In this document: piece by piece, positions 1-64,000 of the stretch
Layout: each line of letters opens with the position of its first letter
Numbering within the stretch: position 1 is the first letter of the stretch
Source: a virus
Taxonomy: Duplodnaviria > Caudoviricetes
Virus record (IMG/VR): IMGVR_UViG_3300026159_000398
Length of the DNA stretch: 64,000 nt
Direction: 5' to 3' (one strand)
The notes under the pieces: model-generated
The model's input: only the letters and a program-made list of their open reading frames with translations
Database searches by the model: none
What the model was told of the DNA's origin: nothing
Translations under genes and position numbers: made by a program

Positions 1-601
1 TGCCAAATTTATATCTTGCCAAAAGAGCACCAGCGGCGCTGAAGAGGTTCAGATATACTGTGCCTGTGTAAATAAGAGGCGTGTAACCGCGAGGGTTAAC
101 TGCGTTGAGCCAACCAGCACATGCCAGTGTGAGGCCTGCTGGAAGAGTACCAACGCTCTCACCACGAACTTCAGATGAAGTGTAGTAAGGATCTATACCA
201 ACAGGGTATTTTGCAGGTATAGGTGAAACCCACATTTCTTCGTTAGCTGCAGTTTGGCCTTTAAGATTGCTCTTATACCAACGCAGTGTAAAGATTGGAG
301 ATGTAGGAGTAGGCATTGCTTGTGTACCAACAAGTTCCAAACCAACCATTTGTGGAATGGCACGTGCGATCAAGCCAAGCAGAGCCAGGTTAACACCAGT
401 GAAGGCTGATGTTTGCACTTGGTCTTCAGCGATCAGCGATGGGTTTTCTTGAAGGTGAGTCATGTAGTTTTCAAGAAGAATCGCGGTCGTGCGAGCCATG
501 TGCTCGTCAGAAATACCGTTAACTTTGAGAGCTTTCTCCCATTTCTTAACGAGTGCTTCTTCCATCTGACGACGGGCTTCATAAGCTTCGTTATAAATCA
601 T
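1..601 (-). CDS. major capsid protein (T4 gp23-like), N-terminal part; runs off the window edge
   Basis: Manual translation from ATG at 601 (GGAGG SD upstream): MIYNEAYEARRQMEEALVKKWEKAL..TAILLEN..LIARAIPQMVGLELVGTQAMPTPTSPIFTLR, typical of gp23-family N-termini; follows scaffold and protease genes. Not in the ORF track because it is truncated. Confidence 0.9.
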   Translation of the reverse strand, partial: MIYNEAYEARRQMEEALVKKWEKALKVNGISDEHMARTTAILLENYMTHLQENPSLIAEDQVQTSAFTGVNLALLGLIARAIPQMVGLELVGTQAMPTPTSPIFTLRWYKSNLKGQTAANEEMWVSPIPAKYPVGIDPYYTSSEVRGESVGTLPAGLTLACAGWLNAVNPRGYTPLIYTGTVYLNLFSAAGALLARYKFG

Positions 602-630
602 TGATGATTCCTCCGTTTAAATTTAAACGC

Positions 631-1554
631 TTATTTAAAAATTTTATCTATAATAGCAGCTGTCTTTTGGTCGATTGGCGCTATTTCACGCTTTCCATCG
701 ACTTCTTCCAAGATGGAACGAAATACAGGTTTGCCATCTTCAGATTTCTTAGTTTGTGTTTCTTCTGTGATTGGGGTTTGTTCTTCTTTTGTTGCTCCAG
801 CTTCTTCAGTTACGGGTTTCGTTTCTTCGGCTGGTTTTGTTTTTCTTGCGAAACGTTTTTCACCATCTTCACTTTTGGTTCCAACAGCAAGTTTAGTTTC
901 AAGCATTTCAACGATAGTATTGAATCTTTCAATAACTTCGTCTTCATCTTTTCCAGCTGAAATAAATTCTTCAACAGTTTCAACATAGTCAGCTGGTATA
1001 TCTTTTAACAGAGTGGTAATAGCATTCTGTTTAGCAAGCAATTTGATTTCTTCATCTTTCTTTTCAGTTTCTTCACTGAGTGATTTGATCTTTGCTACGA
1101 GATCATGATCGGTGTCTTCAAGCAACGGCAGAACAAGATTCTTAAGTTGTTGAATGGTTTTATATTCTTTAGATTCCATGAAGTCTTTTTTAACTCTATC
1201 AGAAACTTCATCATAAATTTCTTGAAGAGCAACTGCCATGTTTTCTGTGTATGTCTTTTGAACATCATCAATTCCGAGTTTGAAAGCTTCTTCAGCATCT
1301 TCTTCGAAAAGACCAAATGCTTTTTCAGCATCGTTTTCAAAAAGATCAAAAGCAGCTTCACAATCAGATTCAAAAAGTGCGAATGCTTTTTCAGCATCAG
1401 CTTTAAGAATATATTTTTCGGTGTCAACACCTTCCATGTATTTCTTTTCAATAGCGGCGACTGTAGTTGTCTTCCAATCTTCAAAGAACTTGTCAAGTGC
1501 TTTAACTTGATCTTCGGTAAGTTCTATACCTTTAAGGGCTTCAAGAATTTCCAT
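631..1554 (-). CDS. prohead core/scaffold protein (gp22-like)
   Basis: Acidic helical protein with AF-x-LFE repeats, directly upstream of the capsid gene; GGAGG SD before ATG 1554. Confidence 0.7.
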   Translation of the reverse strand: MEILEALKGIELTEDQVKALDKFFEDWKTTTVAAIEKKYMEGVDTEKYILKADAEKAFALFESDCEAAFDLFENDAEKAFGLFEEDAEEAFKLGIDDVQKTYTENMAVALQEIYDEVSDRVKKDFMESKEYKTIQQLKNLVLPLLEDTDHDLVAKIKSLSEETEKKDEEIKLLAKQNAITTLLKDIPADYVETVEEFISAGKDEDEVIERFNTIVEMLETKLAVGTKSEDGEKRFARKTKPAEETKPVTEEAGATKEEQTPITEETQTKKSEDGKPVFRSILEEVDGKREIAPIDQKTAAIIDKIFK

Positions 1555-1620
1555 TCTTATTCCTCCATTAATGTCGTCATTTATATATTTGCATAAATGC
1601 AATTTCTATATCAAAAAAAA

Positions 1621-2178
1621 TTAAATACAATCGCTTTTCTTTAGATTTTCTTCAGCCCACAATGGTTGAAGATTGGTGAAATGGAAGCATGATTTTTGTT
1701 GATTAAAATCTTCTAAATCAAAACTAGCACATGGTTTTATATGATCAACGTGCCATTTTCCATAATTTTCTTTTGTCATACCTGGTTGAAATTGAGATTC
1801 AAGATGTTGCCATAATTCTTCAACAGAACAACCGAGTAAATCTAGAGTTTGAGAAGCTTTAGTTTTTCCTTTTAAAGCTGAGTAAAGTCTATTTCGTAAA
1901 TAACACGAAATTTTAAAATTAGGATTATTGTTTCTTTTTGCTTTATTATATACTTTTTGGTAACAATTATTACTACAAAATTTTTGATATGATTTTGTGG
2001 CGACAAATTCTTTATCGCAAACAATACATTTTGTTTTTGGTTTCAAAGATTTAAGTTGTAGTTTTTTATCTAAGTGTAATTTTTTATAACCTGCTATACT
2101 GCAGTCTGTGCCACAATATTTTTGGTATGATTTATTAGTGGTAAAATCTTTACCACAAATTAAGCACCGTTTGACCAT
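1621..2178 (-). CDS. HNH homing endonuclease with two Cys4 zinc-ribbon repeats
   Basis: WHVDHIKPC..NLQPLWAEENLKK HNH motif; CxxC..YC/FC repeats. Confidence 0.85.
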   Translation of the reverse strand: MVKRCLICGKDFTTNKSYQKYCGTDCSIAGYKKLHLDKKLQLKSLKPKTKCIVCDKEFVATKSYQKFCSNNCYQKVYNKAKRNNNPNFKISCYLRNRLYSALKGKTKASQTLDLLGCSVEELWQHLESQFQPGMTKENYGKWHVDHIKPCASFDLEDFNQQKSCFHFTNLQPLWAEENLKKSDCI

Positions 2179-2481
2179 TTACTTTTTTTTGCCTTTCGCT
2201 TTGTCTGCTTCGACGCCCTTATCTTCAGGCTTTACTTTGGCATTAAGCTTCTGTTGTTCAACAGCTGCCTTACGATCATCATCACTGTTGAATTCTCCAC
2301 GTCCTTTGCAAACTGGACAAACTGCGTTGTCTTCTTTTTCAAGTTTGCCATAGCCCTTGCAGTTAGGGCAAGGAAATGCTGTATGACTTGCATTGCCGTC
2401 AAGTTTTTCTTCTTTTTTGGCAGCTTTCTTTGCGGCCTTTTTCTTTTTTGCTTCTTCAAGATAAAAATTAAAGTCTTTCAT
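2179..2481 (-). CDS. small basic protein with DnaJ-type zinc finger; putative head internal protein
   Basis: CPNCKGYG / CPVCKGRG; N-terminus MKDFNFYLEE. Confidence 0.6.
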   Translation of the reverse strand: MKDFNFYLEEAKKKKAAKKAAKKEEKLDGNASHTAFPCPNCKGYGKLEKEDNAVCPVCKGRGEFNSDDDRKAAVEQQKLNAKVKPEDKGVEADKAKGKKK

Positions 2482-2843
2482 TATTTTATGTCCTCATCTC
2501 CTTCGGTTTGAGCGGCTTTTTTAGCAGCTTGAATTATTTCTTCGCGTTTATTGGTTAAAAATGTTCTTGCGGTTACTTCAAGTTGATCTGTCAATTGGTC
2601 CATCATTTCACGACCAGCAATAGAGATCAAATATTCACCAAGTTCTTTTGGTGATATGTGTCCTTTACCATCAAGAAAAATGTTTTCCATAATGAGGTCG
2701 AGTTGTGCAAAGCGACCTTCATGACCAAGATAACCACCGACATTATCACCACGAAGATATGTAGCAATTCCTTTCTGTACTCTTTCAGACAGAAAACCTT
2801 TGCCAATATGCACTTGTTCAAGATATTGTTTGAATGTTCTCAT
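2481..2843 (-). CDS. putative head internal protein
   Basis: N-terminus MRTFKQYLEQ; part of the coupled head operon. Confidence 0.55.
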   Translation of the reverse strand: MRTFKQYLEQVHIGKGFLSERVQKGIATYLRGDNVGGYLGHEGRFAQLDLIMENIFLDGKGHISPKELGEYLISIAGREMMDQLTDQLEVTARTFLTNKREEIIQAAKKAAQTEGDEDIK

Positions 2844-2855
2844 AAATAATCCTTC

Positions 2856-3353
2856 TTAGAATTCTTGCTGTTCGGCTGTGTCGCGTTTTTCTTTTGCCAT
2901 CTTTTGGATTGGTTGTTCTTCAGATTCAGGTTCTCCTGTAGTTTCAGTCTCTTCAGGAACTTCAGAATTCTCTTCTCCTCCAAAAGACTTGTTCATATCT
3001 GCATCAACATTTACCGGTCCTTGCATTTTAAAACCACTTTCTTTGACTTGGTCCATAGCCGCTTTCATGATAGATTTAATCATGAAATCGCGTTGCTCAT
3101 TGTCCATTGGTTCATCAAAGTAGTCATTATATTTTTCAATAACTTCTTGAAGGTTCTTACCAGACAATTTAAGAAAAACTTTCTTGCCGTCTTTCTTACC
3201 ACTGAGTTCAAGGGAAATGCCAGCATCACCAGACATAACCATATTCATAAAGTCTTCAATATTCTTGAATTTAACTGTACGAACTTGATTGCCTTCACAA
3301 AAACTTTTCAATTCAGAAGGCATAACATCTTCTAAGTATTTGCCGAAACCCAT
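2856..3353 (-). CDS. putative head internal protein
   Basis: N-terminus MGFGKYLED; acidic C-terminus. Confidence 0.55.
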   Translation of the reverse strand: MGFGKYLEDVMPSELKSFCEGNQVRTVKFKNIEDFMNMVMSGDAGISLELSGKKDGKKVFLKLSGKNLQEVIEKYNDYFDEPMDNEQRDFMIKSIMKAAMDQVKESGFKMQGPVNVDADMNKSFGGEENSEVPEETETTGEPESEEQPIQKMAKEKRDTAEQQEF

Positions 3354-3607
3354 TATTTGACTCCTTTAAAATGAGCATTAACATAATTCACTGCAGCTTT
3401 CTCAGCTTCATCAGGGTCTTTATGTTGTTTCAGCATCGCAGCTCGCGCGGCATTTATAAGATCATTTCTTGATTTTCCGGCTTTTACCATTCCATCAAGA
3501 GTGGTTTTTAAATTGCCACCTTGAACAGCTGCATTTGTCTTTTCTTGTGTTGGCGCAGCCTTCATTTCTTGAGAAGACATTGCTTCGAGATATTCTTTCA
3601 AATTCAT
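3353..3607 (-). CDS. putative head internal protein
   Basis: N-terminus MNLKEYLEA; stop/start overlap with neighbours. Confidence 0.55.
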   Translation of the reverse strand: MNLKEYLEAMSSQEMKAAPTQEKTNAAVQGGNLKTTLDGMVKAGKSRNDLINAARAAMLKQHKDPDEAEKAAVNYVNAHFKGVK

Positions 3608-3825
3608 TATTTGTCGCCTCTCATATAACGTTCTTTAACATGCGCATCATCAATCAAAAGGTTGAGTTCTTTGCGAATTGTCGCCATTATTTGATCGATT
3701 TGTTCTTCATAATCTTCATGATCAATTTCATTAGCTGAATCAAAAATTATTTCAGCTAAATCTTTTTCATCAAAATCAAACTTCTTTTTTCCTGCCATTT
3801 CAAGATAATCATTAAATGCTTTCAT
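3607..3825 (-). CDS. putative head internal protein
   Basis: N-terminus MKAFNDYLEM. Confidence 0.55.
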   Translation of the reverse strand: MKAFNDYLEMAGKKKFDFDEKDLAEIIFDSANEIDHEDYEEQIDQIMATIRKELNLLIDDAHVKERYMRGDK

Positions 3826-4394
3826 TATTCAGCTCCATGCTTTTTCATTGCTTGTCTAGCTAAACTAATTTTTCTTTTTGCTTCTTCAGAATGTTTTCTT
3901 CCAAACATACCATTTTTAGAACCTTTAATATCTCGTTTAGCCATTCCATCTTTATATCGTGTTTGATAATTTTCATCATCAATTCGTTTAGAACATGCTA
4001 TTTTTATATTTAATCTTGTTTCTGATGAGCGTTTTTTACCTTTATTACCACGACGAATTTTTTCTTTATGTTCATCGGTTAAAGTTTTTCCAGTAAAAGT
4101 ATCACCACCATCTCCACCGGGAGTCATATTATAACCACTATTTTTAGAATTAAAAAATTTAATAAAATGTTTTTCTAAATTTGCTAATGTGACTTTATCA
4201 TTTATTTGGTCTTTGATAATTTCAAATCTAAAATTATCAATTCCATGTTTTCTTAAAGCACGAATAATATGTCTTTGACTATTTGTTTCATCAACTTCAT
4301 GTTGATATCTTTTAAATAATTGTCTTTCAGAACCAACATATTTTCCTATATATTTATTATTGGTTTCTGGATTAGTAAAACAATAAATAAACAT
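3825..4394 (-). CDS. GIY-YIG homing endonuclease with NUMOD3 repeats
   Basis: FIYCF..KYIG, GYNMTPGG, HSEEAKRKIS motifs. Confidence 0.85.
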   Translation of the reverse strand: MFIYCFTNPETNNKYIGKYVGSERQLFKRYQHEVDETNSQRHIIRALRKHGIDNFRFEIIKDQINDKVTLANLEKHFIKFFNSKNSGYNMTPGGDGGDTFTGKTLTDEHKEKIRRGNKGKKRSSETRLNIKIACSKRIDDENYQTRYKDGMAKRDIKGSKNGMFGRKHSEEAKRKISLARQAMKKHGAE

Positions 4395-5068
4395 TATATT
4401 TTCGAATGTTTCTCACTTAAAGAAATTAACACTTCCCAAAGTTGACGTTTAGGATGCTTCAACGATTCAAGGAACATGACTTCTTCGTGGAATGCTTGTT
4501 CGAGAATAGCGTTGTGTGTGCTAGGGTCAGTTACAAAGTCGTAGCAAATCATTTGGTAGCTTTCAGGCACATAGAGATAATTGCCTTGCATGATTGGGTC
4601 GCCGCCCATTCCGCGTGAAGAAACAGCAGGACGGAATCCTTTGCGAACGAAAGCAGCGAGTTTGTCGCCTGTGCCGTAGTCGCCAGTAATAACTATTGCT
4701 TTACCATAAACAACTCCACCATTCATTTCAAGTGCCGTTGTAAGAGCACATGCGTTCTCAAGGCCAATGCGTTTGATTTGCTGCATTTGAATTTGAGGAG
4801 GGTCAGTTGGTTTTGGCATTGGGTGGTCCATTCCCATTGGGTGACCGTTTCTCATCTTAATAGAATCACGAAGTTTGTTGGTTTCGCGTTGCAGCAATGC
4901 TTCACTGTAAATTCTATTATTCTTATTTGGCTTTTCGGCTCTTTGGAATTCGCCCTCAAGAGTAATCAGCTGAGCAGGCTTTCCTTTGACTTCAATTGTT
5001 TCTTCATTAAAGCCAAACTTATCAGATACCCAAGCATCCGAAATATATGGTCTCATTATTGCTTCCAT
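4394..5068 (-). CDS. prohead protease (T4 gp21-like)
   Basis: EGEFQRAE..NKNNRIYS, DHP, VSSRGMG, YDFVTDPS motifs. Confidence 0.9.
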   Translation of the reverse strand: MEAIMRPYISDAWVSDKFGFNEETIEVKGKPAQLITLEGEFQRAEKPNKNNRIYSEALLQRETNKLRDSIKMRNGHPMGMDHPMPKPTDPPQIQMQQIKRIGLENACALTTALEMNGGVVYGKAIVITGDYGTGDKLAAFVRKGFRPAVSSRGMGGDPIMQGNYLYVPESYQMICYDFVTDPSTHNAILEQAFHEEVMFLESLKHPKRQLWEVLISLSEKHSKI

Positions 5069-5406
5069 TACTTTTTACCTTCTTCTTCTGACTTAAGAAC
5101 TTGAGGAACTACTTTTCTGAGAACATCAATAATATGCTTTGGTGTATCGACGTCAGGAGTTACCAATTCATCATTGATATAAACCAAATCATTCTCAAGA
5201 TCGATGTCAACTTTATCATCACCAATTTTAATTGATTTATAGTTTGGTGTTTTTTCTTCAGTTGGAGATGCATCCATTTCTTCTGGTGTCTGTGGTAATC
5301 CTTCTTTTGGAGGAGGAGTGGTTGTGCCAGCTTCTAAGAAAGCATGGATGCCGCTCGTCTTACGATCAAAAACGCCGGCTATTTGTTCTTCGGTATATTG
5401 TTTCAT
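5068..5406 (-). CDS. hypothetical head-associated protein; N-terminus paralogous to 5403-5674
   Basis: MKQYTEEQIAGVFDRKTSGIHAFLEA versus MKTYTDEQIAQIFGHKTSGVQKYLEA. Confidence 0.6.
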   Translation of the reverse strand: MKQYTEEQIAGVFDRKTSGIHAFLEAGTTTPPPKEGLPQTPEEMDASPTEEKTPNYKSIKIGDDKVDIDLENDLVYINDELVTPDVDTPKHIIDVLRKVVPQVLKSEEEGKK

Positions 5407-5674
5407 TTGTCTTCCACTTCTTCATCAGCAGCTATGGCTTCATCAACAGCTTGCATAATAACACGCACAAGTTCTTCTTTACCAGGACGTTCGCCTTTAT
5501 ATTGAGGGCCGAAAACACCCGTGATAATATCAGCAACTTCAGTTCTTACTTGTTCCCAAAGTTCTGCTTGCCAATCTTCTTTTTTTCTTCTTCAGCAGCT
5601 TCAAGATACTTTTGAACGCCACTAGTTTTGTGGCCAAAGATTTGAGCTATTTGTTCGTCAGTATATGTTTTCAT
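5403..5674 (-). CDS. frameshifted head-associated protein (-1 shift at A_AAA_AAG)
   Basis: Frame 0 stops at 5546 (42 aa); the -1 frame continues EDWQAELWEQ..VEDK to a TGA that overlaps the next ATG. Confidence 0.6.
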
Positions 5675-5747
5675 TTATAATATCCAAAAATAAATTTTTA
5701 ATAAAAGAACTAAACTATGCCAGAAACTCCAAAGGAACTTCCAGATG

Positions 5748-6959
5748 TTATTCTTTTGCTGGTCCTGCACTAACCTCGAAACCTTGCTTGTGACCAACTT
5801 TTTGTTGTGCGCGATCTTTCCAAGCCAATTGTTTTGTAGCATCGTCAAAATCCTTTTGAAGATCTTTTGCAAATCTTGTGTTGAAGCTTTCGACAATCTC
5901 AGCAATTAAGTGGTCATTGATTTGCTGGCTATTATACATGTATTCGAGTTTCATTTTAATATCAGACATGAACATCATATCTTCTTCGTTATAATCACCA
6001 ACGCGACTCCATGCTTCATTAACTTCATTGATCATGGTACGAACATCATCAAGAGAGAAGACGCCCATTTTGAAGCGAAGGAATTTTGGAGTGTATTTAT
6101 TATCTTTTGCAAGATTGTAAATAGCAGGCATTGGGGCGCCGCCGATAGGAAGCATGTTGTTTTCAAATAGAGAAACAAGCTTGCTGCTGGCGTCTTTAAG
6201 ATCAAAGTCTTCGTTCATTTGTTTAAGGCTAACCAGAGTTTTTGTAACTCCAACTTTGATATTCTTTGAGAAGTCGATGCTTTCAAAGAATTTTGCTGCG
6301 AGCTTTTCGTCACCAAGAATCATGAGTGCTTCTTTTTGAACTTTATCAAAGATCGCTGCATCAGCGGAGAATTTCTCGTATGCTTCGTCAGTTTGTTTCA
6401 GCATCTCAAGAATCTCACCTCTTTCAAGAATTTCACCTTCAATAAGGTCATCATTCTCGTCGAAGAGATTGATTGCTTTTTTGAATTCAGCTTCTTCTTG
6501 GTAATATGCTTGCATCTTTTTGCCGAAGTTTTTAACCAAAGAGACAACATATTTATCAGAATCACGATTATCTATAATCGCGGTTACTTCTTCATTGATT
6601 GCAGTAACATCAACAGTTGGAAGATTGCGAATAGTGTCTTTCAGAGCGTCGATTGCATCATCAAGATTTTCTTCTGCGAAGATATTTTTGATGTTGGTTT
6701 GAAGAACATCACAATTCTCTTTGAATTCTTCAATTTTTTGTTGGCCTTTTTTGGCTTTCTTTTTCTTTTCTGTTAAAGCCTTTTTGCCTTTGGTTTTGAA
6801 GACCATTCCACAATCGCTTTCTTCATATTCGATTTCGAACATTTGTTCGGTTTCGGTGTTCTGAATGCAGACTTTGCCGTCTTCAAGAATAGAAACGAAC
6901 TTTGTCTTTGGGAAAGCTTCGACTGCAGATTTTATTTTTTCAAGTTGTTCAAAAGTCAT
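5748..6959 (-). CDS. hypothetical helical protein (likely virion/head)
   Basis: Long ORF; GAGGAG SD before ATG 6959; AATATAAT promoter motif at ~6997. Confidence 0.6.
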   Translation of the reverse strand: MTFEQLEKIKSAVEAFPKTKFVSILEDGKVCIQNTETEQMFEIEYEESDCGMVFKTKGKKALTEKKKKAKKGQQKIEEFKENCDVLQTNIKNIFAEENLDDAIDALKDTIRNLPTVDVTAINEEVTAIIDNRDSDKYVVSLVKNFGKKMQAYYQEEAEFKKAINLFDENDDLIEGEILERGEILEMLKQTDEAYEKFSADAAIFDKVQKEALMILGDEKLAAKFFESIDFSKNIKVGVTKTLVSLKQMNEDFDLKDASSKLVSLFENNMLPIGGAPMPAIYNLAKDNKYTPKFLRFKMGVFSLDDVRTMINEVNEAWSRVGDYNEEDMMFMSDIKMKLEYMYNSQQINDHLIAEIVESFNTRFAKDLQKDFDDATKQLAWKDRAQQKVGHKQGFEVSAGPAKE

Positions 6960-6996
6960 TTGAGTTCTCCTCTGGTTATTTACCTTATTGATTGAA

Positions 6997-7578
6997 TTAT
7001 ATTCCACCTAAGAAATATAATGAAACGATATCCATATCTTCTTTATCAACATCATGATATATAAATTCACCCATCATATCAACTAATTCCTCATAGTCAA
7101 TTTTGTTGCTTTTACAAAATTGTTTTAAAGCAGATGTTGCGGCTGCATGAATTTTTTTTCTAGGAATTAGTTTTTCAATTGCGTCTTGCACTACCTGTAC
7201 TGCATCGTATGCATAATTTTCAATAGGTTCAGGTTCATCTTCTTCATCATCTTCTGATGGTTCAATCATTTTACCTTTGAAAGGCTCAAAAAGCTTTTTG
7301 TCTTTTTTGGGCTTAGTTTTCTTAACTTCATCTTCATCATCATCATCATCATCTTTTGACATTTTAACAACATCAAAATTATGTTGACGTGATTTTTCTA
7401 TAAAATTTTTACGTTGTTCTATTGTATTAAATACATATTTACGGCCATTGATTGATACACCATAACCAGAAGGATTTTTAAAATATTTTATTTCTGGCTC
7501 AGTTTTTTTAGCTTCAAGAATTGCTTTGAAACTTTTATCATCGAACTGTTTAAGAACATCTTCCATTAAAATTTTCAT
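6997..7578 (-). CDS. hypothetical acidic protein
   Basis: ORF in the - strand gene chain; D/E-rich tracts. Confidence 0.55.
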   Translation of the reverse strand: MKILMEDVLKQFDDKSFKAILEAKKTEPEIKYFKNPSGYGVSINGRKYVFNTIEQRKNFIEKSRQHNFDVVKMSKDDDDDDEDEVKKTKPKKDKKLFEPFKGKMIEPSEDDEEDEPEPIENYAYDAVQVVQDAIEKLIPRKKIHAAATSALKQFCKSNKIDYEELVDMMGEFIYHDVDKEDMDIVSLYFLGGI

Positions 7579-7584
7579 TTTTAC

Positions 7585-8154
7585 CTACCAACTGTATGTT
7601 AAAGATAATTGGGCTCCAGCATTCCACAACGATTTGTCCATACTTGTAAAATAAAATGGACCACCACCAAATCCCAAGAAAGGAGTAAAGTGATGAATGT
7701 AGAATATTGAGCCACCAAATATTGGAACGACTTTTCCATCGTATCCGCCCACTCCAACGCCGGGATTAAACATCAAAGTGTGTTTGTAATACAAAACAGG
7801 AACTTGATATTTGTCTTCTTTATATTTGCACATGTTCCACGCTCTGATAGTTGCAAAATTGTTTTGGAGCGTGAACTTCGTAAAAATTTCTGATTGAGCA
7901 CATTTCTTAAAATCGTCGCAATTTTTAGGAACAGGAGGAATATCACCAGCTTTTCCTTTTCCTTTTTTGGGAATTTCTTGTTTTTCACTGCTAACAGCTT
8001 TGGTTATTTTCTTTGTTCCATAAAAACAACCACCAACAAAACTTCCACTTGAAATTGCAATAACTATAATGGCCACAATAAAGTACCATTTGTAGTTTAT
8101 AAGAACTTCTTTTAATCTAACTCCTACACTCTTCTTTTCAGTAATCTCATCCAT
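7585..8154 (-). CDS. membrane protein with N-terminal TM helix and C-terminal beta-strands ending in Trp (spanin candidate)
   Basis: WYFIVAIIVIAIS TM segment; C-terminus NAGAQLSLTYSW. Confidence 0.5.
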   Translation of the reverse strand: MDEITEKKSVGVRLKEVLINYKWYFIVAIIVIAISSGSFVGGCFYGTKKITKAVSSEKQEIPKKGKGKAGDIPPVPKNCDDFKKCAQSEIFTKFTLQNNFATIRAWNMCKYKEDKYQVPVLYYKHTLMFNPGVGVGGYDGKVVPIFGGSIFYIHHFTPFLGFGGGPFYFTSMDKSLWNAGAQLSLTYSW

Positions 8155-8166
8155 GATAGTCTCCTA

Positions 8167-8658
8167 TTATTTTCCTACCGGAGGAGTACCAGCAGGAGGT
8201 GGAGGAGGGCCTTGTTTTCCGGCACCCAACACACTATCAATATAAGATTTGGCTTGATCGACCATTCCCTTGCTCAGTACTTCTCCTTTCTCGTCTGAAC
8301 CAACTTTGTTTTGGCGTTGACGATAAAATGTCGTAATAACAACTGATAACGAAATGATCAAAGACAAAAATGTGACAGAGAATCCTGCAAGATGTTTACC
8401 AATAAGAGCGCCCGCAGAATATACATACACCCAAGAAAGGGCTACTTGACATTCCACAAACGTTACAATTGCAACAAGCACCATAACAAAAAAGAGAATG
8501 GTGATAGTAAGTGATGGTGTTCCTTTAGAGTCTGTGAGATAAAATTGTCTAAGAATGTATTGAACCACATTCTCATTAGTTCCTTTTCTAGGAAAAAAAC
8601 TAAAGAACCCATTCACAATTAGGTCTCTGAACTTTTTGATGATAGTTGATATTTTCAT
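8167..8658 (-). CDS. two-TM membrane protein, holin-like
   Basis: Two long hydrophobic segments and a charged/Pro-rich tail. Confidence 0.45.
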   Translation of the reverse strand: MKISTIIKKFRDLIVNGFFSFFPRKGTNENVVQYILRQFYLTDSKGTPSLTITILFFVMVLVAIVTFVECQVALSWVYVYSAGALIGKHLAGFSVTFLSLIISLSVVITTFYRQRQNKVGSDEKGEVLSKGMVDQAKSYIDSVLGAGKQGPPPPPAGTPPVGK

Positions 8659-8716
8659 AGGCTTTCAGTTAATATATTTAATAAGACACTTAAAAATGTG
8701 TATCTTTTTTTGTCTT

Positions 8717-9124
8717 CTATATCGATTTCGCAACCACTGGTACTTTTAATGATGCAATTGATGCAAAGTGTTTTTTGATATCAGTGGCATTTTGTTTCGT
8801 TTTATCAATGCTTTCACCTACATAAAGCTTTCCATTGAACTTCTGAACCGGTAGAAAACCAGCGACGCTTTTATTGTAATTGACATTTGCTAATTGTGAG
8901 TTCATTTCACCTGTTTTTATAAGCCATCTGCGAATTTCATTATGAAGAACTCCTGCGCCTGCGCTTCTTGTCATAAACAATTTGCCATTGGTAATAATAC
9001 CACGACATTCATCAGGAGTATCAAAAAACTCTTGTTGTGAATCTATTCGTTGCATGAGGCTTTTGCCAAAATTACCTTGAATTTGGCCTTCAAGAATTTC
9101 TTCAATATATTTTTTAAAAATCAT
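8717..9124 (-). CDS. paralog 1 of the RG..LF..H..ES family; putative internal protein
   Basis: ECRGII..KLFM..LHNEI..KFNGKLYVGES. Confidence 0.55.
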   Translation of the reverse strand: MIFKKYIEEILEGQIQGNFGKSLMQRIDSQQEFFDTPDECRGIITNGKLFMTRSAGAGVLHNEIRRWLIKTGEMNSQLANVNYNKSVAGFLPVQKFNGKLYVGESIDKTKQNATDIKKHFASIASLKVPVVAKSI

Positions 9125-9441
9125 AATGGCTCCGTTTTTTGTGTCATGGTCACATGAAATACCATGCCACGAATTACACTTTTATCTTTATTGAGCCATA
9201 AGACATAAATCTTATCTTGTTCTTCTGGAAACATCTTCAGTATGGCACGTCCTTCGTTCTCGGCTTGAATGCATTGACGATACTTCATTATCTCAAGCAT
9301 CTCTTCTGCTGTGAATTCTTCAATGACATGATCGCCACATTTCAATTGAAGCTTATCACATTTGGATTTTTCTAGTGAGTTAGAAGGCTTAAATACAAAT
9401 AGCATACAAATAGTTGCAAATAATACAAATAGTTTTTTCAT
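9121..9441 (-). CDS. hypothetical protein with signal peptide
   Basis: MKKLFVLFATICMLFVF N-terminus. Confidence 0.5.
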   Translation of the reverse strand: MKKLFVLFATICMLFVFKPSNSLEKSKCDKLQLKCGDHVIEEFTAEEMLEIMKYRQCIQAENEGRAILKMFPEEQDKIYVLWLNKDKSVIRGMVFHVTMTQKTEPL

Positions 9442-9965
9442 GAGTCTATTTTCTCCAATATAATTTTGAGTCCTTTGCCACGTAATTTATTAAAACTCGT
9501 TTTGAACATTTTTGCAATTTTAGCTTTATTTTGTGGTCCTTTAAAATGACGCAGCGCATCATAACCATAACTTTCAGAGAGTTTTATTTCATCATTAAAG
9601 TCAACTTGCATCGCCAAGAACTTAACGAACGAAGGGTCCATTTCTGACCATAAATTTAAGAAGTTTTGTTCTCGTTTTATGATGTTGTCTATCATGAGTT
9701 TGCCAATCATTATATAATGAATTGTAGTATCATCACAGACATAATAATCATTTGGCATTATAATGAGGCGATCATTTACTACAACATTACTATTCTTTTT
9801 AACAATCTCTTTTCCAAAACGATTGCGTGAAATAATGTTATTCGCCATCTTGAGCCATTCTGGTAACTCATCTTTTTGAGATGGCTTCACATCAAGAGTA
9901 CCTTTAGCTCTTTCTTCTTTGAATTTCTCAGGCATCCATTCAAGATAGGATTGAAATTTATTCAT
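9438..9965 (-). CDS. paralog 2 (diverged) of the RG..H..ES family
   Basis: MNKFQSYLEW; NDRLII..IHY..KLSESY. Confidence 0.5.
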   Translation of the reverse strand: MNKFQSYLEWMPEKFKEERAKGTLDVKPSQKDELPEWLKMANNIISRNRFGKEIVKKNSNVVVNDRLIIMPNDYYVCDDTTIHYIMIGKLMIDNIIKREQNFLNLWSEMDPSFVKFLAMQVDFNDEIKLSESYGYDALRHFKGPQNKAKIAKMFKTSFNKLRGKGLKIILEKIDS

Positions 9966-10383
9966 AAAAACCTTCTTTTGGTTTGGCGACGCAAATAATA
10001 TTAAATTTGGTCTTTAATATTGTTTTCATTTTTAAATAAACGTCTTCAATTGCATAAAAATCATCTCTGTCATAGGATTCTGCTAAGTATAATTTATTAT
10101 TAAATTTAAAAACTCCAATAGCGTTATCATATAAAAACAATTCTTTGAATCCTAGTCGTATTAGTTCACGTATTATATCATCATGCACAATTAGTGCTTT
10201 AGGGTTGCTTAACATAAATAATTTAGTTTTAGAGCCATCAACAACTGCTATTCCTCGTGCATCATTTGGAATTGTTTTAAATTCTTGCGCAGATTTAATA
10301 TCAACTAGTTGTGTTGATGGTGAATTGATGGTGTATTTGTCGCGCATAGAACTTATGACTGCTTCTAAATATGTTTTTACCAT
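9958..10383 (-). CDS. paralog 3 of the RG..LF..H..ES family
   Basis: MVKTYLEA; DARGI..KLFM..VHDDII..KFNNKLYLAESY. Confidence 0.55.
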   Translation of the reverse strand: MVKTYLEAVISSMRDKYTINSPSTQLVDIKSAQEFKTIPNDARGIAVVDGSKTKLFMLSNPKALIVHDDIIRELIRLGFKELFLYDNAIGVFKFNNKLYLAESYDRDDFYAIEDVYLKMKTILKTKFNIICVAKPKEGFYE

Positions 10384-10871
10384 GCAGCCTCCAATTCCAA
10401 TTCAAATCCACGTTTCTTCATTTTAGCTTGATATTCTTTTAACATGCCTTCTTGTTTATCATTCATTTCTTTGAGCTCTTCACTATAACTTTCAGACATC
10501 ATGAATTTGTTTGTTTTCCCGTGACGAGTAACAAGAATGAAGTCATTCATAAGAGATAATAAATCAAGATCAGGCATGTTAACATAATTAAAATATCTGA
10601 ACTTTTTTGGCAAATAACCATTCTCTACCATGACATTTATCATATCGGAATGAATTAATGTTCCACGTTTTGCTGGTTTTAATTCTTTATCTAGATTTTC
10701 CATAATAAAAAGATCACCTTTAAAAGTCATAAGACCACGAACATCAGCAGTAAAATTGCTTAAATGAGATGGATTTTTATAAATCTCTGCTACGGCTTGA
10801 TTGTCATACATTGGATAGCGTCCAAGAAGCACTTCGAGGTATTCTCTCATAAAAATTGTCCTAATTTTCAT
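10377..10871 (-). CDS. paralog 4 of the RG..LF..H..ES family
   Basis: MREYLEV; DVRGL..DLFIM..IHSDMI..MMSESY. Confidence 0.55.
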   Translation of the reverse strand: MKIRTIFMREYLEVLLGRYPMYDNQAVAEIYKNPSHLSNFTADVRGLMTFKGDLFIMENLDKELKPAKRGTLIHSDMINVMVENGYLPKKFRYFNYVNMPDLDLLSLMNDFILVTRHGKTNKFMMSESYSEELKEMNDKQEGMLKEYQAKMKKRGFELELEAAW

Positions 10872-10939
10872 CCACGGCTTAATATAATCTAATAGTATAT
10901 TAAGACTTCACGTCCAAATCTAACAAATAAAAGGCGTAT

Positions 10940-12982
10940 ATGGAAAATCCACATGATCTTATTGCTCCTCGCAGTAAATTAACCAGAGACGAAATTAAGT
11001 TGGCGCTCAAACGTGTTGACCGTCGACTCAAACTCTCTTCAACAGATACAGAAGTTGCTGGTATTCCCAACGCGTTAGTTCAATCTTTTGATGACCTCCC
11101 ATTAACTCTTTATCAAGCTGGTGAATACAACGCTCTTGGTGCAGTTACAGCAAATGAATTGCTTGGTCACTTATATCAAAAAGAAGAACTCATCGGTGAA
11201 AGACGTCTGCGTTACAGTCGTCTTAAAGAAGCACAAAATCATCCTGAAATCGTTGGTGCATTAAATATTCATGCAGACGAAGCTACCACAGAAGATGAAG
11301 ATGGAGACATTCTTCATGTTGTGCACCCAAAAGAAGAAGTAATAGAAATTCTTGAAGAGCTGTATCAACGCCTCGGCATGAAAGATAAAGCATGGCAAAT
11401 AATTCGTGATATGAGTGGCTTTGGTGATACATTCTATGAAGTTGTTGTTTCACAAAATCTCAAACGTATTCTTAAACTTATTCCTATTCCACGTGAATAT
11501 ATAAAAAGACTTGAAGAATTCGGTGACCTTAAAGGCTTTGAAATAAGCGACATTGAAATAAAAGATGCAAACTCATTGCAATATTTCTCATACTCGGTCA
11601 ATTATAACACCGAGAAAGAGGCGCAAGACAAACGACTTTATCCATTCCGAATATTACACTTCAGAATTCCATCTTCTAAATATGGAATTTATGGTGAATC
11701 TGTTATTGATTCGGTTCTCTCTTCTATAGAACAATTATCAATCATGGAAAAAGCTCTCTTGATTGCACGCGTTACTCGTGCTCCTGAGCGCCGTATTTTC
11801 AACATTAATGTTGGAACTCTTCAAGGCGACTCTGCAATTAAGTACGTCAAAGATGTCATGAACAACTTTCGCAATAAAAGAAAGTTAGATGTCTTTTCTC
11901 GTGATAAAGTCGACTGGCAAAAAGACATCTTTGGAACCGTTGAAGACATTGTTATTCCTCACCGTTCTGGAGAAGAAGGCCATAAGGTTGATGTATTGCA
12001 ACAGTTGAATAATCCTGGAGATATTGGTGATCTTGAATTCATGAGAGACAAGATCTTCCCTGGTCTTGGTATTCCTCGTCAATATTTATTCGACGACCAA
12101 TTTGCCAGCGCAAATACAAATTTATCAAGTAAATCAAAACCATTTGCTAAGAAAATACGCCGCATTCAACGTTGTTTCTTGTATCAAATGTACAAATTAG
12201 CTTACATTGAATTGAAGCTTCAAGGTTATAGTGATCGTGATTTTAAAGAACTTGTATTGTTGATGAATAACCCATCAAATATAGATGAAAAAGAAAATCT
12301 TGAAATTGAAACGACTCGTTGGGGTCTCATTTCAACAATGAAACAAAATAACGCTGAGCGTGTATTCGTTCCTGATTATGTTATTTATCGTGATGTTTTG
12401 AAACTAAGTGATGAAGAAATAGTTGAATGGATGAAGCTTGCCGAATTGCAAGCAGCTCGCAAGAATATTTTTGAGGCTCTCCCAGAAGAAGAAAGACCCG
12501 AGGGTGCTGAAGATCTTACTGGACAACAAGAACCTCAAATGGGCGGAGAAGCCGGAGGCGGTGCTCCAGGCGGAGGCGCGCCTCCTCCAGAGGGTGGCGA
12601 AGGTGCGCCTCCAGAAGAAGGAGAAGCTCCAGCGGAAGGCGAGGAAGAGGGCGTGCCAAAAGACGCTATTAAGGCACTCGGTCCACCTCCTGCAAAAGCA
12701 GAAGTTGCTGAGTATGTTCCAATATTCAAAAACAAAGAAAAGTATCTGGAAGCGAAGCAGAAGAAAGAAGCATTCCTTAAAATGATTTCTGAAAGCATGA
12801 GCGCTCAGATAATTGAAATGGAAAAAGTTCATCAAGAAGAAGTCGAAAGAAAACGCAAGAAAACAAATGTAGCGTATCAAGAGATGGAACTTGCTGGTGA
12901 ATTTGAAGGATTGGATATTATACTCAACAAAATCTATACTGAAGAAAATCAATCCAAAAGGAATAAAAAAACCCGCCAATAG
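10940..12982 (+). CDS. portal protein (T4 gp20-like) with G/P/E-rich C-terminal extension
   Basis: HPEIVGALNIHADE, YGESVID, EKALLIARVTRAPERRIFNINVG, EDIVIP motifs. Confidence 0.92.
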   Translation: MENPHDLIAPRSKLTRDEIKLALKRVDRRLKLSSTDTEVAGIPNALVQSFDDLPLTLYQAGEYNALGAVTANELLGHLYQKEELIGERRLRYSRLKEAQNHPEIVGALNIHADEATTEDEDGDILHVVHPKEEVIEILEELYQRLGMKDKAWQIIRDMSGFGDTFYEVVVSQNLKRILKLIPIPREYIKRLEEFGDLKGFEISDIEIKDANSLQYFSYSVNYNTEKEAQDKRLYPFRILHFRIPSSKYGIYGESVIDSVLSSIEQLSIMEKALLIARVTRAPERRIFNINVGTLQGDSAIKYVKDVMNNFRNKRKLDVFSRDKVDWQKDIFGTVEDIVIPHRSGEEGHKVDVLQQLNNPGDIGDLEFMRDKIFPGLGIPRQYLFDDQFASANTNLSSKSKPFAKKIRRIQRCFLYQMYKLAYIELKLQGYSDRDFKELVLLMNNPSNIDEKENLEIETTRWGLISTMKQNNAERVFVPDYVIYRDVLKLSDEEIVEWMKLAELQAARKNIFEALPEEERPEGAEDLTGQQEPQMGGEAGGGAPGGGAPPPEGGEGAPPEEGEAPAEGEEEGVPKDAIKALGPPPAKAEVAEYVPIFKNKEKYLEAKQKKEAFLKMISESMSAQIIEMEKVHQEEVERKRKKTNVAYQEMELAGEFEGLDIILNKIYTEENQSKRNKKTRQ

Positions 12983-12994
12983 TTGGCGGGTTTT
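12966..12994. terminator. bidirectional intrinsic terminator
   Basis: AAAAACCCGCCAA-TAG-TTGGCGGGTTTT between convergent genes. Confidence 0.75.
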
Positions 12995-13019
12995 AATCAC
13001 AACATGAAAATCTGCTTGC

Positions 13020-13202
13020 TTAGGAGTAGGAACCTACACTGTAGCTGGCGAGATTTTCGGATTCCAGAAAGGACATTACCTGACGTCGAGGGGTTCCGGT
13101 CAGCATGGCGATTTTGCGCGCATCCTTGATGCCTTTCTGTTTCTTCGTACCTTCATAAATCTTGAGGATACGGTTTTGGGTTGAAGCTTTGAGCATATAC
13201 AC
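13020..13202 (-). CDS. small hypothetical protein
   Basis: AGGAG SD; divergent from the terminase gene. Confidence 0.45.
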   Translation of the reverse strand: MYMLKASTQNRILKIYEGTKKQKGIKDARKIAMLTGTPRRQVMSFLESENLASYSVGSYS

Positions 13203-13307
13203 TCTCTCCTGAAGTTATTAAATTTAACAACAACAAAATTTGTTGATTGAACTATATATAATTATATATCGGGAAACATATATTCATTTAGAAAAAAGTG
13301 GGAAAAA

Positions 13308-15119
13308 ATGGCATTCCAGGCACGAAAAGATGGACTTACGGAATCACAAATTGCTGATGAACTTGATAAATTGACTAAGGTTGATGACAAATCTGGATTT
13401 CTGTATTTCCTTGAAAATTATGTCTACGTTGAGCACCCAAAGGGTTACGCTTTCTTGGGAGATGAAATATTTAATTGGCAAAAAAATGCTGCGCCGACCT
13501 TCTTATCCTCACGTTACATTATCGCGAAAAAGCGTCGTCAGGTTGGTTATTCAACTGTCGTTGGCGCTTATTGTCTCTATCGCGCTTTGTTGTTTGATTC
13601 TCAAATCATTAACGTTGTATCTATTAAGTTAAAAGATTCTACAACGTTCCTTCGCCGTACAAAATTCATCTACAATAAACTGCCCGTTTGGATGAAGCAA
13701 AAACGAATTGAAGATGCGAAGACCGTTATGGTTTTTGAACATAACGGTTCTTCAATCTCCAGTTTGCCATTGACTGATGACCCTGCTCGTGGTGATACTC
13801 TTTCATTGTTGGTTCTCGACGAATTTGCTGCAATGAGAAATGCCGCACAAGTTCTTGCTGCTGGTGTTCCTTCTCTTGCAGCTGGTGCTTTCATTCCATG
13901 GACAAGTACAACTCTTCCATCACAATTGTTCATCATTTCAACGTATCCAGAAAATCCAGTTGACAATGAGTATGTTCGTCTTTTGAATATTGCTCGTGAA
14001 GATCGTGATAGTGGTTATGCTGTAGTTGATGTCGACCCAAGTGATATTCCATATTACAACAACCCACAATGGATTAAAGAGCAAGTTGACTTGCTTGGCC
14101 ATAAGAGAGCAGCAGTTGAAATTTTTGGTGAAGAGCCAATTGATTCTGAAAATGCTCTACTTCCAGCTCACGTATTAAAAGAACTCAAAGATGTACCACC
14201 AATTCGCTGTGACTTCTTGTTGCCTGATGATATTGACGAAGAAGGTTACTACAAAGATCTTAATGTACTTGGACAAGCCGAAGATAATTTCGATGAGTCA
14301 ATCAACTATATCAAAGGACTTTGGATTTGGGAAAATCCAGACCCAAATGCAGAATATTGTATTACGTGCGACGTTGCAAAAGGTATTGGCGGTTCTGCTT
14401 CTACTTTTGTAGTGTTCAATTTGCATACGATGGAGCAAGCCGCTGAATATGAGAATGACAAAATAGATATCGAAGGTTTCAAAAAGATAATTGAGATAGT
14501 GACCAACTATTACAATAAAGCCAAACTTTCAATTGAAAATAACGGTCTTGGTATTGGTGTAGTTGCTTATTTCTCTGAAACAAAAATGTACGACAATCTT
14601 TATTATCATCGAATGGCTAAAAAGAGATATGAGCCAGGATTTCCGATGGGTGTCAATACTCGTGGTCCTTCGATTGTTCACATGCAATCAATGCTTTCCA
14701 ATAAAGAATACACCATCAAATCAATTCGCCTAATCAATCAACTTCGAAACTTTGGCTACACGAATCATGGCAAGATTAAAGCATTGGGTTCTGGAAGAGA
14801 TGACATCGTTCTGGCTCTTTGCCAATTCTCATACCTCTTGAATATTGGCTGGGCGGTTTCCCTGAAACAAACTCGAGATGAAAGACCTCTTGGCATTATT
14901 AGCAGCCAAGAAATTGAAGCGATGAATCAGAAAGAAGAAGAAGAAAGATTGTTGAGTTCAAATAAACCCAAGTCACAAGTGTTTAAATATTGGGAAGATA
15001 TGGGGATTGATTTTGATTCGTTGGATGATAGAACAAAAGAGGCCATTGAAATGATCAAGGCCTCTGGTATGTCAATATCTCGTGAAGAAATAGAAAATAT
15101 TCTGAAAGGAAATTATTGA
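13308..15119 (+). CDS. terminase large subunit (gp17-like)
   Basis: KKRRQVGYS Walker A, LLVLDEFA Walker B, CDVA/IENN/RDD nuclease motifs. Confidence 0.92.
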   Translation: MAFQARKDGLTESQIADELDKLTKVDDKSGFLYFLENYVYVEHPKGYAFLGDEIFNWQKNAAPTFLSSRYIIAKKRRQVGYSTVVGAYCLYRALLFDSQIINVVSIKLKDSTTFLRRTKFIYNKLPVWMKQKRIEDAKTVMVFEHNGSSISSLPLTDDPARGDTLSLLVLDEFAAMRNAAQVLAAGVPSLAAGAFIPWTSTTLPSQLFIISTYPENPVDNEYVRLLNIAREDRDSGYAVVDVDPSDIPYYNNPQWIKEQVDLLGHKRAAVEIFGEEPIDSENALLPAHVLKELKDVPPIRCDFLLPDDIDEEGYYKDLNVLGQAEDNFDESINYIKGLWIWENPDPNAEYCITCDVAKGIGGSASTFVVFNLHTMEQAAEYENDKIDIEGFKKIIEIVTNYYNKAKLSIENNGLGIGVVAYFSETKMYDNLYYHRMAKKRYEPGFPMGVNTRGPSIVHMQSMLSNKEYTIKSIRLINQLRNFGYTNHGKIKALGSGRDDIVLALCQFSYLLNIGWAVSLKQTRDERPLGIISSQEIEAMNQKEEEERLLSSNKPKSQVFKYWEDMGIDFDSLDDRTKEAIEMIKASGMSISREEIENILKGNY

Positions 15120-15523
15120 TCTTCATCTTCCTCATAAGAAAGTTCTTGTTGTTTGCGTTGTTGAATCTCTCTAAAGTTGACAGCACCTTTAGGAATAAGA
15201 TTTCCTGTACCGCCTTGACTAAATGTTTGAGCAATCTTTTCACGGCTCTCATTAGTCATTTGTATCTTTATGATTCCTGATACTTGCGAAATAACTTTAT
15301 CAAGCTTTGCAGAAGCCGCAAAAACCAACTTCAGAGCATCATTAACTTTGGCTTCAAGAATTCCATCTTGACTCATCTCAAAATCTTGATCAAGAACACT
15401 TTGTAATTGACTTTTCATGTCTTTATAGTTTTGAATTGCCAAATCACGATCAGCTTCATAGACGGCAAGAGCGTCTTTTAGAAGTTTTGAAAGTTCTTCA
15501 AATTTTTCATTTTGAAAGTTCAT
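15113..15523 (-). CDS. hypothetical protein
   Basis: Helical ORF in the - strand chain. Confidence 0.55.
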   Translation of the reverse strand: MNFQNEKFEELSKLLKDALAVYEADRDLAIQNYKDMKSQLQSVLDQDFEMSQDGILEAKVNDALKLVFAASAKLDKVISQVSGIIKIQMTNESREKIAQTFSQGGTGNLIPKGAVNFREIQQRKQQELSYEEDEDQ

Positions 15524-15855
15524 TTCTTTAACAACCTTTTTAAGAGTATTCCCATACCTGTCAACAAATAATAGGCTGGTTCATTTCCTTTGCAATATTC
15601 TTCCATTTGTTTTTCAAGTTGACTTTGTGGTATATAAAACCATTTACCAAATATATTTGCCGAGAAACACCATTCAACGTGATCTGTTTCATGGCAATCC
15701 CATTCTTTACATTTATCACTGTCTTGAACAACGCATTTATGTTTTTGGCACCATTCAACTTCATAGCCATAATAGAATGTTAATTTACTGGTGATTTCCA
15801 ATGTAGCATAATCATCATTGATTCCAATGCTAATCATTTTCTTCCTCCATCTCAA
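15520..15855 (-). CDS. hypothetical protein
   Basis: ORF in the - strand chain. Confidence 0.45.
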   Translation of the reverse strand: MRWRKKMISIGINDDYATLEITSKLTFYYGYEVEWCQKHKCVVQDSDKCKEWDCHETDHVEWCFSANIFGKWFYIPQSQLEKQMEEYCKGNEPAYYLLTGMGILLKRLLKK

Positions 15856-16513
15856 GTAAAACTTTAATTTCCTTCTTTAAAGAAAGCTTTTTTGCATACG
15901 AAAAGAAATTGTTGACACTCGCCGGTGAATAATTATGGGCCTTGGCAAATGCAATGAATTTCTTTTTAACAAAATCTTTACCAGAGTGAATTTGATAATA
16001 ATGGTACAATAAATCCGTCAGCTCCTCAAACTTCTTTTTACCTTCAAAGAATTTCTTGAGAGCTTCAAAAGCATCGTCAACCATCAAATTATCATTAAAG
16101 TTTTGATAATATTTTACATTCTGGTTGTTAAAAACATCATTTATATCGATCCCGATATTGCGATACAAATATTTATTTTGTTTTTTCGTATAGTTCATGA
16201 GATTTTTGGCAACAACAGTGGAAAAGAAATTGAAGATTGAACCACGATCAGGATTGAATTGTTTTTTATGGATAGAAGAAATAATAGCAAGGCGACCCTC
16301 TTGAAAGAGTTCATCAATATCGCCAAATCTCCAGAAGCGATACTTCTGGTTATAAATCATACCATAAATTAACTTATCGAAGTATTGCGCGAACAACACT
16401 GTCATGATTTGTTCGGTACGTTTTGTGTTCTCTGTCGTGCTCTCGAATATTGCCAAATACTCGTCGATCAGAACTTTCATTTTCTCCTGATCTTCGCGTG
16501 TTATGTAATGCAT
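15830..16513 (-). CDS. sigma-like transcription factor (possible late sigma, gp55-like)
   Basis: DELFQEGRLAII..FNPDRGSIFNFFSTVVAKNL resembles sigma region 2. Confidence 0.65.
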   Translation of the reverse strand: MHYITREDQEKMKVLIDEYLAIFESTTENTKRTEQIMTVLFAQYFDKLIYGMIYNQKYRFWRFGDIDELFQEGRLAIISSIHKKQFNPDRGSIFNFFSTVVAKNLMNYTKKQNKYLYRNIGIDINDVFNNQNVKYYQNFNDNLMVDDAFEALKKFFEGKKKFEELTDLLYHYYQIHSGKDFVKKKFIAFAKAHNYSPASVNNFFSYAKKLSLKKEIKVLLEMEEEND

Positions 16514-16928
16514 GATTGGTCCTCAGTGTCCCAAAGTCTTCTGTCCAATATGGGCACTTGAAGTGGCTATGCTTTCCATTGGCCACACCACGCATCAAAC
16601 AGATAGACTTTTGATTTATAGTTTTCTCGTAACAACACACTCGACACTTCTTTTCACCAAGAATAGGTGAATATTGTATTTTGATCTGTTTGGTTTGTGG
16701 CACGTTAATATTTTTAAAGTCGTAAACATAAACTGTATTATCTTTGTTATGAATTATACGTCGCAGTGGCAGAATATCTGCCAGCGAGTTTTTATTTCGA
16801 TAGTACCAAAGAGCAAAATAAATCGCTCGATGTTTGTCTACTATCAAAGAGTTCTTTGGAAAGGTCGTAAAGATCTCCCAAAGTTCGTTGCCATGTTTTA
16901 TTCTATTGATGTTCAGTGTTATTATCAT
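16374..16928 (-). CDS. hypothetical protein with Cys cluster
   Basis: ORF track; overlaps the next gene by ~140 nt. Confidence 0.45.
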   Translation of the reverse strand: MIITLNINRIKHGNELWEIFTTFPKNSLIVDKHRAIYFALWYYRNKNSLADILPLRRIIHNKDNTVYVYDFKNINVPQTKQIKIQYSPILGEKKCRVCCYEKTINQKSICLMRGVANGKHSHFKCPYWTEDFGTLRTNHALHNTRRSGENESSDRRVFGNIREHDREHKTYRTNHDSVVRAILR

Positions 16929-17836
16929 ATCATTGGTGTGAATTCCATTCTATCGATGACATTCTTCATAATTTTTGAATATTTGATTGGCATTTTTTCC
17001 ATGTACTCATTGAAGTTCAATAACTTATAACGAGCCATGTGCAATGCGTCATCCATCACATTCTCTTGGAACATTGTCATTTTCTTCATATCTGAAGAAG
17101 TGATAATTGAATTCATGATATTGTCGTAAAGAACTGTTGATTGCGGTTTGTTGCAATGTTGACAATAATAATGAACTCGACTATCGATACCAAATTGTCC
17201 GTCAAACGTTCTTGCGACCGAATAAGCCTCAAGAATTTCACTGTAGTGCATATTAAATAGAAGCACATCCAAGTAATGTTCAGGTGGAATCACAGTGTCC
17301 ATAAATTTCAGTTCTGATAATTGTGTAGAAATAAACAACGCCAACAAAAACCAGTCCTGCTCACCGTGTTCCGAATTCAAAAGAAGATTGCCAAAGAAGA
17401 TGTTGTCTTCCACCAATCTGATTCTGAACGTAAGTTCCATATTACGAGACGAATACGAGACTGTAGGCGATAATCGGCTCTGGAACTTATTCATGATATT
17501 GACATTGAACTTGTCGACATCCATGTAAATTTGATTTTCTTTTTTACAGTCTGAACACACTCCATTCAGATACACTCCTGTTCCTTCTTCTAATTCATTG
17601 ACATATAAATACATCCACAAATAAAAAAAATCTTGTGTTGCCATTTTCATAATGTGGACGTCTGAATCTGTGTATCGTCTTAAAACAGCGAGCTGATAAT
17701 CGAACACAGAGTCAAATAAATTATTGTCACTTTGGAATAACAAGAAGTCGTTCGTAATTTGTCGAACGAGAACAAACGGCGAATATAATAATCCGCCGCT
17801 TGGTAAAAATATAAGCTTTTCGAAAGAATTCTTCAT
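16925..17836 (-). CDS. baseplate hub assembly protein-like (gp26-like), paralog
   Basis: LPSGG..Y, two CxxC zinc ribbons; similar layout to the neighbouring gene. Confidence 0.55.
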   Translation of the reverse strand: MKNSFEKLIFLPSGGLLYSPFVLVRQITNDFLLFQSDNNLFDSVFDYQLAVLRRYTDSDVHIMKMATQDFFYLWMYLYVNELEEGTGVYLNGVCSDCKKENQIYMDVDKFNVNIMNKFQSRLSPTVSYSSRNMELTFRIRLVEDNIFFGNLLLNSEHGEQDWFLLALFISTQLSELKFMDTVIPPEHYLDVLLFNMHYSEILEAYSVARTFDGQFGIDSRVHYYCQHCNKPQSTVLYDNIMNSIITSSDMKKMTMFQENVMDDALHMARYKLLNFNEYMEKMPIKYSKIMKNVIDRMEFTPMI

Positions 17837-17839
17837 TGG

Positions 17840-18802
17840 TTATTTTTTAGTTTGAAGCCTGATAATTCGATCGAAGATACTTTCAATTGGAAGTTCTTTA
17901 ACAACTTCTTTGTTGTTAAGTGTACAACTCTTATTGGTGCAAAGACGAATCTTCATATCCAATTCGACTGAATAAGAACCAAATTCATTCTCGAATTTAG
18001 AGAACGCTTTGAGGTCGTCTTCGTTGAGGTTGTTGATGATTTCTTGATAATCGTCTTCAGTAATTTCACGAGCTTCTCCGTTCTCAACAACGGTACCTTC
18101 AAATTTGACGGTAACCATCTTCAGTGTTTCAATAGAAGTTGCATCCATGTAGTCGCTTGATTGTTGAATGGTTGGGTACATGACATACCAATCAATCTTT
18201 GCTCCAGGAAAACTGGTGAGCTTGATTTTATGTGGGAGAACTATTGAAGCAGGCAGGTACTTTGTTTTCAGATCTTTGACAAGATCTACCATGAAATGAT
18301 ATTCAGTACCACACTCATCACACTGAAAGACCACATCAATAGGACCATAAGTCAAATCCAATATCTTGAAAAAGATTGGCAATTTATCGATGAGGCTGAG
18401 ATCGTAGACATTGATGTTCGATTTAACGCAACTTGCAATGACAGCGTCCATGGTCGTGTTGATTGCTTTGAAGTTGTTATTGGAAAGCAATTGGTAGAAA
18501 AGACTTTCTTCTGCAGCACCCATACGACGAACATAGATTTCGTTATTTGGAACACTGATGAATTTGTTTCCGCTGACCAATTTCATTGGCTTGGGGTCTG
18601 GTTCAAATACAGAAGATTTTGGTTTTAAGTCACCAGCTACAGCGGCCTTAGGTTTTGGTTTTTGTTGTGGTTGAACTTCTTCTTTTTCTGCCATCTCTTC
18701 AGCAGTCATGCCATCAGTAGCTTTACTTCTTTTAAGTTGTTCGATTTCCTCAAGCGATGGGTTACGAATTACTCGAGCTTTACCGTTTTTTTCTTCGGCC
18801 AT
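17840..18802 (-). CDS. baseplate hub assembly protein-like (gp26-like)
   Basis: VRRMGAAEE..DLSLIDKLPIFFKI..TYG..CDEC..YPT pattern. Confidence 0.6.
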   Translation of the reverse strand: MAEEKNGKARVIRNPSLEEIEQLKRSKATDGMTAEEMAEKEEVQPQQKPKPKAAVAGDLKPKSSVFEPDPKPMKLVSGNKFISVPNNEIYVRRMGAAEESLFYQLLSNNNFKAINTTMDAVIASCVKSNINVYDLSLIDKLPIFFKILDLTYGPIDVVFQCDECGTEYHFMVDLVKDLKTKYLPASIVLPHKIKLTSFPGAKIDWYVMYPTIQQSSDYMDATSIETLKMVTVKFEGTVVENGEAREITEDDYQEIINNLNEDDLKAFSKFENEFGSYSVELDMKIRLCTNKSCTLNNKEVVKELPIESIFDRIIRLQTKK

Positions 18803-18950
18803 TTATTTTACTCCTATTGGATTCTCATAGAATTATATTCCAGAACTCGAAAAAAAATTAAAAAAAGTCACCAATTTTGGAATATAATTTAATAGGGCAA
18901 TCCCACCATAAAAGTTGGAACACCTGGTCAATCTCACTTAATATAATTTC

Positions 18951-19562
18951 ATGAAACAATTAGATCATTATCTTTTAGCGGTTCTTGAAGCAAAGCAAAT
19001 GAGCTCATTGAATGCTTTAATAGCTAAGATTAACTCTGGAAAGCCTGTGTATATTTTACTATCTGGTGGATTTGGCGCAGGCAAATCTCATGTAATCGAG
19101 AAAGTCCTTGGTATTCCTAAAACTGACATCGTAGATATCGATGAGATTAAAGTGTCACAGAATCTTAGTGTGCCAAAAGCAATCAATGAAATGAGAAAAA
19201 TTCTGCAAGAGCGCATGACAAAGAAGCAAAACATCATTCAACAAGGAACCAGCGCCAATCTGCAATTAACTAAAAATAAAATTATCCTTGCCAAAAAAGC
19301 TGGTTATGTGACTATTTTGTTTCGAATCGAACGTGATGTTGATGAGCAAGTTACCTCTTTATTTAAAAGAGGTGAAGAGACTGGTCGTGGTTATGAAAAG
19401 GACGATCCTTCGAAGCCAATGGAAGAGCGCATTAAAGCAGCAAAAAGTACTGTTGAATTTAAAAATCAAAAATCTCTTGAGGTTTTTGAAGCATTGAAAG
19501 ATTTGCCAGAATTGGATTATGTTCTCACATATAATACGACCACTGGTAAGGTAAGTGTATGA
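18951..19562 (+). CDS. P-loop kinase (zeta-toxin/AAA_33-like)
   Basis: ILLSGGFGAGKS Walker A followed by DID. Confidence 0.75.
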   Translation: MKQLDHYLLAVLEAKQMSSLNALIAKINSGKPVYILLSGGFGAGKSHVIEKVLGIPKTDIVDIDEIKVSQNLSVPKAINEMRKILQERMTKKQNIIQQGTSANLQLTKNKIILAKKAGYVTILFRIERDVDEQVTSLFKRGEETGRGYEKDDPSKPMEERIKAAKSTVEFKNQKSLEVFEALKDLPELDYVLTYNTTTGKVSV

Positions 19563-20188
19563 GTCAACCATCTAATTTTTTAGGTAAAAAACATTCTGAA
19601 GAATCAAAAAAGAAATTGAGTGATTCACATCTAGGAAAGATTCCATGGAATAAAGATAAAAAGTGGTCAGAAAATACAAAAAATAAAATAAGTAAAGCTT
19701 GTGAAGGCCGCATACCATGGAACAAAGGATTAAAAGGAGTACAAAAACATTCTAAGGCCACTAAATTAAAAATGAGTAAAATACATACTGGCCAAAAGCA
19801 CACAATCCAATCAAAACAAAAAATAAGTGAATCTTGGACTCCACGAATGATAGGAAGAGGCATAAAAGGACATCATAATGGAATTTATTATGATTCATCT
19901 TATGAGCTTCATTTCATGCAATTACTTGATGAATATAAAATTCCTTATGAAAGAGCAGATAATAAGAAATTTAGAGTGAAATATACTTTTGAAAACCAAG
20001 AAAGATTTTATTATCCTGATTTTTATTTACCAAGAGAAGGAAGTATTGTTGAAATTAAATCTTCATTTGGTTTAAATAATTTAGTAGTCCAATTAAAATT
20101 AGAAGCAGCTCAAAAACAGTACGGAACAAAGTTTATTGTTATAACAGAACAAGAAATTCCAGAATTAAAAAATAATCATTATGTTTAA
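19559..20188 (+). CDS. homing endonuclease, NUMOD3 repeats + PD-(D/E)xK domain
   Basis: HSEESKKKLS repeats; DSSYE..YYPDFYLP..IVEIK. Confidence 0.8.
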   Translation: MSQPSNFLGKKHSEESKKKLSDSHLGKIPWNKDKKWSENTKNKISKACEGRIPWNKGLKGVQKHSKATKLKMSKIHTGQKHTIQSKQKISESWTPRMIGRGIKGHHNGIYYDSSYELHFMQLLDEYKIPYERADNKKFRVKYTFENQERFYYPDFYLPREGSIVEIKSSFGLNNLVVQLKLEAAQKQYGTKFIVITEQEIPELKNNHYV

Positions 20189-21812
20189 ATTATATTGTGA
20201 AGCCATATCCAGTTCCAACGTGAACGTATTTGTGGTATTCCCGGGTAGATTTCAACCATTTACCAAAGGGCATTTTGATGGTGTTAAAACCGCTCTAGAT
20301 ATTGCTGGACCATATTTGAACAAACTGATTGTTTTGACGAGTGATATTCGAGGCGAAAAAAGCTTTCTGTCATTTGAAGAAAGAAAGTATTTAATAGAAG
20401 AAGGTGTAAATCACGATGCTAGAGTAGTTGTACGTCAGTTAAAAGAAGGAACTCCGTACAACTACAAAAGCATTCTGAATAGCATTCCTGAAATTGATTC
20501 ATCCAAACACCATTTAATTCTTTTAGTCACATCTGCAGATGACGCCAATAGAATTAAGAATGCGTTTCCAATTAACTCTCTTGAAGACATTGAGAACCTT
20601 GCAGGAAAAGCAGGATTCGAAAGACGCGTCAAAATGGTCAAGGATAAAATTGGTGATAAATTCAATCCAAAGACATTTGTCTTTTCAGCCATGGGCAAAA
20701 TTGTAATGCCTCGCATGAAAGAAGGCGGCCAAAAGATTTCTGGAACAAGAGCACGCGAAGCAATCAAAAACAATGATTGGAAAACCGTGCAGCAATTAGT
20801 TCCATACACCATAAACGAACACATAAAGACTATTTTAAAGAAACTAATTTCCATGGAAAATGCCGTAACACCACCTGAAATGAAAGCAGATAAAGGTCTC
20901 CATTTGGAACACCTTGAAAAAGCAATTACTCGACCATCACGTAAAGAAGCTGCTCTTGATATTCTGCAGAAACTCATAAATGCCAATAAGAATCTTGTTG
21001 TAACTCAAAAGATCGATGGCCGCCCAGTAATCATATTTGGTCGTGACATGGACAATAAATTCTTTATTGGCATGAAAGATGAAGTTCTCAAAGGACGATT
21101 CATGAAGTCGTACGACGACATTGAAAGCTTTCATTCATTTGACGAAAAGAAAGCTGGTGACAAAGCAGAAATGGTCAAAGGAAAACTTGGTGGCAAAATC
21201 AAAATGTTCACCACTTTATTTCAGACTCTTTCAGGCATGAAGATTCCTGCTGGAGTCGCGTACGCAGCTGATGTTTTGTTTTACCCAGGTTTTGGCAATA
21301 AATCAATGAAGAATAATATGTACGCCGTAAAGCCTAATACGACGTGGTACATTGCAACTAATAAAGACATTTCAGAAAGAATCAAAGCTGCAGAAATTGG
21401 GCTCGCTGTTCATACTCGTTTCAAAATGGATGGTGGAGTTTCTAATCCTGTGGCAGTCACGACCGCAACAAGCGGACTTCAACAGATTCCTCAAGTATTT
21501 ATTCCACGAACACAATTCAATCTTGAACCGTTGCGTGGTGTAGAATCAGACCTGGCTAAGTTCAAAAGAACTGGTGATGTTGAAGCAATAAAGAAAATAA
21601 GAAATAAACTTCTTGATAAATATCAACAATTGGATTTACGAGCAGAAGTAACCACAAGTGATACAAGTGATGAAGTTTCTTCAGACAAAGGTGAAGGACT
21701 TGTCGTGCACGATTCAACCAACGGCAACACATTCAAAATTGTAGATCTTGAGGGATTCACCAAACATGCTCGTGAAATTCATGCAACAAGAAAACAAAAT
21801 ATGTGGAGTTAA
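20181..21812 (+). CDS. cytidylyltransferase-like (HxGH) domain fused to an RNA-ligase-like domain
   Basis: FPGRFQPFTKGH and ISGTRARE in the N-half; HLEH, TQKIDGRP (KxDG), GEGLVV and FKIVD ligase motifs in the C-half. Confidence 0.7.
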   Translation: MFKLYCEAISSSNVNVFVVFPGRFQPFTKGHFDGVKTALDIAGPYLNKLIVLTSDIRGEKSFLSFEERKYLIEEGVNHDARVVVRQLKEGTPYNYKSILNSIPEIDSSKHHLILLVTSADDANRIKNAFPINSLEDIENLAGKAGFERRVKMVKDKIGDKFNPKTFVFSAMGKIVMPRMKEGGQKISGTRAREAIKNNDWKTVQQLVPYTINEHIKTILKKLISMENAVTPPEMKADKGLHLEHLEKAITRPSRKEAALDILQKLINANKNLVVTQKIDGRPVIIFGRDMDNKFFIGMKDEVLKGRFMKSYDDIESFHSFDEKKAGDKAEMVKGKLGGKIKMFTTLFQTLSGMKIPAGVAYAADVLFYPGFGNKSMKNNMYAVKPNTTWYIATNKDISERIKAAEIGLAVHTRFKMDGGVSNPVAVTTATSGLQQIPQVFIPRTQFNLEPLRGVESDLAKFKRTGDVEAIKKIRNKLLDKYQQLDLRAEVTTSDTSDEVSSDKGEGLVVHDSTNGNTFKIVDLEGFTKHAREIHATRKQNMWS

Positions 21813-22492
21813 AAATGCCACCTAGAGGTTTTAAATGTTCTAAAGAAACTAAAGAAAAAATGAGTAAAAGTAAAAAAGGAAAAGTTTCTAATCGTAAAGG
21901 ACAAAAAGATTCTGAAATTACTCGATTAAATAAAAGTAATGCACATTTAGGAAAACAATGTTCTGAAGAAGCTAAATTAAAATTGCATAATATTCATGTT
22001 GGTAAAGTATTATCAGAAGAAACAAAACAAAAGATGCGCAAGCCAAAATCGGATATTCATAAACAAAAAATAAGTCAATCATTAAAAGGAAAAAAATTCT
22101 CAGAACAACGCAAAAATAGATTAAAAGAAAATTGGTCTCCAAACCCAAAAAGAAATTATGGTAAAGGAGGTATTTATAATGGAATTCCATTTGATTCTTC
22201 TTACGAACTCAAATTCATGCAACTTCTTGACGAATACAAAATTCCTTATGAAAGAGCAGACAATAAGAATTTCAGAGTAAAATATATTTTTGAAAATCAA
22301 GAACATTATTATTATCCTGATTTTTATTTGCCTAGAGAAGGAAGTGTTGTGGAAATTAAACCATTTTATAAATTAACTGAAATTGGTACATTAACTAAAT
22401 TAAATGCAGCTAAAGAAGTATATGGCAATAATTTTATTATTATTACTGAAAAAGAACTGCCAGAACTTATGAAAGGAAAAAACAATGTTTAA
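21803..22492 (+). CDS. homing endonuclease, NUMOD3 repeats + PD-(D/E)xK domain
   Basis: SEETKQKM repeats; YYPDFYLP..VVEIK. Confidence 0.8.
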   Translation: MELKMPPRGFKCSKETKEKMSKSKKGKVSNRKGQKDSEITRLNKSNAHLGKQCSEEAKLKLHNIHVGKVLSEETKQKMRKPKSDIHKQKISQSLKGKKFSEQRKNRLKENWSPNPKRNYGKGGIYNGIPFDSSYELKFMQLLDEYKIPYERADNKNFRVKYIFENQEHYYYPDFYLPREGSVVEIKPFYKLTEIGTLTKLNAAKEVYGNNFIIITEKELPELMKGKNNV

Positions 22493-23744
22493 TCAATATC
22501 TTGAAAATATACTTTCCAATGCGTTTCTCGAAGGTGGCAACGTTGCCGTTCGCAGCGGAGATAAATGGATTGGCGCGCAAAAGATTGACGTCAAAACTTA
22601 TGGTCGTGAAGCTTCAAGAGACGCTATCAAAGAAGTTCTGCACGCTCTTAATAAGAAACTACAACTGTGGAATGCTAAAGACATCGACAATGGTTTGATG
22701 CTTGCTGGTTCTGGCAAAGCATTATTCAATACCTCTATTAGTGATGAAGAGTTTCTTACTCATAAACCTCTTGTTGGTGATGTTGACGTCCAGATTCCCC
22801 TTGAAGCCAAACCTGCACTTGAAAAGATCTTAAAGCCGGGCGCCAGATTCGGCAAAGCAATTTATATTGGTGCTGGCGAAAAAGCTCAAGGTGGCGATCA
22901 AGAAGGTGCTCAAATAAATACGCTCTTTAAACTGCCTCTCGGTGATGGCGTAAATGCGCAATTTGACTTCGAATTCGTTGGATATGAAAAGAAAACGAAG
23001 CTGCCATCTGAATGGAGCCAATTTTCACACGGTTCATCATGGCGTGACACTTCTGTACAAATTAAAGGTGTACTGCATAAATACTTGCTTCGTGCTGTGG
23101 CTGCTGGTAAAATCAAAATAGCAAAAGTCACGACTCCTGCTGGAACCAAAATCAAAGAAGAACCAATAAAAGAACTTGCATTCTCTGTCGCTAAAGGTCT
23201 TCGCGTAAAAATGGTGCCTCTGGCAGATTATCTCGCTAACAAGCGAGTTCCTGATGAAAACAAAATCAAGCTTCTCAAGAATCTTGAAAAAGTAACTGGT
23301 AAAACTTCATTGCAACTCAAACGTGAAAAAGATATCATGATTGAAATGCCAACCGCAAGTTCAGAATACGTTACTGATGTTCAGCAAATCATGACTGATA
23401 TTGGATTGAAGTATAATAAAGCAGATGTGGATTCATTTGTTGGTGTGATTCAGATGCTCAAGGAAATGCCTGCAGCAAACATCACGAATATCTTCAATAA
23501 TTTTGTTGATTTATTATTTGAGCAGGAAATAGAAAACCCTGCAAATTATGCAGGGTCTGAAAAAGAAAAGATTCGTAAAGCTGCTGAAGTTGATGTCGCT
23601 GTGAAAAAAGCAGGAATAGACTACTTCATGCAAGAATTCCCTGCTTTGAAAGGACTTTCTCAATCGGTAAATCAACGACTCGTCGATTGGCAAAAAAATT
23701 ATGGCAAGCGTTATCAAGCTCGAAAAGAGGTTGGTACGGAATAG
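22485..23744 (+). CDS. Pol-beta-superfamily nucleotidyltransferase-like protein
   Basis: LAGS..GDVDVQI..AQFDFE (GS, DxD, third acidic residue). Confidence 0.6.
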   Translation: MFNQYLENILSNAFLEGGNVAVRSGDKWIGAQKIDVKTYGREASRDAIKEVLHALNKKLQLWNAKDIDNGLMLAGSGKALFNTSISDEEFLTHKPLVGDVDVQIPLEAKPALEKILKPGARFGKAIYIGAGEKAQGGDQEGAQINTLFKLPLGDGVNAQFDFEFVGYEKKTKLPSEWSQFSHGSSWRDTSVQIKGVLHKYLLRAVAAGKIKIAKVTTPAGTKIKEEPIKELAFSVAKGLRVKMVPLADYLANKRVPDENKIKLLKNLEKVTGKTSLQLKREKDIMIEMPTASSEYVTDVQQIMTDIGLKYNKADVDSFVGVIQMLKEMPAANITNIFNNFVDLLFEQEIENPANYAGSEKEKIRKAAEVDVAVKKAGIDYFMQEFPALKGLSQSVNQRLVDWQKNYGKRYQARKEVGTE

Positions 23745-23746
23745 AG

Positions 23747-23947
23747 TTAACCAATCCCTCTGCCATATCTTGCCGTATAAAGAGTATTACGAACGAGTCT
23801 TCGGATGTAGCACAATTCTTCTCGCTTTTGTTTTTTCGTGAGAACCAGCGTATCCATAAACTCGTCAACCAATTTATCAAGATCATATCCTGAATTCCTT
23901 GCTACCCAAAGTATGTTTTCAACTTTCAAAAAATCTTCAAATGTCAT
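23747..23947 (-). CDS. hypothetical protein
   Basis: Coupled to the helicase stop. Confidence 0.45.
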   Translation of the reverse strand: MTFEDFLKVENILWVARNSGYDLDKLVDEFMDTLVLTKKQKREELCYIRRLVRNTLYTARYGRGIG

Positions 23948-25278
23948 TCTCCGTTGTCCTCATCATCTAGTATAGGACTATCAAAGCTGTCGTAAATTCG
24001 TAAGCATGGATAGTCTACGTTCATTGGAAGGATGATATCCTTTTGTCCTTCGCGATCTTTTAGAATCTTAAAATTGATTCTGCCTCTTGAACGCTCTTCT
24101 GGAGTATTGATCATTGCAAGCATCCAGTCGGCAATTTTGTATTTTATGAATGACTCGCCCATTGTTGCTTCATTCAATTCTTCAACGGTCATATTGTACT
24201 GAACTACCGATTTCGACAATTGTCCTGCGGTGAGTACTGGAACGTTAATTTCCTGAGCGAGAGAGCGGAGACTTTCGAATGCTCCACCTGTGTCTTTGTA
24301 CATATTACCAAAGACTTTGGAGGGTTTGAGGATATCACCGTAATCGACGACGATGAGATCAATGTCCCGTAGATGAAGCCCAGCGTAAAGCTCAAGGTTG
24401 TAAAGATAACCCATAATGTGATGCTCAACAGTGGCTTTTCCAGTAGGAAACTCTTTGACGAACAATCTGTTTTCACATTTTTCATCTTCATAGAATTTTA
24501 TTACCTTTTCTTTTTGACCAACCAACTCCTTAAGAGGAATTTTCATTCCGTAAGCGTCCATTCGCTGGCATTTCTTTACTTCAGAAACTTCCAGTGTGAT
24601 AGAGACTACATTTTTTTTGAGATTCTTCCATGTATGGAATGACACGTTGTCCAGGAAAATTGTCTTTCCTACAGAACTGGAAGCAACATTCACATACAAT
24701 TGTTTACGGAACATGCCTTCTGAAATAGCATTGAGACGTTCCCATGGCCATCGTATGAGACCTTCGTATGCCGCTTCAATTTGTTTATAACGTTCGCGAG
24801 CCTCAGTGATTTGCATACCAAGATCGATATCATTATTCCACTGAACGGCCTCACGCATTACTTGCGTAATTTCAGGATATTTTTTCTGTTCTTTGAGGTC
24901 AATAATTTTAATGACGGCGTCTTCAATTTTCTTTTCGTGTATGAATTCATTGCATTCGTCGTACAAAAAGTCAATTTCATGTTTTGGCATTGATTTGACA
25001 TTTTTGTAAATGAGTTTAATTTGCTTGACGACTGAATCTTCGTAGCCTTTCTTTTCTGCCATACTGATGGCGGTTTCTTCAGTAGGAAACTCTTTGTATT
25101 TGTTGAAATAGACGCGAAGTATTTGGAACACGCGATTATTATCCCCATTTTTGAAATACATGGGATTGATGTGTTGGTACATGCGTATCCAAAGCTTTCT
25201 TTCTTGCATGAAAGCAGACAGTAAGTCTGTCTCCATGTCTTGAATAAAAGGAAATGTGTCTTGATTTATTTCGTTCAT
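23944..25278 (-). CDS. DnaB-like replicative helicase (gp41-like)
   Basis: ASSSVGKT, SITLE, IVVDYGD, TAGQL, KDR motifs. Confidence 0.9.
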   Translation of the reverse strand: MNEINQDTFPFIQDMETDLLSAFMQERKLWIRMYQHINPMYFKNGDNNRVFQILRVYFNKYKEFPTEETAISMAEKKGYEDSVVKQIKLIYKNVKSMPKHEIDFLYDECNEFIHEKKIEDAVIKIIDLKEQKKYPEITQVMREAVQWNNDIDLGMQITEARERYKQIEAAYEGLIRWPWERLNAISEGMFRKQLYVNVASSSVGKTIFLDNVSFHTWKNLKKNVVSITLEVSEVKKCQRMDAYGMKIPLKELVGQKEKVIKFYEDEKCENRLFVKEFPTGKATVEHHIMGYLYNLELYAGLHLRDIDLIVVDYGDILKPSKVFGNMYKDTGGAFESLRSLAQEINVPVLTAGQLSKSVVQYNMTVEELNEATMGESFIKYKIADWMLAMINTPEERSRGRINFKILKDREGQKDIILPMNVDYPCLRIYDSFDSPILDDEDNGE

Positions 25279-25451
25279 TAAACCCTCTTGATAATTTTTA
25301 CACGATGATCGAGCAGAAATAAGGCGAGTTTGTCAAGAAGTTGTTCTTCGGCTGTGGTTTTGAACTTACCGTTCTTTTCACGCATTATGATTTTGATGTC
25401 TTCCATCATGCCCATAACTTCTTTGTTTATCACTTTGTATTTCTGTTTCAT
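25278..25451 (-). CDS. small hypothetical protein
   Basis: GAGG SD and AATATAAT promoter upstream. Confidence 0.5.
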   Translation of the reverse strand: MKQKYKVINKEVMGMMEDIKIIMREKNGKFKTTAEEQLLDKLALFLLDHRVKIIKRV

Positions 25452-25541
25452 TTCGTACCTCTGATATATAATTATATTCCGGAAAAAGGCGCCACGATAA
25501 AAATTTGTGGACAAATATATAATTTAATAAAGGAGATAATT

Positions 25542-25790
25542 ATGGCAGAGCCAACCGTTAAAATAAACCCTGACGAATTATTCAATACCGTGATGGACAC
25601 TGTTTTCACTCCTACATTGGAGCGTCATAGTCAACCGGTCACTGAAGAGGCATTAGGAACCAAAATAGCTTCTATGAAGTTCAATCTCGAACGAGAAATT
25701 TTTGAAGTGCTTTCTCACTTTGATATTCCTCGTGAGAAAGCGATTGGAGCTGTCGCAAATTTTATCCAGAATTTAGCACGCATTAAATAG
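25542..25790 (+). CDS. small hypothetical protein
   Basis: AAGGAG SD before ATG 25542; TATAAT upstream. Confidence 0.55.
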   Translation: MAEPTVKINPDELFNTVMDTVFTPTLERHSQPVTEEALGTKIASMKFNLEREIFEVLSHFDIPREKAIGAVANFIQNLARIK

Positions 25791-26328
25791 GTTTTAAATG
25801 ACCAGTAACTTGGTCAATGATGGCTGATTCAGCCGGTCCAATAGCCATACAAGTGGTAGTTGGCTTGCTGACTTTGCCATCACCATCACATCTTATGCAT
25901 TTAAGTTCCATTGTGCTAGTGGCGCAAGAAACGCCAGTACCAAGGCAAACAGGACAAGTGTCAAAGAATTCGGTTTTGCCTGCATCCTCAATGACTGCAA
26001 AAGGAAGATCGAGAAAAGCCGCTTTATTGCGTAATTCGTAAAGTTCTTCCAGCGAACCAACACCTAAAACAATTTTAGTAAAAAGTCCATCAAGCCATTT
26101 ATCCCAATCAGAATTGGGGTCGTACATGAGTGACTTGATTTTGATGTCTTTTTGGTATGTTGGACCTATTTTATTTGATTGTTCATTGACCAAAAACACA
26201 GGAACAACTTTGCATTCAGTACTCATACGGTCAAGAAGTACTTTCATTGATGCGTGAGCTACTTGTGCACCTATTTTGCCTTTACGCATATTCAAATCGG
26301 TTCTTACGACTATAACTTGCTTTACCAT
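25783..26328 (-). CDS. pth2: peptidyl-tRNA hydrolase type 2 with inserted zinc finger
   Basis: KQVIVVRTDLNMRKGKIGAQVAHA, KIVL, DAGKTE, TCMAIGP..IDQVTGHL. Confidence 0.9.
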   Translation of the reverse strand: MVKQVIVVRTDLNMRKGKIGAQVAHASMKVLLDRMSTECKVVPVFLVNEQSNKIGPTYQKDIKIKSLMYDPNSDWDKWLDGLFTKIVLGVGSLEELYELRNKAAFLDLPFAVIEDAGKTEFFDTCPVCLGTGVSCATSTMELKCIRCDGDGKVSKPTTTCMAIGPAESAIIDQVTGHLKPI

Positions 26329-26645
26329 GGAAAAACACTCCCGCAATAATTACATTTTGATTTTCGTTCTGTTGGAGCACCACAACCAGGACATTTTTCA
26401 GGTCTTTTTTCTTTTTGTATTTGCCCGCGTTTATAGAATGGATTTACTTGTAATTCACTATTGAATTTTCTTCCACCTAAATCCATCGGCTCATAACCTG
26501 CTTCTTTCATACGTTTATCTGTATCAGCTGAAGACATATTGTTGACCCATTGTGTAGCCAAATGTCTAGCAACTGCTTCACGTTGAGCCATTGGTCCTAT
26601 GAGTGGTTTTGGTGTTGTTGGTTTTTTGTTACTGAAGAATCTCAT
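26322..26645 (-). CDS. hypothetical protein with C-terminal zinc ribbon
   Basis: CPGCG..CNYCG. Confidence 0.55.
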   Translation of the reverse strand: MRFFSNKKPTTPKPLIGPMAQREAVARHLATQWVNNMSSADTDKRMKEAGYEPMDLGGRKFNSELQVNPFYKRGQIQKEKRPEKCPGCGAPTERKSKCNYCGSVFPW

Positions 26646-26845
26646 ATCACTCCGCTACGCAATAAATTATTCGTCCATTGATCAAAACGAATAAAAACTT
26701 CGCTTTGATTATTTGGACATCTATGATACCGTAAAACTTCTGTTATGTAAATATCAGGTTCACAATTTGAGAATCCATAATATTCGACATTCTGAAAGCA
26801 ACCAGTCAATAATAGACAAATGAAAATTATTTTCTTCATTACCAA
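26642..26845 (-). CDS. putative lipoprotein
   Basis: MKKIIFICLLLTGC lipobox. Confidence 0.5.
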   Translation of the reverse strand: MVMKKIIFICLLLTGCFQNVEYYGFSNCEPDIYITEVLRYHRCPNNQSEVFIRFDQWTNNLLRSGVI

Positions 26846-26852
26846 AGTTCTT

Positions 26853-27515
26853 TTAAATTAGTTTATTGATTCTATTTTGAATTAGTCCGCGTGAACATCC
26901 CAGTTGATCAGCAATTTGTCTTTGTGTTTTACCACAATCTAATAATTTTAAAATCATTTCATCTTTAATGTTTTTTTTGCGATATATTGAAGCAATTGTT
27001 TTCATTTTTTCTTTTTCTATTGGATTTGAAAATCTTTTTTGTTGTGCTATTTTCATATTAACTGTATTGGCTTTTTTTACTTTTAATGATTTTCGCCATT
27101 TTAGATAATCTTTTTTAGATAATTTGTTAATTCTATCTTTTTGAGCAATTTTTTGTGAATTGCTCATTTTAAGCAAGCTTTCTGTTGAATGTTTATGACC
27201 AAAATTTCCTGATTTAGCCTTTGGAGTTAAATTATAACCATAAATTTCATCATAGTTTTGGCCATCACTTCCATAAGCACGATAAAAATATATACATTCT
27301 GTTTCAGCTTTATCTAATTCTTTTTTATTTTTACACAATCCAATAATTCTTTTTTCTAAATGATGATGACGAGTTTTTATTATTTCTTTTATTTGTTTGC
27401 CTGAACCAAAATATTTAGTAGTTTTAATAGGGTCTCCAAGTTTTTGTCCTACATAAACTTTGTGTGTATAATGATCAAGTATTAAATAAATATAACCAAA
27501 AGATTTTTTAGACAT
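26853..27515 (-). CDS. GIY-YIG homing endonuclease with C-terminal HTH
   Basis: GYIY..VYVG, YFGSG, GYNL; TQRQIADQLGCS. Confidence 0.85.
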   Translation of the reverse strand: MSKKSFGYIYLILDHYTHKVYVGQKLGDPIKTTKYFGSGKQIKEIIKTRHHHLEKRIIGLCKNKKELDKAETECIYFYRAYGSDGQNYDEIYGYNLTPKAKSGNFGHKHSTESLLKMSNSQKIAQKDRINKLSKKDYLKWRKSLKVKKANTVNMKIAQQKRFSNPIEKEKMKTIASIYRKKNIKDEMILKLLDCGKTQRQIADQLGCSRGLIQNRINKLI

Positions 27516-27561
27516 AATGATTGTTTCTCCAATATGATTATATTATCTTTTGGTAAATATA

Positions 27562-28581
27562 TTAAATAATTTTTTTTAGTTTCCATAGTAATTTGGCTTT
27601 ATAGTCCCAAAAATGAATTCTTTCTTTAAAATCAAATTTTATTCCTTTTTCGGCTAATGTGCCAAAATCTTTTTCATTTAAACCTTTATAATCGAATACA
27701 TAGACTCCGGGTTGATTATGTTCGGTCAACCATTCGGCCCATTTCCATCGAGCATTACGGCCGGCGTCATCATTGTCGAAAACAAGAATTACTTTATTAA
27801 GTTTCTTAGCAAGAATCTTTTTAAATTGTTCTTCAGTTCCGACACCGAACATCGCAACGCCATTAGGACGTTGGATTGCATCAAAACAAGCTTCAAATAC
27901 TGCGCAAGTGGTGCTGAGATTGTCAAGATTCCAGATCGGAAAAACATTTTCACCTCTACTTTTCTTCCATAATAATGGACTTTTGTTTTTAATATCTCGT
28001 CCTGCATAGAAGATTAAATTGCCATCTTCATACACAGGAAAAATTATTCTGTTCTCTTCTTTATTGACAAATAGAACCGTCTTTTTGATGCGATCTTCTG
28101 GAACTTTTCTAGCTCGCAAATAATCAGCATATTCAGTATGGACTTTAGCGTTAAATTTCTCAAACGTATCTGGAATATTTATGTCGCTGACTTCTGCACG
28201 TTCAGAAACAAATAGACAACGAGGTTTGCTGTTACCAAGCATCTCTTTGATGTCAACGCCAACCATGTAGCGTCCAATAAACCATTGCTTGGCTTCTTTA
28301 ACTGAATTAAGGTGCATTACCATTTTAACGAATTTGAAAAATTCTCCATGGTAATCTGAGCCATAAAGAGCTGCAGCCTTGAAGCCATTAAAGACTACAA
28401 TCTTTTTGTCGTCTACTTGCTTGACGCCAATGCCACACCTCCATTTTCGGTCATTTGTACCCCATGAAGGTGGTTCATTGATTTGAATTCTCCAAGCCTC
28501 AGGGTCGCTCTTTGCGATTTTATAAGGCCCGAGATTTTCGTCAGCAATAAAATTTACAACCGCATCTAGTGGTATAAACAT
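27562..28581 (-). CDS. DNA primase (TOPRIM)
   Basis: YLRAR, RIIFP, FEACFDA, VFDNDDAG, KDFG. Confidence 0.85.
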   Translation of the reverse strand: MFIPLDAVVNFIADENLGPYKIAKSDPEAWRIQINEPPSWGTNDRKWRCGIGVKQVDDKKIVVFNGFKAAALYGSDYHGEFFKFVKMVMHLNSVKEAKQWFIGRYMVGVDIKEMLGNSKPRCLFVSERAEVSDINIPDTFEKFNAKVHTEYADYLRARKVPEDRIKKTVLFVNKEENRIIFPVYEDGNLIFYAGRDIKNKSPLLWKKSRGENVFPIWNLDNLSTTCAVFEACFDAIQRPNGVAMFGVGTEEQFKKILAKKLNKVILVFDNDDAGRNARWKWAEWLTEHNQPGVYVFDYKGLNEKDFGTLAEKGIKFDFKERIHFWDYKAKLLWKLKKII

Positions 28582-28582
28582 A

Positions 28583-29050
28583 TTACTTTGTCGTGTCTTT
28601 TGCTTCCTTTGTTATTTCAACCAGATTGTCCATTGAGATCAAAAGTTCGCCATAAAGTTGCTCATGTGCCGTCTTGATATCAATACCTTCAGGCAGCGGA
28701 CGAGTTGCTCCAAGCGAATAACGTTTGTTGTCAACGAGCCAATCGATTTTCAAATCAACTACAGGTCTCTGTTGAATCTCAATTTTTTGAATGATTGCAG
28801 GGGGAACAGTGGATTGTGGTGCCACAGTTTTGGCTGCTGCGAGAGCTTCTCTTTCTGCTTGAACTTCTGCAGAAGATCTGCGTCTACGTACAGGCGGAGC
28901 CAGTGTTTCACCAATTTCTTTGAGGGATTTCCCACTCTTTATTAAGCTAGCGATCTTGTCAATTTCTTCTTGACTTAATACTACACTCTCTTGCACTTCT
29001 TGCGTTTCTTGAACCTCTTCAGCAGGGCTCACTACTTTCTTTCGTCTCAT
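28583..29050 (-). CDS. hypothetical protein
   Basis: ORF in the - strand chain. Confidence 0.55.
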   Translation of the reverse strand: MRRKKVVSPAEEVQETQEVQESVVLSQEEIDKIASLIKSGKSLKEIGETLAPPVRRRRSSAEVQAEREALAAAKTVAPQSTVPPAIIQKIEIQQRPVVDLKIDWLVDNKRYSLGATRPLPEGIDIKTAHEQLYGELLISMDNLVEITKEAKDTTK

Positions 29051-29051
29051 G

Positions 29052-29606
29052 TTACTTCAATCCTGTATATTTTTTCGTGTCAATCTTTGGTTTTATGATT
29101 GACTTGATTTTGCTGAAATAATCTTCTACACTGTCGACTATTTGAAAACTCGGAACAGCGAGCATAAATTCCTCAGGAGATTCTGCCGTCTCCTTGACTG
29201 CGTCAATCTCCTTCTGGACACTCCGCTTAATCTTTTCTTCGGAAGCCGATGCGGTCGATTTAAGCGTTTCAATAAACCTCCTCGACGTTTCAAAGCCGTA
29301 TGAAACGATCACTGCATTTTGGATGTGTGGCGTCTTATACACTCGATAACATTTTTGAATAACGTGAGGCAATTTAGGCTTTAAAAAATTGTGGTAGAAA
29401 CGATAGGCGTCTCGCGCATCAAGTCTTTTCAAAGCGACACGCGCTATCATTTCTACCAGTTCATCTGTAAGATCTTTAGACAGATAGTGGATATTGAGGC
29501 AATGAAGTACTTTATCGTCGGCATAAAGGACCAAAGCAAGGGGGTATGGGTCCTTATGGTAACGAGAGTACTTGAAGTACGCGATATATCCACGTTTCAG
29601 CTGCAT
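29052..29606 (-). CDS. DNA end-protector-like protein (T4 gp2-like)
   Basis: DPYPLALVL..CLNIHYL..CYRVY pattern. Confidence 0.6.
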   Translation of the reverse strand: MQLKRGYIAYFKYSRYHKDPYPLALVLYADDKVLHCLNIHYLSKDLTDELVEMIARVALKRLDARDAYRFYHNFLKPKLPHVIQKCYRVYKTPHIQNAVIVSYGFETSRRFIETLKSTASASEEKIKRSVQKEIDAVKETAESPEEFMLAVPSFQIVDSVEDYFSKIKSIIKPKIDTKKYTGLK

Positions 29607-30238
29607 TACATTTCCATCGAGAGTTGTTTGAACTCAGGTTTCTTAGTAGCATAGAAATACATTGAACGAATAGTGTGGATGTTCTTTTTGAGCATCTTGG
29701 CTATTTCATCCATTTTGTAGCCTTGCTGCTTTAGTATAATTATATTCTTTTCAGTGGGAGAAAATTTATTCAACATTTGCTCTTTAGAGATTTTGTTGAT
29801 AATTTGATCTTCCATTGAAAGAGAAGCACGCATAGGTTTCCATTTGGCTTCATAGTATTCACTTGAAGCTTCAACAGATTCTCCATGCTCTACCGATTTC
29901 CAGTTTTCCATGGAATGCTCATGAGCATTTTTCTTATTCATCTTTTTGCATTCTTGGATTAAATCGTTCTTGATTATCTCCCATGCCCATGTTGAAAGTT
30001 TGGCGGCTTTCTTGCTCTTTTCGTTGAAAGTATCAAGCGCCTTGAAAAGACCGATGCACGCTATTTGATACATATCGTCATAGTGGCTATCGGATTTTTT
30101 CGCAAACTTCAGAGTTATTTCGTTCAAAAATCCTTTATTGCGATTCATGAACAAATTGAACTTGCGAGGGTCTGCTTTGATTTCAAGAATACGCTCATTA
30201 GTCATGTCCGCTATTTTGTAGCTTTCCTTTTTGCTCAT
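29606..30238 (-). CDS. sigma70-family RNA polymerase sigma factor
   Basis: DDMYQIACIGLFKALDTF..KLSTWAWEIIKN (region 2); GYKMDEIAKML HTH (region 4). Confidence 0.85.
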   Translation of the reverse strand: MSKKESYKIADMTNERILEIKADPRKFNLFMNRNKGFLNEITLKFAKKSDSHYDDMYQIACIGLFKALDTFNEKSKKAAKLSTWAWEIIKNDLIQECKKMNKKNAHEHSMENWKSVEHGESVEASSEYYEAKWKPMRASLSMEDQIINKISKEQMLNKFSPTEKNIIILKQQGYKMDEIAKMLKKNIHTIRSMYFYATKKPEFKQLSMEM

Positions 30239-30334
30239 ACACTCTCCTGAAAATTTGTTGTGATATATTAAATATAATAAAATTTTATCAAAAAGTAAAC
30301 TAAAAATTTACATTCTAATAAAATTTTAAACTTC

Positions 30335-31072
30335 TTACATTAAAATCGAATATGCATACTTTTTCCAATCATGCGAAACTGCGTCGGGGTCTTTGCTTGC
30401 TGCTACCCATAACATAACATCCTCGAACACACGAAAATCCAGTCTCTTGACTTTGTTTACACCAATTTCTTTGGTGATGTAATGCCATGCTTCGTGTTTC
30501 CATTCAACTGGAACTTTAGCAGGCGGAGCATCTTCGAGATGTTCTTCGATGTACGGCGCGATTTCTGACGGACTCACGATTATTTCTATTGGACTTGTTC
30601 GACTTACTATTGCTGGGTCGATCTTGTTTTTAGGAATATTCGTGATCAGAATAACTTTGCTCTGAAAATCAAGAGTCGGCTTGAATGATTTCGTACCTTG
30701 AACAATGAGCATTGTCTGATCGAAATAAGTAATTCGTCTGACGGGTTCATTGGTAACCGCAGCACGAAGAATTTCGACATTTAATTTTTTGCGAATAATG
30801 TCATTAACATCATCGAAAACAATGATCATATTAGGGTCATTGTATTTATGCAATGTGACATACAAAGCTTGGGCGTCTTTAATACCACCTGTTATGTGAG
30901 TGAAAGGAACTCCTTCTTTTTCGAGTTCATCAACAACAGCGAATGATTTGCCGATACCTACACTGCCCATTATCAGTCGAGAAGTTTTATAACCTCTCGT
31001 AACTGCTCTCACTCCCATCCTCAACATCTCCATTTTCTCATTCAGAGACATTGTGTAGTCTTGTTTTTTCAT
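30335..31072 (-). CDS. AAA+ ATPase
   Basis: GSVGIGKS, IIVFDD, ILITN, SR motifs. Confidence 0.8.
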   Translation of the reverse strand: MKKQDYTMSLNEKMEMLRMGVRAVTRGYKTSRLIMGSVGIGKSFAVVDELEKEGVPFTHITGGIKDAQALYVTLHKYNDPNMIIVFDDVNDIIRKKLNVEILRAAVTNEPVRRITYFDQTMLIVQGTKSFKPTLDFQSKVILITNIPKNKIDPAIVSRTSPIEIIVSPSEIAPYIEEHLEDAPPAKVPVEWKHEAWHYITKEIGVNKVKRLDFRVFEDVMLWVAASKDPDAVSHDWKKYAYSILM

Positions 31073-31084
31073 TGTAACTTTGTC

Positions 31085-31414
31085 CTATTTGAAGAGCTTC
31101 AACTGTCCAGCTTTTGTTAGCTCTTCATCTTTTTGGTATTGTAGTTGATCATTGTACATTTTTATTGCTTCACTCAAATTCGGTGCGCTCCAACTACGAC
31201 CTTTGTCGTCTCTCACATAAATTGTCACTTCATGATTTGAATCATCATAGACTTCATCGCCATTTTCGACAATAAAATCATACAAATCATCTTTGTCAAT
31301 TGTTTCAAGAGCATCTATTCTTAGCATTTCACGCAATTGATCTGGAGAATCTACTTCCAGTTCATGTTCTATTTCAAGTGTATGGGCACTTTGAAAAACA
31401 ATTTTCATACTCAC
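31085..31414 (-). CDS. hypothetical acidic protein
   Basis: AGGAG SD. Confidence 0.55.
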   Translation of the reverse strand: MSMKIVFQSAHTLEIEHELEVDSPDQLREMLRIDALETIDKDDLYDFIVENGDEVYDDSNHEVTIYVRDDKGRSWSAPNLSEAIKMYNDQLQYQKDEELTKAGQLKLFK

Positions 31415-31756
31415 TCCTACGCCTTTTCGTCAAATTTCTGTCCTTTAAGAATTATATTCCGGGACCAATCCGTTTGTTTAGAATTATAGGGACATGGCTC
31501 ACTTATTTTTTCGATTGGTTTTACTTTTAGATTCTTTTTTACCGGAAACTGAATCACCACTGTTTGATTCGGCGCTGTCGGTTTTAACATCTTTTTTGCT
31601 CCCTAGTTTTAATATGATGCACATCAGTGTCGTGGCACCAATAATTACCCAATCATAGAATCCCATGTTATCCCTTCAGTTGTTTAAAAATGTAGTTGCC
31701 AAAAACTGCGGCAGCTATTAGAATCATCAACACTATCAGAATTACGGCCAATGTTT

Positions 31757-32530
31757 TCATTTCTTTTTTCCTATTTTCGCTATGTACTTTTGTAACAAAT
31801 TATTTTTTGGACCATCAATCATTGTTGAGTGGCTCCAAACAAGATTCTCAAAAAATGCATTGACTCGACTTACATCAATGTCAGCGTATTTATTGAACTT
31901 GCTCAACTTCAATGAGTTATCCAAAAGATACGCGGCCCATTCATCTTCAATACGGTCGGCAGTGTTGTATCTATTGGTCAACTGGGTTTGCATAATTTCT
32001 TGGTATGCTATTCCAGTTTTCTCGTAAATACGATTTACGAAAGTTTTGTAGCTCTTGTTTGCACAATAAAGAGCGTGAGACATTTCATGAATCAAAGTTG
32101 TTTCTGGGCTGACGCCATTTTCTTTGCAAGTTATTTTATTGATCGCAATGATCGCGAACTTGCGGAGTTTCTTGCATGTTTTTCCATTAGTGGTAAAACA
32201 TTCAAATTTCTCCAATGATTTCAGAACGGATTTTTCTTCTTTAGAAAGACTTTCATTAAATAGAGGATAAAATTCCGTCAAATGAAAATCCTGCATGAAG
32301 AGACCATAATATGAAGTCTCGTATGGATTTTCTTTTTCCAACATGAGACTCCAGTTTGAAAAATCTTCTGCTGTTATAAACTTCGCTTTGTCCTCAAAAA
32401 AGCATTCGAAATTGAATGCTTCACTTATTCGCAAGAAATAAGTTGTCATATCAAGCGGGTTTTCCACAAGATACAAAAAGATTCGAAGGTTGTTGATGTC
32501 AACGACCGTAGGCTTGATGAAATTGATCAT
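31757..32530 (-). CDS. zincin-like metallopeptidase domain protein
   Basis: LIHEMSHA (HExxH) and downstream DEWAAY. Confidence 0.6.
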   Translation of the reverse strand: MINFIKPTVVDINNLRIFLYLVENPLDMTTYFLRISEAFNFECFFEDKAKFITAEDFSNWSLMLEKENPYETSYYGLFMQDFHLTEFYPLFNESLSKEEKSVLKSLEKFECFTTNGKTCKKLRKFAIIAINKITCKENGVSPETTLIHEMSHALYCANKSYKTFVNRIYEKTGIAYQEIMQTQLTNRYNTADRIEDEWAAYLLDNSLKLSKFNKYADIDVSRVNAFFENLVWSHSTMIDGPKNNLLQKYIAKIGKKK

Positions 32531-34766
32531 GAATCGTTCCTGATTAAAATATCTTCGAGCTGCTTATGAAAATATTTTAATTCAGAAGCGGTCGCAGGTC
32601 TTATTTTTATTTGGTCGCCATTTGCCAGCGCCAGTTGAACCTCGGCCCATGAAAAGCGAGAATAGTGTTTATGGTGCTTTTCGTAGACCGAACTCATTAT
32701 GGTGCAAGATTTTGAATAAAAATCCTCGCCTATGAAAATTAAATTATGCGTCACTGGTTTTTTACTTTTTTTCATTTAATATCCTATCCATGTTGTCTAG
32801 GGCACGTTGAAAATGAAATGTCACCCAATCCGATATCGGCAATTGAAGACGTAAAAGCCATTTGAATCTGGTGACCAATTGTGAATAACCAATCCAGAAC
32901 GCAACTTGAATTCCGTAAAACCACGCTCTGAACCATTGGCTCCATGTGATGTAGTCAGGATTGTCTTTATTCATCAGCTGCACCTCATAGAAATTTCTGT
33001 TACTTGTTGTTTGTCTGTTTTTATTTCAGTAACAGACCAATCTTCTTTTGAAGAAGAAGGATATTCAGTAAGTGCCAATCCTAATGCCACTGATTCGCAT
33101 TCAGCAACTACAATGGTTTCTATTTCTTCAAAAGCTCCACGATTGCCATGCCAATAATATGAGCAATGAAAAACTTTTAAAGACTTAGTTTCTGTTTCAG
33201 TAAGTTTTTCTTCAAGTTTTTCTTCGAGTTTCTTTGCTTGAAATGCCCACCAATCACGCTCTTCCCATGTGAACATGAAACGCGGGCATTTAAGTTTTTC
33301 AGTCATTACTCATCGCCCTCCTCTTCTTTATCAGCCGAAGATTTTCTGCGCATTATCTTTTGGCCACCAGATCTCGCCAATTTCTTGAGTTCACGTTCTT
33401 TTTTCTTTTCAGCTTTGTAACGTTTGGCAGCAGCACGGTCTTCTTCAGTAATGAAGACAGTTTGGGCATCGTAGCCAAGTTCTTTTCGTTCGGCATGCAG
33501 AACATGAAGTTGTTCACGAAGCCCAAGATGTTCAGGGCAACCACGTTTTCCATTGGCAGTGTATTGCCAAATTTTCAACGTAAGTTCGTGCATTTGTTCA
33601 GTGATAGCTTCTATGCGAGCAGCATTCAACTTCTTGCGTTTCTTTTCTTCACGATACGCCTTGAGTTCACCACGTTTCCACTTATTCTTGCCACGCTTTT
33701 TACGGCCAGTAGGAGTGAGTTCTTCCTCTTCTTGCTCCTCAACAATACCGTCTTTCAAGGCTTCCATTGCGGTAAGGTCTTCCATGTTACTCTCCTCTTC
33801 TGAGTTAACGACGTTTGTCGGCGCTTTGAATTTCTGCTGCTAATTGATTATATCGAATCTCGATATATTTTTCTCCATTGTGGAGACGCTCATATATGTT
33901 GCTTGCATTACCAAAACTTTGACCATGTTCTACAAGCAAATATTCTTCCATATACCCAATGAGATGGGCTTTTGCGGCCATTATAGGATGACGATTTTTA
34001 TCCTTGAGCCACTCATGAAAATGTTTCAAATCATAATTCGCCATTTGCAATCCTCAGTAATTGTCCACAATATTTCTTGACACGCTTACGAGCATCATCA
34101 AGATGACGACCAGACAGGTGACGGCCCGACTTAAGCCAACAAGCATAATACGTCATGCGATGGGCATCAGGTCCGTTGAATCCACGAAAATTTTGATATT
34201 TGGAAGTTTCAGAGACTTGCTCGTCTCTTGTTTGGCGTTCATAGATGGCTAGAATGGCCCTCTCAAGCCACCTTTGATCAGTAGCTATTTTTGCCTCGAT
34301 ATGCTCTTTTGTTATGCTGTTCATGATAATATCATAACATTAAAAGAGGTTTTTGTAAATACTTTTATTAGATAATCAGGCGTTTATGATATTCTTCCGC
34401 CATAACTTCTTTTGTCTTACGGGGGTCATAGTCTCTTAAAAATTCAGAAACTATTTTGAGCGCCATTTGATTGGGTGTGGTTAATGAATCATTGTCCTTT
34501 GCGGCGTCACAAAGTTTTGTATAGGTGTCGTTTTCAAGTGCGAATGCGACGGTTTGGCAGTAAAGATTGTCTTTGACAACTTCACGAACTTTTTTAGCAC
34601 AACGTTCAATAAAAGCAATGCAATCATCAGGCCTCGATGATGAATAAACTTCTTTCCATTTGAAAAGTTTCTTTTTTTCGACAGCGTATGCTACTGAACT
34701 GCCTTGCATCACTCTTACAAAACGAAATTTATTATTCTTCATAGTCATCCTCAACAAGCGCTCCAC
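32527..34766 (-). other. cluster of small hypothetical genes (32527-32775, 32762-32983, 32974-33306, 33306-33785, 33805-34050, 34031-34324, 34368-34766)
   Basis: Tightly packed - strand ORFs with no recognisable motifs. Confidence 0.55.
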
Positions 34767-34944
34767 TTACGCATTGAAAACTTAATTGACACACTCCACA
34801 GTTTTCGCAGAGTTCAGGGTGAATAAAACATTTTTTGTATTGGCCACGAATATCAATTGGTTCAGTAGATTGAAATATCGCACCCATCGGGCATTGCATG
34901 ACGCAAAGCCCGCAGCCAATACACTTACTTTCAATTATCTTCAT
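34732..34944 (-). CDS. 2x[4Fe-4S] ferredoxin
   Basis: CIGCGLCVMQCP and CENCGVC..C. Confidence 0.85.
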   Translation of the reverse strand: MKIIESKCIGCGLCVMQCPMGAIFQSTEPIDIRGQYKKCFIHPELCENCGVCQLSFQCVSGALVEDDYEE

Positions 34945-35147
34945 ATCTTTTTGTTTAAGTGTAATTGTATTTCTTCGTCAATCAACTTCTCAAATGCATC
35001 ATCTTCGAGTGCATGCATTTTATCAGGGTTCATGGCGATTTGGTAAAGGATATTGTAAATCATTTGACCAAAACGAAGATCGGGGTATGTCTTCCATAAA
35101 CCACGAAGCTTTCCGATAATTCTGTCGATTCTGTCAATGTCTCTCAT
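34941..35147 (-). CDS. hypothetical protein (MRDxxRI..W..PDLRFGQ family)
   Basis: Motif recurrent in small phage proteins. Confidence 0.55.
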   Translation of the reverse strand: MRDIDRIDRIIGKLRGLWKTYPDLRFGQMIYNILYQIAMNPDKMHALEDDAFEKLIDEEIQLHLNKKI

Positions 35148-35428
35148 TTGTAACCTTTTTTAATACACTCTTCAATTTCTTTTTCGGACCACATTTTACG
35201 TTTGGCCCATGCACCAGCCTTTTTGATTTTGATGTTCAAAACAGGTTGATGATTGTCTTGAACTAATTTGAAGAACCACCAATAAAGTTTTTCTTCGTCT
35301 TTTGTGGATGTCATACAAAAATCGTATCCTAAATACTGAGGACCACCAGCTCTCATGTCAACAATATCATTACGCTCGCAGTCAATAGTGATCTCGAATA
35401 CGTTTTTTGCCATGATGTTCACCACCAT
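35144..35428 (-). CDS. hypothetical protein
   Basis: ORF downstream of tmRNA. Confidence 0.5.
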   Translation of the reverse strand: MVVNIMAKNVFEITIDCERNDIVDMRAGGPQYLGYDFCMTSTKDEEKLYWWFFKLVQDNHQPVLNIKIKKAGAWAKRKMWSEKEIEECIKKGYK

Positions 35429-35455
35429 CTTTAGAGTTGTGACTCACTCTTGATG

Positions 35456-35801
35456 TGGACCCGCGGAGAGTCGAACTCCGGTCTTACATAAATACAACTA
35501 ATGTTGAATTACAAGCTTTTTTCATTTTTCTATCTTTGGTAGTGCACCATAAAATGAATAAACGCGTAGCACCTAACATGTTTTTGTTTCAGTTGAAAGC
35601 CAACACCCAAATTGAATTCAATCAACCTATCCTCTAAATGAAGGTGATCAGTAGTCGAGGAATCTATCTGACACCATGTTGCTTAGTTATTAAGCAGCGA
35701 GTTGTTCTTCAGCATTTAACTGTTTTGCCCCGTTTAACCACTCTGAGCAAGTGGGCTTGCACCATTAACTTTACCTCTGCAATCGAAACCAGTTCGGGCC
35801 C
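35456..35801 (-). ncRNA. ssrA: tmRNA, tag peptide (A)AEEQLAA
   Basis: 5' GGGCCCG pairs with 3' CGGGUCC-A (G3:U alanine identity); T-arm CGGAG-UUCGACU-CUCCG; tag ORF GCT GAA GAA CAA CTC GCT GCT TAA TAA starting at 35713. Confidence 0.93.
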
Positions 35802-36524
35802 TCAGGTTCTTAATTCTTTAATATCTTTTTCAGTGATAACAATAAACTTATCACCTAAAATTTTTTTTGCAGCTTTAAATTTTGCTTTATTAACAGGATT
35901 TTTGACAGCAAAACTTGCTTTTATTTCTACTATTACATCTGTTTCAGGCAAATAAAAATCAGGGTAATAATAATGTTTTTGATTTTTAAAAAAATATAAA
36001 ATTCTATGTTCTTTTGTGTCGGCTTTTTGAAATAAAATATTATTTTGTTCTAAAAATTTCATGTAATTTAATTCATAATTAGATTGATAAATAAAATCTT
36101 TATAAATACCTTGTTTTCCTCTGCCATTAACATTTTTATTTTTAGGACTCCATGCATCTCTTGCTTTGGCGCGTTCAGTTTCGTTTTGATATCTTTTAGT
36201 TTGTGCTTCACTCATTTTCTTTTTAGCTATTTCTGAATGTGTTTTACCTAATCTGATAGTATTATTTTTCATTATTTTGCTATAACGTTTTCGTTCTTTT
36301 GGATTATTGAATCTAACTTTTTGTGATTCGCTAATACTTCTTAAACTAATATTGTTTGCTTTTAATACTCTTCGGATACATGTATCAGAACATCCAAACA
36401 ATTTAGCAATTTGTCTAGGAATTTGTTTTTCATGGACATACAATCGTATAATCTCATTTTGTTGTTCAGAAGTAAACTTAATCATGGTTTTATGCTTCTT
36501 TGAAGTCTTGACATCCATCTGCAT
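35802..36524 (-). CDS. homing endonuclease: HTH + NUMOD3 + PD-(D/E)xK
   Basis: RQIAKLFGCS HTH; YYPDFYLP..IVEIK. Confidence 0.8.
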   Translation of the reverse strand: MQMDVKTSKKHKTMIKFTSEQQNEIIRLYVHEKQIPRQIAKLFGCSDTCIRRVLKANNISLRSISESQKVRFNNPKERKRYSKIMKNNTIRLGKTHSEIAKKKMSEAQTKRYQNETERAKARDAWSPKNKNVNGRGKQGIYKDFIYQSNYELNYMKFLEQNNILFQKADTKEHRILYFFKNQKHYYYPDFYLPETDVIVEIKASFAVKNPVNKAKFKAAKKILGDKFIVITEKDIKELRT

Positions 36525-36693
36525 TTCGTGGCATCATAATCATTGCACCATATTTTTCAGACAATTTGGTACAAACAATATGTTGACCGAGAATTATCAA
36601 TTTGAAAGCATCTTTATTCATCGAAGGAAATAAAGTATGTAGTTCAACAATGGGAATATCTCCACCTCTGACACAAAATTCGCAGTTATGCAT
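36490..36693 (-). CDS. small Cys-rich hypothetical protein
   Basis: GGAGG SD before ATG 36693. Confidence 0.5.
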   Translation of the reverse strand: MHNCEFCVRGGDIPIVELHTLFPSMNKDAFKLIILGQHIVCTKLSEKYGAMIMMPRNADGCQDFKEA

Positions 36694-36702
36694 AATTCCT
36701 CC

Positions 36703-36780
36703 AAAAAAAATACCGTGGAGACCAAGCAAAAATCTTTTTAAAACCCGCCTATCTCCACCAGCTTGATTCTCCACGGTATT
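36703..36780 (-). ncRNA. promoter-proximal long hairpin with U8 tail (sRNA or leader terminator)
   Basis: AAUACCGUGGAGA / UCUCCACGGUAUU stem right after the TAATATAAT motif at 36791. Confidence 0.5.
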
Positions 36781-36801
36781 AACTTATATAATTATATTAC
36801 G

Positions 36802-36957
36802 TCATTCACTGCTTTGTTTAGATTTTTTATGCGCATCATCCGGAATTTTTTCGTCCCATGATAAGCAACTATAAATTCCGTTTTCTGGCGCTTTACAGAA
36901 ATGACATTCTGCTTCAGAAAGAACGATCTGCTTACTTTTTTTACAGTAACCTATCAT
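36802..36957 (-). CDS. small Cys-containing protein (51 aa, below the ORF-track cutoff)
   Basis: MIGYCKKSKQIVLSEAECHFCK..; ATGA overlap with the Ro60 stop. Confidence 0.45.
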   Translation of the reverse strand: MIGYCKKSKQIVLSEAECHFCKAPENGIYSCLSWDEKIPDDAHKKSKQSSE

Positions 36958-38570
36958 ATCTTTCCAGCAACAAATTCACTTATTACTCGAGGCGCATTTG
37001 CATCAAATCCTACGATGTCCAACATTCCAGCATCATTTGGGTCAGCAATTGAGAATCCATTACTGTTCATACCCACAACGATCAGACGAGCATCATGAAC
37101 AAATTGGTTACGGTATTGTTTCAATGCTTGCACAGGTTGAATATTTCCAGCCCATGTTTCATTGTCTGTGTAGACGATGAAAGCATCAAACATATATTTC
37201 TTTTCTTTTGCCCAAATCATTGGCAATGCGCAATCTGTTCCTCCGAAATTGACACCATCAACTTTGTTCAAAATGGCTTCAAAACTCATGTTTGGAGTAA
37301 TGTCAAGTTTTTGGAATCTGTTGTTGAAAGCCATGATTGTGTATTCTTTTTCAACACGAGCAGTTACCATAGCCATCAATGCTGAACATTCAGCACATGT
37401 TAAAATTCCACTTGAAATTTCAGAACTCATAGAGCCTGATACGTCTATTCCAAGAAGCATTCTTTTTCCAGAAGGCTCAATTGTTTTGAAGCTCAAGTAA
37501 AACGCTTGTTCAAGAGCATCAACAATTTTTCGCACTGGAGTCCATGTCAAGTTGCCTCTGAAGCCACGACCCATGCTATAAGTTTTTTGAGCGAGAAGAA
37601 TATCCATAGGGTGAATACGGCTTTTCTTTAGATACGCTTCATCTGTGATTTTACTTACGACCATGCTCACGTATTCATTTTGGCCACTATCAAGAACTCC
37701 AATAGAAGTCAGACGATTCAAGTTGCGAATGAGAGCCTTCAGAGGAATATCTTTCAAAGCTGCTTTCCATACTGCGACATTGTTTTTTATCTCAGTTGGC
37801 CATGCATCTTGAGGAATCTTGTGCTCAGCGATCAATTCAATAGAACGCTTGACATCTTCTGCACGAAGAGACTTCAATTCTTCGGTTGCATAAACCAAAG
37901 GAAGATCTTCTGTAAACTCGTTCTTTACGGCATACTTAAACAACTGTGCGTGCACAGGAGTCATAGGTTTGACGTGTGCAGAACGCAGAATATCTTTGTG
38001 TGTCCATTGGTTCTCTGTTCCTTGAACAGTACGGCCTGCATATTTGATCATTTGATATTCAAGTTTTGTTGGGTCCATTGAATACCAGTTGCCAAATGCG
38101 TTACGAATGGCACGTCCCCAGCTTCTCAGATCGTCAATGTACTGGGCAAATGTAAACATGTGTGTTCCAGTACGGCAAATCTCAGGGAACATTCTCGATG
38201 CCGCATGTTTGATTATCTTGTCGTCTGTTTCTGAAAACAAAACTGCAAGCAGCATAATTGCTGGGTCATTCTTGTGTGCACGGCCTTCGACAGAAATATT
38301 GTACAGCATTGTAAGAACTTTTCCTGCATCTTCCTTAATGCAAGCAATGCTGTTCTTGATATTCTCTTTTGTCAGTTTGTTTTCACGTATGTAGTAAGTG
38401 CCGCCCTCACTTCCGAGAATCAGGAATCTTTCAAGACGTTTCCATTTGTCAAGTGCAAATGAGAATCCACCGGCTGAGTTGGCAACCATGTCTGCCTCAC
38501 GACCTGGTATAGGTTTTGATTGAGGAGTAACAGTTTTCTTTGCTTGACTGTTTGTGTAGTTGTGTGCCAT
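36954..38570 (-). CDS. rsr: Ro60/Rsr TROVE-domain RNA-binding protein
   Basis: NSAGGFSF..LERFLILGSEGGTYY, RTGTHMF, WGRAIR, SRIHP, DVSGSM vWA, GGTDCALP, TDNETW, GFDA. Confidence 0.95.
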   Translation of the reverse strand: MAHNYTNSQAKKTVTPQSKPIPGREADMVANSAGGFSFALDKWKRLERFLILGSEGGTYYIRENKLTKENIKNSIACIKEDAGKVLTMLYNISVEGRAHKNDPAIMLLAVLFSETDDKIIKHAASRMFPEICRTGTHMFTFAQYIDDLRSWGRAIRNAFGNWYSMDPTKLEYQMIKYAGRTVQGTENQWTHKDILRSAHVKPMTPVHAQLFKYAVKNEFTEDLPLVYATEELKSLRAEDVKRSIELIAEHKIPQDAWPTEIKNNVAVWKAALKDIPLKALIRNLNRLTSIGVLDSGQNEYVSMVVSKITDEAYLKKSRIHPMDILLAQKTYSMGRGFRGNLTWTPVRKIVDALEQAFYLSFKTIEPSGKRMLLGIDVSGSMSSEISSGILTCAECSALMAMVTARVEKEYTIMAFNNRFQKLDITPNMSFEAILNKVDGVNFGGTDCALPMIWAKEKKYMFDAFIVYTDNETWAGNIQPVQALKQYRNQFVHDARLIVVGMNSNGFSIADPNDAGMLDIVGFDANAPRVISEFVAGKI

Positions 38571-38600
38571 TTTATATCTCCATTTAGATTATTTGCGACC

Positions 38601-38638
38601 AAAAAAAACCACCCGTATCATCATTTGGTACGGGTGGT
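38601..38638 (-). terminator. intrinsic terminator in the Ro60 leader
   Basis: ACCACCCGUA / UACGGGUGGU stem + U8, ~30 nt upstream of the Ro60 ATG. Confidence 0.8.
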
Positions 38639-38705
38639 CTTGTGGTTGGTTCGTAGCTTCAAAGATTTTACCTCCTCGCTAGGAACCATCATACAATAGG
38701 TATCT

Positions 38706-38757
38706 GATAACGCTTATCCCCCGTACCTTTTAAATAAGGTCAAATTTTTGGAAAGCG
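38706..38757 (-). promoter_or_regulatory. loop-closed Ro-binding helix in the Ro60 leader
   Basis: CGCUUUCC-AAAAA-UUUGACCUU-loop-AAGGUACGGGGGAUAAGCG-UUAUC; same motif as the Y RNA at 38857. Confidence 0.65.
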
Positions 38758-38856
38758 ATATTGCTCTCTATTGAGAGCAGCGATTTTTAAAACCGTTAAG
38801 TCATAAAAATCTCCTGTAAAAATAAGTTCGTTGAGACTAGTAACTAATAAAAAATT

Positions 38857-38945
38857 GATCGGTCAAGTTGATGGATTGGGAGAGTGGCACATGGCCACGA
38901 TACACACCAAAAGTTTGTAGATAACCCAAGTCCTTCCGTACCGTC
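38857..38945 (-). ncRNA. Y RNA (Ro60 partner)
   Basis: 5' CGGUACGG..GGACUUGGGUUAUC pairs with 3' CCCAAUCC..CUUGACCG, matching the GGUCCGA/CUUGAC bulged helix of Y RNAs; own promoter at 38959 and a U-run after it; next to Ro60. Confidence 0.75.
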
Positions 38946-38974
38946 TAAACTATATAGAATTATATTACATGCGA

Positions 38975-39460
38975 CTATTTTTTTATAGGTTTTTTTTCTT
39001 TTTTTGCCACTTTTTTCTTGCGTGCGGCTTTAACTTCTGCTAATCTTTCGTCTTCTTTTTCTTGAAAAGCTTTCTGCAGTGCTATAGATTGTTCGTGATG
39101 GATTTTGGTATTGACATTCATTGTTGCCATAAGCCAATTTTTACGGAGCCATCTTATAAGTTCAACAATTGGAAGAGATGTAATTCCTGCGACAACTATA
39201 TCAGAACCACCAATAACCCAATACATTTCATTGACGGTTTTGAATGTCACGAATCCTGAAAAAATCCATCCAATCATATTAACATGAAGCCACCCAATAC
39301 AAAATACAACTCCAGCAAATATACACATTATCGCTACTGAAATGGCTATTATCAATAAAAACCCCGCAAGACATCGTGGTCCTGTGAATAAAGCATGTTT
39401 AAGTTCTTCTCTTTTCAGTCGAAAGAATTCTTTCCAGATCATTTTAAGTTTATTATCCAT
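38975..39460 (-). CDS. membrane protein
   Basis: Two hydrophobic segments. Confidence 0.55.
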   Translation of the reverse strand: MDNKLKMIWKEFFRLKREELKHALFTGPRCLAGFLLIIAISVAIMCIFAGVVFCIGWLHVNMIGWIFSGFVTFKTVNEMYWVIGGSDIVVAGITSLPIVELIRWLRKNWLMATMNVNTKIHHEQSIALQKAFQEKEDERLAEVKAARKKKVAKKEKKPIKK

Positions 39461-39462
39461 AT

Positions 39463-39699
39463 TTATTTCCTTACCATTACTTTACAATTTCTCATTATCG
39501 ATGTAGAAAAACAATATGTTTTTGAATAATCTGTATTTTGGCGACAAATTGTTGATTCTTTGATTGCAACTTTGTATTCTTGTTCTGAACATTTATATTC
39601 TTCAAGAGCATAGTTGTAATTTGTTCCAACTTCATGTCCCAGACAACCAACAAAAAATAGTAAACAAATAAACAATAGTGCTTTTTTCATTACTTCCAC
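39463..39699 (-). CDS. putative lipoprotein
   Basis: MKKALLFICLLFFVGC. Confidence 0.5.
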   Translation of the reverse strand: MEVMKKALLFICLLFFVGCLGHEVGTNYNYALEEYKCSEQEYKVAIKESTICRQNTDYSKTYCFSTSIMRNCKVMVRK

Positions 39700-40823
39700 C
39701 TTTTCATTTTTGACGATATTGGCGAATGGCTTATAAATACATCAACAATCTTGAATTTCCTTTTGAGAGTGAAAAAAATCCATGATACAAATTGATCTTC
39801 ATCATCAAAATAGATTATTTCACCATCGTGTATAAGCCGCCATTCATTCTCAATGCAATCAAGGCATGTAATTACCAGATTGAAAGGAACATTTCGTAAA
39901 TAAGCATCTTTATAAATGCCATATTCAAGCCAATCATAATCAAGAAGCCCTACTCTGAATTTACCTTGCGGCGAATCATCAAAGTTTTGTTCAAACGGAT
40001 TTGGCTTGATATTATGAGGAATATGTTCAGTTGGGTGCGGACCATTTCCATGACGAGTATGGTACGCTCGAGTGACAATCCAAGGAAAAGGCGTATATTG
40101 AACAAAATTCCTGCTTCCTGTGTTGGAAGGAGTCACATGCGGAAAAAATCCATTATGTTGGTCAAGAAGCAATCCTTGGGAGCCTTCATAAATAAGACTT
40201 TTGAATTCTTTGCCTTTTCTATCTTTTGTAAGATTGTCAGGTGCCATTTTTACAAAAGGATTATTCGTAATAATGAAGCTTGCGTTCAGAAAATTCTTCA
40301 CATATTCAGTATCATATTCGCATTTATAGTGTTTAGCAATAAGCTTCAATTTTTCATGAAGAACAGATTGATAAAATAAATCTTCAAATTTTAGATGATA
40401 AAAGTTTTCTTCACGACGGTATGTCGCGTTGATTCCAAGCCCGCAACTTCCATGAGCATTTTGGCTTTCTGCTATTCTGCCAGCTCCAATATCGTATGGA
40501 GTTGTCACAGGACAGCGGCGATCAATGTAGAGTTCGGGTTCAATGCCCATTTTCATGAGCATATCAAGTTCGACTAAAAGAGCTACGGGGTCAATGGTAC
40601 ACTCAGGGAACCAATAAGTCGGAATTCCTCTGAGTGTACCACTGCCGAAACTTGAGAACACATGGCTAGTTTTTTCATCTACAACAACTTGATGACCTGC
40701 CTGTTGGCCTCCGCAGTAACGTACCACAAGCGGGCGTTTTAATTTCTGACAAAGGTAGTCAACAACCATACCTTTCCCTTCATCACCAAAACCTGCGCCA
40801 ATTACTGCGTTGCTAACATTCAT
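39690..40823 (-). CDS. purA: adenylosuccinate synthetase-like protein
   Basis: GAGFGDEGKG, GGQQAGH, HGSCGLGI, EGSQGLLLD, FPHVTPS, TRHGNGP. Confidence 0.8.
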   Translation of the reverse strand: MNVSNAVIGAGFGDEGKGMVVDYLCQKLKRPLVVRYCGGQQAGHQVVVDEKTSHVFSSFGSGTLRGIPTYWFPECTIDPVALLVELDMLMKMGIEPELYIDRRCPVTTPYDIGAGRIAESQNAHGSCGLGINATYRREENFYHLKFEDLFYQSVLHEKLKLIAKHYKCEYDTEYVKNFLNASFIITNNPFVKMAPDNLTKDRKGKEFKSLIYEGSQGLLLDQHNGFFPHVTPSNTGSRNFVQYTPFPWIVTRAYHTRHGNGPHPTEHIPHNIKPNPFEQNFDDSPQGKFRVGLLDYDWLEYGIYKDAYLRNVPFNLVITCLDCIENEWRLIHDGEIIYFDDEDQFVSWIFFTLKRKFKIVDVFISHSPISSKMKRWK

Positions 40824-41737
40824 TAAAGTATGATCTCCTGTTTTGTTGTGTTGTTTGTTCCTGCTGTGTTGCTCATATTAGGGATATCGCCTTGACGATT
40901 TTTGACAATAATGTCAGAAATAATTCCATCGATATCCTTGTGACTGTCTGCAACAAATAAATGATCTTTAAGAATCTGTTTCCAATCATCTACCGTTGAT
41001 GACATACTTCCTGCATACGTTTCTACCACGTGAATGTGATAGCATTCGTATTTCTTGGAAGCTTCTGCAAGCAATTCTTCTGTGGTAAAATCATGATATT
41101 GGCCAGGGCCCATGATTCTTTCGAGATCGCGTGCATTAAGAGTCTTCAAAACTGGCTCATCACCAATCGTTATGAGAATTCCTTTTTTGCCGCGTTTTTC
41201 GAAACAATCGATGGAGGTATGGAATGCTGCAAAATACCATGCCAACATGTAGCTTTCACCAGTGTTTCCACCACCACGGCCTTCAAGCCAGGTGTCTCCG
41301 AGCCAGTTGTCAAGAAGCTCATCACTTGTTTCAAACTGACCAACCTGAAGAGGTGCCGAATCGCATGTGTGGTCACCTATCGCAAGAAATAAAACTTGAG
41401 GATGCTTTATTCCTTTTTGATAAATCTTGTTCATGATGTTAGGGAGTCCCTTCTTTATCATGAAATTAGGAACAGAACCCATCGAACCAGTAACATCAAG
41501 TGCGATAATTATCGCATCAGATTCAGGGTGTTCTTCAGAATCACGCGATTCACGAATTTTTACGCCATTGGGATTCATGCTCGCCTTCATGCCATGAGCA
41601 TCATAAAGGCGATTATTATCCAGCATATCAAAATCGGCCATGTTGTCGACTTTGAATTTGCTTTTGAGGCGCAAATTACGAGGGTTGAGTTCAGCATCTC
41701 CTACGTAATTGACGATCGAATAACTTCCGTGACCCAT
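40823..41737 (-). CDS. vWA-domain protein
   Basis: IIIALDVTGSMG MIDAS; GGGNTGESY; ITIGDE. Confidence 0.8.
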   Translation of the reverse strand: MGHGSYSIVNYVGDAELNPRNLRLKSKFKVDNMADFDMLDNNRLYDAHGMKASMNPNGVKIRESRDSEEHPESDAIIIALDVTGSMGSVPNFMIKKGLPNIMNKIYQKGIKHPQVLFLAIGDHTCDSAPLQVGQFETSDELLDNWLGDTWLEGRGGGNTGESYMLAWYFAAFHTSIDCFEKRGKKGILITIGDEPVLKTLNARDLERIMGPGQYHDFTTEELLAEASKKYECYHIHVVETYAGSMSSTVDDWKQILKDHLFVADSHKDIDGIISDIIVKNRQGDIPNMSNTAGTNNTTKQEIIL

Positions 41738-41739
41738 AG

Positions 41740-42096
41740 TTACTTCGCTCCTTCGCCGAACAGTTGTTTGTATTGCTCTTTGGCGATCTCGAGAGTTATT
41801 TCGAGATTCCTGATGTCAATGCCCCTCTTGATATCCGTTTCGGTAAAAACAGCGGCATCAAAATCTTTGGGAGCAACAACAGTGCTGACTGCGTTGTTAG
41901 GTGCGAGGTCGATGCTGTTTTCGCGTACGCGTCTCAGCTTCTTGATATCATCTTCGATATCTTCGATCTTGCGCCTGTAAAGACGTTCAGTGTCTTCAAA
42001 GATCGCTTGAGCACGATCTTCACGAATCTGTTTCGCATTGCGTTTCAGAGACGTAAGAAAAGTACCTTCAACTTTTACTTCTTCATTATCTACCAT
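41740..42096 (-). CDS. coiled-coil hypothetical protein
   Basis: AGGAG SD; heptad pattern. Confidence 0.6.
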   Translation of the reverse strand: MVDNEEVKVEGTFLTSLKRNAKQIREDRAQAIFEDTERLYRRKIEDIEDDIKKLRRVRENSIDLAPNNAVSTVVAPKDFDAAVFTETDIKRGIDIRNLEITLEIAKEQYKQLFGEGAK

Positions 42097-42112
42097 GCGC
42101 TTTCTCCTTTTA

Positions 42113-42415
42113 TTAAGATTTTAAAATTGCGTTTATAGCGTCAATTTTCTTTTGTAATGCATTGCGTTCTTTTACGGCATTTTCATCGATACGGTATTCT
42201 CTTTTAAGAATCTCATCTACCCATTCTTTGTTGAGAATTGCAACACCGTGAGCAGCTTCTTCAGTAAAGAAATATCCACGAGTTTCGCCAATCATTACTG
42301 AATAAAAACTTCTGACAATGTCCTCAATCATTTTATCTTTAAAATGCTTATTGAGCTTTGTCAACTCCTGATAGACATCATCAGGAACTTCAAATTCTAA
42401 TTTTACTTTTTTCAT
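42113..42415 (-). CDS. hypothetical protein
   Basis: ORF in the - strand chain. Confidence 0.5.
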   Translation of the reverse strand: MKKVKLEFEVPDDVYQELTKLNKHFKDKMIEDIVRSFYSVMIGETRGYFFTEEAAHGVAILNKEWVDEILKREYRIDENAVKERNALQKKIDAINAILKS

Positions 42416-42835
42416 TTAATCCTTATTGTATTGAAGTGTGCCATCGGGATAAATGACAACAATTCGTTTTCCTGATTTTCTGGCGTAACGAATAGTTGCC
42501 CATGTGCCTGAACGAAGTTCTTCAGCATATTCCCATGGTGTTGCGATCAAAAGTCCGCATTCATCTACAATATCATGATTGCGAACTAAATAAGGTTTTT
42601 CATCACGTGTTTCGTTAAAGGACGTGAATGCTCTTTTAGAAGGATTTTCAGGCGGATGACAGACCACATGAACATCAGGTTGAACATAAATTACAGCTTC
42701 AACTGCTTCTTTGTCTGCGCCAACACAGTCACCATGGTGAAATTCATCAATACGAAGTTTTTTGATAATTTCACCAAAGGTGCGTAACTGTTCGGCAGTC
42801 ATGCCGTTTTGTGTTCCTGTAAATCCGACCTTCAT
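42416..42835 (-). CDS. SLOG-family (DprA/YspA-like) nucleotide-binding protein
   Basis: VGFTG, HGDCVGAD, RNHDIVD, SGTWATIRYA. Confidence 0.75.
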   Translation of the reverse strand: MKVGFTGTQNGMTAEQLRTFGEIIKKLRIDEFHHGDCVGADKEAVEAVIYVQPDVHVVCHPPENPSKRAFTSFNETRDEKPYLVRNHDIVDECGLLIATPWEYAEELRSGTWATIRYARKSGKRIVVIYPDGTLQYNKD

Positions 42836-42841
42836 GAATAA

Positions 42842-43483
42842 TTATATTGGTGCGGCAGGTCCTATGTTTAGGAAAAAAGTGGGCCAGCGCTTCTTAAATT
42901 CCCAAAGCAAAGGAATCATAATGCGCTTCATGTCTGGGTGGGCGGCGTCTGCGGTTCTTAATTCAAAGATATGACGCCATTCGCGGATATTAGCTTTTAC
43001 GACAATTTCAGTCTTCAAATCATTTGGTAGGATGCCCCTCGCTGCGTTAGGCGGCAAGCCAGCGGCAATCATTTTCATGTACATTTCTTCAACCGCAATA
43101 AGAGTTTTAATGTAATCATTAAGGACTACACTCCCTTCACTTCCGGTAAGCCAATACGGATTTATGAATGTAATCTCATTACCAAATTTGTCTTTTGAGT
43201 AGTTGCAATAACGGGTGCTTTCTTGTGCGAAGCTGCACATACGATGGCGGACAATCTCATGTGTAAATCCACGATTATGAATGAATCGAACAGTGATGTC
43301 TGCAAATTCAATCATGGCTTCATGGCCACGTTTGATTATGTTTTCTACAAAATGTTCTGCAGAATCTTCTGTGATTTTGTCTTCGGATTTGTAGCAAGTC
43401 CTTGCTGCACATTCAATTGCTTGAAGAAGAATTTCGGCGGTGCTATCTATGAGGATGTGAAAACTCGGCTCTATTAACTGCAT
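42842..43483 (-). CDS. thyX: flavin-dependent thymidylate synthase
   Basis: RGH, HEIVRHRMCSFAQESTRY, ARGILP, NIREWRH..LR..AHP. Confidence 0.95.
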   Translation of the reverse strand: MQLIEPSFHILIDSTAEILLQAIECAARTCYKSEDKITEDSAEHFVENIIKRGHEAMIEFADITVRFIHNRGFTHEIVRHRMCSFAQESTRYCNYSKDKFGNEITFINPYWLTGSEGSVVLNDYIKTLIAVEEMYMKMIAAGLPPNAARGILPNDLKTEIVVKANIREWRHIFELRTADAAHPDMKRIMIPLLWEFKKRWPTFFLNIGPAAPI

Positions 43484-43707
43484 TTACTCTCTCCTGAATT
43501 TTCAGATCGGTTTTCAAATTGATCACATGTTTCTGAACTTTGTTTGCTTATTATGTTTTCTTTATCAATATGGCAATCGCCTTTAACATTTTGAACTGAT
43601 TTTTCTCCAAAAATTTCATGAATAAATGGGTTATAAATGCTATGCCACGATTTGCAATTAAAACACACTTTTTCTTTTGGATGAGATGCTTCTTTTACTT
43701 TGAACAT
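43474..43707 (-). CDS. small Cys-rich hypothetical protein
   Basis: CFNC..C..C; AGGAG SD. Confidence 0.5.
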   Translation of the reverse strand: MFKVKEASHPKEKVCFNCKSWHSIYNPFIHEIFGEKSVQNVKGDCHIDKENIISKQSSETCDQFENRSENSGESKCS

Positions 43708-43721
43708 TTACTCTCTCCTGT

Positions 43722-44384
43722 TTAAAAAATTATCTTTCTTCCTTTAATCCAACCTTGATCTAACCATTTTTGAAGATCAGATTTAGGAATTGATTTACTT
43801 ATTTTTGTCTCTAAACTATGAATCCAACAATTACCATAATTTGAATTATTTTTACCTTGCTGATATTTAGAATTCGCTTTTCCTATTTTCTTTTTGGATT
43901 CATCTGTATGTTTTTTGCCAGTCCATGACCAGCCGCCTTTCTTTTCAAATGTTTTACGAGTTGAATTAACTCTTTTTTGTAATTGTTCTTTAGAATTCCA
44001 TTTATCTAGATATGCTTTTCTAAATTCTAAATCATTTTTTACTTTATCACCGGTAATTCTACCACCAATTAAACCAGACTTCGAAGGTGATTTTTCTAAA
44101 TCTGTAGCTTGCCCACCAACCTGACAGTTATATGTATCATCACGAGCAACAAATTCGTCATCTACAATTTGTTGTTCTCTACGATTCATATCTTCATAAT
44201 CTTCACAAAAAAATAAAATTTCTTTTTTAAAATTTTCTTTTCCAAATAATTTAATATCACGATGCAAAAGTATTCCACTACCCAAATAATTGTCATTCGG
44301 ATTTGTAGTTTGATGTTGACCGATATAAATTTTATTATTGACTAAACATGTTGTTTTATAAATAGTGAAATATTGTTTTTTCAT
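43722..44384 (-). CDS. GIY-YIG (Seg-like) homing endonuclease
   Basis: TIYKTT..IYIGQH, YLGSG, FKKEIL, YN..GG; NUMOD3. Confidence 0.88.
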   Translation of the reverse strand: MKKQYFTIYKTTCLVNNKIYIGQHQTTNPNDNYLGSGILLHRDIKLFGKENFKKEILFFCEDYEDMNRREQQIVDDEFVARDDTYNCQVGGQATDLEKSPSKSGLIGGRITGDKVKNDLEFRKAYLDKWNSKEQLQKRVNSTRKTFEKKGGWSWTGKKHTDESKKKIGKANSKYQQGKNNSNYGNCWIHSLETKISKSIPKSDLQKWLDQGWIKGRKIIF

Positions 44385-44455
44385 AAAAAACCTCTTAATA
44401 AATTATATTAAGAGGCAGTTCAATTTTTGTTCAATATTTTTTATTGAACTCTGAT

Positions 44456-44529
44456 TATCCTCCGGCAGAGTCGAACTGCCATCACTGAGTTCGTAGCCCA
44501 GTACTCTAAATCCATTGAGCTAGGAGGAC
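44456..44529 (-). tRNA. tRNA-Arg(ACG)
   Basis: Cloverleaf; anticodon loop CUACGAA. Confidence 0.9.
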
Positions 44530-44533
44530 GAAT

Positions 44534-44611
44534 TACCCTCAGAAGGACTTGAACCTCCATGCATCCAATTAACCTTTCAACGCGTTCGTAGCGCGAGGGT
44601 ATACGGAGAGA
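44534..44611 (-). ncRNA. atypical tRNA-Arg(ACG)-like RNA lacking a normal D arm
   Basis: CGCG-CUACGAA-CGCG arm and GGAGG-UUCAAGU-CCUUC T arm; weak acceptor stem. Confidence 0.6.
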
Positions 44612-44615
44612 AATG

Positions 44616-44687
44616 TCCTGAGAGTCTGAGTTGAACAGACACCTGCTGGGCTTCAACTAACCGTGCGACCAAGTACACTATCTCAGG
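44616..44687 (-). tRNA. tRNA-Phe(GAA)
   Basis: CCUGAGA/UCUCAGG acceptor; loop UUGAAGC. Confidence 0.85.
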
Positions 44688-45261
44688 TAAAATATAATTC
44701 TGGCAATTCTTGTTCAGTAACGACAAAAAAATTATCGCCATATTGTTTATTTGCGGCTTTTAATTTAGCCTGAATTTTTGATTCCTTTAATCTAAAATGA
44801 GGTTTTATTTCCACTATACTTTTTTCTCTTGGTAAATAAAAATCAGGATAGTAGTAATGTTCATTGCCTTCAAAAGTATATTTGACTCTAAATTTTTTAT
44901 TATCTGCTCTTTCATAAGGAATTTTATATTCATCAAGAAGTTGCATGAATTTGAGTTCAAATGAAGATTCATAAGGAATGCCATTATAAATTCCATTTAT
45001 ACTTTTTAATCTTTTATTGCTGGGTTCCCATCCGTCACGAATATGTTGTTTATGTTCTTCGGAAAGTTTCTTTCCTTTTCGAGAATTACTTATTTTAAGT
45101 TTTGTTTCTTGCGAAATTTTATATCCTTTAGAACGATTCTTTCCGATGCATGACACACTTATTTTTAATTTTGTTTCTTGGGAAACTTTGTGTCCTTTGA
45201 GTGAATCGCTAATTTTTTGATTTCGTGCTGATGAATATTTGAAACCCTTTTTTCTTGACAT
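44683..45261 (-). CDS. homing endonuclease, NUMOD3 + PD-(D/E)xK
   Basis: SQETKLKIS repeats; YYPDFYLP..IVEIK. Confidence 0.8.
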   Translation of the reverse strand: MSRKKGFKYSSARNQKISDSLKGHKVSQETKLKISVSCIGKNRSKGYKISQETKLKISNSRKGKKLSEEHKQHIRDGWEPSNKRLKSINGIYNGIPYESSFELKFMQLLDEYKIPYERADNKKFRVKYTFEGNEHYYYPDFYLPREKSIVEIKPHFRLKESKIQAKLKAANKQYGDNFFVVTEQELPELYFT

Positions 45262-45365
45262 GATAATTACCTCTACTATAATTATAAACGGAAGTTAGGC
45301 TGATTGAGTAGAGCAATCAGCCAAGGGAGCTACCCTCTTTCCTTCCTGTATTTATAATTATATTA
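45262..45365 (-). promoter_or_regulatory. structured endonuclease leader, copy 1 (SD-sequestering pseudoknot)
   Basis: GAGGGUAGCUCCCUU core; hairpin loop CUCUACU complementary to AGUAGAG at the SD. Confidence 0.7.
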
Positions 45366-45369
45366 CATG

Positions 45370-45651
45370 TCAAAGATTTTTTTGATATTGTTTTTTAAAT
45401 TTTGTTAATTTCTTCCAGCTTTTTGTTGTATAACAACTGGGATATTTTTCAAGATTCCCCCACCTATTTAGATATGAAGGGCCTCTTCTTTTACGTAACA
45501 AAATTCCATCATCAATATCTTTTTGCCATCTGCATCTCTCTTGTTGAACTCTTTGACGACGATATCCAAGCCATCTGTGTTCAGCAAGCATCCACCATTT
45601 AGGGCAAGGATGTTCTTCATATCCCCACCACTTTGACCAATGATAGTACAT
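45370..45651 (-). CDS. small basic Trp-rich protein
   Basis: AGGAGG SD; preceded by an MTFK minigene and hairpin. Confidence 0.55.
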   Translation of the reverse strand: MYYHWSKWWGYEEHPCPKWWMLAEHRWLGYRRQRVQQERCRWQKDIDDGILLRKRRGPSYLNRWGNLEKYPSCYTTKSWKKLTKFKKQYQKNL

Positions 45652-45760
45652 TATAACCTCCTAAGTTTTCACTTAAAAGTCATAAAGTACCTCCATAAAA
45701 AGTTTTTTCATAATAACATCCTTTTTGAATTTTAACATGAACAATGTTAATGTTCAGCTT

Positions 45761-45961
45761 TTATGTTAATGACACCATTGTTTGATGTTCACATGTATCT
45801 TCAGCATCTTTTTTGGTATTATTCAATTCACAAATTCCTGTAGTACTTTGAAATTCTTGTAAGTCTTTTTCTGTATGTTTATAAAGACTTTCCCACTTTT
45901 GGCAATTTGCACAAATTTTTAATTGTCTGTCAATTGGTTTTCTCATTGTTATTTTCCTCAA
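45761..45961 (-). CDS. small Cys-rich hypothetical protein
   Basis: CANC..GIC..C, similar to 43474-43707. Confidence 0.45.
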   Translation of the reverse strand: MRKITMRKPIDRQLKICANCQKWESLYKHTEKDLQEFQSTTGICELNNTKKDAEDTCEHQTMVSLT

Positions 45962-46601
45962 ATTCTTTTTTTATTCTTATAATTTGTGTTCTACTAATTT
46001 TTAGATTTTCTGAAGCTCGTGATATCCAGCCGCGTTTATCATAATCATATAATTTTATTTTTTTATATAATTCAGCACGTATTTGTTTGGCTTTTTCTGA
46101 TGAATATGTTAAATTTAATTTTTTGAGACAACGAGTTATATGAACAACACTGCAATTAAATTCTTTAGCTAATTCTTCTGTATTGATATTACTTTCAAAT
46201 AATCTTTTTAATTTTTCAAAATCAATTTCTTTTTTATTCCATGCCTTTTGTGAATTTTTTGCGCCTTTATTCCATGGTGAACATCCCTTTCTGTTACCTG
46301 GAATTGTATGAATAAATCCGCCTTGACCACCTTCTAAAATATTGTAACCATAAAGTCGATTATTACTTTGAAAAAACTTTATGCATTCTTTTTCAGCTTT
46401 ATTAAGTAATTTTTCTGAATTACACCAACCTAGAATTATTTTTTCTAAATGAATAGAACCACGTTTTTGAATAACTTGACGAATTATTTTTCCTGAGCCA
46501 AAATAATTCTTTATACCTTTTAAACTTTGATTAGTTGTTTTACCAACATAAACTTTTTTTGTAAAATGATCTTTAATGAGATAAATGTAGCCGTATGACA
46601 T
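45930..46601 (-). CDS. GIY-YIG homing endonuclease with HTH
   Basis: GYIYLI..VYVG, YFGSG, GYNILEGG. Confidence 0.85.
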   Translation of the reverse strand: MSYGYIYLIKDHFTKKVYVGKTTNQSLKGIKNYFGSGKIIRQVIQKRGSIHLEKIILGWCNSEKLLNKAEKECIKFFQSNNRLYGYNILEGGQGGFIHTIPGNRKGCSPWNKGAKNSQKAWNKKEIDFEKLKRLFESNINTEELAKEFNCSVVHITRCLKKLNLTYSSEKAKQIRAELYKKIKLYDYDKRGWISRASENLKISRTQIIRIKKEFEENNNEKTN

Positions 46602-46706
46602 GATAATTAGCCTCAACATAATTATAAATATAGAAGTGAGACCAGTAAGTTGAGGTTACTGGTCAAGGGAGCTACCCTCTGTCCTTCTGATATTATAATT
46701 ATATTA
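46602..46706 (-). promoter_or_regulatory. structured endonuclease leader, copy 2
   Basis: Same core; loop CCUCAAC complementary to GUUGAGG at the SD. Confidence 0.7.
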
Positions 46707-46734
46707 CATCATCGACTAAATTCTTCTCTCATTT

Positions 46735-47211
46735 TTACTGGACGAGTGAATCCGCGGCGTGCGTCGCTGCCCAGCTATCATGCTTGATTTTGTATTCGAA
46801 GCCCATTGCTTCCACCCATCCAATAGCTTCTTTAGCAATAGAGTTGGATTTGTGTTCAGGGTTTGGGTTGATGTCCAAGTGAACTTGGAATCCACGAGTT
46901 CCAACAAGATCAAGTAGCTTTGTAGAAGCATCAACCACAAGTTCAACTTCCTTCATCAAGCGTTCACGCATACTTCTGATGCGAGCGGTTTTTGAAACTT
47001 CCACAAACATGTGGCCGCCTTTTGAACTTTCAATGTGAACGATGATAGCAAGACCAAAACTTGTATAAGCTTTGTGGTTCTGGCTGTCAACTCCAACATA
47101 GATTGTGCTGGTTTGAGGAGTATTTTTGATGTACTCTTTCAAATCATCCCAATCAATAGCTTGTGTGATTCTTCTTTCCCCTTCTTTTAGATCGCTCTTG
47201 AACTTTTTCAT
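46735..47211 (-). CDS. RNase H-like YkuK/DUF458 family protein
   Basis: IYVGVDSQ, RLMKEV, VHLDIN..HKSN, KHDSWAATHAAD. Confidence 0.8.
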   Translation of the reverse strand: MKKFKSDLKEGERRITQAIDWDDLKEYIKNTPQTSTIYVGVDSQNHKAYTSFGLAIIVHIESSKGGHMFVEVSKTARIRSMRERLMKEVELVVDASTKLLDLVGTRGFQVHLDINPNPEHKSNSIAKEAIGWVEAMGFEYKIKHDSWAATHAADSLVQ

Positions 47212-48262
47212 ACGAACGTCATCTCCATCTTACCCAGAACTTTTATTTGAGATGGTTCTATCATGGCTGAAAAACAGCCACTCTGATAAAAATCAGCAGT
47301 GTCGCCGTTCTTATCATAGGAACCGTCTTTTTTCAGACGTTTTACGAAAACATGATGGCCATCAGGATAAACGTCATTGTGTGCTTTTCCACCGCCATCC
47401 ATTTTCGTCTTTATAACTACAAACTTTCCACCTTTGAGACAAAACTTTTCATAGGAAAGTTGTTGCTTGCTTAATTGTGTTTTTACAAAGTTGATTATTA
47501 CTTTATTATCGACTTTCGCTCCAACTCTTTTAAAGGCGTTGCGAACTTCATTGGCAATGTCATGATAATCTGTATCAATTATCGGGTCATATTTTTCATC
47601 AATAGTTACTTCATGATGGCATTTATCATTTGAGAATGCCATGTTCTGATAAACATATCGTTCAGGAACATCGGTATAAACGCAATGACCTTTTCTCAGT
47701 TCAACAACATCACCAACTTTCAGCATGACTCACTCCTTTTCATCTAAATGTCTTTCAATGTATGCCTTATCCTGTTGAACTTTGTATGTGTCAAGTTCTC
47801 TAGACATCATTTTCAGAAGTTCTTTTTCAAGATCGCAGCTCATGGTTTTTAATTCTTCAGCTGCTTCAACTGTCCATTTGCATTTAAATGGTTTATTGTG
47901 ATAAATTTTACGAATCTTCCACCAATTACGCCATCCAACTTTCTTGAACGCTTGGCGAACTGGAACATTCATTACAATTCTGGTGGTTGGTATTTTTCCA
48001 AGCTCACCAAAATCTATTACGTCTCCTTTCCAATGAATGGTAATTCTCATTACCACCCTCTTTCGTTGTTTGTTGTAATTTCTATGACAGCGAAAACTGC
48101 CATCAATAATCCTAAGAGACCTAAAAAGAAAATAATCGAGAAAAACAACCAATCTTTAGTGATAATTTTATTTCCAGCTTCTTTAATCATGTGCCACAAA
48201 AATGCGACACCACATCCACCAAAAAATAACCATCCTAAAACAAAGGCTAAAACAATTTCCAT
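47208..48262 (-). other. three hypothetical genes (47208-47726, 47730-48050, 48050-48262 membrane)
   Basis: Coupled - strand ORFs. Confidence 0.55.
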
Positions 48263-48273
48263 ACTCTCTCCAT

Positions 48274-48354
48274 TAGGGATACCCAGACTCGAACTGGGAC
48301 GCCATTAGGCACAGGGTTTGAGCCTGCTGAGTAGACCAATTCCTCTATATCCCC
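48274..48354 (-). tRNA. tRNA-Leu(CAA)
   Basis: Loop CUCAAAC; variable arm. Confidence 0.9.
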
Positions 48355-48608
48355 GTATTTTTATTTATTTATTGCAAGGCAGATTTTCTTGAATTCTGCA
48401 TCGCATGCTTTCATTGATGTTTCTTCGTCTTCTTCTACACCAAAATCCCAGGTGTATTCATTGCCATTACGCATAGTGAATTCAATGGAACACAAATCAT
48501 CTGTTTTATGAAATGATTCAATGTCATAAGTACGTATAACATCATTTTGAGGATGACCATCTTTACTCTTGCATATCAGAAAATCCATAACTCTCTCCTT
48601 TTGTTTTG

Positions 48609-48682
48609 TGCATCCCGTGAGATTTGAACTCACCACTTTCCCGTTATGAGCGGGGTACTCTAACCAACTGAGTTAGGGATGC
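48609..48682 (-). tRNA. tRNA with CAT anticodon (elongator Met or Ile2)
   Basis: Loop CUCAUAA; fully paired acceptor. Confidence 0.85.
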
Positions 48683-49098
48683 TTATTTCACTTCTTTGGC
48701 GTTTCTCAATCTCATTATCAATTCTTCAATTTTGACTCGTTTGAATGGAAAAAATAATGAGTGCTTCGCTCTATCAAGAGCAGTTTTCAGAAGTTCAATT
48801 TCTTCTTCAGTGAGAATGTCGATCATGTAACGTCTTTGACGGTAATTTCTCATACGCTCTCCTTTGGATATTTTATTGAAATAGATTTTATGATTATTTC
48901 TTTTGGTTCTAAAATCATTAAGTCACCAAAAACCACACCAAAATTTTCTAGACTTGCATTTCCATTTCTTCGCATAACATCAGTAATGAAGGCTTCAGCT
49001 TGTTCTACCATTTCAAAACCTTTCATGCCGTGCTCGAATTCGGTATCGTAAAATACCCAGACTTTTCGTTTCATTTCCATAACTCACTCCTTTAAATG

Positions 49099-49170
49099 TC
49101 CGCTCGACAGGAATCGAACCTATTTCTCCGGTTTATCAGACCGGTGCTTCGCCATTTAAGCTACGAGCGG
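49099..49170 (-). tRNA. tRNA-Ile(GAT)
   Basis: Loop CUGAUAA. Confidence 0.9.
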
Positions 49171-49176
49171 GTGATG

Positions 49177-49250
49177 CAGAAGTGACTGGATTCGAACCAG
49201 TATCTTTCGATTTTGGAGATCGATATTTTGGCCAGTTAAACTACACTTCT
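49177..49250 (-). tRNA. tRNA-Trp(CCA)
   Basis: Loop CUCCAAA; G73. Confidence 0.9.
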
Positions 49251-49294
49251 AAATGTCTTCTTATTGAATTATATTATAATTATTTATACTTTAT

Positions 49295-49963
49295 TTAGAT
49301 TTTTAATAATTCTGGTAATTCTTTTTCAGTTATAAGTAAAAATTTATTTCCAAATTGTTGTTTGGCTGCTTTTAATTTTGCTTTTGTTTTTAAATCTTTT
49401 AAATAATATACTGATTTAATTTCAATAATAGAATCTTCTCTTGGTAAATAAAAATCAGGATAGTAGTAATGTTCTTGATTTTCAAAAATGTATTTTATTT
49501 TAAATTGATTCGCTCTTTCATAAGGAATTTTGTATTCGTCTAATAACTTCATAAAATTAAGTTCATAAGATGATTGATAAAATATTCCATTATGAAAACC
49601 GTATTTTCCTTTTGCACGTTTATTGTTAGGTGTCCATGCTTCACTAATATGTTTTTTATGTTCTTCAGAAAATGGTTTTTTGGGTTTACCTTTTCTTAAG
49701 ATACTTTTTTGTTGATTGGCTTCTAAAGAGTGTTTGCAGCCTTTAGCATTTTTATTACCAATTTGTGCAAGAGACATTTTTTGTTTTGTGGTTTCAGAAA
49801 ATGGTTTTCTTTTTTTCCCTATATTAGAAAGACTTATTTTTAATTTAGTTTCTTCTGAATGTGGAACTCCAGATTTGCCTTTTTTGGGTGATGGTTTACC
49901 TTTTTTAGCCTCACTCATTTTTCTTTTGGATTTTTCTGACATTTTATATCCTTTATAGCTCAT
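49295..49963 (-). CDS. homing endonuclease, NUMOD3 + PD-(D/E)xK
   Basis: HSEETKLKIS repeats; YYPDFYLP..IIEIK. Confidence 0.8.
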   Translation of the reverse strand: MSYKGYKMSEKSKRKMSEAKKGKPSPKKGKSGVPHSEETKLKISLSNIGKKRKPFSETTKQKMSLAQIGNKNAKGCKHSLEANQQKSILRKGKPKKPFSEEHKKHISEAWTPNNKRAKGKYGFHNGIFYQSSYELNFMKLLDEYKIPYERANQFKIKYIFENQEHYYYPDFYLPREDSIIEIKSVYYLKDLKTKAKLKAAKQQFGNKFLLITEKELPELLKI

Positions 49964-50158
49964 AATTGTTTCCTTAGAGTATTGTAATTATTGCACCATA
50001 ATTTTTAAAATGATCAATAATATTCTCAAAATGTTTGCCAAGAGTCCATTGAGCAATATCAGGTGCTCCAGTGATTATTGTATTTTCTTCCTTTAAAACG
50101 AAATATTTTCCATCTGGCATCTTCACTGAAAACAACCGCATACGCGCCTCCACGAATG

Positions 50159-50231
50159 GGAGAATATCGAGACTCGAACTCGAACTGCTAGGGTCACGAC
50201 CTAGGGTGCTAACCATTACACCATACTCTCC
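50159..50231 (-). tRNA. tRNA-His(GTG)
   Basis: G-1:C73; loop UCGUGAC. Confidence 0.9.
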
Positions 50232-50288
50232 ATATGCAAGTCACGTAAAACGTGACAAGAACCATTTGTACACATGGTACATTGGATG

Positions 50289-50360
50289 TGGGCCCATAGA
50301 GAATCGAACTCTACTCAATCGGTTAAAAGCCGATTGCTTCGCCAACAAAGCTTTGAGCCC
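50289..50360 (-). tRNA. tRNA-Lys(TTT)
   Basis: Loop CUUUUAA. Confidence 0.9.
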
Positions 50361-50436
50361 AAAATGATTTACTCTTTTTTTAGAGAGGCAGTTAATCTCA
50401 TTCCTCTACACGATTAAAGCTAATGCGTACTATATG

Positions 50437-50523
50437 CGGATGACCAGAGATTCGAACTCTGAGAGCCTTTCGACCCGCTTGTTTTCAAGACAAGTCCCCG
50501 CACCCACTGGGGTCAAGCCATCC
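50437..50523 (-). tRNA. tRNA-Ser(TGA)
   Basis: Loop CUUGAAA; long variable arm; G73. Confidence 0.9.
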
Positions 50524-50668
50524 ATAAATACTGAGTGACCATAATATAAAGGTTGTCTCGAGATCTCTTTATACCACACATTTTTACCCCAATGTGCCGG
50601 ATATATCATCTTGATGGTCAAAATTTTTCTTGCGTCTAGTTCGGAAGAAAAATTTTCTTTACTCATTT

Positions 50669-50755
50669 CGGAGCCGAGAGGATTCGAACCTCTGTAGGAG
50701 TTACCCATACAACAGTTTAGCAAACTGTCCACTTACCTGGCTAGTGTACGACTCC
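50669..50755 (-). tRNA. tRNA-Ser(GCT)
   Basis: Loop UUGCUAA; long variable arm. Confidence 0.9.
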
Positions 50756-50770
50756 ATTCACAACTTAAAA

Positions 50771-50902
50771 GAGAAAATATAAATGAGGGACCGATATAGA
50801 TTATGTGTTTATATCTGGCAGGTTCACCCACAGGCATCTTATCTACGAGCTATGTCTCTCACCAGCTGCCAACCTCTAACATAGATCACTTTACATTTTC
50901 TC
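50771..50902 (-). ncRNA. unassigned structured RNA (~132 nt)
   Basis: Closing stem GAGAAAAUGUAAA / UUUAUAUUUUCUC plus inner stems. Confidence 0.5.
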
Positions 50903-50905
50903 ATG

Positions 50906-50979
50906 AGACGCGGATGGGACTCGAACCCACACAAAACAGTTTTGCAGACTGACCCATTATTCCATTCTGGTACCGCGTC
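50906..50979 (-). tRNA. tRNA-Cys(GCA)
   Basis: Loop CUGCAAA; U73. Confidence 0.9.
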
Positions 50980-52705
50980 ATGAATAATCTACTTCACTGA
51001 ATTTGAATCCTTTGTTTTGAAATAGATCAATACAAATATCAACTAATTCAGCATTATATTTTGTGCCTCTGCCATCGCGTAATTCTTGAATAGCAATATC
51101 AATTCCGAGAGCCGGACGATATGGTCTATGAGAAGCGATAGCTTCAACAATATCTGCAATACAAATAATTTGTGCACCTAAAAGAATTTGATTTTCTTTT
51201 AATCCTTGTGGATATCCCGAGCCGTCTATTTTTTCATGGTGCTGATAAATCATTTCAGCAATTGGCCAAGGAAAATCAATCTTCTTTAAAATATCATAAC
51301 CATCTTTTGCGTGCATTTGAATCAATTGAAATTCAATGCTATTAAGAGATGATGGTTTTGCAAGCAATTCAGATGGAACTCCAAGTTTTCCAATATCATG
51401 AATACTGGCTGCGAGTTCTATTCCTTGAATATCTTCAAAATCAAGACCTTTGGCTTTGGCTATCTCTTTCGCAAGTTCTGCAACTCGCAATTGATGGCCT
51501 GCAGTATAAGAGTCTCGAGTATCAACAACCAATCCAAGAGCTTGAATAATACCACTCAACGTTCTTTGAAGTTTATATTCAGCTTCTTTTTTCGAAGTAA
51601 CATCAATCGAAAAATTCAATGTTGCTGGCTTGCCTTTCCATTCAACGCGTGAAGAAGTTATTTCAACCCATTTAATATTACCACGAGTATCTTGTACTCG
51701 AAAAGCGTAATTAGTTGGGACATCTTCTCCGTTTAATCTGCGTTGATATCGATCAAAAACAAAACCTAAATCTTCTTTATAAATAACTTCAGATACTTTT
51801 TTATTGGCAATAATTTCTTCTGGCGGACATTCCATCAATTTTCCGAATGCCGGATTTGCCAATGTAAAACCATCTTCTTGTGCAACAAAAATTGCTATTG
51901 GTGCGTCTTTAAAAAGTCGAACATAATCTTCTTCGGTCTTTTTCTTTTCTGTAATGTCAATACCAAACGACAACGTTCCAATAACTTTTTCAATAACCTT
52001 TACAAGAGTATTGCGCCAAAGAATGTATTTTTCTTGTCCGTCTTTGGTTAATATGGGATTTTCGAATTCGTATGGAATTCCCTTTTCTGTCAGTCTGTCA
52101 AACTGTTCCCATATTTCTGGATATTTTTCTCTCGGAACAAAAATTTCAAGAACTTTTTTATTCTTTACTTCATCAAACTTATACCCAGTAATTTCTTCAG
52201 CTGCTTTATTAAAAATAACGGCTCTTGCGTTATGATCAAGCATGAGAATCATTGTATTAGCGTGTTGAATTAAATCATCTGCAAATTCTTTTGCTAATCG
52301 CAGTTCTCTTTCTGTCTGCTTGGCGACTGTAACATCATGAATGATTCCTAACAAAAATTCTTCTTCAGCGATTTCAATTCGCGTCAAGAATATTTCTGTC
52401 TCAATCATCTTTCCTTCAAAATCAATACAAGTCCAATCATATTGTTGATTTTCAATTTGAGCAACTTGAATGATGCACTTACATTTATCTTCCGATAATT
52501 GTCCGTCTTTTTGATATTTTGGAGAAAGTTGTACAGGTGTTAAACCAATCAAATCCTCTCTTTGACATTTAAACATCTTTTCTGCTTGAGGATTGCAATC
52601 GACTATCATGTCACCCGCAAGAATTAAAATAGCGTTTGGTGTTTTATCAAACAGCAAACGATATCGTTGCTCTGATTCGAGCAACTTCTTTTTCAGCTGT
52701 TCCAT
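50978..52705 (-). CDS. PAS-PAS-PAS / HD-GYP cyclic-dinucleotide phosphodiesterase
   Basis: Three PAS repeats (N..AE..F/TG; DIT/DVT); YTAGHQ, IHDIGK, HHEKIDGSGYPQGL, RPYR. Confidence 0.92.
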   Translation of the reverse strand: MEQLKKKLLESEQRYRLLFDKTPNAILILAGDMIVDCNPQAEKMFKCQREDLIGLTPVQLSPKYQKDGQLSEDKCKCIIQVAQIENQQYDWTCIDFEGKMIETEIFLTRIEIAEEEFLLGIIHDVTVAKQTERELRLAKEFADDLIQHANTMILMLDHNARAVIFNKAAEEITGYKFDEVKNKKVLEIFVPREKYPEIWEQFDRLTEKGIPYEFENPILTKDGQEKYILWRNTLVKVIEKVIGTLSFGIDITEKKKTEEDYVRLFKDAPIAIFVAQEDGFTLANPAFGKLMECPPEEIIANKKVSEVIYKEDLGFVFDRYQRRLNGEDVPTNYAFRVQDTRGNIKWVEITSSRVEWKGKPATLNFSIDVTSKKEAEYKLQRTLSGIIQALGLVVDTRDSYTAGHQLRVAELAKEIAKAKGLDFEDIQGIELAASIHDIGKLGVPSELLAKPSSLNSIEFQLIQMHAKDGYDILKKIDFPWPIAEMIYQHHEKIDGSGYPQGLKENQILLGAQIICIADIVEAIASHRPYRPALGIDIAIQELRDGRGTKYNAELVDICIDLFQNKGFKFSEVDYS

Positions 52706-52774
52706 TTATTTTCCCTTAATAAAAATTGGTGTCAATTATATATTAAGTCGAAATTTATAAATGGAACAGAAAAT

Positions 52775-52847
52775 TAGGGCTACGGAGGTTTGAACTCCGA
52801 TCGTCAGGTTGAAAACCTGATGTCCTCACCAATTAAACGATAGCCCC
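52775..52847 (-). tRNA. tRNA-Glu(TTC)
   Basis: Loop UUUUCAA. Confidence 0.9.
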
Positions 52848-52849
52848 AT

Positions 52850-52953
52850 TGGCGGGGTCAGGAGTGTTTGAGCCTCCATCTCCTCTCACGGACGAGAGGT
52901 GTTTTAGTATGGCACGCTTGACATGCCAGGCCGGCCAATTAAACTACAACCCC
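52850..52953 (-). ncRNA. aberrant tRNA-Asp-like RNA with D-loop hairpin insertion
   Basis: GGGGUUG/UGACCCC-G-CCA acceptor; 8-nt loop CGUCCGUG; degenerate T loop. Confidence 0.6.
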
Positions 52954-52958
52954 ATAAT

Positions 52959-53030
52959 TGGGGTGAATGGGAGGATTCCCTCCATTTCAGGACCCGCTGT
53001 CCTGTGTCCTAGGGTTAGACGACATTCACC
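52959..53030 (-). ncRNA. aberrant tRNA-like RNA (8-bp His-type acceptor, GCG at the anticodon position, 4-nt T loop)
   Basis: GGUGAAUG/CAUUCACC-CCA; CAGGA-CAGCGGG-UCCUG; GGAGG-GAAU-CCUCC. Confidence 0.6.
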
Positions 53031-53033
53031 ATG

Positions 53034-53106
53034 TCTACGACCTGGGAGTCGAACCCAGATTTTTCTCCACCCCAAATGGAGTACCATTCCGCTAGGCGAG
53101 TCGTAG
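53034..53106 (-). tRNA. tRNA-Pro(TGG)
   Basis: Loop UUUGGGG; C1:G72, A73. Confidence 0.85.
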
Positions 53107-53110
53107 TTAT

Positions 53111-53181
53111 TTGTCCCTAAAGGAATTGAACCTTTACTGTGGGGGCCAAAACCCCATGTCTTACCGTTAGACGAAGGGACA
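53111..53181 (-). tRNA. tRNA-Gln(TTG)
   Basis: U1:A72; loop UUUUGGC. Confidence 0.9.
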
Positions 53182-53187
53182 ATGTTT

Positions 53188-53269
53188 GATGAAGAGCGGT
53201 CCGGTTTGCTACTAGCTACCATACGGCAACCTTCAAATGCATCCTTTGGGGCCTTGATTATTCTTCATC
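53188..53269 (-). ncRNA. unassigned tRNA-sized structured RNA
   Basis: GAUGAAGA/UCUUCAUC closing stem with two inner hairpins. Confidence 0.45.
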
Positions 53270-53272
53270 GAT

Positions 53273-53352
53273 TAGCCCACCCCAGATTCGAACTGGGACG
53301 CCGAAGCACAGGGTCTAGACCTGCTAGATAGACCAGATTCTCTTAGTGGGCC
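53273..53352 (-). tRNA. tRNA-Leu(TAG)
   Basis: Loop UCUAGAC. Confidence 0.88.
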
Positions 53353-53360
53353 GTAAAAAT

Positions 53361-53441
53361 TCGGGATACTCGGATTCGAACCGAGACGCAATTAAGCACT
53401 GGGTTTAAGCCAGCTGGATAGACCTATTCTCCTATACCCCG
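53361..53441 (-). tRNA. tRNA-Leu(TAA)
   Basis: Loop CUUAAAC. Confidence 0.9.
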
Positions 53442-53445
53442 TAAT

Positions 53446-53521
53446 TCGTGATGAAGAGATTTGAACTCTTACTGAATACGCTCTCAACGTATTTCCTCTA
53501 CCAAAATTGGGATACATCACG
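53446..53521 (-). tRNA. tRNA-Leu(GAG) with short variable loop
   Basis: AUACG-UUGAGAG-CGUAU; 5-nt variable region. Confidence 0.8.
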
Positions 53522-53604
53522 TTAATGCGACGCACTTTTGTTACTGTGATCAGCAGTTTTTTGTTTGTGCGCCTTATCGCTTTTACCGTGCGACAATTGC
53601 AATG

Positions 53605-53676
53605 TGGGTTGTCAAGGATTTGAACCTTGCCCTGCGATTTTACAGACCGGCGTGCCACCAGCAACACTTACAACCC
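53605..53676 (-). tRNA. tRNA-Tyr(GTA) with short variable loop
   Basis: Loop CUGUAAA; 4-nt variable region. Confidence 0.8.
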
Positions 53677-53681
53677 AAATG

Positions 53682-53752
53682 AGCATTCGACCAGAATTGA
53701 ACTGGCATCTCAGCGTTGGCAACACCGAATTCTACCATTAAACTACGAATGC
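53682..53752 (-). tRNA. tRNA-Gly(GCC)
   Basis: Loop UUGCCAA; U73. Confidence 0.9.
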
Positions 53753-53756
53753 AAAA

Positions 53757-53880
53757 CGTACTGGCGATAGGAATCGAACCTATACCGTCATCTTTTAAGG
53801 GTGATAATCAATCTCTGTCCGTACCAGTTTGGTCTAATGTGTAGAAATTGAGTTTTACGCTTTACCAAAAGCGCCAGTAC
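53757..53880 (-). ncRNA. tRNA / Y RNA hybrid (Ro-binding module at the anticodon position)
   Basis: Acceptor ACUGGCG/CGCCAGU, T arm AUAGG-UUCGAUU-CCUAU, internal UAGACCA-AAC-UGGUACGGA..AUUGA-UUAUC. Confidence 0.75.
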
Positions 53881-53884
53881 TATG

Positions 53885-53956
53885 AGCGGGAAAAGGGATT
53901 CGAACCCTCAACGATCAGTTTGGAAAACTGAGCTTCTACCATTGAATTATTCCCGC
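53885..53956 (-). tRNA. tRNA-Gly(TCC)
   Basis: Loop UUUCCAA; U73. Confidence 0.9.
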
Positions 53957-53958
53957 AT

Positions 53959-53990
53959 AATAAAAATGCCCCTCTTTGTGGGAGGGGCAT
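53959..53990 (-). terminator. attenuator terminator upstream of the tRNA array
   Basis: AUGCCCCUC-CCACAAA-GAGGGGCAU-UUUUAUU, 2 nt before tRNA-Gly. Confidence 0.8.
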
Positions 53991-54025
53991 CATTCCGATT
54001 TTAAAATTTAACACCAATTAAAACA

Positions 54026-54118
54026 TCACGGATGACATGCCCCAACCTGTCCTGGGAGAATCTGACCTTCCAGACTTGAGGGTTGATAAAAACGTTTATG
54101 TAAGGAACATATCATCAT
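54026..54118 (-). CDS. 30-aa leader peptide MMICSLHKRFYQPSSLEGQILPGQVGACHP
   Basis: Follows the TAATATAAT promoter (54136-54144) and an AGGU SD; last codons form an antiterminator strand. Confidence 0.75.
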   Translation of the reverse strand: MMICSLHKRFYQPSSLEGQILPGQVGACHP

Positions 54119-54135
54119 TTTGAATTACCTATAGA

Positions 54136-54144
54136 ATTATATTA
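54136..54144 (-). promoter_or_regulatory. recurrent phage promoter motif (T)AATATAAT (example copy)
   Basis: Same motif just upstream of genes or RNAs at ~6997, 10880(+), 18831, 18881(+), 18939(+), 25471, 27538, 31451, 36791, 38959, 42841, 44402, 45357, 46698, 49268, 52736, 57255, 59255, 59477. Confidence 0.75.
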
Positions 54145-54172
54145 TTGCACTTTGAAATTTATTTATAAAAAT

Positions 54173-54448
54173 TTACGCTACTTCTAAAAATTGTGCGTCC
54201 TCTCTGTCTTTTTGTTTTAACTCGGCATTTGAAAGAGGACGCTTACCAAATGCTCTTGTTTTACATGATTCACATCCACAAGATAATGGGTGGTGTTTTT
54301 TGTAATGACCTTTAAAATCTGCAAGAAACTTTTCGCCGTTAAGCGTGTTAAATTTTTCTGGCATCTTGATTTCGTCTTTCATTACATGATAACGTTTTTC
54401 GGTGATGCGTTTATTCTGGTGTCTTTTGTACGCTATTCCACGTCCCAT
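54173..54448 (-). CDS. small basic protein (H..CGCESC)
   Basis: GAGG SD; ORF track. Confidence 0.55.
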   Translation of the reverse strand: MGRGIAYKRHQNKRITEKRYHVMKDEIKMPEKFNTLNGEKFLADFKGHYKKHHPLSCGCESCKTRAFGKRPLSNAELKQKDREDAQFLEVA

Positions 54449-54454
54449 AAGACC

Positions 54455-54891
54455 TCACAAATAATTTTTGTAAAAGCTAATATAGCCTAAAGTCACTCCC
54501 CAATAATATCCAGTATTTTGTTGCTCAACTTCATCAACACATCTAATGAATCTGAATTGAGGTAAATAGAGAATATTTGGTTTTTCAAAAATTTGTTCTA
54601 TTTCAATGGTATATCGTTTTTTAAAAATATCTTTTGAATACATACTCATTCCTATTTTTTATTCAAGACTCTATACCACGAAAGTCTTCCATTTGAACCA
54701 CAACTATGATAAATTACAGTGTCTTTGCAAACAATATAATAATGATTGTATTCACCTTTAATGTCCAAGCCCCATATTTCGCATTCAGGAAACATAGTCT
54801 TTAGTATTTTGACATTTTTATCCCATTGTGGTTTGTCATTACCGCAAGCCAAAAACATCAGAAACACAAGACATAAAAATATTTTTTTCAT
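54455..54891 (-). other. two small genes (54455-54649; 54652-54891 putative lipoprotein, FLAC)
   Basis: Coupled ORFs with SD sequences. Confidence 0.5.
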
Positions 54892-55060
54892 TTTTCACTC
54901 CTTCCATCATTTGCTCTCAATAATTCAAGCTCCTCAAGAAGAGGTTTAATGTCTTGAAATTTTACCAGAGTATTGTCGTCATCTGGTTTTGCCTTAAATA
55001 AAGCTACATCAGGATTCCAATAATATTGGGGCACTTGTATCATCACTCACTCCTTTAATG

Positions 55061-55134
55061 TCGGGGCGAAAGGATTTGAACCTTCGACCACATGTTCCCA
55101 AAACACGTGCGCTACCAGACTGCGCTACGCCCCG
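55061..55134 (-). tRNA. tRNA-Pro(TGG), second copy
   Basis: CGGGGCG acceptor; loop UUUGGGA. Confidence 0.9.
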
Positions 55135-55308
55135 AAAATGACCAATGCAATTAAAGCCAATGCTGCTAAGATATACAAAAATAAAATGAATTTTATTTCC
55201 ATTTCTTTTCGTGCAATTCGACACTCCAACCACTCTGCTATCTGATGAAACGCCGATTCTTCTGGCTCTTCATGAATTGGTATTCTTGCTACTTTTTTAG
55301 TAGGCACT

Positions 55309-55554
55309 TTAGTTAGAGCTACCTTTAAAAAGTATTCCGCAAAGCCAACTGAGAAGAACCGCATGCCACCATCCGATTTCGCCGATGATGAATCCTTTAA
55401 CTACTATGCCAGGAAGAACAAAAGGCACTACATACGGCCATATCAGCCATACAAGCGTTCCAGCAAAAACCGCTACAATGAAAAGAAGCACTAATGCTAC
55501 AACGGCCGCTCCTACACCAGCAATAAGCTTGGCAATAAAATCACTCATTCGCAT
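55309..55554 (-). CDS. small membrane protein
   Basis: Highly hydrophobic; AGGAG SD. Confidence 0.55.
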   Translation of the reverse strand: MRMSDFIAKLIAGVGAAVVALVLLFIVAVFAGTLVWLIWPYVVPFVLPGIVVKGFIIGEIGWWHAVLLSWLCGILFKGSSN

Positions 55555-55701
55555 ACTCCTTAAATTTATTTACAACTCTTAAAGCATTCAAGTTGTTGTT
55601 GCTGTATTTCAATAGTCGAATTCTTTACTGAATTATTGCAAAATTGGACAATATTAGCCAGTAATAGCACACTCACAACAACCAATAAAATTCGTTTCAT
55701 T

Positions 55702-56049
55702 TTATATTTCCTTTTCAAAAAGTTGCTTTAGAATTGGACTTTGCCAACCAAAAAGTTTCACATGACGATTGATACAATAAAGAGTTACTTTTTTCCAACC
55801 TTCAAGTTCATTGTCTTCAAGATCATGCCACATAAGAAGTGGTCGTAAGACTTGAACGAGCGTAAATGTCCGTTTGCCGTAATATGAGTCTTCAGTTTTC
55901 TGTGTGATTTTGGTTACTTTTCCAAAATTCATCCACAATGAACTTCCAGTACGGCCAGGATATGTGATGACATCTCCGACTTTTACGTCATTGCCACAAC
56001 AATCTTTATAACTTTCGAGTTGAACAATAATGTCCTCTTTCATACTCAC
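55702..56049 (-). CDS. hypothetical protein (D..G..VKVGD.I)
   Basis: AGGAG SD. Confidence 0.55.
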   Translation of the reverse strand: MSMKEDIIVQLESYKDCCGNDVKVGDVITYPGRTGSSLWMNFGKVTKITQKTEDSYYGKRTFTLVQVLRPLLMWHDLEDNELEGWKKVTLYCINRHVKLFGWQSPILKQLFEKEI

Positions 56050-56059
56050 TCCTTTAATG

Positions 56060-56131
56060 TAGAGTCGGAGAGACTTGAACTCTCATCCTACTGCTTGTAG
56101 GGCAGCCGCTCCGCCATTGAGCTACGACTCT
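56060..56131 (-). tRNA. tRNA-Val(TAC)
   Basis: Loop CCUACAA. Confidence 0.9.
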
Positions 56132-56165
56132 GTGTGGCCGTTAGTTGACGGCCAGTTTACAATAA

Positions 56166-56471
56166 TTATTTTACGAGTTTTTTTCTCTGCTTGTCAGTCA
56201 GAACTTTATCCATTGCTTTAACTTGTTTTTCAAGATCAGCAATTTCGACTTTCAAACCTTTCATTGCAGCTTGTTTTTCTTCAAGCTGAACTTTGACGCT
56301 TTCTGTTTTCTTCATTTGAATTTTGCATCCAGTGACTCCACCGAATGTCATGCCAGCGAAAAATATCAGAGCAGCGAGAGCGCCGTAAATGACAACCTTA
56401 CCAATCTTCGTTGCTTTGAAAGCTACGAATTTGGCTTTTGCGGCCGCAAAAAATGCTTTAACTTTTTCCAT
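56166..56471 (-). CDS. TM + coiled-coil protein
   Basis: Hydrophobic helix followed by heptads. Confidence 0.55.
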   Translation of the reverse strand: MEKVKAFFAAAKAKFVAFKATKIGKVVIYGALAALIFFAGMTFGGVTGCKIQMKKTESVKVQLEEKQAAMKGLKVEIADLEKQVKAMDKVLTDKQRKKLVK

Positions 56472-56497
56472 TGTTCACTCCTTGTTTTTTTAAACTG

Positions 56498-56572
56498 CGG
56501 GGCATACGGGACTCGAACCCGTGATGATTCCTCCGTGACAGGGAGGTGGCATTGCCGCTAGCCCAATACCCC
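56498..56572 (-). tRNA. tRNA-Asp(GTC)
   Basis: Loop CUGUCAC; G73. Confidence 0.9.
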
Positions 56573-57235
56573 AAATTGTTCGTAATATCGAATAGTATTT
56601 TCGAACCAAACTTCTAATTTATATCCTAAACTTTTTACAGCATTCCATTTTAAAATATCATTGTCTTTTTCGTATCCTTTAACTTCAATGTAATAAAAAG
56701 TATCATCGTGATTTATTACTTTAAAATCTAAAAGATATGAGTGGTCTTTTTTGTCTTTTCCAATATATGTGAATCTGTCTTTGGTATATTCCCAGTCTTT
56801 AATTAAATTATTATTTTTCCAATAATCAAGAATTTTACAAGTTCTTAATTCATAAGTTCCTTGAACTTTAATACCGTTGTAGTCATACCATTTGGTAGTT
56901 CCGCCTGCTACAAAATTATTTCCATCTTTATAAGCTTTTTTGTTGATTGTGCTCCAATTTGGAGGTTGAATTTTTTGTTTTAAAATAGCTAATTTGATAT
57001 TGACTTTTCTTGCGCATTCTTTTGAACAGTATTTTTGGTTTTTGGTTTTTGGAATAAAAGATTTTCCACAAACACAAATTTTTGGCTCTCTAATAATTTT
57101 TAATTTTTTGCTGACTTTTCTATTGATTTGTTCTCTGTTTTCTTTTGTACTAAATCCTCTAGCACATTTTGAAGAACAAAATCTTCCAGAGCCGTATGAA
57201 CCATTATGTTCATTGCCACAATTTTCACATTTCAT
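56558..57235 (-). CDS. homing endonuclease: zinc fingers + PD-(D/E)xK
   Basis: CENCG..FCSSKC; QGTYE..YLLDF..YIEVKG. Confidence 0.75.
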   Translation of the reverse strand: MKCENCGNEHNGSYGSGRFCSSKCARGFSTKENREQINRKVSKKLKIIREPKICVCGKSFIPKTKNQKYCSKECARKVNIKLAILKQKIQPPNWSTINKKAYKDGNNFVAGGTTKWYDYNGIKVQGTYELRTCKILDYWKNNNLIKDWEYTKDRFTYIGKDKKDHSYLLDFKVINHDDTFYYIEVKGYEKDNDILKWNAVKSLGYKLEVWFENTIRYYEQFGVLG

Positions 57236-57295
57236 ATTCGAACCTCTATATTTAATTATATTACAAGAGTTCGAATAAAATTATTAAAATAAATG

Positions 57296-57369
57296 CGGGG
57301 AAGGTGAGAGTCGAACTCACAACCCAACGGTTAACGGCCGTTTGCTCTAGCCATTAGAGCTACATCCCC
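57296..57369 (-). tRNA. tRNA-Asn(GTT)
   Basis: Loop CCGUUAA; G73. Confidence 0.88.
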
Positions 57370-57406
57370 GAAGTCTCCGTTTAATTCGCCAAACGGATAA
57401 AATGCG

Positions 57407-57525
57407 ATGAGCAGCCATTTTGATTAGTAAGGAGTTGGACTTATGTGCACACATTACCAACCCAGTCTAATCAAGTCCCTTTGCAGAACGGGCTTGGACT
57501 AGTATGTCACCGTTCTTTTACTCAT
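57407..57525 (-). ncRNA. unassigned multibranch structured RNA
   Basis: AUGAGUA/UGCUCAU, AGAACGG/CCGUUCU, UUGAUUAG/CUAAUCAA and GGGUUGG/CCAACUC stems. Confidence 0.5.
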
Positions 57526-57526
57526 G

Positions 57527-57599
57527 TGGAGCCGGGGAGATTCGAACTCCCGACCTAGTGCTTGCAGGGCACCCGCTCTCCCAACTGAGCTACGACCCC
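57527..57599 (-). tRNA. tRNA-Ala(TGC)
   Basis: G3:U70; loop CCUGCAA. Confidence 0.92.
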
Positions 57600-57605
57600 A
57601 AATAC

Positions 57606-57785
57606 CAGAAGTGTGGGCTAAACACACTTCTGAACAATAAAGAATTTTCCGGTTTCTCTATTGGATTGGATTTTATTTAACAGTAAAAACCCTTGTCTAA
57701 AAACTGCGGCATCCTACTCGGTACCGACGAGTTCCTTCGCTATAACCCTCCAAGGACTGAGGGACCGAGAACTTAGCCCGTTCTC
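57606..57785 (-). ncRNA. unassigned structured RNA with potential kissing loops
   Basis: Hairpin loops GGGCUAA and UUUAGCC are complementary. Confidence 0.5.
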
Positions 57786-57789
57786 AAAT

Positions 57790-57860
57790 TGGCGGGAATG
57801 GGAGTCGAACCCATCTGGCGAGGTTATGAGCCTCGAAACTCGCCGCTAGTCTATCCCGCT
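57790..57860 (-). tRNA. initiator-like tRNA-fMet(CAT)
   Basis: A1xC72 mismatch; loop CUCAUAA. Confidence 0.8.
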
Positions 57861-58411
57861 ATGTAGTTGCTGCCATTTCATGTTCAAGAAGAATTTTCTT
57901 CTTTTCGAAATACCAGTCAATTAACTTCTTTAAAAAATATATCAACACCGTTGAAACTGCGGCCAATGCAATATCCAAAACCACATTTCCAACTTCAAAC
58001 GACAAACCTTCTTTTGTAACTTTGACAGTTGTCTTAACTTGCTTCGTTACTTTTTTCGCAGGTATGACAACTTTCTTTTCAACTAATTCTTCTTTATAAG
58101 AAGGAACTTCTCTTTCTTCATAACTATCAGAATGATAATCAGGTCTTGCAGCATAAGAATAAGTGTCTAATTTTTTTCTTTTTGCCGCCAGGTCTTGCAT
58201 GAAAACTTTCTGCTTCGTATGGAACAATTTTACGTTCTAAAACCGTTACTTGTTTGGCTGGAATTATTTCTTCCTTTTTGACCATTACGGTTTTATCAAC
58301 TAATGGCTTGAATAATTTATCATGATTGAGAAATATGATAGTTGACGTCAAGCCAATTACAATTGCTATTGAAATGACTAAAGTTAGTTTGTGCTTTTGG
58401 TTTATGTTCAT
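57859..58411 (-). CDS. two-TM protein split by a frameshift at A7 (58171-58177)
   Basis: ORFs 58139-58411 and 57859-58227 join if one A is removed; internal repeats IPAKQVT/IPAKKVT and ARPG/ARPD. Confidence 0.5.
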
Positions 58412-58457
58412 TGCAATTTTTGCATGGTTGCCATATCCGTCAGCGCAAATTCTTTCT

Positions 58458-58712
58458 TCAGTCCGAAAGCTCCATTAGACTTTTTTTCGTACCACATATA
58501 CAGTACGTTTTTGACTTTGGCTTCGACTCTGTTTCCACCACTTTTCTTTGCTTCTGTTGGATTTTTTCCCATGCTTTCTCTTCCTGTTTTTCTTTAATTC
58601 CTAACGCAAACACACTCGGAAGAAGCAATAATCCAACTAATGCAACAAAGCCAAAAATCAACATGAACAAATTTTTAGCAAATGATTCATTACTTCCTGG
58701 TCCTACCATCAT
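58458..58712 (-). CDS. small membrane protein
   Basis: Single TM segment. Confidence 0.5.
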   Translation of the reverse strand: MMVGPGSNESFAKNLFMLIFGFVALVGLLLLPSVFALGIKEKQEEKAWEKIQQKQRKVVETESKPKSKTYCICGTKKSLMELSD

Positions 58713-58732
58713 TCACTCTCTTTTCTTTTATG

Positions 58733-58806
58733 AGCCAGGAAGAGGAATCGAACCTCCGACATCCTCATTACAAGTGAGGCGCTCTAGCCGTCTGAGCTAC
58801 CCTGGC
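58733..58806 (-). tRNA. tRNA-Thr(TGT)
   Basis: Loop CUUGUAA. Confidence 0.92.
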
Positions 58807-58807
58807 A

Positions 58808-59236
58808 TTATTGATACTTATACTTTTTACGATACTCTCGCTTACTCTTTTTATTTTTTGATTTATATGTTGGCAATTGACTATCACAATTACTGCATAT
58901 CAATCTCAAATTACTAAATTTCCAATTTAAAGAATTACCATCAATATGATCAAGAATTTTGACTAACGGTTTACCTTGCCAATTTTCTAGACCACAAATT
59001 TCACATTTATCTCCACGCTTTTCAGTTAAATAATCTTTGAGAACTTTTACATTAGTATATGGACCATTCTTTCCAGCTATACTCGGTGCTGTTTGATGTT
59101 TCTCATAATAAGCAACAAGTTCTTCACACATTTGTTTGTGTTGAAAAGCCTTTTGGCATTTATTATCACAATACGTTCCTGTACTTCTGCCATTGGCTCG
59201 TATTATTTTTTTGCCACAATTCTTACATACGTTCAT
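58808..59236 (-). CDS. HNH homing endonuclease
   Basis: CEICG..LDHIDGN..NLRLICSNC. Confidence 0.85.
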   Translation of the reverse strand: MNVCKNCGKKIIRANGRSTGTYCDNKCQKAFQHKQMCEELVAYYEKHQTAPSIAGKNGPYTNVKVLKDYLTEKRGDKCEICGLENWQGKPLVKILDHIDGNSLNWKFSNLRLICSNCDSQLPTYKSKNKKSKREYRKKYKYQ

Positions 59237-59513
59237 GGTAGACCTCATTATTAAATTATATTAAGGTCTACCAAGAAAAAATATCGCTTTTTTCTACATC
59301 AACGCAATTCCGATCATCGACAGAATTATTACTATGAGGCCAATAATCGAAATGAATTTAATATTCATATCCTCCCAGTTCTTAAGAGCACTGACGAGAA
59401 ACTTTACGGCACCTAATGCTAACAAAGCTTCGATTATTAGAGTGGCTATCATTGTAATTTCGTTGTCCTTTTAATAATTATATTACGCGACGATCAAAAA
59501 AGTTTATTTTTTT

Positions 59514-60976
59514 TCACTTATCCAGCTTAAATTCGCGCTTTACCGTGCCAACAGGAACATAAAAGAAGCGCTTGACTTCATGGGCGCCCGGATTACATAT
59601 AACTTTGTAACCAAAGATTTTTGTATCATAGTACTCTTGAACACGAAGCAAATAAGGCTTTGCAATTTCTTGCCTCGATTTTTCTACTATTGACACATTC
59701 TCATTGAAGTCTGCCTCATACCTCTTAAGTGCATAATCATTTATCATATCATCATGGTACTTAATATAGTACGCTATGATAGTTTTGGTGCCGCTTTCAC
59801 CACTGCCTGTTCCAAGAAAAAGATAGAATTGTCCGAATGTCGTATCTTTGTCTCGAAGCACTTCAAGCGGAAAATATTTCTTTTCATACTTGAGATTTTT
59901 ATCTCGATGAAGATCAGCACAGGCTCCAATGCAACCACCAATAAAAATCAAAGATGAACATATTATTGCCGTGCCAGTTTTATCAAAATCGAAATAATCA
60001 TGCACAACCAATCCTACTACAACTAAAACAACTACTATGCCAGCTACGATAAATCCTAAAAGTGCTATTTCCATTGTCTTCTCCTATGCCCAAGATATAA
60101 GCAAATATTGTTTTCCGTGCAGTGACGCAGAAACCTGATAATTCATTCGCTGAAGTTCGTGTTGGATTTGTCCTTTTCTCAATCCAGACCCTAACGATTC
60201 AATATCAAATTCAATTTCATATTCTCCTCGTTCTGCGGCTTTTCCAATTTCTTTAAATATTGCATAAAGCTGCTTGCGGTTTACGTCTGTTGCAATTTCA
60301 TTCGCTTTCCCTGGAGTTATGTATTCTGTTTTAGCTACTGGCATTATTTCTTCTCCAATTTTTCAGAAAAATTATGCGACGAAATTTCCATCTGCTTTAA
60401 ATCACATTTTATTTGGTGGTCCGAACAAGCCGACAAATAACCCACTTTGAAAGAATCAGTCGAGAGTTCAGTAACCGCTCTCCGAATTTCTTTTATGTCT
60501 TTTCGTGCATTGATGGGTATTGTAGCAAATAAACCTATTAAAGCCAAACCTAAACCGACACCTAAAAGAATTTCAACTACTTTTGTCATTGTTCCTCCTA
60601 ATATTCACGCGGTATTTCGGAACGTCTGCAACGTTGTTCTTCTTCACCAGGAAATTTCTTAGTGTAATAAAACGGACACTCACTTCCTTGGCATGGCACA
60701 AATGCTTCAACAGTACTTTCTGGAACTTGTGTAAAAGGTATAGTTCCATTGTTGACATAATGTGCTTTAGTGATTATTGTCTGTTTCAGCCATGGACACA
60801 GCATCTTTATTTCCTCCGTTTACTGCCGCTTTCATTATTTCAACAGCAAAACCCATTAAAGCGACAGTTAGTGTTTGAGCAGACACTCGCATTGCAAGCG
60901 GAAATTCTTCATCTTCTTGAACCGCATCACAAAATTGAATCATCTGTTTTATTTCTTCTAAAATTTTTATTTGCAT
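59514..60976 (-). other. cluster of small hypothetical genes (59514-60074 membrane, 60084-60344, 60344-60589, 60598-60804, 60767-60976)
   Basis: Coupled - strand ORFs. Confidence 0.55.
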
Positions 60977-61191
60977 TAGAATATCTCGTTATACGTCATG
61001 ATTGAAATACCAAGCTTTCTGGCATTTTGAAGCTTTACAGAATCGCCACTTTTGTCTTCGCAAAGCAGAATATCAGTTTGCGAATTGACGTAATTGACGA
61101 CTTGATAGCCCATGTCCTCAAGCTCTTTTGTCAGTTCTACTCGAGACTTATGACCAGTTCCTGTCATGCACACTCGTTTTTTCATATTCAC
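60976..61191 (-). CDS. stand-alone BRCT domain protein
   Basis: VCMTG..SR..L...G..V...V...TDILL..S.KLQNARKLGISI. Confidence 0.8.
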   Translation of the reverse strand: MNMKKRVCMTGTGHKSRVELTKELEDMGYQVVNYVNSQTDILLCEDKSGDSVKLQNARKLGISIMTYNEIF

Positions 61192-61286
61192 CTCTTAGTC
61201 CATTCCTATGCCGAGCAATACGAGAATAATTCCAAGCATATTGCCACTAGCAATAAGAAGTATTCCACCAACTATAAGTAGTGCTT

Positions 61287-62420
61287 TCATTTTTCCTCAC
61301 TCATATCTTTTTCATCACGGAATCCTTTAAGAACTCCGAAAATCGGCTTTCCAGTATTCTCATCATACTTTTGGAACTTAATGGTCGCCATGCGGCCAAT
61401 AAATTCTTTTTGATGAGAAAGCATGTAATTCCTTTCAGCATCTGTCCCCATTGGACGAGCTTTGAATTCTTGGCCATCTTTCATCTTGCAAATGATGGCA
61501 CCAAGCCTTTTGTCATCACCACGTTCAGTGGTAAATCCAACGACTTCAAATTCCTCGTCAACAAACATCTTGTACTTGAATATTGCATAACTATGTTTGT
61601 TTTCGTACGGAAATCCCATCAGTCGAATCATGACACCTTCATGGCCTTGATCGACGAATTTATCATGCCAATGTTGGATGCGACTTGGGTCTGTTATATA
61701 AGAAGGAACTATTTTGACCCTATCGCTTTCTTCCACGAATTCATCAATATTCTTGACGCGCACTTCAGCAACATCCATGCTCATGTAGTCAAAAATATTA
61801 TACTTGATTTTTTCTGCTTCTTTTACGTCTACTTGTTTTGTGGTGCGAATGATGGATTGAATTTCATTGAAAGACAAATCCATAGAGAATAATTCGCCAT
61901 CTACCCACGTTACATCTCTCAGATGCTTGCACGCTTCTTTTATAATATCTCCCAGATGAGGAATAGAAACAATTTCTTTCCTCGAACGAGCGTACATTTT
62001 TCCAGTTTTGATGTTAACCATGCAACGGTTTCCGTCAAGTTTAGGTTGTACAATCACCTTCGGAAGATGATCAACCTTTTTGTGATGATTCACATACTTG
62101 TCGGCATGCATGATCTTCGGCACTGCCTCATTGACAGCAGTTTTCTTGCTGTGATCTGAAGTCAACTTACCCTTTACGAGCTCGAAACCTTGATTCATCT
62201 TATTGATGATTTTATTTTCAGCAGTGAAAATGGCTTGCTCCTCTGCTGTGGTTTCGTTTGCTCGACCAATGTTCTTGCCACTTTTTATGACTTGAACCTT
62301 GGTATTTCTGGCACCACCTTCTTGGCCCCATTCATAAGTAATTTTATTACCATTGACCGTGGCTTTCCAGAGTTGGCTGGTACCCCTTGAGTTCGTCTTC
62401 TTCAATTCGTAATTTATCAC
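61287..62420 (-). CDS. ATP-dependent DNA ligase with N-terminal WGR-like domain
   Basis: EWGQEG; QPKLDGNR, VDGEL, IFD, EGVMIR, KYK; OB-fold tail. Confidence 0.9.
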   Translation of the reverse strand: MINYELKKTNSRGTSQLWKATVNGNKITYEWGQEGGARNTKVQVIKSGKNIGRANETTAEEQAIFTAENKIINKMNQGFELVKGKLTSDHSKKTAVNEAVPKIMHADKYVNHHKKVDHLPKVIVQPKLDGNRCMVNIKTGKMYARSRKEIVSIPHLGDIIKEACKHLRDVTWVDGELFSMDLSFNEIQSIIRTTKQVDVKEAEKIKYNIFDYMSMDVAEVRVKNIDEFVEESDRVKIVPSYITDPSRIQHWHDKFVDQGHEGVMIRLMGFPYENKHSYAIFKYKMFVDEEFEVVGFTTERGDDKRLGAIICKMKDGQEFKARPMGTDAERNYMLSHQKEFIGRMATIKFQKYDENTGKPIFGVLKGFRDEKDMSEEK

Positions 62421-62544
62421 TCAGTTTCTCCTCTATTTGGCCTGTTCCATGACATGAATAACAGTCATACGTTATGCTTCGCTTTTCTGTTTGCATGTAC
62501 ATGGTTATTTTTCCGGTTCCTTTGCACAGCGGACATTTTTTCAT
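62347..62544 (-). CDS. small DnaJ-type zinc-finger protein
   Basis: CPLCKGTG / CYSCHGTG. Confidence 0.5.
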   Translation of the reverse strand: MKKCPLCKGTGKITMYMQTEKRSITYDCYSCHGTGQIEEKLSDKLRIEEDELKGYQPTLESHGQW

Positions 62545-62648
62545 TTTTATTCCCTTTGAGATTATTAGTGCTCATATCCGCCTTACCCATTTTTTGCAGA
62601 CGTTTTAAGACTTTGTCGTCCACAATAACTACTTCTATTTTTGGACCG

Positions 62649-63812
62649 TTACCCATTAAGCCTCTTTATGAAGACGTCGAATGGAATTGCCATCACGAGG
62701 CCTTCTTCTTTATATGAATATACTTTGCGAAATGCTTTGTTGATATTTGGCATGTAAATCCCTTTGGTTATTGCTTCAGTTCCATCGGATTTTTGCCGTC
62801 TTTTTTCATGCCACCCCTTGCTTGCCCAGATTTGGAGCGCATAGTTTCTCGCACCAGCAAAACTCATGAAATGAACAAGTGGTGCTTGAAAAGCAGGAGA
62901 ATTAACGAACTTGAAATTGACTACCACAAGATAATCAGGCGCCGATGTTTTCGCTTCAAGAAGACTTTTGCTCAAAAAGAATTCTCCATCTTGCTTGGTT
63001 ACTTTGAAGTCAAGTTTCAGATCTTTCAGTATGGCGTCAACATGCCAACCATTACGTTTTCTCCACTCCTCATCTTCTGAACCATGTTCATAGACACACG
63101 GTAAATTAGAAGGCAATGCGTTTATGACATACATTTGTGCCTTGTAGCCGAAGTCAGCATCCTTTTGGACGAAATTTCTAGCCATAGATGACCTTTCCGA
63201 ATATAGTGAATTGTATTAAGGCATCTGTGGAAATTGCATCCCAGCAACAGGGGTCCATGATGCTCTTGAGACCATCTTCCATGCCATCAAGAAATATCTC
63301 ACCCTTGAGAACTGCGTTGATGAAAAGAGGCAGTCCTTTGGCGGCTATTTCTTCAACAGTCACGGAATACCGCTTGGCTTTTCCATCATCATCTTCTTCT
63401 TCATCTTCGAAAATCAGCACACCCTTTTCGTAATTCCATCCGACACATTGAAGGCAGAAGGAATATTCAGGATAGTTTTGAATTACCTCTTTTGCTAATT
63501 CGAGCAGTTGTCCATCAGGTACGTCTATGGTCACCTTCATTTTGCAACCTCCATGAGACATTGTTTGGGAAAACACCAGACATCATGCTTTCCAAAAGCT
63601 ACGTAATAGACATTTTTTCTATTGAGAAAATTTTTATCTATACGAATTATTTTGCCTTGTTGTCCTAGTCGCCTGTCCATGCGAACGTCATTCCATCCAA
63701 GATACGGAGTATGTTTCATCAACAATTCTTTTGCATTTTGCTTGACTATTACTTGGTCGCCTACTTTCATTAAAGCCCCCATGGTCCAAATTCTCTCCAG
63801 TCCCATCCACAA
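62649..63812 (-). other. hypothetical genes (62649-63185, 63178-63576, 63537-63812)
   Basis: Coupled - strand ORFs. Confidence 0.5.
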
Positions 63813-64000
63813 CCTTCGGGTTCAGGACCTTTAAGCGAACGATGTCCGCCACACTTGTCACAAATTTCATGACTGCCATTTCTTCGTGCACCTTCATGAT
63901 CACATGCGGCGACTATCTTCTTTCTCATTTCCCATTCAAAATCGCGCCACAGTTCGTTGAATTTCGATTCGATCAGTTTGTTCAGAATCTGATTGTCATT

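Follow-up and report, generated by a model that had tools for sequence, protein, structure and literature searches.

Leader-peptide attenuators control amino-acid operons, with trpL, hisL, leuL, thrL and pheL as familiar examples and the leaders of ilvGMEDA and thr as multivalent ones. T-box riboswitches, which lie upstream of aminoacyl-tRNA synthetase and amino-acid genes, sense tRNA directly. To our knowledge, the regulation of phage tRNA genes is essentially unstudied. The reason for phage tRNA arrays is a long-standing question, now answered by codon compensation and by the replacement of tRNAs cut by host defence nucleases (PMC10264068, PMC11555353); leader-peptide attenuation has been modelled (PMC1183508). 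Full-text literature searches turned up no paper on attenuation of tRNA genes in phages. The type of attenuator considered here is known; its placement before phage tRNA genes is probably undescribed.

The locus lies in a 64,000-nucleotide stretch of DNA (the window), which is part of a 205-kb uncultured phage genome record. The window carries 27 tRNA genes and a tmRNA gene, every one on the minus strand. Read along that strand, a cassette of ~210 nt consists of a TATAAATA box, TAATATAAT, AGGT, a 30-codon ORF, a linker and a hairpin with a U-tract, and is followed by tRNA-Gly(UCC). Based on sequence comparison and predicted folds, we consider this cassette to be a ribosome-mediated (leader-peptide) transcription attenuator that would gate phage tRNA genes, a reading to which we assign a probability of roughly 0.55. 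Its parts are the following.

54160..54167, minus strand: conserved TATAAATA box, the 5' limit of the conserved block; similarity of contig L009 to the window starts here, and the box is also present in the diverged contig L008.
54136..54144, minus strand: promoter -10 element TAATATAAT, from a strand-biased family and invariant in all relatives.
54127..54130, minus strand: Shine-Dalgarno (SD) sequence AGGT, 8 nt 5' of the ATG, in the layout of other phage genes.
54026..54118, minus strand: leader ORF of 30 sense codons plus TGA, open in 6/6 relatives and with the same frame and stop column in L008.
54104..54116, minus strand: segment 1, the start-codon region and partner of segment 2, in a 13-bp helix of the MFE structure (-17.3 kcal/mol).
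54029..54043, minus strand: segment 2, codons 26-30, predicted to pair with segment 1 or with segment 3 (antiterminator).
53998..54025, minus strand: A/U-rich linker of 28 nt, from the stop codon to segment 3, nearly invariant.
53982..53997, minus strand: segment 3, in predicted folds the partner of segment 2 and terminator 5' arm.
53957..53991, minus strand: intrinsic terminator, made of a hairpin (53991-53965) and a U-tract (53964-53957); 10 bp, 6 of them G-C, -17.0 kcal/mol.
52774..53956, minus strand: first unit of putatively gated genes, with nine tRNA species.

This layout resembles that of trp-type leaders in several ways. A short ORF, apparently translated, with a ribosome-binding site stands between a promoter and an intrinsic terminator; the predicted helices 1:2, 2:3 and 3:4 exclude one another; the stop codon stands where a ribosome that terminates there would mask segment 2; and translation appears to be conserved where the peptide is not. 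The differences are as clear. The genes that would be gated are phage tRNA genes and not biosynthetic enzymes. In place of runs of regulatory codons, the ORF has about one codon for each of 18 tRNA species. The start codons are part of the 1:2 helix, and what the switch would sense is decoding capacity (the tRNA pool), not a single amino acid. With T-boxes the cassette would share a choice between terminator and antiterminator that is coupled to tRNA status, but it has no specifier-loop architecture, and sensing would run through the ribosome. No T-box covariance model matched in Rfam at E up to 10, and no Rfam family scored above threshold for the cassette. The Phe_leader family (RF01859), one of the two best matches beside the FopS RNA discussed below, gave 19.7 bits, below its gathering threshold of 55 (E 0.4). 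A C/D-box snoRNA match via the AUGAUGA word was also sub-threshold, and we rejected all of these matches as signs of membership.

The initial annotation, made from the sequence alone, had described the promoter, the SD sequence, the 30-codon ORF, the terminator and the tRNA-Gly gene, and we find each of them where it placed them. The tRNA-Gly(UCC) gene starts at 53956, 1 nt past the U-tract, and on the minus strand no terminator-like site between 43.5 and 60 kb, the 16.5-kb tRNA region, is stronger than the hairpin. No paralogue of the cassette occurs within the 205-kb genome. A second short frame, which runs from an ATGATG in segment 3 through the terminator, was rejected as it is lost in relatives with a 26-nt insertion. 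The TATAAATA box was tried as a T4-type late promoter, and its counts in the genome show no strand bias (13 versus 17), so we treat it simply as a conserved box.

The coding strand of the genome has 21 copies of the TAATATAAT motif, and the opposite strand has 6. These copies stand 15-35 nt 5' of the SD sequence and start codon of real genes; one is found immediately 5' of tRNA-Trp. The spacing from promoter to SD sequence to start codon at the leader ORF equals that of ordinary phage genes, and a near-identical 5' leader precedes another phage gene, at genome place 120566. Since it shares this layout with real genes, the leader ORF has the context that the phage uses for translation. The first unit downstream reads tRNA-Gly(UCC), a tRNA-like RNA, Gly(GCC), Tyr, Leu(GAG), Leu(UAA), Leu(UAG), Gln, Pro, two tRNA mimics and Glu; the Leu(UAG) gene, with C33, corrects a 'Pyl' call by ARAGORN. 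A scan of the minus strand for consensus promoter matches found none between the terminator, which lies directly 5' of these genes, and position 52774, and the nine tRNAs of the first unit would thus depend on read-through. The caveat of the initial annotation that promoters lie inside the array was justified, as the motif recurs exactly at 49276, 46706 and 45365, with a variant at 52736. As a result, only the first nine tRNAs clearly rely on read-through, and the distal tRNAs would be at least partly independent of the terminator.

A strong terminator within co-oriented genes, and no consensus promoter between it and position 52774, could also mean a temporal gate, closed until a phage antitermination factor or a modified polymerase arrives; the ORF and the pairings would then be irrelevant. 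Delayed-early genes of phages are classically under antitermination control (lambda N and Q). However, a temporal gate leaves the conserved ORF unaccounted for, as well as the 2:3 and 1:2 pairings that are rebuilt in L008 (see below), and we regard it as very unlikely.

The full RNA is predicted to fold as a 13-bp helix between 54116-54104 and 54043-54031 (1:2) plus the terminator. This helix, which joins the start-codon region with the end of the ORF, was absent from the initial annotation. In nascent RNA that lacks the terminator 3' arm (segment 4), the end of the ORF is predicted to pair with the terminator 5' arm (2:3). The initial annotation had proposed this antiterminator, and the pairing is present and longer than it claimed, with 13 bp, two bulges and a duplex energy of -17.4 kcal/mol. 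It is exclusive of the terminator, and its 5' strand is the one that a terminating ribosome would mask. Segment 2 holds GGGGCAU, a copy of the terminator 3' arm that is invariant in relatives; the linker forms a small hairpin within the antiterminator fold. The duplex energies of the competing helices are near-equal, at -17.3 (1:2), -17.4 (2:3) and -17.0 kcal/mol (terminator).

The outcome of these folds depends on where a ribosome is placed. With a modelled ribosome at codons 3-6, the antiterminator forms in full-length RNA as well; with one at codon 24 or later, the terminator forms. The initial annotation expected termination when the ribosome reaches the stop and read-through after a stall on any depleted tRNA. 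The first part agrees with the terminator that forms from codon 24 on. For a ribosome at codons 9-21, the full-length MFE is also the terminator and not the antiterminator, which speaks against the second part. When the ribosome stands within codons 12-21, segment 1 behind it pairs with segment 2 ahead of it, so that only early stalls clearly favour read-through. In these models, a clean read-through response would be limited to stalls in about the first nine codons, and later stalls would let segments 1 and 2 pair or would mask segment 2. The Gly(UCC) codons stand at positions 23 and 26, and a stall there would mask segment 2.

We propose that RNA polymerase starts at the TAATATAAT promoter and that a ribosome loads on the 30-codon ORF. 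A fast ribosome at the stop codon would cover segment 2, leaving segments 3 and 4 to form the terminator, and transcription would end 3 nt before tRNA-Gly. A ribosome that lags, or stalls early in the ORF, would leave segment 2 free to pair with segment 3; the terminator would then be blocked, and the polymerase would enter the tRNA genes. If there is no translation, 1:2 pairing would hide the start codons and the terminator would form. The gate would act on transcription from the TAATATAAT promoter and also on transcription that arrives from upstream. We infer that translation speed sets termination. Because the gated tRNAs would speed the decoding of the leader, the tRNA products would exert negative feedback on their own supply. 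If this is true, the phage gauges decoding capacity and adjusts tRNA supply, the cassette is a compact sensor of the tRNA pool, and textbook attenuation extends from amino-acid operons to tRNA genes.

Tests of the helices in the window alone are marginal. The stabilisation by the antiterminator was matched by 28/500 shuffles of the window sequence and the 13-bp 1:2 helix by 31/1000, and the fold of the whole leader has a z-score of -1.35. These values would also suit an intergenic spacer in which the upstream gene has its usual terminator and an ORF arose by accident, with codon patterns seen post hoc. By arithmetic, a frame of 30 codons stays open after a given ATG in ~11% of cases at the local base composition, and the codon-24 cut-off that delimits one of the codon patterns was picked after looking. 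The comparison with other contigs bears on this reading, and we return to it below.

The 91-aa protein encoded upstream of the cassette has nine homologues (97-59% identity), on contigs from sludge and anaerobic-digester samples. The cassette is present in six contigs (L002, L003, L005, L006, L007 and L009) and absent from the relatives L004 and L024, and is therefore dispensable. From the TATAAATA box to the U-tract, the block is almost invariant in all six, and the flanks vary. The upstream protein is 97% identical in L002 and 67-85% identical in L003, L005, L007 and L009; a different gene is inserted upstream of the cassette in L009, the tRNA-Gly gene downstream occurs as two alleles, and most contigs have a 26-nt insertion after the U-tract. 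Within the ORF, substitutions are limited to codons 9-25, with 7/12 at third positions, and a hand count of the substitution steps gives 7 synonymous versus 5 replacement. All indels lie outside the ORF. The promoter, codons 1-8 (segment 1 included), codons 26-30 and the terminator stem are unchanged, and the linker nearly so, with a single change or indel in L005 and L009; the L005 terminator differs in its loop only. The first eight and last five codons are invariant at third positions, whereas the middle of the ORF is ~18% diverged in L003. This pattern implies constraint at the nucleotide level on the pairing segments and at the level of the ORF between them. The comparison set of four leader haplotypes plus L008 is too small for covariation to be read by column. 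Recombination has made the population a mosaic in which many blocks are 100% identical, and this inflates the apparent conservation.

Searches beyond these contigs added little. No close relatives were found in the phage collection, and scans of IMG/VR with the upstream protein, with DNA patterns and with the HD-GYP protein found none. Scans of metagenome and genome contigs with 20-mers gave chance matches only, with unrelated flanks in L015-L018; the matches L019 and L020 come from a Deltaproteobacterium and a Streptomyces. A neighbouring gene for a 225-aa protein has 809 homologues, is seemingly mobile, and was useless as a synteny anchor.

The most informative comparison is with L008, in which a diverged cassette occupies the orthologous place; the gene that precedes it is 68% identical to the gene before the L009 cassette. 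L008 and L009 derive from the samples SRR8925737 and SRR8925817. Both promoter boxes (TATAAATA and TAATATAAT) are kept. The ORF has 28 codons in the frame of the window ORF and, in an ungapped alignment, a stop in the matching column. Nucleotide identity to the window is only 51%, the peptides share 4/28 residues, and identity is independent of codon position. The stem of the terminator differs in sequence, with compensatory changes at two pairs, and the last codons of the ORF are a near-copy of the 3' arm of this new terminator, with a further extension of 9-10 bp. The predicted antiterminator has a ddG of 9.0 kcal/mol, matched by 1/400 shuffles, and a helix of 12 bp joins the start codon with the end of the ORF, analogous to the 13-bp helix of the window and likewise in competition with the antiterminator. 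The fold z-score is -3.5, and 0/200 shuffles were as stable. A tRNA-Tyr gene follows the terminator, the only tRNA visible before the contig ends. The frame, length, start and stop are kept along with the three exclusive helices and the order of terminator and tRNA, and the peptide is not kept, which is the signature of a leader-peptide attenuator. By this comparison, it is the RNA switch and the act of translation that are conserved and the peptide that is not. The attenuator anatomy envisaged in the initial annotation fits with these results, given the conserved block from promoter to terminator, the helices rebuilt in L008, and a scan that found no consensus promoter between the terminator and the tRNAs.

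The L008 pattern argues against both a functional micro-protein and a pure non-coding RNA. In the former case, the cassette would be an autonomous mini-gene (a 'moron') for a functional 30-aa peptide, with a leaky terminator and tRNAs expressed by constitutive read-through. Its three-part anatomy of promoter, ORF and terminator, the block boundaries, which would fit a movable unit, and its patchy presence among relatives (it is missing from L004 and L024) resemble morons. Moreover, the peptide is well conserved within the clade of the window, with mostly synonymous substitutions, and from a reading of its sequence it might bind metal, with a C-x2-H near its start and a C-H near its end. However, purifying selection on the protein does not extend across homologues: L008 preserves frame, length, start, stop and helices with 4/28 residues and no codon-position signal, so the peptide differs between cassette types where the RNA pairings are kept. 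The invariant third positions of the end codons, against the diverged middle in L003, point to constraint on RNA. An independent gene has no need of a copy of the terminator arm in its ORF, yet this copy is rebuilt in L008, and the promoterless genes downstream need read-through. We consider a mini-gene unlikely.

The same evidence bears on the accidental spacer raised above, which we judge highly improbable. Single tests in the window are marginal, but the block is conserved against divergent flanks, L008 serves as a replicate (1/400 shuffles, z -3.5), the promoter belongs to a strand-biased family, and in tRNA coverage the leader exceeds every other one of 700 small ORFs. Chance was already disfavoured on these grounds.

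Evidence from RNA is compatible with more than one interpretation. A metatranscriptome contig of 265 nt (depth 2.5) starts at 54158, crosses the terminator and continues for another 67 nt, into the insertion and the tRNA-Gly start of a relative. The contig may represent read-through RNA and is also compatible with DNA carry-over; it starts upstream of the proposed -10 element. In one metatranscriptome, the cassette is the sole covered part of a 1.3-kb region, although the RNA runs are low-depth Logan contigs that are blind to transcript starts, ends and levels and in which uncovered parts are uninformative. Such coverage would suit a small non-coding or dual-function RNA that acts in trans or binds a protein, with the ORF incidental. 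A 5' stem, an A/U-rich single strand, a terminator and a U tail resemble Hfq-type sRNAs, and the linker is nearly invariant though an attenuator needs its length alone. In Rfam, the Bacteroidetes FopS sRNA family (RF04319) matches weakly (26.7 bits versus a gathering threshold of 56, E 0.03), and most of this score comes from the terminator. Attenuators are known to give rise to sRNAs, as in the case of rnTrpL (PMC6614838). Against an incidental ORF, no relative interrupts the frame, which is also open in L008 and ends at a shared stop column, the SD and start context equals that of real genes, and substitutions are biased to synonymous sites. All Rfam families score below threshold, and an sRNA leaves the promoterless tRNA genes after the terminator unexplained. 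We consider such an RNA, in place of an attenuator, decidedly unlikely; the two functions are compatible, and an sRNA role does not exclude attenuation.

The codon content of the leader is unusual, and the initial annotation had read it as a checklist of the tRNA pool. Its counts are accurate: codons 2-23 are 22 consecutive different codons (distinct-run P 0.003-0.05), the synonymous families for Ser, Leu, Gly, Pro, Gln and Ile are as it listed them, and codons 1-24 cover 14/15 'downstream' amino acids but lack V, A, D, N and T altogether, with Val and Ala located at codons 25 and 27. All of these codon statistics, and those that follow, were devised post hoc, and the cut at codon 24 was likewise chosen after inspection. 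With codons matched to tRNAs by strict wobble rules, the leader samples 18/20 downstream tRNA species and 9/9 of the first unit (P about 0.0004-0.008). Set against nulls, the claimed match between leader codons and downstream tRNAs stands out: coverage of 18/20 was reached by 0/10,000 windows of 30 codons from phage genes, and has a P of 0.0004-0.002 under random nulls; of the 700 ATG ORFs in the genome with 30-60 codons, the leader is the only one to attain it. Of all 25 phage tRNA species, 19 are sampled (P 0.008 versus genes and ~0.04 versus random ORFs). In the partition over all 30 codons, upstream-only species account for four or three of those left unsampled (hypergeometric P 0.005 or 0.04). 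In codons 11-24, 11/14 residues are amino acids of the first unit (scan statistic P 0.009).

Codon relocations in relatives seem to preserve this coverage. In both L003 and L005 the sole CGT stands at codon 19 instead of codon 9, in L003 the sole AGT stands at codon 9 instead of codon 15, and coverage stays at 18/20 (P 0.008-0.02 given the replaced positions, 0.10 for any positions). The checklist reading is thus upheld in the unusual coverage and its maintenance by relocation, but other observations do not fit it: 3/5 replacements in relatives create Asn or Thr codons, both outside its pattern, and the L008 leader, with tRNA-Tyr behind its terminator, has a single Tyr codon and a less diverse codon set than the window leader. 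Asp, Asn, Thr and Trp occur in the L008 leader whereas Ile, Cys, Leu, Phe, Val and Ala are missing from it, which makes it nearly complementary to the window leader. The haplotype of the RNA contig loses the sole strict Ser(UGA) codon. There are also no tandem regulatory codons, so that sensitivity to any single tRNA would be low.

The diverse codon set may confer sensitivity to many tRNAs at once. In a stronger form of this proposal, a sensor with one codon of each kind, a stall at any of ~18 codons would switch on replacement tRNAs, and stalls could be triggered by a mismatch with the host tRNA pool, by starvation or by anticodon-nuclease cleavage. The codon statistics modestly favour such a designed census of the tRNA pool or counter-defence, and we put it forward as a tentative and rather doubtful extension of attenuation. 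If true, the cassette would be an inducible counter-defence with feedback.

A similar arrangement exists in Caulobacter phage phiCbK (GenBank JX100813), a phage that, like its host, is unrelated to the phage of the window. Annotated intrinsic terminators lie directly before three of its tRNA blocks, and a short ORF precedes each such terminator; the genome paper (PMC3556154) does not discuss the function of these units of promoter, mini-ORF and terminator. The initial annotation had proposed looking, in related phages, for leaders whose codons follow the tRNA content of their arrays; in the unrelated phiCbK such a match is uneven. It is clear for gp083, a 45-aa ORF that precedes a Pro-Pro-Lys-Lys-Leu-Leu-Leu-Ser-Ser tRNA block: 23/45 of its residues are Pro, Lys, Leu or Ser (51% versus a background of 23%), a value that 0/3856 windows reach. 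The match is not significant for the other two phiCbK ORFs. A 32-codon ORF before a Phe/Val/Ile/Gln/Gly block has 12/32 matched residues (P 0.18), and the third mini-ORF, with 3/20 matched, is unconvincing. Judging from the annotated sequence, the architecture appears to recur in this unrelated phage, with an uneven codon match. Unlike the window leader, gp083 repeats its matched residues many times, in the classical multivalent style.

Promoter motifs of the TAATATAAT type are found in the window away from the leader (the putative attenuator ahead of the tRNA block). Two copies on the minus strand directly precede RNA genes or non-coding sequence, one lying immediately 5' of tRNA-Trp (at 49276) and the other immediately 5' of a non-coding stretch (at 38967). 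Based on this placement, we infer that the phage also drives RNA genes straight from the predicted TAATATAAT promoter, without a leader. Two further minus-strand copies (46706 and 45365) are each followed, about 20 nt downstream, by a common stretch of about 20 nt ending in GGGTAGCTCCCTTG; this repeated stretch may be a small RNA or a regulatory element. Another copy sits in the loop of an 11-bp hairpin (44390-44416, minus strand), with a gene start directly 3'.

The tRNA block behind the leader includes one gene of revised identity.

53273-53352, minus strand: tRNA-Leu(UAG), with C33 in place of U

ARAGORN labeled this gene tRNA-Pyl(cta), an assignment overruled by alignment with its homologues in two related contigs (L002 and L005). 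Comparison of the window with five contigs that carry the leader cassette (L002, L003, L005, L007, and L009) reveals two strongly divergent alleles of tRNA-Gly(UCC) (53884-53956 in the window) behind one leader, and in most of these relatives a 26-nt insertion separates the U-tract from tRNA-Gly. Across 50900-55500, blocks of 100% identity to cassette-bearing contigs L003, L005, and L006 are interspersed with blocks of 70 to 85% identity, on a scale of a few hundred bases. Such strong mosaicism of the population suggests frequent recombination. Homing-endonuclease-like genes occur near this region.

Two protein-coding genes lie upstream of the leader.

54173-54448, minus strand: 91-aa protein with a Cys-rich stretch, C-G-C-E-S-C
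56558-57235, minus strand: 225-aa protein with 809 metagenome homologues

The 91-aa protein is known solely from this phage group, and its homologues have no Pfam match. Homologues of the 225-aa protein are named YacG/DUF329-like by certain sources, and some are encoded on contigs of 200 to 260 kb. Because its gene is placed differently in the window and in L008 (a contig with a diverged cassette), it is probably mobile.

Genes for Ro60 (TROVE) and for a tmRNA lie at 12736-14355 and 15406-15744 in the more distant relative L024, a 37-kb contig; the tag of this tmRNA (AETLELKAA) differs from that of the window phage. The tRNA region of L024 lacks a strong terminator. In the unrelated Caulobacter phage phiCbK (JX100813, 46800-53000), each of three tRNA blocks is immediately preceded by an intrinsic terminator annotated in GenBank, and gp083, a 45-aa protein that is 51% Pro, Lys, Leu, and Ser, is encoded upstream of a Pro-Lys-Leu-Ser tRNA block.
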